From contig NZ_CP042911.1 of NCBI RefSeq assembly GCF_008065095.1, forward strand, positions 360,001 to 392,000: 32,000 bases of DNA, read 5' to 3'. Both the position numbers and the translations under genes were made by a program. This DNA is from Gemmata obscuriglobus. Its GTDB lineage: Bacteria > Planctomycetota > Planctomycetia > Gemmatales > Gemmataceae. Positions 1 through 32,000 of the stretch are shown piece after piece (within the stretch, counting starts at the first letter, position 1; each line of letters opens with the position of its first letter). A model generated the notes under the pieces. It saw nothing but the letters and a program-made list of their open reading frames with translations. It ran no database searches and was not told where the DNA came from.

Positions 1-413
1 GTGTTCGTTTCTTGTGGCACAGACACTCTTCAGCAGTTGCCACGGTGGTTGAGCGGCGCGGTTTCGGTGACAATGGGTTGTGCTGCCAACCCATTGAGCG
101 GAGTTCGCCATGCGCCGTTCCCGATGTACCGCCGTCGCGGTGCGGAGCCAACACGCCTGGGCGGGGCGTTGGCCGACGTGCTGCACCGGACCGACGGCCC
201 GTCGGTGACCCGGGTGGCGGTGGCCCGGTGCCGGGTCATCGGCACACACTGGGGCTCACCGGGATGCGCCCCGGCGACACATCCGACACCCGGTGTACCG
301 GCTGCTGTTGGTCAGGGTGAGCCTGCGGATCCGCGCGTGGTGGATGACCGGAGGCACCGGTGCACGCGCCACCACCTGCTGGGACCCCATCACCAGAACC
401 ACGCGACCCGGCG

Positions 414-1832
414 TCACTTCGCGTCGGTCGAGCCGAGTTCCTTGCGCAGCGCCGCCATCTTCTCCTGAAGCTCCTTCACCGTCCCCTGGAACGCCGGCCG
501 GTTCGCGAGGTTCACCCGCTCCTCGGGGTCTTTCTCCAGGTCGTACAACTCGTAAGCGTCTTTGAACTTGAACGGCGGGTCGTAGTAGTGGATCAGCTTC
601 CACTTCGTGGTGCGGACGCCGCGCTGCTTCTCCACGTTGTGCGACGGGTCCGGGAACTCGAAGTACTCGTAGTACCAGGCCTCGCGCGGGGCCATTTCCG
701 GCGGCAGCGGTCCCGCCGGGGGCAGGCGCGCGAACGGTAAGACGCTCCGCCCCTGCATCGCCTTCGGCGGCGCCCCGCCCGCCAACTCCAGCACCGTCGG
801 CGCGATGTCGGGGTTGATGACCATCGCACCCGGCTGTGAGCCGGGCGGCACGCAGTCCTTCGCCAGCGCCTTGGGGACCTTTAACAGCAGCGGGACGCGG
901 ACCGACGGCTCGTGCATGAACCGCTTGTCGAACCGCTGCCACTCGCCCAGGAAGAAGCCGTTGTCGGACGTGTACATCACCGCGGTGGTGTCCGCGATCT
1001 TCTGCTCGTCCAGCGTGTTCAGCACCTTGCCGACGTTGTCGTCCACGCCGGTGATGCACCGCGCGTAGTCGCGGATCATGCCGTCGTAGTCCTTGGTGTC
1101 CGGGTACTGCCCGATCATGTTGGCGGCCTGGAGGAACGCCCGCGGCTTGCCTTGCCCGGGGTCGTCCCAGAGGGCCGGCTTTTTCACCGCCGCGCCGGCG
1201 TACAGGTCCTTGTGCCGCGCCGCCGGCTGCCACGCCCGGTGCGGCGATTTGAAGAACAGGAACAGCGCGAACGGCTTGGCGCGGGGCTTCTTCACCCACG
1301 CGAGCGCCTTGTCGGTGACCACGTCGTCGATCCAGCCGTCGTAAGGTTTGTCGGGGCCGATCTTCCCGTCCGGCCCGCTCTCCGCGATCAGGGGCTTCAG
1401 GTAGTTGCCCTGCCCCTGGAAGCCGAAGTAGTAGTCCCACGTCTTGTCGCGGAAGTGACCCGGAACGTGTGACTTCCCGCAGAACGCCACCTCGTACCCG
1501 AGCTTCCGCAGCTCGTCGGGGAGCCACGGGGCGTTGGGGTTGAGCGTCGTGCCCATGTTGTCGCGGACGCCGTTGAGGTGCGAATACTGACCGGTCATCA
1601 GGGTCGCACGGCTCGGGGCGCACAGCGCGTTCGTCACGAACGCGTTCGTGTAGCGAAAGCCCTCCTTCGCGATCCGGTCCATGTTGGGCGTTTTCAGGAA
1701 CGGGTGCCCGGCGCACGACATGTAGTCGTGCCGCTGGTCGTCGGTCATCATGACGACGATGTTCGGCCGGTCGGCCGCGAGCGCGGGTGCCGCAAGCACC
1801 ACGAGCGCGAGTGCGGGCAGGATCGAGCGCAT
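414..1832 (-). CDS. Secreted S1-family sulfatase (arylsulfatase / N-acetylglucosamine-6-sulfatase-like)
   Basis: 472-aa ORF. N-terminal signal peptide MRSILPALALVVLAAPALAA. Metal-binding start NIVVMMTDDQRHD. Formylglycine signature C-x-P-x-R in NALCAPSRATLMTGQ. Full-length sulfatase-like sequence. Confidence 0.93.
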   Translation of the reverse strand: MRSILPALALVVLAAPALAADRPNIVVMMTDDQRHDYMSCAGHPFLKTPNMDRIAKEGFRYTNAFVTNALCAPSRATLMTGQYSHLNGVRDNMGTTLNPNAPWLPDELRKLGYEVAFCGKSHVPGHFRDKTWDYYFGFQGQGNYLKPLIAESGPDGKIGPDKPYDGWIDDVVTDKALAWVKKPRAKPFALFLFFKSPHRAWQPAARHKDLYAGAAVKKPALWDDPGQGKPRAFLQAANMIGQYPDTKDYDGMIRDYARCITGVDDNVGKVLNTLDEQKIADTTAVMYTSDNGFFLGEWQRFDKRFMHEPSVRVPLLLKVPKALAKDCVPPGSQPGAMVINPDIAPTVLELAGGAPPKAMQGRSVLPFARLPPAGPLPPEMAPREAWYYEYFEFPDPSHNVEKQRGVRTTKWKLIHYYDPPFKFKDAYELYDLEKDPEERVNLANRPAFQGTVKELQEKMAALRKELGSTDAK

Positions 1833-2109
1833 ATCGACTCCGGGAACCGTAATCAGGGCCGCTGCGGTTGTTCAGGGGCGGTGCCCGTGCCACCTGCTCC
1901 GATGCGGCGAGCCCGAGTGTATCGCGGCGCGAGCCGGGGCACACGGCGAATCGCTTTTTCGCCCGTTGTGTGGAAGGAGTTGGTTCGGTGCTTCGACGGC
2001 GAAAGTGCAAGAGCGTCGCGGTGAGGTGCCCGGCTGGCGGTACGCCCGCGGGTGTCGCGCGGAGAACGGACCGGGCGCCGGCCGCGAGCACTCCGCGGCC
2101 GGAGGAAGT

Positions 2110-2274
2110 TCACTTCTTCGGGGCCGGGAGGCGGCCGCCCTTCTTGGCTCCGGCGCCGGAGTCCTGAACCGGTGGCGCGTTCACACCGGCTGCCGGTGCC
2201 GGGTCGGAGCCGCCGCACCCGGACAGAGCGGCCGCGCCGACCACACACGCGAGAACTAGTAAAGCCGTCCTCAT
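2110..2274 (-). CDS. Small putative lipoprotein (54 aa)
   Basis: Internal ATG (reverse-complement cat at 2272-2274) of ORF 2110..2343 gives MRTALLVLACVVGAAALSGCGG, a signal peptide with a lipobox (LSGC). The rest is low-complexity G/A/P/K. It lies downstream of the DUF1559 gene on the same strand. Confidence 0.5.
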   Translation of the reverse strand: MRTALLVLACVVGAAALSGCGGSDPAPAAGVNAPPVQDSGAGAKKGGRLPAPKK

Positions 2275-2311
2275 AGCGTCGTCTCGAAAGGAGCAATACG
2301 GAAACGAAATA

Positions 2312-2340
2312 CCGCCCCGTGGCCCGATGCCACGGGGCGG
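2312..2340 (-). terminator. Hairpin after the DUF1559 gene (candidate intrinsic terminator)
   Basis: ccgccccgtgg (2312-2322) and ccacggggcgg (2330-2340) form a perfect 11-bp inverted repeat with a 7-nt loop. On the minus strand it is followed by TATTTCGTTTCC, a partly U-rich tract. It starts about 16 nt after the stop at 2356. Confidence 0.5.
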
Positions 2341-2355
2341 CACGAGCGGTTACAC

Positions 2356-3294
2356 TTAGTTCAAGGTGAACACTTCGCCGCCGGACCGCGTCGAGAGCAT
2401 CGGCAGGATGCCGTTGTTCGCATACGTGACCATCCGGGCCGACCCGTCGGCCATCAGGAACTGTGACCCGGCCCCGTGGAAGCTCCAGTAGTGGGCCGCG
2501 TCACACCCGACGTTCGGGTTACCACGTTGGAGCCCGACCTTGAGAGACATGTTCGTCGTGTCACAGCCGTAACTACCGTTGAAGTAGTTCGCGATGGCGA
2601 CATCGTTCGAGGTCATCACGCAGTCGCCGTTGCCCCGGCCGTCGTACCCGTAGGCTGCGAACCACCACCCGAACTCCAGGTTCGAGTTCGGCGGCCGCTC
2701 GCCGACCAGGAGGGTGTTGCTGGTCCCGTCCGTGATCCCCACCAGCGTGATCTTCGAGCCCATGTACAGCACCCCGTCGTTGGACGTCGAGGTGGTGCCG
2801 GAGTTCCCCAGGTACCCGGTCAGCGCCTGGTCGACGTTGAGGCCGGCGGACGCGCCGGGGTACGACACCGGGCCGCGCGAGTCGGCCGGGCACGTGTACA
2901 GCTTCATCTTCAGGGCCGCGGTCGGGTTGTTCCAGGAGTACGTGTTCGACGCGGTCTGCCAGGCTTTCGCCTGCTTGTAGGCGTTGTCCTGCTCCATGTA
3001 CGGCAGGATGTAGCCCTGCCACGACCACGCCCCCTCGTACGGGGACACGCCGGCGTTCGCCCACGGCGACTGGCCCTGCGGGAGCGCCTGGTTGGCGTCG
3101 TGGAACGCGTGCAGCGCGATCCCCATCTGCTTCAGGTTGTTGATGCACTGGGTGCGGGCCGCGGCCTCGCGCACCTTCTGCACGGCGGGCAGCAGCAGCC
3201 CGATCAAAATGGCAATGATGGCGATAACGACCAACAGCTCGATCAGCGTGAACCCGGCGCGACGGCGCCCATTCCTTGAAAAGGAACGATTCAT
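2356..3294 (-). CDS. DUF1559 / H-X9-DG protein with prepilin-type N-terminal cleavage/methylation domain
   Basis: Start moved to the internal ATG (cat at 3292-3294), giving [45 protein letters not shown], the classic type IV pilin-like leader and hydrophobic helix. C-terminal [12 protein letters not shown] matches H-X9-DG. This family is massively expanded in Planctomycetes. Confidence 0.9.
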
Positions 3295-3493
3295 GACGAG
3301 TCTCCGCGAGCCACGCGTCGAAGGGAGAAGAATGACGGCGCGGCTCGACCCACCGGCGTTGAACCGGCAGACTAGGGTAAGAAAGATTGGACTGTTGAGC
3401 GATGAGAGAGCGGGCTTCACCACGAGACGCGAGTATGCCTCGGGTAATAACCAAATCTACACGAACTGATCGGCATGTCCAGCGACTTAACTT

Positions 3494-3522
3494 TTTTAAT
3501 TTTTGCGTGGTGTTGATGTTAA
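3494..3522 (-). promoter_or_regulatory. Candidate sigma70-like promoter for the DUF1559 gene
   Basis: The minus strand reads TTAACA (3522-3517), a 17-nt spacer, then TTAAAA (3499-3494). It sits inside the only strongly AT-rich patch upstream of the gene. Planctomycete promoter consensus is poorly known, so this is only a pattern match. Confidence 0.2.
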
Positions 3523-3776
3523 CGAAAGGTGAGAGCGGACCCGGGCGCACCCGTGACGCCGCTCGCCGGGGCCGTGCCCGTCGGCGCGTTACCGCCGCGC
3601 GTTCTGCCGCCAACCGCCCCAACGCCCCGCCTGGATAGACGCGTTCGCCAGGTAAGATCGGTATGGCTGTACGACATAATAGGCGCCAGATTGATAGTGG
3701 CTTTAGGGCCGTTCGGGGCCGAACGCACATCAGAACGCCGTGCCTTTGTCTCGTGCCCTCCTGCCAAATCCAGTCG

Positions 3777-3885
3777 TTTCACGTTCCAGGCTTCCAGTTC
3801 CACGTGAGGCTAAAAGGCACACGAATGTGTCCGGAGCTTGTACCGAGTCGGTTCCCACTTGGCACTTGGAACCTGGAACGTGAAA
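3777..3885. repeat. Composite palindrome, type 3 (TGGAAC/CACTTGG heptads)
   Basis: The left arm is 3777-3806 (tttcacgttccaggcttccagttccacgtg). The right arm is 3856-3885 (cacttgg cacttgg aacctgg aacgtga aa). The reverse complement of the left arm matches the right arm at 25/30 positions by hand, and the last 14 nt are perfect. The loop is 49 nt. Confidence 0.7.
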
Positions 3886-4131
3886 TAACGGAGGTCACAA
3901 GCCGACGGTGCGTATCGCCAGCCTGCACATGTGTCGGAATTTACATAATTAATCGACGATGATGATGTAAATGTAACGCAACTGGCTAAGCCTATATGCT
4001 GGTGCTTTAGTGCGGCACATGGGGCTTTCCATATACACGCCGGCTGTCTGCATTATCACTCGCGAGATGCACGGCAATCGTTGGCTGGCAAATAACATAT
4101 ATAAATTGTCAAATACTGCGTGATTGATGCG

Positions 4132-4177
4132 ACATGACGTGCGGTGCCGCTGGCCGGAACCGCACGTCATGTTCCGG
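4132..4177 (+). other. Perfect 14-bp hairpin with an overlapping alternative stem
   Basis: acatgacgtgcggt (4132-4145) pairs perfectly with accgcacgtcatgt (4159-4172) across a 13-nt loop. ccggaac (4154-4160) can alternatively pair with gttccgg (4171-4177). The two stems are mutually exclusive. Confidence 0.6.
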
Positions 4178-4310
4178 CACCTGCGCCGTGCCCGACGTGG
4201 GAACCGCACTCGGGCGGCTGGCGCACACTCGTTCTTCACAACTTCTGAACGCCGCGCGCGATACACTGCCGCTGGCAGTACCGGTGTATTCGACAACGAG
4301 GCGGTAATTG

Positions 4311-4814
4311 ATGCGGGCTTGCACGACGATTTGCTGCGCTGGGACAACGGTTGTTGCGATGATTCTTTCGGCCGGTTGCGGCTCCAAGCCGGGCGCGCCG
4401 ACCGCGGCCGGGAAGGCGGTCGAGGGCCACGGAGCTGGCGAACCGAAGCCGAGCGGTACGGTCGCGGACCAGAAGGCAAGCGTGAGCGAGACCAAGAAGG
4501 CGTTTCTCGATCAAAAGAAAGAGGTGCCCGCTAAAAAAGAGTGGACACGGGAGATCACGTCCCGGCGCGGCGGTACGGTCACGTTCCGGATCACCGCACC
4601 AGGGCCGTTCGCCGCGTCCGTTGTGACGGACCGCGGCTATAAGGCGCTCCAGAGCGGACAAAAAGGCAACAAGGCAGACCTTTTGCTGACGGTCGACTCG
4701 AAAGAGCCGGTACTCGAGATGTCGCTGACCGTTCCCGCCGGATCGTCGTGGTTTATCATCGAAAACCAAACCGACCAAGCGGCCGAGATCCGGCTCGAAT
4801 GTTTCGAGCCGTGA
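4311..4814 (+). CDS. Hypothetical lipoprotein (167 aa)
   Basis: An ATG at 4311 follows gaggcgg. MRACTTICCAGTTVVAMILSAGCGSK is a signal peptide with a lipobox (LSAGC). The mature part has normal composition and GC-rich third codon positions by eye. I recognise no family. Confidence 0.65.
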   Translation: MRACTTICCAGTTVVAMILSAGCGSKPGAPTAAGKAVEGHGAGEPKPSGTVADQKASVSETKKAFLDQKKEVPAKKEWTREITSRRGGTVTFRITAPGPFAASVVTDRGYKALQSGQKGNKADLLLTVDSKEPVLEMSLTVPAGSSWFIIENQTDQAAEIRLECFEP

Positions 4815-4837
4815 CGGGCAGCCGTTTCGAGCGGTGT

Positions 4838-4892
4838 GCGCCCCATCCCTCCGCGACCGCGCCGCCGGCACGGTCGCGGAGGGATGGGGCGC
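4838..4892. terminator. Perfect 22-bp GC-rich hairpin between convergent genes
   Basis: gcgccccatccctccgcgaccg (4838-4859) and cggtcgcggagggatggggcgc (4871-4892) are exact reverse complements with an 11-nt loop. It lies between the lipoprotein stop (4814) and the Rrf2 stop (4923). No U-tract on either side. Confidence 0.6.
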
Positions 4893-4922
4893 GTTGAACC
4901 GTCCGCCCGCGCCGAGCTGGGT

Positions 4923-5387
4923 TCACTCGCTCGCCCGCAGGCGAAGGGTTTGCACCGCCCCGGTCCCGTCGCACAGCGGGACGCTGTTGCTGGTCGGGTC
5001 CGCCAGCACCTCCGCCAGCGTGCTGCCGCGGAACGCCTCCTCCACCAGCGCCATCGCGGCGTCCATCCGCTTGTGCAGCGGGCACAGGTTCGGCCCGTGG
5101 TTCGGCAGGTTCAGGGGGCAGGTGGTGATGCGCTCGATCGGCTCCACCGCGTTCACCACATCCAGGATCGTCAGGTCATGAGGCGATTTCGTAAGCGATA
5201 CGCCGCCGCCGACGCCCCGCTGCGTGTCCACGATGCCTTTTTTCGCAAGTCCCTGAAGGATCTTCGATAAATAGTCTTTGGGCACCTGCGTGGCCTCGGC
5301 GATCTGCGCCGTCGTCCGGGCCTTTGGCGCCTCGTGGGCCAAATGGACCACCGCCCGTAGCGCGTACTCCACCGTTCGCGAGAACAT
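4923..5387 (-). CDS. Rrf2-family transcriptional regulator
   Basis: 154 aa. The N-terminal winged-helix sequence MFSRTVEYALRAVVHLAH...TTAQIAEATQVPKDYLSKILQGLAKKGIVDTQRGVGGGVSL is typical Rrf2. Cys residues in TTCPL, NLCPLH and PLCDG are possible Fe-S ligands. Confidence 0.9.
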   Translation of the reverse strand: MFSRTVEYALRAVVHLAHEAPKARTTAQIAEATQVPKDYLSKILQGLAKKGIVDTQRGVGGGVSLTKSPHDLTILDVVNAVEPIERITTCPLNLPNHGPNLCPLHKRMDAAMALVEEAFRGSTLAEVLADPTSNSVPLCDGTGAVQTLRLRASE

Positions 5388-5523
5388 CCGCGGCCCCCGT
5401 CAGTGCACTACTCCCGACACATTCTCACTATAACCCACTGGACCGCAATCGAAAAATAGGATAAAAGACTCCTGTTTCCTCTCTGCACGGAGTTACGTGC
5501 CGAGCACTCTCCCGGAGCGAGTC

Positions 5524-6096
5524 ATGACGAAGATCGACGAACCGCGGTTGGAATCGGACCTCGGGTACCGGTTCGGCTACGTCGCGGGGTTCATGGGGTT
5601 CGGCCCCGACGACATCGCCGCCATTCACGGCGCCGCGCCGCTGCTGGCGCCGCTGGTGCCGGGGCTCGTGGACGCCGTGTACGATAAGCTGTTTCAGCAG
5701 GACGCGACGTGGCGCCACTTCCTTCCGCGCCAGTACGGGTACGACGGCAACGTGCCGGACACGCTCGAACACCTCAGAATGGATCACGCGCAGATCACCT
5801 TCCGCAAGCAGCACCTGGGGCGCTACCTCGCGGCGCTGGTGACCCGGCCCTACGACGCCAAGATGGTCGAGTACCTCGACATGGTGGGCAAGATGCACAC
5901 CCCGAAGGCCGGGAGCAAGGAGCTGAACGTGCCGTTGGTGCAGATGAACGCCTTGATGGGCTTTGTGAGCGACGCGCTGACCGCAACGGTTCTCGGGCTC
6001 AACTTGCCGCGCGACACCGAGGCGAGGACCCTTCGCGCGTTCGGCAAGCTGCTGTGGATTCAGAACGACCTGATCACCAGGCACTACCAAGGGTAA
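5524..6096 (+). CDS. Protoglobin-type globin domain protein
   Basis: The ORF opens with GTG at 5497; I prefer the ATG at 5524. It has the length and layout of single-domain protoglobins. A candidate proximal-His region is YLDMVGKMH. The C-terminal FGKLLWIQNDLITRHY resembles the protoglobin C-terminal helix. It is divergent from the Rrf2 gene. Confidence 0.78.
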   Translation: MTKIDEPRLESDLGYRFGYVAGFMGFGPDDIAAIHGAAPLLAPLVPGLVDAVYDKLFQQDATWRHFLPRQYGYDGNVPDTLEHLRMDHAQITFRKQHLGRYLAALVTRPYDAKMVEYLDMVGKMHTPKAGSKELNVPLVQMNALMGFVSDALTATVLGLNLPRDTEARTLRAFGKLLWIQNDLITRHYQG

Positions 6097-6097
6097 T

Positions 6098-6242
6098 GTG
6101 GAATCCGGAATGCGGAATTCGGAATTGAAGACAAGAGGCAGAGCGAACCGCGCCCGACGCGGGCGGAAATGCGGAACGCGGAATTGAAGCGAGGGCGAAC
6201 CCTCTGTCTTCAATTCCGCGTTCCGAATTCCGCGTTCCGAAC
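6098..6242. repeat. Family-1 composite palindrome (CGGAAT heptads), copy A, 1.5-copy nested form
   Basis: The two left-type arms are 6098-6138 (..ggaatgcggaattcggaattgaagacaagagg) and 6164-6195 (cggaaatgcggaacgcggaattgaagcgaggg). The single right arm is 6201-6242 (cctctgtcttcaattccgcgttccgaattccgcgttccgaac). cggaacgcggaattgaag pairs 18/18 with the right arm. It fills the gap between the protoglobin stop (6096) and the secDF stop (6246). Confidence 0.85.
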
Positions 6243-6245
6243 TTC

Positions 6246-9200
6246 TCAGCCTTCGACCACTTCCTCTTCCGTGGCGCCGGCGCCTTCTTCCTTATCGGTC
6301 GCGGCGGCCTCGTCCGGGGTAGCGGTGCCGTCCCGGCCCTCGCCGAGGAACAGCAAGAGCGGGCTGGCCACGAAGATCGAGCTGTAGGTGCTCACCAGCA
6401 CGCCGACCACCATCACGAACGCGAACAGGTGGACGCCCTCGCCGCCGAACGCGTACAGCACGATCGACGCCAGGAACACCGTCATCGAGGTCAGGATGGT
6501 GCGGCTCAGCGTCTGGTTCACGCTGTCGTTGATCATCTGCGGGGTGAGCTGCGGGTTCTTGCCGCGCACCTCGCGGAGCCGCGCGAAGTTCACGATGATC
6601 TCGTTCACCGAGTACCCGACCAGGGTGAGCAGAGCGGCGACCGTCGTCAGGTCGATCTTGAAGTCCTCAATGCCGAGGTGACTGAACCCCGGGATCATGT
6701 GCAGGTAGTGGCACACGGCGATCGCGCCGATGGTGAAGCACAGGTCGTGGACGAGGCAGATCACCGCCGCGAGGCCGAACGTCCAGTTCCCGAACCGGAA
6801 CCACAGGTACAGCAGGATCGCCACCCAGCTCGCGACGATCGCCATCATGGCCTTCTCGCGGGTGTCGGACGCGAGCTGGGTGTCGAACACCTCGAGCCGC
6901 TCCGGCTCGGGGGTGGCGTCGAACGCCCGCTTCGCCCCCGCGACGATCTCCTGGAGGGCCTTCAACTGGTCCGCACGGGCCTTCTGGTCGACGCCCGGCG
7001 CGTTCGCGGCGGACCCGATCAGCGAGAGGGCCTGGTTGCGCGACACGTCCAGCTTCATTTGCGAGAACCGCCCCTCCTTCGCCTCGCCGATGCCGGTGAG
7101 GGAGAAGTCGTCGGGCCCGCCGGCGCCGACCTTGCGGAACTCGCGCTCGAACAGCTCCTGCGTGAAGCTGCGCGACGTCGGCTTGTCGAAGTCGATCGTG
7201 ACGACGGGGCCGGCGATCGCCCCCGGGGTCATCGTCGCCCCGGACATGATCGAGTCGCCCTTCTCGTTCACGAGGAGGCGGTTCAGCGAGGTCTGCACCA
7301 GGTCGCGCTGCTTCTCGGTGGTACGGATGGTGAAGTAGCGGCTCTTGCCCATCTCGAACTGCTGGCCCGAGATGAACATCTGCTCCACCGACACGTCCGG
7401 GAGCTGGGCGGCCCGCTGCCGCACGTCCTCACGCATGTCCGCGTCCGTGCCGCCCTCGGGCTTGGCGGTAAGCGTCACCGTGGCGCGGGTGCCGTCCTCG
7501 TAGGTGACGGTGTAGATCCAGGTGTTCACCCGCTCGTCGCCGCTCGGGCGGTTCTCCCAGATGACCGCGTCGTCACCGGCCTTCAACGCGAGCCGCTTCT
7601 TCTGGGCCTCTTCGCCGAGCAACTCGCGGAACCCGTCCTTGCCGTCGGCGGTCTTCGTGAGGCCGCGCTCCTCGCCGTCCTTGAGCTTGCCGGCGAACAC
7701 GGTGCCGCCGCGGAAGTCGACGTTGAGCCCGGCCTCGCCGCGGACTACGAACACCGCCAGCCCCGCTACCGTCAGCACCGCGGTCAGCGGGAAGAAGATG
7801 TACCGCATCTTCATCGGGTGGAAGTTGGGGCGGGCGAACAGTTGCATCATCTTCAGGTCGGTCAGCCACTTCTTATGCAGCCAGAAGTCGAACATCAGCC
7901 GGGTCATGTACAGCGACGTGAAGAGGCTGATGACGAGGCCGACCGTGAGGCTGATCGCGAACCCCTTCAACTGGTCGTTGCCGAAGGTGTACAGCACGAT
8001 CGCGGTGAAGATGCTCGTCAGGTGGGTGTCGATGATCGTGAGGAACGCCCGCTCGTACCCGTTGCGGAGCGCGGTGGCGATGTTGGCGCCCCGGTTCCGC
8101 TCCTCGCGGAGCCGCTCGTAGATGAGGACGTTGGCGTCCACCGCCATGCCCAGCGTGAGCACCAGCCCGGCGAGCCCGGGGAGCGTGAACGCGGCGTTCA
8201 CCGCGACCATGAACCCGATGGTGAGCAGCAGGTTGGCGAACAGCGCGACGCACGCGACCAGCCCGGCGAACCGGTAGTACACGAGCATGAACGCGAGCAC
8301 CGCGACGAACGCCCCGCCGACCGCGGTAGTCCCGCGGACGATCGTGTCCTGGCCGAGGGTCGGCCCGATGGTGTTCTCGCTCACCGGCTTCTCACGCAGC
8401 TCGGCCGACAGCGCCCCGCTCTTGAGGATCTGGACCAACCGGTCCACGCTCTTGCGGTCGAACTTGCCGGTGATCTGCCCGCGGTTGCCGATCTCGCTCT
8501 GGAGCGTCGGGGCAGACACTACTCGGTCGTCGAGCAGGATCGCGAGGTTGCGGGTGGTGCTGCCGGTGGGCTTGTTGCGGCGGGTGATCTTGGTGAACTG
8601 CTGGCCGCCGGCCGTGTTGAACTGGAACTCGACGCACGGGCTGAGGCTCTTCGGGTCGGTGCCCGCGCTGGCGCTGATCGTGATCTGGCCGTCGTTGCCG
8701 CCCACGCGGAGCGAGTCCTCCGGCGACACGCGGGTGAGCACGAAGTACTCGTACTTCTTCCGGTTCACCAGGGCCTCGATCTCGGCGTCGGTCTTACCCG
8801 GGTTCTCGCCCTTGATCCGCGCGGCGTCCGCTTCTTCCTTGGCGAGTTGCTCGGTGCTGACGACCTTGCGGCTGAACAGGAGCATGCTGCAGTTGACGTA
8901 GTCGGCCGGGGCGTTGTCGCGCACCGCGACCGGCTTGTCGCGCTGGCCGGCGAGGACGCCCCACAGCCCGCCGGCGCCCTCGCTGGCGTTGCTGAGGCCG
9001 AGGCTCTCGCGCTGCTCCGGCCCGATCTCGGACCACACGTAGCGGACGCGGGCCTTGCTCTCGCCGATGTCCACGTTGAACTCGTCGGCGGGCGCCTCGG
9101 GCGGCAGCCCCTTGCGGGCGCGGTCCTCGAGTTCGCCGGCGGACTTGCCCTCGATCAACTGCCGGGCGGCGATCAGGCCGGCCTGGTCGTCGATGCCGTT

Positions 9201-9659
9201 GGCGAGGATGCGGAACTCCAGCACGCCCATCTGGGAGATGAGCCGCTTCACCTCTTCAATGCCCTCGGCCGAGAGGTTCTCGCGGTTGCCGGTGGTGGCG
9301 CCGCCCGTCGGGAGGATGATCTCGACGCGACTGTTGCCGCTCGGGCGGACCGTCACGTTCTTGATGTCGGTCGGGTCGATGCGGCGTTTGATCTGGGCGG
9401 CAAGGGTGTTCATGTCCTCGCTGCTGAGCCCTTCGGCCCGGGCGCCCGGCTGTGGCGCCGCGGCCGGGGCGGCGGCCCCGGCTTCGCCCTGCACCTCTTT
9501 ACGCGCCTTGGTGCGCTCGAGGTTGATCTCGTAGACGAGGATGGTGCCGCCGGCGAGGTCGATGCCGAGCCGGTAATTCTGGGGCCGCACTACGAATATC
9601 GCGGCTACGAGGCACGGTATCAGGCAGACCAGCAGCCCGCGGATGAAGTTCCGTTGCAT
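6246..9659 (-). CDS. secDF: Fused protein translocase subunit SecD/SecF
   Basis: 1137 aa. SecD-like N-terminus (RLGIDLAGGTILVYE) with a large periplasmic domain. Two six-helix membrane blocks carry SecD/SecF motifs (TLPGLAGLVLTLGMAVDANVLIYERLREE; GYSVNEIIVNFARLRE). It sits in the canonical tgt-yajC-secDF order. Confidence 0.95.
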   Translation of the reverse strand: MQRNFIRGLLVCLIPCLVAAIFVVRPQNYRLGIDLAGGTILVYEINLERTKARKEVQGEAGAAAPAAAPQPGARAEGLSSEDMNTLAAQIKRRIDPTDIKNVTVRPSGNSRVEIILPTGGATTGNRENLSAEGIEEVKRLISQMGVLEFRILANGIDDQAGLIAARQLIEGKSAGELEDRARKGLPPEAPADEFNVDIGESKARVRYVWSEIGPEQRESLGLSNASEGAGGLWGVLAGQRDKPVAVRDNAPADYVNCSMLLFSRKVVSTEQLAKEEADAARIKGENPGKTDAEIEALVNRKKYEYFVLTRVSPEDSLRVGGNDGQITISASAGTDPKSLSPCVEFQFNTAGGQQFTKITRRNKPTGSTTRNLAILLDDRVVSAPTLQSEIGNRGQITGKFDRKSVDRLVQILKSGALSAELREKPVSENTIGPTLGQDTIVRGTTAVGGAFVAVLAFMLVYYRFAGLVACVALFANLLLTIGFMVAVNAAFTLPGLAGLVLTLGMAVDANVLIYERLREERNRGANIATALRNGYERAFLTIIDTHLTSIFTAIVLYTFGNDQLKGFAISLTVGLVISLFTSLYMTRLMFDFWLHKKWLTDLKMMQLFARPNFHPMKMRYIFFPLTAVLTVAGLAVFVVRGEAGLNVDFRGGTVFAGKLKDGEERGLTKTADGKDGFRELLGEEAQKKRLALKAGDDAVIWENRPSGDERVNTWIYTVTYEDGTRATVTLTAKPEGGTDADMREDVRQRAAQLPDVSVEQMFISGQQFEMGKSRYFTIRTTEKQRDLVQTSLNRLLVNEKGDSIMSGATMTPGAIAGPVVTIDFDKPTSRSFTQELFEREFRKVGAGGPDDFSLTGIGEAKEGRFSQMKLDVSRNQALSLIGSAANAPGVDQKARADQLKALQEIVAGAKRAFDATPEPERLEVFDTQLASDTREKAMMAIVASWVAILLYLWFRFGNWTFGLAAVICLVHDLCFTIGAIAVCHYLHMIPGFSHLGIEDFKIDLTTVAALLTLVGYSVNEIIVNFARLREVRGKNPQLTPQMINDSVNQTLSRTILTSMTVFLASIVLYAFGGEGVHLFAFVMVVGVLVSTYSSIFVASPLLLFLGEGRDGTATPDEAAATDKEEGAGATEEEVVEG

Positions 9660-9710
9660 GGCGTTCCGTTTCCTATCCCTGCGCCCGCCGCGACGCGGCG
9701 GGCGGGTCCG

Positions 9711-9735
9711 GGTTCGAGTTCCGCACTCCGGGGTT
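9711..9735. repeat. Possible solo arm fragment of the family-1 repeat
   Basis: ggttcgagttccgcactccggggtt resembles the right arm of copy C (gttccgaattccgcactccgcact), at about 18 of 20 positions by hand with one gap. No partner arm is nearby. Confidence 0.35.
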
Positions 9736-9740
9736 CCGGT

Positions 9741-10067
9741 CTACGACTTGGCCGCCTCGTCCGATCCGAGGACCTGGACGACCACGTTCCGCTTGATCCG
9801 CAGCTTGGTGTCTTCGGAGCGGATCACGATCTCGTCCTCGCCGTCCGTCGCGGACACGACGGTGGCGACGATGCCCGCGTTGGTCAGCACCTTGGTCCCC
9901 CGCTTGAGCGTGGCGACCAGTTTGTCCTGTTCCTTCTTCTGCCGCCGCTGGGCGGGGAACACGACCACCATGAGGAACAGTACCACCATGCCGAGGACGA
10001 ACAGCGGCATCAGGCCGGGCGACTGCGGGGCCGCTCCCTCTTGGGCGAACAGAAGCAACGACGTCAT
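9741..10067 (-). CDS. yajC: Preprotein translocase subunit YajC
   Basis: 108 aa. One TM helix (LMPLFVLGMVVLFLMVVVF) followed by PAQRRQKKEQDKL...LKRGTKVLTNAGIVATV, the YajC signature. It lies between tgt and secDF. Confidence 0.9.
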   Translation of the reverse strand: MTSLLLFAQEGAAPQSPGLMPLFVLGMVVLFLMVVVFPAQRRQKKEQDKLVATLKRGTKVLTNAGIVATVVSATDGEDEIVIRSEDTKLRIKRNVVVQVLGSDEAAKS

Positions 10068-10129
10068 GGATGGTGTCTCGGCCGGCGGGTCTGGCGGCGA
10101 CCCTATTCGCTACAATCGGAACGCTCAGT

Positions 10130-11239
10130 CTAGGAAGCGGGAGTCCACCGGGCAAGGCAACCGGCCCGGAACTCGGCGAACCGTCCGGCCCGGATGGCGT
10201 CCCGGGCGCCCGCCATTAAGTTCAAGTAGAAACTAATGTTATGGAGGCTCAGCAGGGTCGGGCCGAGCATCTCCTCGGCGGCGAACAGGTGGTGCAGGTA
10301 ACCCCGCGAGTAGTTCGCACAGCAGTAACAGCCGCAACCGGACATCAGCGGTTTCGGATCTCGCCGGTGCTTCGCGTTCCGCAACCGCACCGGTCCCTCG
10401 TCGGTGAACGCCAGGGCGTTGCGCCCGTTGCGGGTGGGCATCACGCAGTCGAACATGTCGATGCCCGAAGCGACACCCGCGAGCAGGTCTTGTGGCCGCC
10501 CCACCCCCATCAGGTACCGGGGTTTGTGCTCGGGCAGGCACGCCGCGCACGCCGGCAGCGCGGCGTGCATCGCCTCGGGCGCCTCCCCGACGCTGAAGCC
10601 GCCGAGGGCGTAGCCGGGGAAGTCCATCGCCACCAGCTCTTTCGCGCACTCGGCGCGCAGGTCGAGGTTCAGCCCGCCCTGCACGATGGCGAACTGCGCC
10701 TGATCGGGCCGCGAGTGGTGCCGCTTGCACCGCTCCGCCCACTTGATGCTGCGGGTCACCGCGCGGCGGATGACCTCGGGCGCGCCGTCGGCGGGCGGGC
10801 ACTCGTCGAGCACCATCGCGATGTCGGAGCCGAGGTTCTGCTGGATCTCGACCGCCCGCTCCGGTGTGAGTTCAAGCGGAGAGCCGTCGATGTGCGATTT
10901 GAACTTCGCCCCGTGGTCGGTGATCTTCACCTGCCCCGCGAGGCTGAACACCTGGAACCCGCCGGAGTCCGTGAGGATCGGGCGGTTCCAGTTCATGAAC
11001 GTGTGGAGCCCGCCCAGGTCGCGCACGATCTCGTCGCCCGGGCGCAGCGCGAGGTGGTAGGTGTTCCCGAGGAGGATGTGCGCGCCGGCGTCGCGGACCA
11101 TCTCCGGGGTGAGCCCCTTGACGGTGCCCTGCGTGCCAACCGGCATGAACGCGGGCGTGGACACGTCGCCGTGCGGGGTGTGGACCGTCCCGGCGCGGGC
11201 GGCGCCGTCGGTGGCGTGGAGCGTGAAGGAAATTGCCAT
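10130..11239 (-). CDS. tgt: Queuine tRNA-ribosyltransferase
   Basis: 369 aa. The N-terminus [34 protein letters not shown] aligns with E. coli Tgt (TDGRARRG...ETPCFMPVGTYGTVKGM). A Zn-site region [17 protein letters not shown] is present. Confidence 0.96.
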
Positions 11240-11242
11240 AAC

Positions 11243-11355
11243 GAATGCGGAATGCGGAGTTCGGAATGCGGAGTTGAAGGCAGAAAGGCGAACCGACGGA
11301 CAGAGTGCTGTGTTCTGTCTTCAATTCCGCGTTCCGAACTCCGCATTCCGCATTT
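11243..11355. repeat. Family-1 composite palindrome, copy B (archetype)
   Basis: The left arm 11243-11285 is five heptads (GAATGCG GAATGCG GAGTTCG GAATGCG GAGTTGA) plus aggcagaa. The right arm 11313-11355 is its reverse complement at 39/43 positions by hand count. The 27-nt loop contains ggcgaacc. Confidence 0.9.
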
Positions 11356-11362
11356 CAAAAGG

Positions 11363-12739
11363 TCAGTCCCCGCGGAGCTTGAGGTTGAACTGCTGGAGCC
11401 GCTCACGCACCTCGGTCAGCGAGGTCTGACCGAAGTTCTTCGCCTCCAGCAGCTCGTCGGCGGTGCGCTGGACGAGTTCGCCCAGCGTGCCGATGTTGAG
11501 GCGGTTCATGCACTTCCGGGCGCGAACCGAGAGGTTCAGGTCGCTCACCGGCTTGCCGAGCGTGGCCTGCTCCTCCGGGCTGAGGTTCTGCTGCGGCCGG
11601 TACCGGAACTCGTACTGCTGCCCCTGGTCCAGCGACTGCCCGATCCGCAGCCCCTTCGTCACCATGATGGCGCGGATCTCGTCGAGCGAGGTCTCGCCAA
11701 AATTCTTGCTCGCCAGGAGCTGCGGCTCGGTGACGCGGGTGAGGTCGCCGAGCGTCCGGATGTTCATCCGCTTCAAGCAGTTGCGGCTCCGCACCGACAG
11801 CTCGAAGTCGGTGATCGGGATCTCGAGCACGACGCGGTTGGCCTGGGTGAGCTGCTCGTCCTCCGGGCTGTAGTGCATCGTGAGGGACGCTTCGGAGTCC
11901 TTCACGAACAGCTTCGCGCGCTCGTCGCGCGGGTCGGCCTTGGCGAGCCGCCGGTAGCAGTCCGCGGCCTTGTCGTACATGTCGTTGTCTTCGTACAGCA
12001 CGCCGAGGTTGTACAGCACGCCCTTGCCGACCGGCGGGTACTTCAGGCACCGCTCGTAGTAGCCGATGGCCTCGTGGTCGTTGCCCTGCTGGTCGTTCAG
12101 GAACCCGAGCCGGAACAGCGAGGCGGAGTGCCGCGGCTCCAGCTCGACGGCCCGCTCGTAGTACTTCGCGGCCCGGGGGGTGTCGCCCTCGGCCTCGGCC
12201 AACGAGCCTTCCTGGTAGTAGTACTCGGCGTTGTGGGCGGCGGCGTCCTTCAGCTTCGTGAGGATGGCCTTGGATTCGCCCACGTGCCCCTGGAGGCGCA
12301 GCACCCCGGCGCGCTGGAGCTGCACCTGCTGGGCCGCGTAGCCGGACTTCTCGGCCCGCTCGAACGCCTTCACGGCCTCGCCGTAGTGGTCGGTGGTGTC
12401 GGACTGGTCCTCGCTGTACTGGCGGGACTGCCCCAGGGCGACGTGCGCTTGGCCCAGGAAGAACGCCGCCAGCGGGCCTTCGGCCTTGTTGAGGTGGTCG
12501 ATGGCGCTGCGGACGTGGCCGAGGAAGTAGCTGGCCACCCCGATTTTCAGGTGGACCTTCTTCTGCTGGGGCGGCGCCGCGACCGCGAGCCGCTTGTTGA
12601 GTGTGTCGAGGATGTCTTTGAGGTTCCGGACCTGCGGGCCGCCCTGCGCCAGCCCCTCGCGGAGCCGACCGACCATGCCGCCTTCGAAGTCCTCGCGCTC
12701 GACCAAAAGGGCGCGCAGATCAATGAGAGATTCCGTCAC
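11363..12739 (-). CDS. TPR-repeat protein with two C-terminal RNA polymerase alpha-CTD-like (helix-hairpin-helix) domains
   Basis: 458 aa. The TPR-like region covers about aa 60-280 (AEYYYQEGSLAEAEGD.., AIGYYERCLKY.., YDKAADCYRRLAKADP). There are two copies of the alpha-CTD pattern. The first is FELSVRSRNCLKRMNIRTLGDLTRVTEPQLLASKNFGETSLDEIRAIM. The second is LNLSVRARKCMNRLNIGTLGELVQRTADELLEAKNFGQTSLTEVRERL. Compare E. coli RpoA [48 protein letters not shown]. Confidence 0.88.
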   Translation of the reverse strand: MTESLIDLRALLVEREDFEGGMVGRLREGLAQGGPQVRNLKDILDTLNKRLAVAAPPQQKKVHLKIGVASYFLGHVRSAIDHLNKAEGPLAAFFLGQAHVALGQSRQYSEDQSDTTDHYGEAVKAFERAEKSGYAAQQVQLQRAGVLRLQGHVGESKAILTKLKDAAAHNAEYYYQEGSLAEAEGDTPRAAKYYERAVELEPRHSASLFRLGFLNDQQGNDHEAIGYYERCLKYPPVGKGVLYNLGVLYEDNDMYDKAADCYRRLAKADPRDERAKLFVKDSEASLTMHYSPEDEQLTQANRVVLEIPITDFELSVRSRNCLKRMNIRTLGDLTRVTEPQLLASKNFGETSLDEIRAIMVTKGLRIGQSLDQGQQYEFRYRPQQNLSPEEQATLGKPVSDLNLSVRARKCMNRLNIGTLGELVQRTADELLEAKNFGQTSLTEVRERLQQFNLKLRGD

Positions 12740-12769
12740 GTCTGACTCCCACGGGCCGATAGCCGCCCA

Positions 12770-12787
12770 CTCCGCGGTACCGCGGAG
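12770..12787. promoter_or_regulatory. Perfect 18-bp palindrome upstream of the TPR/alpha-CTD gene
   Basis: ctccgcggtaccgcggag equals its own reverse complement. It lies 31-48 nt upstream of the start codon at 12739, in the minus-strand sense. Confidence 0.45.
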
Positions 12788-12965
12788 CGAGAAACTGGTA
12801 CGCTATGACCCGCAAACTCACCCGCCGGGCCTTGCCGCGCGTCGGCAGATCGCGCGAGATCCGGCATAAATAACGTGCATTGCCGAAGAATGGAATAATA
12901 CCGACCGCACCGGGATCCCGGCAAGTCCACCCGGCACCGGGCCGAGTGTCTGACCGTTCCGTGTG

Positions 12966-13051
12966 GCGGTTTCGCCGGAATTCCGGGACCGCCCCTCCGA
13001 CCAGTGCGGCTCGCTCCGAAGAGTCACCGAATTCGGGTCCCTCTTCGGAGC
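12966..13051. repeat. Two adjacent hairpins with GAATTC-centred palindromic cores
   Basis: The first is ggcggt-ttcg-CCGGAATTCCGG-g-accgcc (12966-12993). The second is gctccgaagag-tca-CCGAATTCGG-gtcc-ctcttcggagc (13013-13051, outer 11-bp stem perfect). Both lie in the divergent intergenic region. Confidence 0.6.
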
Positions 13052-13170
13052 GGTTCCATATCTTCGTGCGCCGAGTTACGTTGTCTGATAGCGGCCGGTT
13101 GATAGTTTTCGACCCCAACTGCGGGGCGGAACAGGTGGAAACACACGTGAACCGCCCGGACGGAGGTACG

Positions 13171-13869
13171 ATGTCGCGCCGCACGTTCCTGACGGCCCGG
13201 TGGCAAAACCTGATCCTCGCGAACTTCGCGATCCCGGAAGAGTTGTTGCGCCCGCTGGTGCCGCCGGGGTGCGAACTCGACCGCCGCGACGGCGCGTGTT
13301 GGGGCAGCCTGGTCGGGTTCCAGTTTCTCGGCACCCGCGTGCTGGGCATCGGTTGGCCCGGGTTCCGCAACTTCCCGGAGTGGAACTTGCGGTTCTACGT
13401 CTCGCACCAGGGACAGCGCGGGGTGTGCTTCGTCCGCGAGTTCGTACCGCAGTGGACGGTCGCGACCCTCGCCCGTGCGATCTACAACGAGCCGTACCGG
13501 GCGGCCAGCCTGTCGATGGCCGTTGCGGACTTGTCCGACACGCTCACGGCGCATTACGCGGTGAAATGGCAGGGCCGCGTTCACTCGCTGTGTGCCGTCG
13601 GCGCGAAGCCCGCGGTTCACCCCGCCCCGGACAGTTCCGAGCACTGGTTCAAGGAACACGCATGGGGGTTCGGCACCTCGCGCGGCGGGAAGCTCATTCG
13701 CTACGAGGTGAACCATCCCGAGTGGGGCGTGTACCCGGTGCGTGAGTTCACCTTCGATGTGGACTGGGCCGCCCTGTACGGTCCGGAGTGGGCGCCGATG
13801 AACGGGGTACAACCCGCCAGCGTGGTGCTCGCCGCCGGAAGCGCGGTCGCGGTGTTTCCGAAGGGGTGA
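13171..13869 (+). CDS. DUF2071 (YqjF-like) family protein
   Basis: Start moved to the ATG at 13171, preceded by ggagg at 13162-13166. MSRRTFLTARWQNLILANF... matches the usual DUF2071 N-terminus. The 232-aa length is typical. The 97-codon upstream extension of the ORF covers the hairpin-rich intergenic DNA. Confidence 0.8.
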   Translation: MSRRTFLTARWQNLILANFAIPEELLRPLVPPGCELDRRDGACWGSLVGFQFLGTRVLGIGWPGFRNFPEWNLRFYVSHQGQRGVCFVREFVPQWTVATLARAIYNEPYRAASLSMAVADLSDTLTAHYAVKWQGRVHSLCAVGAKPAVHPAPDSSEHWFKEHAWGFGTSRGGKLIRYEVNHPEWGVYPVREFTFDVDWAALYGPEWAPMNGVQPASVVLAAGSAVAVFPKG

Positions 13870-13912
13870 ACCCGGCGGTTGCGAACGGTGTCGGGGTGCG
13901 GGAGGGCTGCCG

Positions 13913-14461
13913 ATGTCCCGTGTCACCCGTTTCGCCCGGTGCGTGTTCGTGCCGCGGTACCACGTCGAGAACCTGCCCGCGGGCAGCGTGGTGTACGACG
14001 TGAGCAGCTACGCAGAGCCCCCGCACTGTGAACTCAGCCCGATGTGGGTTCACGGCGGCGTTCCGGTTCCCGGCGCGCCCGGCGAAACGAGCGACACGGT
14101 CGAGGGCGTGTGGCAGGGGCTGAAGGTGATCCGCGGGCAGACCGCGCCGCGGTACTTTCGCGGCCCCGGTGCGAAGCGCGGCGGCAAGCCGTCCGGGCAC
14201 CGGTTCGGAACGAGACTGCTCGGCGTGGTCGAGGCCCGGCGCCTGATCTACGTCCCGACCTACGAATGGGTGATCGAGAACCGCACCTCGCCCGAACAGA
14301 TCCGGGCGTTCATCGACGCCGCGTTCGCGGGCGTCACGCAGCACTTCCACGACGTCGGCGATAACGGCGACCCGAACGACGCGACCCAGCCGCTCGCTCA
14401 AGCCGCCGTATTGGTACGGTACCTGAACCGGAAGTGCGCCGAGCGCGCGGCGGCCGGCTGA
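13913..14461 (+). CDS. Hypothetical protein (182 aa), uncharacterised conserved-looking family
   Basis: An ATG follows gggaggg. Composition is balanced and third codon positions are GC-rich. Motifs are LSPMWVHGGVPVPG and SDTVEGVWQGLKV. It starts 43 nt downstream of the DUF2071 gene, so it is a probable operon partner. Confidence 0.65.
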   Translation: MSRVTRFARCVFVPRYHVENLPAGSVVYDVSSYAEPPHCELSPMWVHGGVPVPGAPGETSDTVEGVWQGLKVIRGQTAPRYFRGPGAKRGGKPSGHRFGTRLLGVVEARRLIYVPTYEWVIENRTSPEQIRAFIDAAFAGVTQHFHDVGDNGDPNDATQPLAQAAVLVRYLNRKCAERAAAG

Positions 14462-14598
14462 TACCAACAGGCGCTAATTCCCACCGACTCGTATCGGATG
14501 CCTTGGAGTTGGTGGCGGAATGAACCCTGCTCGGAGTAACATTACGGCCGCCGAGGCGAGGGCAGGGAACACCAATACGCGGCGGCTGAGTCCAGACG

Positions 14599-14672
14599 AT
14601 TTTGACAGGATCAACAGGATTTTAAATCGGTCGGTCTTCGATCCGGTGAATCCTGTCGATCCTGTCAAGAAT
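14599..14672. repeat. Family-2 composite palindrome (GACAGGAT 9-mers), copy A
   Basis: The left arm is attttgacaggatcaacaggatttt (14599-14623). The right arm is gaatcctgtcgatcctgtcaagaat (14648-14672). The 22-nt core ttgacaggatc[a/g]acaggatt has one mismatch. Confidence 0.85.
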
Positions 14673-14944
14673 CTGTGTTCGTGAACACGAAGCCCGTGGG
14701 GGCTGGACGAAGCCGCGACCACCGTTTCTTCTTCTTCAAGCAATCAGCGCTGTTGTTACGTGAACGGTTCCCGCACGGTGCCCGTCGCACGAATCGCCGT
14801 TGCTCAAGAGTGACCCTGCGAATGGTAAGCTGTGCCGGTTGTTCCGCGACACAGGGCCGTCGGCACATTTGGAACAACCCATTCGCGACACGCACGGCTG
14901 CCGCACGGTCGATACCCCTCCCGTCACCACCGCGAGGGAACGCA

Positions 14945-15268
14945 ATGGCCACCTTTTACGTTCTTCCGCCCCGTGAGTGCCTCGAACGGGCCGTCACGGA
15001 CCTGTTCGCGAAGCTGCTCCCGGGGCTGCCCCTGCCCGTCGACGCGTGGGGCCTGCTCGCGGACCAGCTCGGCGCCGCCGGCGGGTGGGAGCCGGACGTG
15101 TTCCTGGTGCCGCGCGACGAGCTGGCCGACGGCGACACCGCCGGCGCCCTGACCGACGGGTACGGGGCCGAGGCCGGTGACCGCGTCGTCGAAGTGAGCC
15201 TCGCGCGGCCGTCGCGCGCGTGGGCACTGCAACAGGCCGACGTTTCCGGCGCCGCGGTCGCGCGATAA
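14945..15268 (+). CDS. Hypothetical protein (107 aa)
   Basis: The internal ATG at 14945 of ORF 14675..15268 gives MATFYVLPPRECLERAVTDLFAKLLPGLPLP..., with GC-rich third positions. The upstream part of the ORF crosses repeat DNA. I recognise no family. Confidence 0.55.
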   Translation: MATFYVLPPRECLERAVTDLFAKLLPGLPLPVDAWGLLADQLGAAGGWEPDVFLVPRDELADGDTAGALTDGYGAEAGDRVVEVSLARPSRAWALQQADVSGAAVAR

Positions 15269-15325
15269 GATGTTGCCGTCACGGGCCGATTCCCGGCCCG
15301 CCTGCGCACACTGACAAATCCACCC

Positions 15326-15874
15326 ATGAACGACCCCCACGACAGCAACGACGACTGGGACGAGCTGGCCCGGGAGTTCGCGCTCGACAAGCCCGCGACC
15401 GAAGGGCCGGACGAACCGGCCGCCCTTGAGGGCGAGAGCGCGGAACTCGCGCCGGAGGCCGCCGAGGCCGAAACCGACACCGAGTTCGAGGACGCGGAAG
15501 AGGCCGCCGGTGAGCCCGGGGCCGAAGGGGACGCGGCCACCGGCACCGGGCGCAAGCGCCGCCGCCGCCGCCGCCGCCGCCGCAAGGGCGGCGCCCCGGG
15601 CGACTCCGCGGTGGTCGCCGGCGCGAGCGAGGACGGGGCCGAAGAAGCCGAAGCGTCCGACGAGGCGGCGGAGGCCGAACCGGTCGCGGCCGCCGACCAC
15701 GACGCCCCGACACGCGACGATGAGAGCGACGACGAGGCGGACGAGTTCAACTCGGAACCGGCCCCGCTGACCGCCGAAGAGGACACCGCCAGCGATGTGC
15801 TCCGCGAGCTGATCGCCACCTGGAACGTGCCGTCCTGGGACAGCATCGTCGGCGGTCTCTACCGCCCGAATTAG
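15326..15874 (+). CDS. Acidic, probably disordered protein with an internal poly-Arg tract
   Basis: 182 aa. Long D/E/A-rich stretches are interrupted by GRKRRRRRRRRRKGG. The termini look ordered (MNDPHDSNDDWDELAREFAL... and ...VLRELIATWNVPSWDSIVGGLYRPN). Confidence 0.65.
   Translation: MNDPHDSNDDWDELAREFALDKPATEGPDEPAALEGESAELAPEAAEAETDTEFEDAEEAAGEPGAEGDAATGTGRKRRRRRRRRRKGGAPGDSAVVAGASEDGAEEAEASDEAAEAEPVAAADHDAPTRDDESDDEADEFNSEPAPLTAEEDTASDVLRELIATWNVPSWDSIVGGLYRPN
15557..15583 (+). repeat. (CGC)9 trinucleotide tract
   Basis: Nine uninterrupted CGC codons encode the poly-Arg run. AAG (Lys) codons flank it at 15554-15556 and 15584-15586. Confidence 0.95.
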
Positions 15875-15988
15875 GACTTCCGGCTAAAAGTCGTCAGGTC
15901 CGCAAGTCGTAATGTCACGAACCATTATTATCACTGGATTTGTGACTTTGCGACTTTCGATGATCGGGCTTTTGACCCGAAGTCCTTA
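15871..15988. repeat. Composite palindrome, type 4 (AAGTCG sub-repeats)
   Basis: The left half is ttaggacttccggctaaaagtcgtcaggtccgcaagtcgtaatgtcac. The reverse complement of the right half is ctaaggacttcgggtcaaaagcccgatcatcgaaagtcgcaaagtcac. Matching blocks are aggacttc, (c/t)(t/c)aaaag, aagtcg and gtcac. It begins at the stop codon (15872-15874) of the acidic protein gene. Confidence 0.6.
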
Positions 15989-16081
15989 GTCAGCCCCAGA
16001 CTCCGGGTTCCCGGCGCCGGGTTAAAGGCCCGGCGGCCGTTGCGGGACCCGGAAACCAGGAACGTGGAACCAGGTGAAGCC

Positions 16082-16537
16082 ATGGCGGACGCGATCATCG
16101 ACGTGGTGGGCGTGGAAGAGCTGCCGCTCATCGTCGAGCTGTACAACCAGATCTTCCGGCCCACGAAGACCATCGAAGCGTTCCGCCGCCGGTACCTGGG
16201 GCGGCACAACGTGCTGCAACTGGTCGCGCGGGTGAAGGACAAGCCGGCGGGCTTCTTCCTCGGGTTCGAGCTGAAGCCCGACGTGTTCTTCGCCTGGTTC
16301 TACGGCGTGGTGCCGGACGGCCGCCGCATGGGGATCGGGTCGCAACTCATGGAGGCGGCGCAGAGCTGGGCCGCGCAGCACGCGTACGAGTCGATCCGGC
16401 TGGAGTGCCACAACGCGCACCGCCCGATGCTCCACCTCGCCATCGAACTCGGGTACGACATCATAGGCCTCCGCTGGGACGCCGACCGCGGCGACAACCT
16501 CATCATGTTCGAGAAGAACCTGACCGGCGGGCGCTGA
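16082..16537 (+). CDS. GNAT-family N-acetyltransferase
   Basis: I prefer the ATG at 16082 to the TTG at 16040. 151 aa. The acetyl-CoA-binding motif R-x-x-G-x-G appears in DGRRMGIGSQLMEAAQSWA. The overall layout is GNAT-like. Confidence 0.85.
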   Translation: MADAIIDVVGVEELPLIVELYNQIFRPTKTIEAFRRRYLGRHNVLQLVARVKDKPAGFFLGFELKPDVFFAWFYGVVPDGRRMGIGSQLMEAAQSWAAQHAYESIRLECHNAHRPMLHLAIELGYDIIGLRWDADRGDNLIMFEKNLTGGR

Positions 16538-16538
16538 T

Positions 16539-16652
16539 CGGAAATGTGGGGTGCGGAATTCGGCATGCAGAAGTGAGCACCGGCGAGCCGAACCGATTCC
16601 TGTCTCTCATTCCCTGTCTGTTTTCGTTCCGAATTCCGCACTCCGCACTCCC
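16539..16652. repeat. Family-1 composite palindrome, copy C (degenerate)
   Basis: The left part ..gtggggtgcggaattcggcatgcagaag.. pairs with the right part ..cgttccgaattccgcactccgcactcc. The core gtgcggaattcgg is shared. The loop contains gagccgaacc (compare gcgaacc in copies A and B). It fills the GNAT-glgC gap and ends 11 nt before the glgC ATG. Confidence 0.7.
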
Positions 16653-16663
16653 TCGGGTGTTTC

Positions 16664-17926
16664 ATGCGCGGCGTTGTGACCGTCATCCTGGCCGGCGGGC
16701 GCGGGACCCGGCTCGAACCGCTCACCCGGGACCGCGCGAAGCCCGCGGTCCCGTTCGGCGGCCTGTACCGCATCATCGACTTCACGCTCTCGAACTGCAT
16801 CAACAGCGGGCTGCGCCGCATCCTGGTGCTGACGCAGTTCAAGTCCCGCAGCCTGGACCGCCACATCCGCTACGGGTGGGGGTTCCTGAGTTCCGAGATG
16901 GGCGAGCTGGTGGAGGTGCTCCCGCCGCAGCAGCGGATCGACGAGACGTGGTACAAGGGGACCGCGGACGCGATCTACCAGAACATTTACTCGCTGGAGC
17001 GCGAGAACGTCGAGCACGTGCTGATCCTGGCCGGGGACCACATCTACAAGATGGACTACGGCCACATGATCCGCGCGCACGTGGACCGCGGCGCGGACGT
17101 GACCATCGGGTGCATCCCGGTCCCGCTCGACGAGGTGCGGCACTTCGGGATCATGCAGACGGCGGCGGACGACCGCGTCGTGAACTTCCTGGAGAAGCCG
17201 AAGACCGCCCCCCCGATGCCCGGGGACGCGCACCACGCGCTGGGGTCCATGGGCATTTACGTGTTCAAGACGCGGCTGCTGTTCGAGCTGCTGTGCCAGG
17301 ACGCGGCCAAGCCCGACAGCGACCACGACTTCGGCAAGAACATCATCCCGCAGATGATCGCCAGCGGGCAGAAGGTGCTCGCGCACCGGTTCCTGGACCA
17401 GAACCGCAAGGCGGTCCCGTACTGGCGCGACGTGGGCACCCTGGACGCCTACTACCAGGCGAACATGGACCTGGTCAACGTGGAGCCGGTGCTGAACCTG
17501 TACGACGCCACGTGGCCCATCCGCACGCACCAGCCCCAGCTCCCGCCGCCGAAGTTCGTGTTCACCGGCGAGGGCGCGGCCGGGCACGCGCGCCGCGGCG
17601 AGGCGCTCGACAGCGTCGTGTGCGCCGGCTCGATCGTCTCCGGCGGGCACGTGCGGCGCAGCATCCTCTCCCCGCGGGTGCGGGTGAACAGCTACGCCGT
17701 GGTGGAGGACTCCATCCTGCTCGACGGGGTGGACGTGGGCCGGTACTGCCGCATCCGCAAGGCGATCATCGACAAGGACGTGAAGCTCCCGCCGTACACG
17801 GTGCTCGGGTACGACCCCGAGTTCGACCGGAAGCGCGGGTTCACCGTGACCGACACCGGCGTGGTGGTGGTGCCGAAGAACGAGCCGCCCGAAACGTTCC
17901 AGGCCCCGAACCCGCTCCCGAACTGA
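16664..17926 (+). CDS. glgC: Glucose-1-phosphate adenylyltransferase
   Basis: 420 aa. VILAGGRGTRLEPLTRDRAKPAVPFGGLYRIIDFTLSNCINSG is the ADP-glucose pyrophosphorylase N-terminal signature. The C-terminal half is left-handed beta-helix-like. Confidence 0.96.
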   Translation: MRGVVTVILAGGRGTRLEPLTRDRAKPAVPFGGLYRIIDFTLSNCINSGLRRILVLTQFKSRSLDRHIRYGWGFLSSEMGELVEVLPPQQRIDETWYKGTADAIYQNIYSLERENVEHVLILAGDHIYKMDYGHMIRAHVDRGADVTIGCIPVPLDEVRHFGIMQTAADDRVVNFLEKPKTAPPMPGDAHHALGSMGIYVFKTRLLFELLCQDAAKPDSDHDFGKNIIPQMIASGQKVLAHRFLDQNRKAVPYWRDVGTLDAYYQANMDLVNVEPVLNLYDATWPIRTHQPQLPPPKFVFTGEGAAGHARRGEALDSVVCAGSIVSGGHVRRSILSPRVRVNSYAVVEDSILLDGVDVGRYCRIRKAIIDKDVKLPPYTVLGYDPEFDRKRGFTVTDTGVVVVPKNEPPETFQAPNPLPN

Positions 17927-17946
17927 TACATGAACCCACCTGCGGG

Positions 17947-18007
17947 GCCGCCTTCTTGACGAGCCATTAACCGCCAGGGAGCGGTCGCGGCTCGTCAAGA
18001 AGGCGGC
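17947..18007. terminator. Perfect 19-bp hairpin between convergent genes
   Basis: gccgccttcttgacgagcc (17947-17965) and ggctcgtcaagaaggcggc (17989-18007) are exact reverse complements with a 23-nt loop. It lies between the glgC stop (17926) and the stop of the membrane protein gene (18079). Confidence 0.6.
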
Positions 18008-18078
18008 AATATTATCGGGTACGTGTATGAGGCGCCCCGCGCCCCGAGCGCGGCATCGTTTGCCCGGTCGGGGCACGG

Positions 18079-19959
18079 TCAGGCCGCGGGGCGCGGTTCG
18101 GCCGGCGTTGGAAGGGGCGCGAGCGCCGCGGCACCCCCAGCCGCCGGCCGGCGGAGCCGGTTGGCGAGCGGCGCGCACGCCACGATCAGCCCCCACCCCA
18201 CAAGCACCCCGTCGGCCGCCTGGCTCAGCACGCGCCACTTGCGCGGCGGGGTGAAGGCGTACTCGACCGTGTGCTCGCCGGCCGGCACGGGCACGGCGAC
18301 CCGCAGCGCCGCCGGACCGGTCGCGTACCGCGGGTCCTCCCAGACCCGCAGCTCCCACTCCGGCACGGGCGCGCCGTCCACACGGAACGTGCTCCAGCGG
18401 AACGGCACCGCCTGCGTGCCGGCGTAACCGGCGGCGGCGAAGGTGGTGCGCACCGGCCCCACCTCCCCCCACCGCTCTCCGGTGCCCACCGGGAACGCCA
18501 CGGCGTGGACCCGTGCGGTCTCGTCCGCCCGCAACGCGGACACGCAGTTCGGAGTAAAGTACGCCCAGCCCGCACCACAGTGGGTCGTTTCGATCCACCG
18601 CACGCGCGTCGCGCTGGCGTGCTCGGCCGACGTCTGTTTCCAGCCCGCGGCCCTCCCGTTCACGGACTTTTGCACCAACCCGCACGCCGCCAGGGTGAAC
18701 AGTACGGCGAGCGCCACCGCCCCCCCCGCCCACTCGTTCTGGGGCGCGGCCCCCGGGGCGGCGGCCCGGAACGCCAGCCCCAAGAGCAACAAGATCAGGA
18801 ACGCGATGTTGACGGTCGCGACCAGCCGGTACGCGAACTGGACCTTCCCGACGAGCGCCCGAGCCGCGGCGGGGAGCGCCGCATTAAGCTCGGGGCTGAC
18901 GGACAGCGCGAACACGAACAGCCCGAACAGCGCCACCGCGCCGGCGCCGGCGGCGAGGCGCCGGCGCGCGTGAGGGGCGGTGCGGTACGCGGACACCAGG
19001 GCCAGAACCGCCAGCCCCAAGAGGGGCAGGCTGACCTGCGTGTCGAGGTGAGGCGTCCCCAGGGCCGGGGCTCCCGGGGTCAGGTGGTTGTAGTCGAACG
19101 GGAGCGGGAACAGGCGGACCCAGACGAGCGTCCGGGCCGTTAAGCCGAGGTAGTCGGAATCCCCAGGCCCCCCGGCGGAGATCACGATTTGCGACCCGAG
19201 CCGGTGGTACGCGTACAGCCACGGGGCCAGCACCGCACACGTCAGCGCCGCCGCCGCCAGGACCGGCACGTGCCGCCGAACGAGGCCGCCGCGGCGCGCC
19301 GCCGGCACGCTCCAGTGCGCCACATAAATCAGCCCGACAACGGGAACGCTCAGCAACCCGGTGATCGGGTGGGTGGCCGCGGCCAGTGCGAGGCACAGAC
19401 CGGCCGCCAGTGCGGCCGGCCACCGCACCGCCGCGCCGGGGCGGAAAAAGAACTGCGCCCACAAGCAACAGGAGCAGGTGAGCATCGCGTTCGCGAAGAA
19501 CTCGGGCAACGCGGTGCGGCTGTACACGTTGGTGAGGCCGTAAGTGGCCCAGCAGACGGAGCAGGCGGTCGCCGTGGCGAACCACACCCCGGCCCCGAAC
19601 GCGCGCGCCGTTTGGCGGACCACCGGGTACGTGACCCCCAGGCTGAGCAAGACGATCAGCCGGAGGGCCACATGGCACCCCCACTGCGCGCTCAGCAGCC
19701 CGCCGAGCTTGTACAGCGGGCCGCCGTAGAAGACGGGGAGCGGCGTACCGACCTCGGGGGCCGAGTTGAACACGGGGGCGAACGACCGGGTCGCCTTCCA
19801 CGCCTCGCCCTGGTACCCCACCATCCAGGCGTGAACGTAATAATCCGTCCCGAAGCCGAGCGCCGGATCCCAGAGGACCAGCACCGGCGCGGACACCGCC
19901 ACGGCCCCGACAACAAGCGCGAGCACCGCCCGCCGCACGTTTGCCCGCCGTGATTCCAT
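18079..19959 (-). CDS. Polytopic membrane protein with a C-terminal extracytoplasmic domain (family not recognised; GT-C-like layout)
   Basis: I prefer the start at the internal ATG (cat 19957-19959; MESRRANVRRAVLALVVG...). The alternative start is 20016. About 12 hydrophobic segments span the first ~420 aa. A ~200-aa soluble tail follows, then a final hydrophobic segment (VLVGWGLIVACAPLA). Confidence 0.7.
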   Translation of the reverse strand: MESRRANVRRAVLALVVGAVAVSAPVLVLWDPALGFGTDYYVHAWMVGYQGEAWKATRSFAPVFNSAPEVGTPLPVFYGGPLYKLGGLLSAQWGCHVALRLIVLLSLGVTYPVVRQTARAFGAGVWFATATACSVCWATYGLTNVYSRTALPEFFANAMLTCSCCLWAQFFFRPGAAVRWPAALAAGLCLALAAATHPITGLLSVPVVGLIYVAHWSVPAARRGGLVRRHVPVLAAAALTCAVLAPWLYAYHRLGSQIVISAGGPGDSDYLGLTARTLVWVRLFPLPFDYNHLTPGAPALGTPHLDTQVSLPLLGLAVLALVSAYRTAPHARRRLAAGAGAVALFGLFVFALSVSPELNAALPAAARALVGKVQFAYRLVATVNIAFLILLLLGLAFRAAAPGAAPQNEWAGGAVALAVLFTLAACGLVQKSVNGRAAGWKQTSAEHASATRVRWIETTHCGAGWAYFTPNCVSALRADETARVHAVAFPVGTGERWGEVGPVRTTFAAAGYAGTQAVPFRWSTFRVDGAPVPEWELRVWEDPRYATGPAALRVAVPVPAGEHTVEYAFTPPRKWRVLSQAADGVLVGWGLIVACAPLANRLRRPAAGGAAALAPLPTPAEPRPAA

Positions 19960-20053
19960 TGAGAGCCTCCGCACCGCTTGCAGAAATCGGATAGAACGAG
20001 CGAACCGGAATACCATACGCCGGTGGGCCGGGGTACTCCAATTTCCGAGCCCG

Positions 20054-20563
20054 TTACCGCATCCGTTCCCACAGCAGCAGCGACGTGATGGTTTTGGCGT
20101 CGCGGATGGTCCCGTTCAGGCACATCTGAACCGCTTCGTCCAGTTTCACGACCACCGGCTCCAGTTGCTCGTCGGGCTCGGGCCGGGCCGCGCCCGGGGT
20201 GAGGTCTTCCGCGACGAACAGGTGCAGCTTCTCGTCCATCACGCCCGGGGACGCGTAGATGTAGCCCAGGCCCCGCCACTTCGCGGCCCGGTACCCGGTC
20301 TCCTCGATCAGCTCGCGCTTCGCGCACGCTTCGAGCGGTTCGTTGGGCTCCACCGTACCCGCCGGAAGCTCCCAGAGCGTGTCGCCGATCACGAACCGGT
20401 AGTTGCGCAGGAGCACCACGCGCTCCGCGTCGAGCACCGGGAGGATGACGACGGCGCCCGGGTGCCGGATCGCGTCCCGGCGGATGGTCTGGCCGTTTGC
20501 GGTGGTGAGGGTGTCGACTTCCACACGGATCCGGCGCCCGACGTGTACCACTTCGACCGACAT
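20054..20563 (-). CDS. NUDIX hydrolase (ADP-ribose pyrophosphatase-like)
   Basis: 169 aa. The NUDIX box GX5EX7REUXEEXGU is present as GTVEPNEPLEACAKRELIEETGY. Confidence 0.9.
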   Translation of the reverse strand: MSVEVVHVGRRIRVEVDTLTTANGQTIRRDAIRHPGAVVILPVLDAERVVLLRNYRFVIGDTLWELPAGTVEPNEPLEACAKRELIEETGYRAAKWRGLGYIYASPGVMDEKLHLFVAEDLTPGAARPEPDEQLEPVVVKLDEAVQMCLNGTIRDAKTITSLLLWERMR

Positions 20564-20666
20564 AAGCCAAGCCCCCGGTGCCCGCGGAATTGCGACTCGC
20601 TGTTCGTGGTGGTAGATTATCGATTGTCCGCCGACAAACCGTTCGCGGCGAGCGAGTGAGCGTGCG

Positions 20667-21869
20667 ATGCGCGATCCGATGAGTTGGTCGATCCCGGCGT
20701 TCCGGGCGTTCGGCGTGCAGGTCCGAGTTCACATCTTGTTTTTCCTCGTCGCGCTCAGCCTGTTCGGGCGGCAGATGTTCCTGCTCCAGTACGACGGCGT
20801 GTCGTGGGTGGACAAGTTCCTGCTCACGGTGGTGGTGCTGTTCGTGACCGTGCTGCTGCACGAGTACGGGCACTGCTTCGGGGCGCGGTACGTCGGCGGG
20901 GACGCGCGCGAGATCCTGATCTGGCCCCTCGGCGGCCTGGCCTACACCGAGGTCCCGCACCGGTGGAAGGCGCTGTTCATCACGGTCGCGGCCGGGCCGG
21001 CGGTGAACGTGGTGCTGTGCGTGGCGTGCGCCGCGGCGCTGGCGGCGGCCGGGTTCTCCCCCAGCCTCACGTTCGACGACCCGTACAATGTGCAGTTGAG
21101 CAACCGGGACGGCCGCACGTACACCAGCCCGTCGCGGGTGAAGCTGTACAAGCCGGGCACGGCGGCCGAAGAGCCGACCAAGAAAGAGTTCGACACGAAA
21201 CTGGCCGAGTACAAGGCGCGGCACGGCACCGACGGGCTCCCGAAGCCGACCGACACCGCGAAGTACGCCGACGCGGCGGCGGAGATGGGGTTCGAGCGGG
21301 CGGTGACGCCGACGTGGGCGGTGTGGGCGTACCGCGTTTTCTTCGTGAGCTGGGGGCTGCTCCTGTTTAACCTGCTGCCCGCGTACCCGCTGGACGGCGG
21401 GAAACTGCTCCAGGCGGTGGTGTGGGCGCGAACCGACCACCGCCGCGGGGTTGTCGTTGCCTCGTACACCGGGATGGTGTTCGCGGTGCTGCTCATGGTC
21501 GTCGCGTTCACGGCCAACGAATCGCTGCTAGTCGGGCTGGCCCTGTTCATGCTGTTCGAGGCCTACCGGGCCTTGCAGCAGCTCGACGCCGAGGAGGGGC
21601 CGTTCGGGTACGACTTCTCGGCCGGGTACACGAGCCTGGAGCGGGACGACGAGCCGCCGCCCGAGCCGAAGCGCCCGGGGCTCATCACCCGCTGGCGCGA
21701 GGCGCGGCGGGCGCGCAAGACCGCCGCCGCGACCGAGGCCAAGCAGCGCGACGACGCGCGCATGGACCAGATCCTGGAGAAGATCGCCCGGAGCGGCCAG
21801 GGGTCGCTGACCGACGAAGAGCGCCAGTTCCTGCGCCGGGTCAGCGACCGGAAACGGAACACCTCGTGA
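20667..21869 (+). CDS. Site-2 protease family (peptidase M50) membrane metalloprotease
   Basis: 400 aa. HExxH appears in a TM helix (LLHEYGHCF). The second M50 motif is NLLPAYPLDGGKLL. A charged C-terminal tail follows. Confidence 0.88.
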   Translation: MRDPMSWSIPAFRAFGVQVRVHILFFLVALSLFGRQMFLLQYDGVSWVDKFLLTVVVLFVTVLLHEYGHCFGARYVGGDAREILIWPLGGLAYTEVPHRWKALFITVAAGPAVNVVLCVACAAALAAAGFSPSLTFDDPYNVQLSNRDGRTYTSPSRVKLYKPGTAAEEPTKKEFDTKLAEYKARHGTDGLPKPTDTAKYADAAAEMGFERAVTPTWAVWAYRVFFVSWGLLLFNLLPAYPLDGGKLLQAVVWARTDHRRGVVVASYTGMVFAVLLMVVAFTANESLLVGLALFMLFEAYRALQQLDAEEGPFGYDFSAGYTSLERDDEPPPEPKRPGLITRWREARRARKTAAATEAKQRDDARMDQILEKIARSGQGSLTDEERQFLRRVSDRKRNTS

Positions 21870-21976
21870 CGTGGGTCGGAGGTCCGAAGGTCAACCGTCG
21901 TAAAGTCGAAGACTTCCGCGGCTCTGCTCTTCGCCCCGACGGCTGTTGGCCTTGAGACTTGGGAACGGGAGAAGAG

Positions 21977-23329
21977 ATGTCCGCAGAAAAGGCGCCCGCG
22001 CTCATCACGCCGCGCACGCTGTCGGGGTTCCGGGACTACCTGCCGGCGGTCATGCTGGCCCGCGAGGAGGTGCTGCGCCGCGCCCGCGAGGTGTACCGCT
22101 CCTACGGCTTCACGCCCATCGACACCCCCGCGTGCGAGTCGCTCGACGTGCTGCTCGGCAAGGGCGGCGACGAGTCCGACAAGCTCGTGTACCGCGTCCT
22201 CAGCGCCCGCGGCGACAAGGCCGAGATGGGGCTGCGGTTCGACCTCACGGTGCCGTTCGCGCGGTTCAGCGCCCAGTACATCAACGAGCTGGGCACGCCG
22301 TTCAAGCGGTACGCGATGGGGCCGGTGTGGCGCGGCGAGCGCCCGGGGCAGGGCCGGTACCGTGAGTTCTGGCAGTGCGACTTCGACACCATCGGCACCA
22401 CCTCCAACGCCGCCGACATCGAGGCCGCGCTGGTCATCAACGACCTGTTCACCGCGCTCCAGTTCGACCGGTTCGAGATCCGCATCAACAACCGGATGGT
22501 GCTGAACGGGCTGCTCGAATCGCTCGGCATCGCGGACAAGGCCGCCCCGGTCCTGCGGTCGCTCGACAAGCTGCTGAAGATCGGCCGCGAGAAGGTGGCT
22601 GAGGAGATGGTGCGCGAGGCCGGGATCACGCCCGAGCAGGCGAATCGCGTGCTCATGATGACCGACCTGACCGGCCCGAACGAGCAACTGCTGACCGACC
22701 TCGAAGCGTGGTTCGGGGGCGCGAACGAGAAGGCCACCGCGGGCATTCGCTGTCTGCGTGAGCTGCTGACGGTTGCAAAAGCGGCCGGCGTGGCCGAGGG
22801 GCGCATCAAGATCGACCTGAGCATCTGCCGCGGGCTCGATTACTACACCGGGACCATTTACGAGACCTTCCTGACCGACCTCCCGGGGATCGGGAGCGTG
22901 TGCAGCGGCGGTCGGTACGACAACCTCGCGAGCAAGTACACGAAGCAGGTGCTCCCGGGCGTGGGAGCATCGCTCGGGGTCGACCGGCTCATCGCCGCGA
23001 TGGAGGAGCTGAAGCACCCGCTCCTCACCGGCGCGACCACGCCGGCGCAAGTGCTGGTGGTCAACTTCGACGCCGCCCGGCTGGGCGACTACCAGCGCAT
23101 CGCCCGCGCCCTCCGCGCCGCCGGGGTGAGCGTCGAGGTGTTCCCCGACGCCAAGAAGGTCGGCGTGCAGCTCGGGTACGCCGAGAAGCGCGGGTTCAAG
23201 CTCGCGGTGATCGCCGGCCCCGCGGAGTTCGAGCAGGGCGTGTGGAAGGTCAAGGATCTGGCGAAACGCGAAGAGAAGACGATTGTTGAAGCGGAGGTCG
23301 TCGGCGCGGTACAATCTGCGGTCGGGTGA
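21977..23329 (+). CDS. hisS: Histidine--tRNA ligase
   Basis: I prefer the ATG at 21977, after the purine-rich gggaacgggagaagag, to the TTG at 21959. PRTLSGFRDYLP, KLVYRV, LRFDLTVPFARF, REFWQCDFD and GGRYDNL are class IIa HisRS motifs. A C-terminal anticodon-binding domain is present. Confidence 0.96.
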   Translation: MSAEKAPALITPRTLSGFRDYLPAVMLAREEVLRRAREVYRSYGFTPIDTPACESLDVLLGKGGDESDKLVYRVLSARGDKAEMGLRFDLTVPFARFSAQYINELGTPFKRYAMGPVWRGERPGQGRYREFWQCDFDTIGTTSNAADIEAALVINDLFTALQFDRFEIRINNRMVLNGLLESLGIADKAAPVLRSLDKLLKIGREKVAEEMVREAGITPEQANRVLMMTDLTGPNEQLLTDLEAWFGGANEKATAGIRCLRELLTVAKAAGVAEGRIKIDLSICRGLDYYTGTIYETFLTDLPGIGSVCSGGRYDNLASKYTKQVLPGVGASLGVDRLIAAMEELKHPLLTGATTPAQVLVVNFDAARLGDYQRIARALRAAGVSVEVFPDAKKVGVQLGYAEKRGFKLAVIAGPAEFEQGVWKVKDLAKREEKTIVEAEVVGAVQSAVG

Positions 23330-23359
23330 CAGCGCTCGTTCGGCGCGGAGGCCCAATTC

Positions 23360-24199
23360 GTGCTGTGGTATACAGAGTACACCGCCCAGGCGTCCGTGAC
23401 GGTCCCGCACTTCGTGCGGTGCGCCGAGTGCGGTTGCCAGTACGTCTACGAAACCGAATACACGGGCACCGGTTCCGGGGTCGCGCTTTACAACATCAAC
23501 CAGCGCGGCACGCGGAGTCGGGTCCGCGACCGCGCCGAATCCGAACTCGCCGAGCAACTCGCCGACCCGCGCCACTACGAGCCCATCCCGTGCCCGGACT
23601 GCTTCCGCTACCAACCGTACATGCGGGGCGCCATCGCCGCGGCGCGGTACGATTGGCTCGCCCCCGTCGGTTGGTTCCTGCTGGCCCTCGGAACGATCGG
23701 CCCGCTTCTGTCCATCCCCATGCTCGTCACAAGCGGCGCGTCGATCGTCTTCTGGATCTTCTTCGGCAGCGGCGCGGCGGTGAGCGCCACCGGTGCGTTA
23801 GTTCTGCTCCTGCGCGGGCAGCTTAAGGCCGGGTGCCGGCCGAACCGCGGTCGGATCGCCCACCGGGAGCGCGTCGCCCGGGAGCGGGCGGCCCGGCTCG
23901 TCGCGTACCAGGCGTACCAGGCGCGCCGCGTGCGCCGCTTGTACACCCGCCGCCGGAGGCGGCGCGGCCGCCGCGCCGGGCCGCCGCTCACGGTCGACTG
24001 GTGGCTCCCGCCGTCGGCGTTTTACGGCGACGGGTTCGTCATCGGGCTGTCAGACGACGAGCGCGTGGAGGTCCCAATGCCGTCCGACGCCGAACCGGGT
24101 GACGTGGTCGAGGTGCGGCCGCTGACGCCCCGCGCCGAGCCGTTCCGGGTGCGGCTCCGGGCGATGCGCGCGCACCCCGGCGAATACCGGCTGGAGTAG
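23360..24199 (+). CDS. Hypothetical zinc-ribbon membrane protein
   Basis: GTG start, 279 aa. There are two CxxC pairs (CAECGC and CPDC), two hydrophobic helices (WLAPVGWFLLALGTIGPLL; IVFWIFFGSGAAVSATGALVLLL) and an Arg-rich helix (..RRLYTRRRRRRGRRAG). A ~75-aa C-terminal domain follows. It starts 30 nt after hisS. Confidence 0.6.
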   Translation: MLWYTEYTAQASVTVPHFVRCAECGCQYVYETEYTGTGSGVALYNINQRGTRSRVRDRAESELAEQLADPRHYEPIPCPDCFRYQPYMRGAIAAARYDWLAPVGWFLLALGTIGPLLSIPMLVTSGASIVFWIFFGSGAAVSATGALVLLLRGQLKAGCRPNRGRIAHRERVARERAARLVAYQAYQARRVRRLYTRRRRRRGRRAGPPLTVDWWLPPSAFYGDGFVIGLSDDERVEVPMPSDAEPGDVVEVRPLTPRAEPFRVRLRAMRAHPGEYRLE

Positions 24200-24207
24200 C
24201 CTGCGCC

Positions 24208-24771
24208 ATGAAGGCCGACAACCACTACGAGGTGGCGTTCGACGCGTTCCTGCGGGCGCGCGGGTGCGCCGTCGTGCCCGTGGTGGAGTCGCGCCGCAGC
24301 TACCTCGACACCTCGGAGGTGAAGTCGCCCGACTTTCTCACCCTCGCGCCCGCCGGCGCGAAGCTCGTGATCGACGTGAAGGGCCGCAAGTTCCCAGGCG
24401 CCGGGAAGGGCGGAACGCCGCGCCGGTCGTGGCAGAACTGGTGCGAACTCGAAGATGTCGAGAGCCTCGCTCGCTGGTCGGACCGCCTCGGCGACGGGTT
24501 CCAGGGCGTCCTGGCGTTCGTGTACGACGTGGCGCTTCAGTTCGAGTTGCCCCCCTGTACCCCGGACGTGTTCGCGTTCCGCGGGCACGTGTTTCTGTTC
24601 CGCGGGGTGCCGGTCGGCGAGTACCGCCGGCACATGCGCACGCGCAGCCCGCGGTGGCGGACCGTTCACCTCCCGAGCGCCGACTTCCGCCGGCTCGTGA
24701 AGCCGATCACGCACTTCCTCGCACCCGCGGGCGCGAAGGCCGAAGAGCTTTTGACAGGATCGACAGGATAA
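24208..24771 (+). CDS. HYExAFE-family protein (PD-(D/E)xK nuclease-like motifs)
   Basis: 187 aa. The N-terminal NHYEVAFDAF matches the HYExAFE family signature as I recall it. SPDFL ... VIDVKGRKF fits PD...(D/E)xK. The last ~10 codons and the TAA stop (24769-24771) are encoded by repeat R2 copy B. Confidence 0.75.
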   Translation: MKADNHYEVAFDAFLRARGCAVVPVVESRRSYLDTSEVKSPDFLTLAPAGAKLVIDVKGRKFPGAGKGGTPRRSWQNWCELEDVESLARWSDRLGDGFQGVLAFVYDVALQFELPPCTPDVFAFRGHVFLFRGVPVGEYRRHMRTRSPRWRTVHLPSADFRRLVKPITHFLAPAGAKAEELLTGSTG

Positions 24772-24828
24772 ACAGGATCAAGAGAAGAGCAGTTTTCCAT
24801 CCTGTTTATCCTGTCGATCCTGTCAAAA
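24740..24828. repeat. Family-2 composite palindrome, copy B (perfect arms)
   Basis: The left arm is ttttgacaggatcgacaggataaacaggat (24749-24778). The right arm is atcctgtttatcctgtcgatcctgtcaaaa (24799-24828). They match 30/30, and each is three 9-mers (GACAGGATC GACAGGATA AACAGGATC). The loop is 20 nt. The flank ccgaagagc is shared with copy C. Confidence 0.92.
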
Positions 24829-24832
24829 ATCG

Positions 24833-24930
24833 CTGCCGATTCGACCCGCGGCACGAATGGAGCGAAGGGCGTCCAGGTCGCGCAAGTTCCGCACTTGGGT
24901 CCGCACTTTCACCCTCGACTGCCGGCGCCT
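24833..24930 (+). pseudogene. Decayed, internally deleted copy of the 5' part of the downstream sugar-phosphate isomerase gene
   Basis: Hand alignment gave three blocks. 24833-24850 matches 25083-25100 at 15/18. 24855-24878 matches 25117-25141 and includes a 17-nt identical run, gcgaagggcgtccaggt. 24879-24930 matches 25189-25240 at about 38/52. There is no start codon and about 47 nt is missing between blocks. Confidence 0.6.
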
Positions 24931-24941
24931 GTGAACAAAGA

Positions 24942-25021
24942 CCGAAGAGCTTTTGACGGGATAAACAGAATCAAGAGGAGAACGGTTCTTCATCCGGCGT
25001 ATCCTGTTGATCCTGTCGAAA
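24942..25021. repeat. Family-2 composite palindrome, copy C (two 9-mers per arm, imperfect)
   Basis: The left part is ccgaagagcttttgacgggataaacagaatcaagag. The right part is catccggcgtatcctgttgatcctgtcgaaa. Relative to copy B one 9-mer unit is missing. The arms match at about 19/24. It ends 19 nt before the ATG at 25041. Confidence 0.8.
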
Positions 25022-25040
25022 CTCTTACCGGACGCACACC

Positions 25041-25835
25041 ATGAAGCCGCTGAAAATTGGAATCGTCGCCGAGTCCACGCAACTGCCGATCCGGTCCGCG
25101 CTCGAGGCGGCGGCGCGGATGGGGGCGAAGGGCGTCCAGGTGGACGCGGTCGACGCGCTCGCGCCCGACGCGCTCGGCGGGACGGGGCGGCGCGAGTTCC
25201 GCACGCTGCTCCGCTCCTTCGACCTCGAGCTGTCGGCCCTCAACGTCCCCGTCCGCCGCGGGCTCGATGTGGCGGAAGACCTGCAACCGCGCCTGGAGCG
25301 GGTGCGCAAGTCGATGCAGCTCGCGTTCGACCTCGGGTGCCGACGGGTGGTCCTTCCGTGCCCGAAGCTGCCCGAGGACGCCGCGGCCCCGCGCGCGCAA
25401 CTGATGCGCGAGTCGCTCCTCGCGCTGGCCGGGTTCGGCGACCGCATCGGGTGCCTCGTGGCGCTCGAGATCGGCTTCGACCCCGCCCAGAAGATGAAGG
25501 AGTACCTCGCGGGCTTCAACGTCGGCACCTTGAAGGTGACGTTCGACCCTGCGAACTTCGTGCTCCACGGTCACGACCCGCTCGCCAACCTGATGCCGCT
25601 CGAAGGGCTGGTGGAACACGTCCACGCCCGCGACGCGCGGTCCGTCGGTGTGAGCCGCGGGATGCAGGAGGTGCCGCTCGGCGCCGGCGACATCGACTGG
25701 ATGGCCCTCACCGCGACCCTTCAGGTGCTCGAGTTCGACGGGCTGCTCGCGGTGGAGCGCGAGCAGGGCGACACCAAGTTCGCCGACGTGGCCAACGGGG
25801 TGAAGTTCCTCCGCCGGTTCGCGCTGCCGGGTTGA
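25041..25835 (+). CDS. Sugar phosphate isomerase/epimerase (xylose isomerase-like TIM barrel) family protein
   Basis: 264 aa. The pattern is typical of AP_endonuc_2/TIM-barrel proteins (..LELSALN.., CRRVVLP, LVALEIGF, VTFDPANFVLHG, HVHARD, LAVERE). Confidence 0.85.
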   Translation: MKPLKIGIVAESTQLPIRSALEAAARMGAKGVQVDAVDALAPDALGGTGRREFRTLLRSFDLELSALNVPVRRGLDVAEDLQPRLERVRKSMQLAFDLGCRRVVLPCPKLPEDAAAPRAQLMRESLLALAGFGDRIGCLVALEIGFDPAQKMKEYLAGFNVGTLKVTFDPANFVLHGHDPLANLMPLEGLVEHVHARDARSVGVSRGMQEVPLGAGDIDWMALTATLQVLEFDGLLAVEREQGDTKFADVANGVKFLRRFALPG

Positions 25836-25988
25836 CCACGAACGTCACTGGTTACGGGCACCACCCGCCCCCGGCGTGTCCGGGTCAAGTGAAGTCGAGA
25901 CGCTGCAAATTCCGCGCGCGTCGCGCCCGTCGTTCGGTAAACTGGTTTTCCGCCCTGCCCCACAACTCCTCTCCCGGAGTTTCCGCTG

Positions 25989-27227
25989 ATGCCCCGCGTG
26001 CTCTTCGCCTGGACGCTCGCCCTCGCGCTCGCCCCCGCGCTGCAGGCCGCCGACTGGTTCCAGTTCCGCGGTCCGGACGGGAGCGGTCACACCGAAGCGA
26101 AGCTCCCGACCGAGTGGGGGCCGAAAACGAACGTGACCTGGCGCAAGGAGGTGCCGGGCGTGGGGTGGTCGTCGCCGGTCGTCGCGGGCGGGCGCGTCTA
26201 CCTCACCACCGCGGTCCCGCAAAGTGGGGGGTACTCGCTCCGCGCCGTCTGCCTCGACGCGAAAACCGGCGGCACCGTGTGGGACGTGGAGGTGTTCAAG
26301 CAGGGCGCCAACGCGCCGAAGATTCACTCGAAGAACAGCCACGCCAGCCCGTCGGCCGTCGTGGAAGACGGGCGGGTGTACGTTCACTTCGGCCACCTCG
26401 GAACGGCCTGCCTGGACGCGAAGGAGGGGACGAAGGTGTGGGCCACGCAGGAGCTGGCGTACAAGCCGGTTCATGGCAACGGCGGCTCCCCGATCGTCAC
26501 GGGCAAGCACCTCATTTTCAGCATCGACGGCACCGACAAACAGGCGGTCATCGCGCTCGACAAGACGACCGGAAAGGTCGGATGGCAGACCCCGCGACCG
26601 AGCAAACCCGGGGTGAACCCGTTCTCGTTCAGCACGCCGCAACTCATCACGGTGAAGGGCCGGGAGCAACTGATCTCCGCGGGCAGCGGGTCGGTACTGT
26701 CGCTGGACCCGGCCACCGGGAAGGAGTTGTGGCGCGCCACCTACGGCGCCGGGTACTCGGTGGTGCCCAAGCCGGTGTTCGCGAACGGGCTGGTGTACGT
26801 CTGCACGGGATACAACACGCCGAACCTCGTTGCGATCAAGCCCGACGGCACGGGGGATGTCACCGCGACGCACGTCGCGTTCACGGTGAAGAAGAACGTG
26901 CCGCACAACCCGTCGGTGATCGCGGTGGGAGACGCGCTGTACATGGTGTCCGACAACGGGATGCTCACCTGCCTCGACGCGAAGACCGGCGCGGAGCGCT
27001 GGACGGAGCGCGTGGGCGGCAACTTTTCGGCGTCGCCGCTGTGCGCGAACGGGCTGATCTACCTGCTCGACGAGGCCGGCACCGCGACGGTGTTCAAGCC
27101 CGGCGACAGTTACGACGAGGTCGCGAAGAACAAGCTCGGCGAGCGGGCGCTGGCGAGCTTCGGGGTGGACGGCGACGCGCTGCTGGTGCGCACGGAAAAG
27201 GCGCTGTACAAGATCGAAAAGCGGTAA
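25989..27227 (+). CDS. Secreted PQQ-like (BamB-like) beta-propeller repeat protein
   Basis: 412 aa. Signal peptide MPRVLFAWTLALALAPALQAADW. WFQFRGPDGSGH is typical of planctomycete PQQ-like propellers. Repeated strands follow the pattern sSPvv.ggrvY / G.l.alD..TGk..W. Confidence 0.85.
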   Translation: MPRVLFAWTLALALAPALQAADWFQFRGPDGSGHTEAKLPTEWGPKTNVTWRKEVPGVGWSSPVVAGGRVYLTTAVPQSGGYSLRAVCLDAKTGGTVWDVEVFKQGANAPKIHSKNSHASPSAVVEDGRVYVHFGHLGTACLDAKEGTKVWATQELAYKPVHGNGGSPIVTGKHLIFSIDGTDKQAVIALDKTTGKVGWQTPRPSKPGVNPFSFSTPQLITVKGREQLISAGSGSVLSLDPATGKELWRATYGAGYSVVPKPVFANGLVYVCTGYNTPNLVAIKPDGTGDVTATHVAFTVKKNVPHNPSVIAVGDALYMVSDNGMLTCLDAKTGAERWTERVGGNFSASPLCANGLIYLLDEAGTATVFKPGDSYDEVAKNKLGERALASFGVDGDALLVRTEKALYKIEKR

Positions 27228-27272
27228 CTGCTCCGCGCGGCAAGAAACGGCCGTCCCCTTCGCGCGCTCCGA

Positions 27273-27303
27273 GAAACCGGTTGCAAGAACCGCGACCGGT
27301 TTC
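27273..27303 (+). terminator. Hairpin downstream of the beta-propeller gene
   Basis: gaaaccggt (27273-27281) pairs with accggtttc (27295-27303). The stem is 9 bp and perfect, with a 13-nt loop. It lies 46 nt after the stop. There is no U-tract. Confidence 0.4.
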
Positions 27304-27420
27304 CGGTGCCCACCTCACCGAATCCGATCACGCCCGGCGTGCGTAAATTGTTGTCGGTCCTGGCACGGCTATCGCACACAACCGGCATCCGATCCGCGGG
27401 CGCAAAATCCGAGAGGTGGA

Positions 27421-28686
27421 ATGTCCGAACTGCCCCCCCACGCTGCTGTCCGGACGGCTCTCGCCGCCCGGTTCTCCGCCGTTCGGGCCGAAACGGAGCG
27501 GCTCTGCGAGCCGCTCGCGGTCGAAGACTACCAACTTCAGTCGATGCCCGACTGTAGCCCGCCGAAGTGGCACCTGGCCCACACCGCCTGGTTCTTCGAG
27601 ACCTTCATACTTTCCGCACACGAGCCCGGCTCCCGTCCGTTCCACCCGCGGTTCAACTACCTGTTCAACTCGTACTACGACGCCGTCGGCGACCGCTGGC
27701 CCCGCGCGGCGCGGGGGCTGCTCTCCCGGCCGACCGTGGCCGAAATGTACGCGTACCGCGCCGCCGTCGATGAGCAAATCCTCGCGCTGATCGCGACCAC
27801 CGACGCGGGCACACTGACCGCAATCGCGCCGCTCGTCGAGTTGGGGCTGAACCATGAGCAACAGCACCAGGAGCTGCTCCTTACGGATCTGAAGCACGCA
27901 TTCGGCCTGAACCCGCTGCGGCCGGTGTACGCCGCACCGCAGGACGAGCAGCCGGACGCGCCCCCCGGGCCGACCCGGTGGGAACGGCACGCGGCGGGCG
28001 TGCGCCGGATCGGCCACACCTCCGCAGGGTTCGCCTTCGATAATGAGGGACCGGTCCACAGCGTGTACGTGAACGACTTCGAGATCGCGGCGCGCACGGT
28101 TAGTAACGGCGAGTTCTTGCGGTTCATTGAGGATGGCGGTTACGACCGCCCGGAGTTCTGGCTCTCCGACGGGTGGGCGGCCCGGCAGCGGAACGGCTGG
28201 ACCGCCCCGCTTTATTGGGAGCGTGACGGCGGCTCTTGGACGCAGTTTACGCTCCGCGGCCAGCGGGCGCTCAACCCGGACGAACCGGTGTGCCATGTAA
28301 GCTTCTACGAGGCCGACGCGTATGCCCGGTGGGCCGGCGCGCGGCTGCCCACCGAGCAGGAGTGGGAGGTCGCGGCCGGCGCGGGGCCGGTGGGCGGCAA
28401 CCTGCTCGATTCGGGGCGTTTGCACCCCGCGCCCGGCGGCGCGTCCTTCTACGGCGACGTGTGGGCGTGGACGGCCAGCCCGTACACCGCGTACCCCGGT
28501 TACCGGCCCGCGGCCGGCGCGATCGGCGAGTACAACGGCAAGTTCATGTGCAACCAGATGGTGCTCCGCGGAGGGTCGTGTGCGACCCCCGCCGGGCACG
28601 TCCGGCCGACGTACCGGAACTTCTTCCCGCCAGACGCCCGCTGGCAGTTCTCCGGCCTCCGACTCGCGAAGGACCTCTCCGCATGA
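27421..28686 (+). CDS. egtB: Ergothioneine biosynthesis sulfoxide synthase EgtB (DinB-like + FGE-sulfatase domains)
   Basis: 421 aa. N-terminal DinB_2-like region with PPKWHLAHTAWFFE and the iron-binding HX3HXE as NHEQQHQE. The C-terminal FGE-like domain has FAFDNEGPVH, VSNGEFLRFIEDGGY and VSFYEADAYARWAGARLPTEQEWE. Confidence 0.93.
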   Translation: MSELPPHAAVRTALAARFSAVRAETERLCEPLAVEDYQLQSMPDCSPPKWHLAHTAWFFETFILSAHEPGSRPFHPRFNYLFNSYYDAVGDRWPRAARGLLSRPTVAEMYAYRAAVDEQILALIATTDAGTLTAIAPLVELGLNHEQQHQELLLTDLKHAFGLNPLRPVYAAPQDEQPDAPPGPTRWERHAAGVRRIGHTSAGFAFDNEGPVHSVYVNDFEIAARTVSNGEFLRFIEDGGYDRPEFWLSDGWAARQRNGWTAPLYWERDGGSWTQFTLRGQRALNPDEPVCHVSFYEADAYARWAGARLPTEQEWEVAAGAGPVGGNLLDSGRLHPAPGGASFYGDVWAWTASPYTAYPGYRPAAGAIGEYNGKFMCNQMVLRGGSCATPAGHVRPTYRNFFPPDARWQFSGLRLAKDLSA

Positions 28687-29633
28687 CGAGCACCTGCGCC
28701 TCCCGACGGACGCACGATCAGTTCCGGGCGGACGTCCTTGCCGGACTGTCGCGGCCCCAGAAGCGGCTCCCGTCCAAATACTTCTACGACGCGGCCGGCT
28801 CGCAACTGTTCGACCGCATCACCGAGCTGCCCGAGTACTACCCCACGCGGACCGAACTGGCCGTGATGCGGGAGCACGCGGCGGCGATGGCCGCCCGGTG
28901 CGGGCCGCGGTGCCTGCTCGTCGAACTCGGCGCCGGCAGCTTGGTGAAGGTGCGGCTGCTCCTCGACGAACTGGTAGCCCCGGCGGGGTACGTCCCGGTG
29001 GACGTGTCCGGCGAGCACCTGCGCGGCGCCGCGCGGGAACTCGCCGCCGACTACCCCGGGCTCGGCGTTCACCCCGTGGTGGCGGACTTCACCCGGCCGT
29101 TCGAACTCCCGCCGGTGCCCGCGGCGCGGCGGGTGGTGTACTTCCCGGGGTCGACGATCGGCAACTTCGACCCAGCCGAGGCCGACGACCTCCTGGGGCG
29201 CGTCGCCCGGCTGGTCGGGCCGGGCGGCGGGCTGCTCCTGGGCATCGACCTGCGTAAGGACACCGCCGTCCTGGAGCCCGCGTACAACGACGCCCGCGGC
29301 GTGACCGCGGCGTTCAACCGGAACCTGCTGGTCCGCATCAACCGCGAGTTGGGCGCCGACTTCGACCCGGCCGCGTTCCGCCACCGGGCGTTCTACAACC
29401 ACGAGCGGTCCCGGATCGAGATGCACCTCGTGAGCGCCGCCGAGCAGCGGGTGCAGATGGGCGGCGCGACGTTCGCCTTCCGCGCCGGCGAGTCGATCCA
29501 CACCGAGAACTCGTACAAATACGCCCCGACCGAGTTCGCCCAGCGGGCCGCCGCGTGCGGGCTGCGCGCGGACGCGACCTGGACCGACGCGAACGGCTTT
29601 TTCGCCGTGATGCACCTGACCGCCGTACCCTGA
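28683..29633 (+). CDS. egtD: L-histidine N-alpha-methyltransferase EgtD
   Basis: The internal ATG at 28683 overlaps the egtB stop (ATGA, 28683-28686). KYFYDAAGSQLFDRITELPEYYPTRTE and LVELGAGS (SAM motif I) are EgtD hallmarks. 316 aa. Confidence 0.92.
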   Translation: MTSTCASRRTHDQFRADVLAGLSRPQKRLPSKYFYDAAGSQLFDRITELPEYYPTRTELAVMREHAAAMAARCGPRCLLVELGAGSLVKVRLLLDELVAPAGYVPVDVSGEHLRGAARELAADYPGLGVHPVVADFTRPFELPPVPAARRVVYFPGSTIGNFDPAEADDLLGRVARLVGPGGGLLLGIDLRKDTAVLEPAYNDARGVTAAFNRNLLVRINRELGADFDPAAFRHRAFYNHERSRIEMHLVSAAEQRVQMGGATFAFRAGESIHTENSYKYAPTEFAQRAAACGLRADATWTDANGFFAVMHLTAVP

Positions 29634-29653
29634 ACCTTTTCACGGAGATCGTC

Positions 29654-29938
29654 GTGCCGAAAGCAGTTTGGAACGGGGCCGTGCTGGCCGAGTCCGGGGA
29701 CACGGTCGTGGTCGAGGGCAACCACTACTTCCCGGCGAGCGCGATCCGCGCGGAGTTCTTCAAGCCGAGCGCCACGCACACCGTCTGCGGGTGGAAGGGC
29801 ACGGCCAGTTACTACACCATCGAGGTGAACGGGCAGCAGAACCCGGACGCCGCGTGGTACTACCCGGAGCCGAAGGACGCGGCGAAGGAGATCGCCGGGC
29901 GGGTGGCGTTCTGGAAGGGCGTCCAGTTGGAGTGGTGA
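29654..29938 (+). CDS. DUF427 domain protein (94 aa)
   Basis: GTG at 29654 is preceded by ggag (29644-29647). AVWNGAVLAES..TVVVEGNHYFP...C.WKG.ASYY....NG....AAWYYPEP resembles DUF427 family members as I recall them. It starts 20 nt after egtD and ends 7 nt before the ABC ATPase. Confidence 0.75.
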   Translation: MPKAVWNGAVLAESGDTVVVEGNHYFPASAIRAEFFKPSATHTVCGWKGTASYYTIEVNGQQNPDAAWYYPEPKDAAKEIAGRVAFWKGVQLEW

Positions 29939-29945
29939 CGGCGCG

Positions 29946-30683
29946 ATGTTTCGACTCACGGACGTGACCAAGGTGTACGCCGGGCGCCCGGCCCTGGGGC
30001 CGCTCGCGCTCGACGTGCCGGCCGGGCGCACGACGGTGCTGATCGGCCCGAGCGGGTGCGGGAAGTCCACGCTCGTCCGGCTGCTGGTCGGGCTGGTCGA
30101 ACCGGACGCCGGCGCCGTCATGTTCAACGGCACGCCCGTCACGCCGGCCACGGCCCGCGCGGTGCGGCTGCGCACCGGGTACGTCATCCAGGACGGCGGG
30201 CTGTTCCCGCACCTGACCGCGCGGGGGAACGTGACCTTGATGGCCCGCCACCTCGGCTGGGACCGCACGCGGATCGCGGCGCGGGTGGGTGAACTGGCCG
30301 ACCTCACCCGCTTCCCGGCGGACGGACTGGACCGCTACCCGCAGCAGCTCTCCGGCGGTCAGCGGCAGCGGGTCGGCCTGATGCGCGCCCTCATGCTCGA
30401 CCCGGACGCGCTGCTCCTCGACGAGCCGCTCGGCGCGCTCGACCCGCTCGTGCGGGCGGACCTCCAGGGCGAGCTGCGCGACATCTTCCGGGCGCTCGGC
30501 AAGACGGTGGTGCTCGTGACCCACGACCTCGGCGAGGCCGTGTTCTTCGCGGACCGCATCGTCCTGTTGCGCGACGGGCAGATCGTTCAACAGGGGAGCG
30601 CGGCGGACCTGTGGCACCGCCCCGCGGACCCGTTCGTCACGACGTTCGTACAGGCCCAGCGCGGGCCGGAGGTGCCCGCGTGA
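29946..30683 (+). CDS. ABC transporter ATP-binding protein (osmoprotectant/quaternary-amine OpuC/EgtV-like, no CBS domains)
   Basis: 245 aa. Walker A GPSGCGKST, Q-loop, signature LSGGQRQRV, Walker B LLLDEP and the H-loop VTHD are all present. Confidence 0.92.
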   Translation: MFRLTDVTKVYAGRPALGPLALDVPAGRTTVLIGPSGCGKSTLVRLLVGLVEPDAGAVMFNGTPVTPATARAVRLRTGYVIQDGGLFPHLTARGNVTLMARHLGWDRTRIAARVGELADLTRFPADGLDRYPQQLSGGQRQRVGLMRALMLDPDALLLDEPLGALDPLVRADLQGELRDIFRALGKTVVLVTHDLGEAVFFADRIVLLRDGQIVQQGSAADLWHRPADPFVTTFVQAQRGPEVPA

Positions 30684-32000
30684 CGCGCCAGCTGCCCGCA
30701 TTCGTGTGCGCGGCCCTGGCCGCGACGGTCGCCCTCGTCCCCGGTTGCTCGCCGGCGGCGCAGAGGCCGGTCGTGATCGGGTCGAAGAAGTTCACCGAGT
30801 CGGTGATTCTGGCGGAGATGGGAACGCAACTCGCCCGCGCCGGCGGGGCCGAGGCCCGGCGCGACGACCTTGGCGGCACCCCGGCGCTGTGGCTCGCACT
30901 CACGCAGGGCGACATCGACGCGTACCCCGAGTACACGGGGACCATCACCCGGCAGATCCTCAAAGACGACCCGCCGGACCTCGCCGCGGCGCTCGCGGCG
31001 CAGGGCGTCCGGATCAGCAAGCCGCTCGGGTTCCGCAACAACTACGCGCTCGGGATGCGGAAGGACGTGGCCGCCGCGAAGGGCGTGCGGAGTATCTCGT
31101 ACCTGCGGCAGCACCCGGAACTGCGGTGCGGGTTCATTCACGAGTTCCTCGACCGCCCCGACGGGTGGCCCGGCGTCAAGCGGCACTACGACCTGCCGCA
31201 AACGGACGTGCGCGGGATGAACCATACGCTCGCGTACCGGGCGCTCGTCGAGCGGGCGATCGACGTGACCGAGGTGTACACCACCGACGGCGAGATCGCC
31301 CAGTACGACCTGCTCGTGCTCGACGACGACCGCAACTTCTTCCCGGCCTACGAAGCGGTCTGGCTATACCGCGCGGACCTGGAATCGCGGCACCCCAAGG
31401 CGGTCGAGCAACTGCGGCGGCTCGAAGGGCGCGTCACCGAACCGCAGATGCAGCGGATGAACAGCCTGGCGCAAGGCGAGCAGAAGAAGGACGAGCGCGA
31501 GGTCGCCGGCGAGTTCCTGACCCAGACCTTGGGGGTTACGGCCGGGGCAACGGCCGAGCCGGGCGACGGGACGCTCGCCGGGCGCGTGCTGGAGACGACG
31601 CGCGAGCACCTCAAGCTGGTGCTGCCGTCGCTGCTCGCGGCGGTGCTGGTCGCGGTGCCGCTCGGCGTACTCGCCGCCCGGCGGCCGGCGCTCGGACGGG
31701 TCGCGCTCGGCGCGACCGGCGTGCTTCAGACGGTCCCGTCGCTGGCGCTCCTGCTGTTCATGATCCCGGTGATGAAGTGGCTCGTCGACGAGGGGACGGG
31801 GCCGGCCCCCGCGATCGCGGCGCTGTTCCTGTACAGCCTGCTGCCGATCGTCCGGAACGCGCACGCCGGGCTGACGAGCATTCCCGCCCCCCTGCGCGAG
31901 TCGGCCGCGGCGCTGGGGCTCTCCCCGTGGGCGATCCTGTGGCGGATCGAGTTGCCGCTCGCGGCGCCGACGATCCTCGCAGGCGTGCGCACCGCGGCCG
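30680..32000 (+). CDS. Fusion of a lipoprotein-type quaternary-amine substrate-binding domain (OpuBC/OpuCC-like) with an ABC permease; 3'-truncated by the window edge
   Basis: This ORF is not in the supplied track because no stop occurs before the window end. I translated it by hand from the GTG at 30680, which overlaps the ATPase stop (GTGA). VTRQLPAFVCAALAATVALVPGCSP is a lipobox. VVIGSKKFTESVILAEMG and GDIDAYPEYTGTI are typical of PF04069-type betaine/choline binders. From about 31600 it has TM helices and the permease region (LQTVPSLALLLFMIP.., LYSLLPIVRN, ESAAALGLSPWAILWRIELPLAAPTILAGVRTA). Confidence 0.85.
   Translation, partial: MTRQLPAFVCAALAATVALVPGCSPAAQRPVVIGSKKFTESVILAEMGTQLARAGGAEARRDDLGGTPALWLALTQGDIDAYPEYTGTITRQILKDDPPDLAAALAAQGVRISKPLGFRNNYALGMRKDVAAAKGVRSISYLRQHPELRCGFIHEFLDRPDGWPGVKRHYDLPQTDVRGMNHTLAYRALVERAIDVTEVYTTDGEIAQYDLLVLDDDRNFFPAYEAVWLYRADLESRHPKAVEQLRRLEGRVTEPQMQRMNSLAQGEQKKDEREVAGEFLTQTLGVTAGATAEPGDGTLAGRVLETTREHLKLVLPSLLAAVLVAVPLGVLAARRPALGRVALGATGVLQTVPSLALLLFMIPVMKWLVDEGTGPAPAIAALFLYSLLPIVRNAHAGLTSIPAPLRESAAALGLSPWAILWRIELPLAAPTILAGVRTAA

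Follow-up and report, generated by a model that had tools for sequence, protein, structure and literature searches.

The window analyzed here is a stretch of 32,000 nucleotides from the genome of Gemmata obscuriglobus (hereafter G000; one contig of 8,999,201 bp, 67.4% GC), and the feature under study fills the gap between two of its minus-strand genes. The downstream gene is tgt (Pfam PF01702, 1.5e-156), whose start codon is sound since the N-terminus of the encoded protein aligns from residue 1-4 in relatives. The upstream gene (window positions 11363-12739) encodes a protein with TPR repeats followed by two RNA_pol_A_CTD domains (Pfam). This TPR-then-two-alpha-CTD architecture is unusual, and the gene is a neighbour of tgt throughout most of the genus and also in two genomes of the neighbouring family.

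The tgt ATG (11239) and the upstream stop codon (11363-11365) are separated by 123 nt. A palindrome at 11243-11355 takes up 113 of these, leaving 3 nt on the tgt side and 7 nt on the side of the stop codon (Table 1). A first-pass annotation made from the DNA letters alone had described this geometry, with the foot of the stem 3 nt from the tgt start codon, and the coordinates agree with it. Reading of the sequence also confirmed the palindrome, which has 43-nt arms composed of CGGA(A/G)(T/C)(G/T) heptads. Positions 11243-11277 read GAATGCG GAATGCG GAGTTCG GAATGCG GAGTTGA, after which AGGCAGAA extends up to 11285. The five-heptad left arm and the complementarity of the right arm are thus as first described, and a repeat search recovered both arms (11244-11285 and 11313-11354; 42 nt, 93% complementary, spacing of 27 nt).

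Table 1. Features of the tgt gap and further Family-1 copies in the 32,000-nt window (window coordinates).
Feature	Position	Strand	Remarks
tgt start codon	11237..11239	-	3 nt from the foot of the stem
Left (5') arm	11243..11285	.	five tandem CGGA(A/G)(T/C)(G/T)-type heptads, with the inner junction GGAGTTGAAGGCAGAA at the end
Loop	11286..11312	.	27 nt, copy-specific; weak GCGAACC likeness to neighbouring copies only
Right (3') arm	11313..11355	.	reverse complement of the left arm at 39/43 positions; mismatches all transitions
Stop codon (TGA) of the upstream TPR / 2x alpha-CTD gene	11363..11365	-	7 nt away from the opposite stem foot
Solo left-type Family-1 arm	6093..6144	.	directly adjoins the next copy
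Complete Family-1 copy	6167..6246	.	in a convergent gap
Degenerate Family-1 copy	16541..16651	.	fills a 126-nt tandem gap

Four mismatches were counted between the arms, each being G.T when read on the plus strand and A.C when read on the minus (mRNA) strand, which is the mismatch type noted at first. In this copy they weaken the hairpin on the sense strand: the predicted fold of the minus (sense) strand has an energy of -70.7 kcal/mol (z -11.1), and that of the plus (antisense) strand one of -83.2 kcal/mol (z -13.7). An Rfam scan of the whole window returned no family at gathering score, a terminator consensus scan of positions 10900-11700 found no Rho-independent terminator (the stem is trailed by TTT only), and the element itself gave no match to the sigma-70 promoter consensus. 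The lack of a Shine-Dalgarno sequence before tgt, to which the first-pass annotation had drawn attention, is real but not unusual in this genome, where ~38% of predicted genes have a 4-mer Shine-Dalgarno core; the 16S tail of G000 is canonical.

The tgt-gap palindrome belongs to a dispersed, gap-filling family

An iterated nhmmer search, run to convergence, identified 56 loci of the same kind in the G000 genome. We refer to this family as Family-1. Each copy consists of 2-5 heptads followed by an inner junction rich in A (GGAATTGAAGACAG-type) and a loop, and then by the mirror image of the first half, with outer ends AAATGCGG...CCGCATTT. The heptad logo is CGGA followed by A/G, T/C and G/T, with CGGAATG, CGGAACG, CGGAATT, CGGAGTG and CGGAGTT as the commonest units. 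The polarity of the arms is fixed: the GGA-type arm is always 5', with 18 forward-then-reverse pairs against none in the reverse-then-forward order. Loops, on the other hand, are unrelated between copies, their loop-to-loop local alignment scores being at background. The loop motif GGCGAACC, which had been taken as common to the copies in the window, therefore represents a weak local likeness and no family feature; it is exact in one other copy and matches at 7/8 positions in the rest, and the loops are only weakly alike overall.

Some copies occur in compound arrangements. In the window, a 149-nt convergent gap contains a solo left-type arm and, 22 nt later, a complete shorter copy (6093-6246). 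Outside the window, a 237-nt gap contains a complete copy and, after it, two extra right-type arms (G000:C1:1442904-1443137).

The position of the copies relative to genes was determined with our own codon-usage gene caller (6,892 genes, 80% coding), a crude tool which supplied all start codons except that of tgt. Family-1 is intergenic in 49 of 56 cases (p = 5e-27), and the seven copies overlapping gene calls may be read-through artefacts of the caller. The 49 intergenic copies divide into 18 in ++ gaps and 18 in -- gaps, 11 between convergent genes and only 2 between divergent genes, compared with the 25-26% expected for the latter (p = 5e-5 to 1e-4). The intergenic bias about which the first-pass annotation had asked is thus present, as a location 3' of genes, and the copies are not scattered through coding DNA. 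In tandem gaps, the median distance is 3 nt from the stop codon to the beginning of the element and 7 nt from its end to the following start codon (34 copies, HMM bounds). With strict stem bounds, both distances are at most 15 nt in 62% of 16 Family-1 copies. Among the other strong palindromes of tandem gaps, 232 in number, the share is 5%; these lie 19 nt from the stop and 60 nt from the start, and look more terminator-like. Copies also cluster locally, since 17 of 53 have a neighbour less than 10 kb away where 5.7 would be expected.

These results bear on one of the functions first proposed for the hairpin, an attenuator. Such a tgt-specific attenuator or riboswitch-like leader would control expression of the queuosine pathway, and it would suit an element lying directly against the tgt start codon in a gap that keeps some hairpin across the order. 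As the tgt-gap element is one of ~56 copies of a gap-filling family, it is not a tgt-specific regulator. The same element occupies ~50 unrelated gene contexts, the hairpins in the tgt gap of other species are other palindromes of unrelated sequence (see below), the loop is unconserved, and we found no Rfam match, leader peptide or alternative pairing. We therefore consider this explanation very improbable, and for tgt itself the hairpin has an ordinary meaning, as it is not specific to this gene.

The two arms of a copy match each other, with no preference for either strand

The first-pass annotation had called for stem-preserving covariation, and this is present. Arms of the same copy pair better than arms taken from different copies (mean score 18.1 vs 13.5), and the heptad variants are complementary across the arms in 56% of 59 in-phase pairs, compared with 17.5% after shuffling (0 of 5000 shuffles reached the observed value). 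It had also been suggested that G.U pairs in the tgt-gap copy hint at a plus-strand RNA. This suggestion did not hold for the family: among 39 co-directional copies there is no strand bias, the sense strand folding better in 21 and the antisense strand in 18 (p = 0.97). Because no strand is preferred, the covariation fits either an RNA hairpin on the transcribed strand or upkeep of the palindrome at the level of DNA.

Template switching is well known as a source of mutations in quasi-palindromes. In Family-1, copies may be renewed at the DNA level by slippage of whole heptads combined with template switching between the two arms, and the arms would therefore stay complementary without selection acting on one RNA strand.

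Hairpins persist at the same sites while their sequence families turn over

To place these copies in an evolutionary context, we compared G000 with its relatives. Family-1 is present in 15 of 18 genomes of the genus, in numbers that range unevenly from 0 to ~60 BLAST matches and do not track relatedness; it was not found in 12 genomes of the neighbouring family. Between G000 and its closest relative G004 (93-98% DNA identity at the loci), all 20 copies compared are located at the same sites. Mismatch rates between the two genomes are 5.7% in the elements, 7.3% in the remaining intergenic DNA, 7.9% for third codon positions and 1.8% for positions 1+2 of codons, and within the elements the arms (5.1%) and the loops (5.6%) do not differ. 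Since arms and loops diverge alike, and only mildly more slowly than third-codon sites, constraint is weak and Family-1 copies drift close to neutrally. The changes between both genomes include 7-nt indels in two copies (L042 and L053), other indels in two more (L035 and L044), heptad-variant switches, and double changes that compensate each other (one or two cases). The two arm changes specific to G000 in the tgt copy are uncompensated relative to G004.

The tgt gap illustrates what occurs over longer distances. G004 carries the same element as G000 in this gap, whereas the gap of G015 contains an AAGACA-rich palindrome of unrelated sequence, and those of G017 and G012 contain GC-rich hairpins. 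A palindrome of other heptads (GAGGACA/CTGTCCT) is found in G018 and G001, and a perfect GC-rich palindrome in G013 and G006. In G021, which belongs to another family, the gap contains yet another palindrome, with the ATG at its end.

We extended this comparison to 21 Family-1 loci, whose flanks on either side were traced in G017, G012 and G018, yielding 52 orthologous gaps. None of these is empty (61-543 nt), and 5 retain a Family-1-like element. An RNAfold census of all gaps was non-discriminating because DNA of 67% GC folds everywhere, and an ungapped Watson-Crick inverted-repeat score was used in its place. By this measure, 18 of the 47 gaps lacking Family-1 (38%), covering 12 of the 21 loci, hold a strong ungapped inverted repeat. 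The background in G000 is ~10% for tandem gaps, 28% for convergent gaps, 1.6% for divergent gaps and 0% for coding controls, so that 18 of 47 compares with a background of 12% (binomial p = 4e-6, a value computed over related genomes that are not independent). Several of the replacement palindromes are built from other heptads (GGTTCCA, GGGGTGA, CCACTCA and AAGTCGT), some with reversed polarity. The hairpin slot therefore persists while the sequence family occupying it turns over.

Arrays of the Family-1 type share a core and a polarity within the genome and across phyla

Period 7 stands out in G000, with 219 arrays (74% intergenic), compared with 19 arrays of period 8 and 4 of period 10. The abundant heptad units are nearly all of the form GGAAY-NN (73 arrays, as against 0-3 for nine permuted or substituted cores).

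One other family among them, with GGAACYT heptads, has the opposite arm polarity and a conserved interior of ~60 nt (G000:C1:1161651-1161746, 1391420-1391515 and 3513439-3513548, plus seven more copies, all outside the window). It looks MITE-like, since the conserved interior is found in both orientations. Given that its polarity is opposite to that of Family-1, polarity is a property of each family, and a universal rule by which the purine-rich arm comes first was rejected. The GGAACYT heptads resemble the terminal repeat of a 1.26-kb insertion sequence (GTTTCAAGTTGG vs GTTCCAAGTTCC). This insertion sequence (for instance G000:C1:1918305-1919566, outside the window) encodes a DDE_Tnp_1 transposase of ~406 aa between terminal repeats CAGTAGTTTCAAGTTGG, is present in ~21 copies with 99.8-100% identity, and duplicates GRAWTC-like targets. 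One of its copies lies in the left arm of a Family-1 copy, which it entered once G000 and G004 had separated. We considered whether this insertion, beside the Family-1 copy at 1919567, reflected targeting of palindromes, and rejected it: the insertion sequence uses GRAWTC sites generally as targets, and only 1 of 21 copies lies in a Family-1 arm.

Beyond the genus, we scanned 185,579 species genomes for three exact GGARYKC units followed by GGA. The scan returned at least 120 matches, where a rough estimate gives ~2 by chance. The matches listed include Acidobacteriota, Verrucomicrobiota, Gemmatimonadota, Chloroflexota, Bacillota, Cyanobacteriota, Nitrospirota and Planctomycetota, among others. 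Among those listed with a partner array, the GGA-type arm is 5' in 31 and 3' in 1, and some copies among the matches listed have a similar inner junction. Arrays situated 500-700 nt apart in two other phyla were considered as possible carriers of a transposase and rejected, as they flank ordinary genes. No recurrent neighbour gene was found among the 120 cross-phylum matches listed beyond a UvrA-like gene in six, located within 3 kb (L121, L126, L137, L145, L168 and L208). Several of these loci come from related Clostridia, so the proximity to UvrA probably reflects one orthologous locus and no functional link.

A fixed core and a fixed polarity are properties that might be expected of an array bound by a protein at the DNA level, with the heptads as iterated sites and the inverted arrays setting the direction of binding. 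Parallels for such an arrangement are the 7-bp repeats to which the omega repressor of plasmid pSM19035 binds, and the subterminal sites of transposases. Consistent with this explanation, the CGGA core of Family-1 is fixed and its remaining positions are restricted, GGAAY-NN units far outnumber the altered cores, polarity is 18:0 in the genome and 31:1 among the cross-phylum matches listed, and the terminal repeat of an insertion sequence in G000 resembles the other heptad family (GGAACYT). Nevertheless, no candidate protein was found. Arms evolve no more slowly than loops, the many heptad units that relatives carry at the same sites would need many different proteins, and bound sites would make the register-specific complementarity of the arms unnecessary. 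On this evidence, a protein-binding array appears distinctly unlikely.

No transposase link emerged for Family-1

The first-pass annotation had also proposed a REP- or MITE-like selfish element. Of this proposal, the part that stands is a dispersed, REP-like family of ~56 copies; a classical MITE is unsupported. Four matches to PF01797 (Y1 transposase) are present in G000, none of which lies within 700 nt of a Family-1 array. The correlation between Y1 counts and Family-1 matches over the 18 genus genomes is loose (rho 0.58), and no Family-1 copy accompanies the five Y1 genes of G015. A RAYT link was rejected on these grounds, namely the lack of a flanked Y1 gene and the loose correlation in the genus. 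Classical MITE status likewise found no support, given that Family-1 has no conserved interior, no larger parent element bounded by its arms, and no presence/absence difference in the 20 loci compared. Target-site duplications were looked for at Family-1 copies by eye only, and none was seen.

A separate GTAG-tagged palindrome, GTAGCACAGGGCG, is present in G000 as 28 exact copies, mostly arranged as inverted pairs ~100-140 nt apart. It flanks the best Y1 gene (2028396-2028734) on both sides (G000:C1:2028220-2028963, outside the window), so that this genome has a genuine REP/RAYT-like system, from which Family-1 stands apart. The same motif is present in an orthologous gap of G017.

The proposal can also be taken more broadly, as a selfish or neutral DNA palindrome without host function that survives only where it is harmless, that is, at gene ends and tight operon junctions. 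Such palindromes would have spread, or arisen by slippage and arm-to-arm template switching, with new palindromes preferentially inserting into old ones or replacing them; a perfect hairpin would loop out, leaving the stop and start codons adjacent. We regard this explanation, the main rival of the reading put forward below, as possible though somewhat doubtful. It would account for the near-neutral divergence with arms equal to loops, the uncompensated decay in the tgt copy itself, pairing without strand bias, and a copy number that varies from 0 to ~60 BLAST matches in one genus without tracking relatedness. It would also fit the local clustering (17 copies against 5.7 expected), the directional arrays of the same kind in many phyla, and the replacement of Family-1 at the same site by families of opposite polarity. 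Against it, no mobilising gene emerged (no nearby Y1, no parent element, and no recurrent neighbour among the cross-phylum matches listed), the 20 loci compared with G004 show no gain or loss, no obvious target-site duplication was visible by eye, and the loops are unique to each copy, which copy-and-paste does not predict. In addition, these gaps retain a hairpin across the genus and, in the case of tgt, beyond it.

A possible role at gene ends and intercistronic junctions

Based on the sequence comparisons described above, the reading that we put forward, with close to an even chance of being right, is that the tgt-gap element is a REP-like hairpin of gene ends or intercistronic junctions. 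It occupies a conserved slot, where it would serve as a partial terminator or a 3'-end barrier and would cover the initiation region of tgt. According to this model, the element would be transcribed together with the upstream gene and fold as a very stable RNA hairpin, which would form the 3'-end barrier or partial terminator of the upstream message. Because its 3' foot lies 3 nt from the AUG, the tgt initiation region would be buried by the hairpin. For its translation, tgt would then rely on read-through and on ribosomes that complete the upstream gene; such ribosomes would melt the base of the stem and end up beside the tgt start codon. Several results speak against this RNA-hairpin model, namely the lack of a canonical terminator or promoter, pairing that does not favour the transcribed strand, mismatches that weaken the sense-strand hairpin in the tgt copy, weak constraint, and the uncompensated arm changes of this copy. 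Moreover, a plain need for a hairpin leaves the conserved GGAAY core and the fixed polarity unexplained.

These two properties would find a place in a more speculative proposal, by which GGAAY-NN palindromes form one cross-phylum directional system, made or renewed by a putative sequence-specific machinery and, in Gemmata, kept specifically at translationally coupled junctions. The machinery could be a mobile-element enzyme or a host factor, and the hairpin would join stop and start codons so that ~100 nt become 'invisible' to coupled ribosomes. Taken as a whole, with all of its parts, we consider this proposal unlikely.

Heptamer repeats are over-represented in many bacterial genomes, and Family-1 provides a clean, countable case of them: a fixed core, a polarity maintained across phyla, exact filling of the space from stop to start, and turnover of families at a conserved site. 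If the hairpins set transcript ends or enforce coupling, they would constitute a general level at which operons are organised in Planctomycetes and further soil bacteria. A selfish nature would point to a new way of generating or moving DNA.

Comparison with known repeat systems

Several known repeat systems share properties with Family-1. The REP, BIME and REPIN sequences of Proteobacteria are mobilised by RAYT Y1 transposases, and the roles proposed for REP sequences include protection of mRNA 3' ends and attenuation. Like them, Family-1 consists of dispersed extragenic imperfect palindromes located within operons or at their ends and avoiding divergent promoter regions. Unlike REP sequences, it lacks a GTAG/CGTC tag, its arms are tandem-heptad arrays of ~40 nt and thus much longer, and it flanks no RAYT gene. 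With MITEs it shares a length of ~100 bp, terminal inverted repeats, multiple copies and an intergenic location, but its interior is unconserved, no parent has the same ends, and no insertion polymorphism was found in the 20 loci compared with G004.

Two systems of heptamer repeats were compared as well. TAACTGA heptamers occur in Beggiatoaceae, Cyanobacteria and Bacteroidetes as intergenic sets of 2-6 units lying upstream of start codons at a distance of a few nucleotides (MacGregor, 2015; PMC4679880). Their spread across phyla is patchy and has no known mechanism, and 169 direct sets were described along with one indirect set (PMC4679880). Family-1 resembles them as intergenic heptamer arrays near start codons with a patchy distribution across phyla; it differs in forming inverted hairpin pairs tied to the preceding stop codon, whereas TAACTGA units are nearly always direct repeats upstream of starts.

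The closest system is that of the GGGAATC heptamers of Xanthomonas, which are ~90% intergenic and form arrays of ~4 units (Rehm et al., 2015; PMC4692102), with a mean distance of 28 nt to the ORF upstream and 160 nt to the following one. Each genome holds 70-75 convergent pairs of plus- and minus-strand arrays, capable of forming stem-loops and close to stop codons. These repeats have no link to insertion sequences, and related species carry the same repeat type at differing lengths. Transcript starts and stops tend to fall at these repeats, and their function was left open (PMC4692102). An excess of heptamer repeats had been noted in a 2007 survey, as cited by the same authors (PMC4692102).

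Family-1 shares with the Xanthomonas pairs a 7-nt unit, a GGAAT core, an intergenic location hugging the stop codon, inverted pairing and the lack of a link to insertion sequences. The differences are that its units are GGAATGC / GGAATTC / GGAACGC, that nearly all of its copies are paired palindromes, that it abuts the next start codon (median 7 nt, compared with ~160 nt to the next ORF in Xanthomonas), and that arrays of its type are found in many phyla with fixed polarity. The G-quadruplex interpretation discussed for Xanthomonas (PMC4692102) is inapplicable to Family-1, because its units carry only GG. The first-pass annotation knew of no formal description of the family. For the class this no longer holds, as intergenic heptameric repeats forming inverted pairs by stop codons have been described (PMC4692102); on this particular heptad no paper was found, a literature search for GGAATGCGGAATGC giving none with relevant context. 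Family-1 displays the features of inverted heptameric simple sequence repeats, including tandem units (five per arm in the tgt-gap copy), proximity to stop codons, convergent pairs and changes in unit number. The best reading is that the tgt-gap element falls within the intergenic inverted heptamer repeats, with REP-like behaviour.

Follow-up and report, generated by a model that had tools for sequence, protein, structure and literature searches.

The stretch of Gemmata obscuriglobus DNA analysed here (the window, 32,000 nucleotides) carries five genes arranged head to tail on the + strand: egtB, egtD, genes for a DUF427 protein and an ABC ATPase, and a fifth in which a substrate-binding domain (SBD) is fused to a permease (TMD). 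Their features, in window positions, are as follows.

27228 to 27420, + strand: 193-nt intergenic region before egtB, where the promoter and 5' leader are presumed to lie, the sole sizeable gap in the gene run
27421 to 28686, + strand: egtB, predicted type II sulfoxide synthase, 421 aa (TIGR03440, 579 bits against a cut-off of 360)
28683 to 29633, + strand: egtD, predicted SAM-dependent histidine N-alpha-trimethyltransferase, 316 aa (TIGR03438, 417 bits against 290.9)
29654 to 29938, + strand: DUF427 (PF04248) protein, 94 aa, predicted beta-tent fold (E 6.5e-34, 116 bits against a cut-off of 22.1)
29946 to 30683, + strand: ABC transporter ATP-binding subunit, 245 aa, with PF00005 (ABC_tran) as sole domain
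30680 to 30748, + strand: predicted signal peptide up to Cys23, containing the lipobox-like LVPGC (from the translation; hydrophobic segment aa 5-23)
30764 to 31525, + strand: periplasmic substrate-binding domain, OpuAC (PF04069), cluster F-III type ("class A")
31616 to 32000, + strand: permease domain BPD_transp_1 of the same polypeptide (PF00528, aa 325-439), cut by the window end

The first-pass annotation of this DNA had placed the genes and their junctions correctly to the base, as rechecking of the ORFs, overlaps and gaps established. The egtD start lies within the egtB stop (4-nt overlap, ATGA at 28683-28686), 20 nt separate egtD from the DUF427 ORF and 7 nt separate the latter from the ATPase gene, whose stop overlaps the start of the fusion gene by 4 nt (GTGA at 30680-30683). 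The DUF427 ORF starts with GTG and has GGAG 7 nt upstream, while GAGAGGTGG stands immediately 5' of the egtB ATG. The 193-nt region upstream of egtB matched no Rfam family and no sigma-70-like promoter was found there. The PQQ beta-propeller gene located upstream of the cassette is not kept as a neighbour in Planctomyces sp. SH-PL62, Paludisphaera soli, Fimbriiglobus ruber or Zavarzinella formosa. All four genomes have the five genes arranged as in Gemmata, between different flanks; a Gemmataceae MAG also has the Gemmata order, and a Schlesneria MAG shows it up to the ATPase gene, after which its contig ends. The cassette is kept in Gemmataceae and Isosphaeraceae with flanks that differ by genome. 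Chance falls far short of explaining this arrangement, since other genomes repeat the order of the five genes between unrelated flanks. One might still argue that the genes are chance neighbours in Gemmata, transcribed as separate units, since neither a promoter nor a terminator was identified for the cassette. Such an incidental adjacency is hardly credible in view of the two 4-nt start/stop overlaps and the 7- and 20-nt gaps that join the genes, of an order that is identical in five or more further Planctomycete genomes whose flanks differ, and of a linkage that is seen again in other phyla. Conservation of the neighbourhood beyond this genome, on which the first-pass annotation had staked its proposal, was thus found for both the cassette and the transporter linkage.

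The EgtB of Gemmata possesses both the DinB_2 and the FGE-sulfatase domains (Pfam), and aligns with the EgtB of Chloracidobacterium thermophilum (6o6l) at 578 bits and 63% identity, against only 151 bits for the type I, gamma-glutamylcysteine-using enzyme of M. thermoresistibile (4x8b), 88 bits for EgtB-IV and 113 bits for the SenA structure. H51, H145 and H149, in the region of the HX3H motif, are invariant between the Gemmata and C. thermophilum proteins. A SenA identity was considered and rejected, as the SenA model scores 375 bits, under its cut-off of 420. Judged by its sequence, this EgtB is of the type II, cysteine-using kind; type II enzymes convert hercynine, L-cysteine and O2 into hercynylcysteine sulfoxide. 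Free L-cysteine would be its sulfur donor, because it is 63% identical to a characterised enzyme and egtA and egtC are absent. Neither these two genes nor an egtE-like gene was found within the window, as had been stated at first reading; a tblastn of the window with the class-V aminotransferase of a related cluster gave no match, and the Planctomycete flanks likewise contained no egtE-like gene. Since a type II, cysteine-using EgtB does not need egtA and egtC, their absence here can be regarded as ordinary. The neighbouring EgtD matches PF10017 (Methyltransf_33) over its full length (E 2.7e-115, residues 14-313 of 316) and the M. smegmatis enzyme 4pim with an E value of 7e-72; the product that EgtD makes from histidine is hercynine. 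In a sample, not a census, of 80 diverse type-II egtB loci (the best 80 matches), egtD adjoins egtB in 63.

The third gene encodes a protein whose AlphaFold2 model (pLDDT 96.8) has a TM-score of 0.86 to the DUF427 structure 3djm, and in which C45, W47, K48, G49, W68, Y70 and P73 are invariant. Within the best 80 matches of the egtB-centred sample, DUF427 occurs inside 2 kb of egtBD in seven loci (about 9%) and is missing from about 91%. The seven copies are all that the 1.27 Mb of sampled egtB loci contain, and all lie at most 1.82 kb from egtBD, five of them at most 221 bp away. A second sample, again no census, was centred on DUF427 and comprised its 80 closest metagenomic relatives (the best 80 matches): 20 of these (about 25%) are egt-linked, with egtD at a median of 19 bp upstream, and in eight loci an RclA/MerA-like FAD disulfide reductase lies directly 3' of DUF427. 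Among the matches listed, 20 of the 25 relatives on long contigs do not adjoin egtBD. The first-pass annotation had proposed DUF427 as a candidate for an unassigned step of the pathway; its strong enrichment beside egtBD holds, but it is missing from most loci and in some clusters co-occurs with an EgtE-like PLP enzyme. In the strongest form of that proposal, DUF427 would be the missing core enzyme of a short EgtD/EgtB pathway, taking the place of EgtE in the conversion of hercynylcysteine sulfoxide to ergothioneine. The lack of an egtE-like gene in the window and Planctomycete flanks, the position of DUF427 directly 3' of egtD in many loci and its one invariant cysteine would suit such a role, which we nevertheless regard as improbable: a 94-aa beta-tent protein with no match to a cofactor-binding family and no characterised structural relative is set against it, as are its rarity among sampled type-II loci, the prevalence of relatives away from egt genes on long contigs, and a PLP lyase candidate, a class-V aminotransferase of the SufS/EgtE kind, that directly adjoins DUF427 in loci L137, L147 and L160. 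Because DUF427 is absent from most egtBD loci and accompanies an EgtE-like PLP enzyme in some clusters, it looks like an accessory protein and not a core enzyme or missing biosynthetic step. We know of no member of the family with an assigned function, and the searchable literature yielded no report that ties DUF427 to egtBD and a flavoprotein disulfide reductase. The fold matches the beta-tent class (MsrB, CULT, yippee, RIG-I CTD; PMC4287342), without the zinc site.

The last two genes encode the predicted transporter. Its ATPase carries neither a CBS domain nor any other regulatory extension (Pfam), scores best in NCBIfam with the proV betaine/proline/choline subfamily (220 bits, under the cut-off of that model) and is 56-62% identical to counterparts adjoining egtBD in other phyla. 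In the fusion protein, Cys23 falls opposite Cys1 when aligned to the PDB chain of A. fulgidus ProX, the OpuAC domain spans aa 30-282 (PF04069, E 3.6e-56, including GDIDAYPEYTGT) and the first transmembrane segment covers aa 313-331. The gene extends about 191 nt past the window end, and the whole protein of 503 aa is encoded full-length in G. obscuriglobus UQM 2246 (contig ABGO01000189.1, locus L001, 10735-12246). A lipoprotein-type binding domain fused to a permease, with the binding domain first, had been read from the DNA initially; the lipobox-like LVPGC, PF04069 and PF00528 agree with the former claim, and the succession of signal peptide, SBD (aa 30-282) and TMD (aa 313 onward) with the latter. 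The best PDB match of the binding domain is AfProX (1sw2, E 5.6e-42, 38% identity), followed by SpEgtUC (7txk, E 2e-39, 36%), and by this measure the domain is equally close to both.

A homologous transporter was found 3' of egtBD in Verrucomicrobiota, Thermodesulfobacteriota, Gammaproteobacteria and unclassified MAGs. Among the best 80 matches to type-II egtB, a betaine-type ABC system directly adjoins egtBD in 10 loci (about 12%, leaving about 88% without a transporter), and in 6 of the 49 loci whose contigs extend 4 kb or more to either side. As most of the sampled type-II egtBD loci lack the transporter and most lack DUF427, neither is required for synthesis. When eleven class-A relatives (four from Planctomycetes and seven others, with SBDs 42-51% identical to that of Gemmata) were looked up by contig, ten proved to lie in egtBD clusters; the contig of the eleventh ends within the locus, whose layout matches an egt-linked one. 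A second transporter class, of TMD-SBD order and with a circularly permuted SBD (33-39% identical), is present within the egtBD clusters L030, L062, L137 and L160 and was recruited there independently.

What such a transporter carries may be approached through its pocket. In EgtU structures, positions I243 and P401 flank the thione sulfur (PMC12922746). The specificity determinants are G244 and the F293/Y337 "Y-to-F switch", and in SpEgtUC ergothioneine is bound about 100-fold less tightly after the substitution G244F and about 10-fold less tightly after F293Y (PMC9732360). In Gemmata the positions of G244, F293 and Y337 hold F, Y and F, as in A. fulgidus ProX, and this is general among 120 class-A relatives from other phyla (F at 244 in 119, Y293 and F337 in all), of which 102 share the signature KKF..Y..F-N-Y..E-R..H..Y-Y. 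Histidine occupies the position of SpEgtUC P401 in 120 of 120 and lysine that of I243 in 102 of 120. The Gemmata domain otherwise keeps K242, N339, Y341, E375, R379, D381, Y419 and Y443 (EgtU numbering), and has equivalents of the ProX cage (Y63, Y111, Y190, Y214) and ligands (K13, T66, R149). The first-pass annotation had described EgtU as a permease/binding-domain fusion of non-producers, in agreement with the literature (PMC9732360, PMC12922746), and had put the Gemmata transporter in the EgtUV class; the latter fails in the strict sense, and an EgtU identity was rejected, on the reversed domain order (SBD-TMD), the ProX-like determinant positions and the family-specific Lys and His at the sulfur-contact positions.

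In another explanation, the transporter is a plain AfProX-like importer of the osmoprotectants glycine betaine and proline betaine, belongs to a stress-induced operon with egtBD and never handles ergothioneine or hercynine. AfProX is the best structural match, the four-tyrosine cage with K13, T66 and R149 is intact, the three EgtU determinants read F, Y and F, databases name it as a glycine betaine or osmoprotectant transporter, and an aldehyde dehydrogenase gene lies 3' of the transporter in three Verrucomicrobia loci. We nonetheless judge it unlikely, for a generic osmolyte importer is not expected almost solely in egtBD clusters across phyla, as was seen for ten of the eleven relatives examined, and a second, unrelated betaine-ABC class has been drawn into such clusters too. 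At the pocket mouth, moreover, P14 and P172 of ProX are replaced by K243 and the invariant H401. The CBS module gates OpuA-type osmoregulated importers, and the Gemmata ATPase is devoid of it.

We therefore lean, with moderate confidence, towards the reading that the five genes belong together as a conserved cassette, most probably one operon, with which the cell makes ergothioneine and also takes up a betaine of that pathway. In this scheme EgtD would trimethylate histidine to hercynine and the type II EgtB would couple hercynine with free cysteine using O2, as their family assignments imply, and the pathway would have to be completed by a C-S lyase encoded elsewhere. The anatomy of the last two gene products suggests a binding-protein-dependent ABC importer, whose lipid-anchored, periplasmic binding domain with its four-tyrosine quaternary-amine cage would be fused ahead of a five-helix permease and powered by the 245-aa ATPase, free of osmosensing CBS domains. 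From its context, the substrate is most likely ergothioneine and/or hercynine, which the cell may recover once leaked or oxidised, or may gather from soil; recognition would be solved otherwise than in EgtU, with Lys and His at the two positions that contact the thione sulfur. DUF427 would be a small accessory protein of beta-tent fold, with a single invariant cysteine and a surface rich in aromatic residues; its most likely role would be to handle ergothioneine, either as such or in a redox form, and a flavoprotein disulfide reductase may act with it. Because the cassette recurs across several bacterial phyla, ergothioneine producers probably also re-import this antioxidant or its precursor. 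It is tempting to go further and hypothesize, although we hold this to be rather doubtful, that many ergothioneine producers possess a "maintenance module" made of a dedicated re-uptake ABC importer and DUF427 as an ergothioneine-specific handling or redox protein. The pocket with which the importer would recognise ergothioneine or hercynine would have evolved independently of EgtU, with Lys/His N-H donors in place of the C-H...S contacts of EgtU, and DUF427 would act via its invariant cysteine with the RclA/MerA-like flavoprotein disulfide reductase. If true, DUF427 would acquire its first function, and the previously unrecognised module would indicate a system by which bacteria recycle ergothioneine.

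Set beside known systems, the Gemmata pair resembles the two-gene EgtD/type II EgtB pathway of the C. thermophilum type, which also exists in Methylobacterium, Burkholderia and cyanobacteria, through the identity of its EgtB to the structurally characterised enzyme, but has DUF427 and an ABC importer in addition. The predicted model of DUF427 resembles the Rhodobacter sphaeroides structural-genomics protein 3djm, to which the Gemmata protein is 31-33% identical. With EgtU/EgtUV (S. pneumoniae SPD_1642-1643, H. pylori), formerly named OpuF or BilE, the transporter shares the two-component build of an ATPase and a permease/binding-domain fusion, an SBD of the cluster F-III family, and an aromatic cage with an Asn base (N339), a K242/R379 carboxylate clamp, E375 and D381. 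It differs by its SBD-TMD order, where EgtU has TMD-SBD, by K and H in place of I243 and P401, and by being encoded in the biosynthetic operon of a producer, whereas EgtU is found in non-producers. A. fulgidus ProX, which binds glycine betaine and proline betaine, has its lipoprotein Cys at the same position and shares with the Gemmata domain, besides the cage and ligands, F15/F107; it is, however, a free binding protein, its D109 is N in Gemmata, its P14 and P172 make an apolar pocket mouth where Gemmata has K and H, and the genomic context in Gemmata is ergothioneine synthesis rather than osmoprotection. A parallel in function only is offered by TeaABC, the ectoine importer of Halomonas elongata, and GgtABCD, the glucosylglycerol importer of Synechocystis, with which a producer retains a binding-protein-dependent importer for its own leaked product, even though those belong to the TRAP and sugar ABC families and carry other solutes.

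From position 27421 to the window end, five genes run in the same direction, and on their profile scores their family assignments can be regarded as firm:

27421-28686, + strand: egtB, 421 aa, TIGR03440 579 bits against a cut-off of 360
28683-29633, + strand: egtD, 316 aa, TIGR03438 417 bits against a cut-off of 290.9
29654-29938, + strand: DUF427 ORF, 94 aa with a GTG start, PF04248 E-value 6.5e-34
29946-30683, + strand: ABC ATPase, 245 aa, ABC_tran as sole domain
30680 to beyond the window end, + strand: fusion ORF, OpuAC substrate-binding domain (aa 30-282) followed by a BPD_transp_1 permease domain

The tight packing described by the first-pass annotation was confirmed at the junctions: egtB and egtD overlap by ATGA (28683-28686), 20 nt separate egtD from the DUF427 ORF and 7 nt separate the latter from the ATPase gene, which itself overlaps the fusion gene by GTGA (30680-30683). 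The complete fusion gene encodes 503 aa in G. obscuriglobus UQM 2246 (ABGO01000189.1), where it is followed by an alpha/beta hydrolase and then by a convergent PPIase. The protein starts with a hydrophobic signal peptide whose last residues are LVPGC, and in the alignment its Cys23 pairs with Cys1 of the PDB chain of the A. fulgidus glycine-betaine binder ProX (AfProX); hydropathy would place the binding domain in the periplasm, followed by a five-helix permease with its N-terminus outside. An Rfam scan of the whole window returned no riboswitch or leader match 5' of egtB, and a promoter and terminator consensus scan, run over the cassette and what follows it, yielded no usable match, this consensus not covering Planctomycete promoters. 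Contigs identical to the cassette occur in at least 20 public sequencing runs, including L002-L005 (Logan assemblies SRR5887510, SRR5887613, SRR5887567 and SRR9494610). Elsewhere in the window, positions 18001-20000 show a G+C content of up to 0.75 (about 0.67 in the remainder), a strong positive AT skew (0.18-0.33) and long overlapping ORFs on both strands.

The EgtB of the window matches the Chloracidobacterium thermophilum EgtB structures with 578 bits and 63% identity, against only 151 bits for the mycobacterial type I enzyme, and is best classified from these scores as a type II enzyme. Free cysteine is the sulfur donor of the type II EgtB family, so that egtA and egtC are not expected. 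What had been viewed as a short EgtB/EgtD pathway with an unassigned step is thus, judging from the EgtB scores, the known type II route, and the two-gene EgtD/EgtB pathway is in itself ordinary. The type II pathway still requires a C-S lyase; a search of the window and of the Planctomycete flanks examined revealed neither an EgtE-like lyase nor an FAD disulfide reductase.

The conservation of the neighbourhood was approached from the egtB side with a profile built on two EgtBs, that of the window and that of C. thermophilum, which was scanned against one genome per GTDB species; the best 80 loci listed, from many phyla, are a sample and not a census, and their neighbours were counted by tblastn and phmmer with the window proteins. 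Among these 80 loci, egtD adjoins egtB in 63, and a betaine-type ABC system (ATPase plus binding and permease domains) lies directly beside egtBD in 10, or in 6 of the 49 loci that extend 4 kb or more to each side. The 10 loci belong to a Gemmataceae MAG, Schlesneria and a Phycisphaerales member (both contigs cut), a Thermodesulfobacteriota MAG, Ca. Methylumidiphilus, two Chthoniobacterales MAGs, a Balneolaceae MAG and two unclassified bacteria. An iterative profile search of the listed loci (1.27 Mb) recovered only seven DUF427 ORFs, about 91% of the egtBD loci having none; the distance to egtBD is at most 1.82 kb for all seven and at most 221 bp for five, and under uniform placement the probability that all seven land this close is about 6e-4. 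When the neighbours in the listed loci were clustered all against all, three recurrent companions that are not lineage-specific emerged: the ABC system, DUF427 and an FAD pyridine-nucleotide disulfide oxidoreductase. In one shuffled cluster (L114:2414-7315), the order is egtB-ATPase-binding/permease fusion-DUF427, with egtD directly after on the opposite strand; the same parts stay together despite the shuffling.

Seen from the transporter, Gemmatales and Isosphaerales are rich in close homologues (75-83% identity), and the full egtB-egtD-DUF427-ATPase-fusion cassette is found in Planctomyces sp. SH-PL62, Paludisphaera soli, Fimbriiglobus ruber and Zavarzinella formosa. From family to family, these four genomes have different genes around the cassette; the unit therefore extends from egtB through the fusion gene. 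Neither the Gemmata esterase 3' of the cassette nor the PQQ beta-propeller 5' of it is conserved beside it in these Planctomycetes, and both were rejected as members. A second search relied on a profile made from non-Planctomycete members only, and seven diverse matches were looked up. Four show a 133-aa acidic protein followed by egtB-egtD-ATPase-fusion, one shows FAD disulfide reductase-egtB-egtD-ATPase-fusion, and another egtB-egtD-DUF427-ECF sigma-YCII-ATPase-fusion; in the seventh, the contig ends inside a DUF6596 domain gene, DUF6596 being a domain of the ECF sigma factor of the preceding layout, which this match fits. In total, 10 of the 11 members of this Gemmata-type family (class A, binding domain then permease) that were looked up, four from Planctomycetes and seven others, lie in an egtBD cluster, the eleventh being the contig-cut match. 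The linkage thus recurs beyond the Gemmata genome, a check that could have gone against the first-pass annotation and came out in its favour. The main rival explanation is that the transporter takes up glycine betaine; for a generic osmolyte importer, such a frequency of linkage would be very unexpected.

Several other genes accompany these clusters. In one lineage (L175:3851-5757, L173:66-839), the ECF-type sigma factor (DUF6596) and the YCII protein sit between DUF427 and the ATPase, which hints at dedicated regulation of the ergothioneine cluster. The acidic protein of 130-133 aa has no Pfam match and is conserved directly 5' of egtB in Verrucomicrobia-type clusters:

Acidic 130-133-aa protein: L170:3555-3956, L171:3357-3758, L172:3557-3949, L176:3448-3849, L079:9447-9899, L083:9556-9960

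We considered that the 133-aa protein could be a diverged DUF427 and rejected this possibility, hmmsearch giving no match. Three of the Verrucomicrobia-type clusters with the acidic protein carry an aldehyde dehydrogenase 3' of the transporter. One 813-aa relative with OpuAC and BPD_transp_1 (P0243, on a 5.2-kb contig) exceeds the others by about 300 aa and may represent a further fusion, for instance with the ATPase.

A different ABC system, in which the permease precedes the binding domain (class B), adjoins egtBD in L030, L062, L137, L147 and L160:

Second transporter class: L160:9679-12167, L137:9706-12190, L030:13282-15839, L062:13115-15612

Its binding domain is circularly permuted with respect to ProX and 33-39% identical to that of class A, and its ATPase measures 306-331 aa. 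The L160 cluster consists, in this order, of a class-V aminotransferase (SufS/EgtE-like), DUF427, an FAD disulfide reductase, the ATPase, the permease-binding domain fusion, EgtB (TIGR03440 527 bits) and EgtD, all seven genes being tightly packed on one strand. An AraC regulator and a copper-type P1B ATPase with an HMA domain lie just 5' of this cluster (L160:2207-5242) and suggest, along with the RclA-like reductase, a link to copper or oxidant stress. Two unrelated betaine-ABC lineages have hence been recruited independently into ergothioneine clusters, which favours a compound of the ergothioneine pathway as the one transported and speaks against glycine betaine. The proposed coupling of synthesis to a dedicated quaternary-amine transporter survives, and both the linkage of the class-A relatives and this second recruited class strengthen it considerably.

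The role of DUF427 is probably different from that first proposed. Its AlphaFold2 model (pLDDT 96.8) has a TM-score of 0.86 to the uncharacterised DUF427 structure 3djm, and Foldseek returned no characterised relative, 3djm being followed only by generic beta-tent folds (yippee and the C-terminal domains of LGP2 and RIG-I), in agreement with the beta-tent fold reported earlier (PMC4287342). The invariant residues comprise one cysteine in C-x-W-K-G and an A-W-x-Y-x-x-P motif. Among the best 80 relatives listed from a metagenome scan (64-86% identity), 20 are in an egtBD cluster, and neighbour clustering placed egtD beside DUF427 in 19 loci, upstream of it with a median distance of 19 bp. The link is not limited to one EgtB lineage, since some EgtBs in these clusters have diverged to 27-49% identity with that of Gemmata. 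In the same 80, an RclA/MerA-like FAD disulfide reductase lies directly 3' of DUF427 in 8 loci, a class-V aminotransferase directly 5' in 5 and a short-chain dehydrogenase next to it in 7. Several unrelated clusters have the class-I FAD pyridine-nucleotide disulfide oxidoreductase as an immediate neighbour of DUF427 and/or egtBD:

FAD oxidoreductase: L051:12300-13670, L075:2784-4193, L072:7590-8978, L174:2435-3889, L160:8296-9678, L147:1956-3338
Class-V aminotransferase directly 5' of DUF427: L160:6702-7871, L137:6763-7932, L147:439-1608; also in L115 and L163

The top models of the former, all below cut-off, are "PRK06370 FAD-containing oxidoreductase", RclA and a MerA-like HOSCN reductase, and the enzyme is a candidate for the reduction of oxidised ergothioneine in one of its forms. 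The SufS-like aminotransferase reaches 111 bits with the EgtE model TIGR04343, below its cut-off, and shares its strand with DUF427, egtB and egtD in L137 and L160; it is a possible C-S lyase of the type II pathway. Of the 25 listed relatives whose contigs extend 3 kb or more to each side, 20 have no link to egtBD. Since most of these long-flank relatives are not linked to egtBD and most egtBD loci have no DUF427, DUF427 would be an accessory protein whose tie to ergothioneine genes is frequent but not constant. The genes that accompany it speak for thiol or redox handling more than for the missing lyase step and, with its absence from most egtBD loci, make such a role more likely than the biosynthetic step suggested by the first-pass annotation. 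The literature searched contained no report of a link between DUF427 and ergothioneine; its ties to egtBD, the flavoprotein disulfide reductase and the EgtE-like enzyme give a first functional lead for this widespread domain.

Work on ergothioneine transport in bacteria has until now dealt with non-producers, e.g., S. pneumoniae and H. pylori. To our knowledge, no ergothioneine exporter or recycling enzyme has been identified in bacteria, and nothing relevant to a producer-encoded ergothioneine transporter was found in the literature searched. The class-A proteins, which are almost always encoded in egtBD clusters of several phyla among the members looked up, would form a new, producer-encoded subfamily of betaine-type importers with its own pocket signature, KKF...H401, and are a testable candidate for ergothioneine or hercynine uptake on the producer side. 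With the cassette markers, ergothioneine metabolism could be predicted better from metagenomes of soil and aquatic origin; the markers may also help in production strains, where re-uptake cuts yield.

How does this pocket compare with known binders? The class-A domain is about equidistant from glycine-betaine-binding AfProX (38%) and from the ergothioneine-specific S. pneumoniae protein SpEgtUC (36%). EgtU is told from ProX by G244 and the F293/Y337 switch (SpEgtUC numbering), G244F lowering ergothioneine affinity about 100-fold and F293Y about 10-fold (Zhang et al., PMC9732360). Where EgtU has G244, F293 and Y337, the Gemmata domain, like all class-A proteins in egtBD clusters, has the ProX residues F, Y and F; by the published criteria, it is not an EgtU, contrary to the EgtUV-class membership first assumed. 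The position of P401 (P172 in ProX) is His in 120/120 diverse class-A members and that of I243 (P14 in ProX) is Lys in 102/120, and positions 243 and 401 are those that approach the thione sulfur most closely in EgtU structures (PMC12922746). Most class-B proteins in egtBD clusters have F244, Y293 and F337, the second class sharing the cage of class A without K243 and H401. Because two apolar contacts at the pocket mouth became N-H donors, we infer that the class-A ligand probably exceeds glycine betaine in size and polarity and that its recognition probably follows a solution other than EgtU's. A CBS module is missing from the cassette ATPase, in keeping with a transporter that is not gated by osmotic strength. 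Ergothioneine or hercynine is the most likely putative substrate, and the class-A pocket offers a second structural solution for comparison with EgtU.
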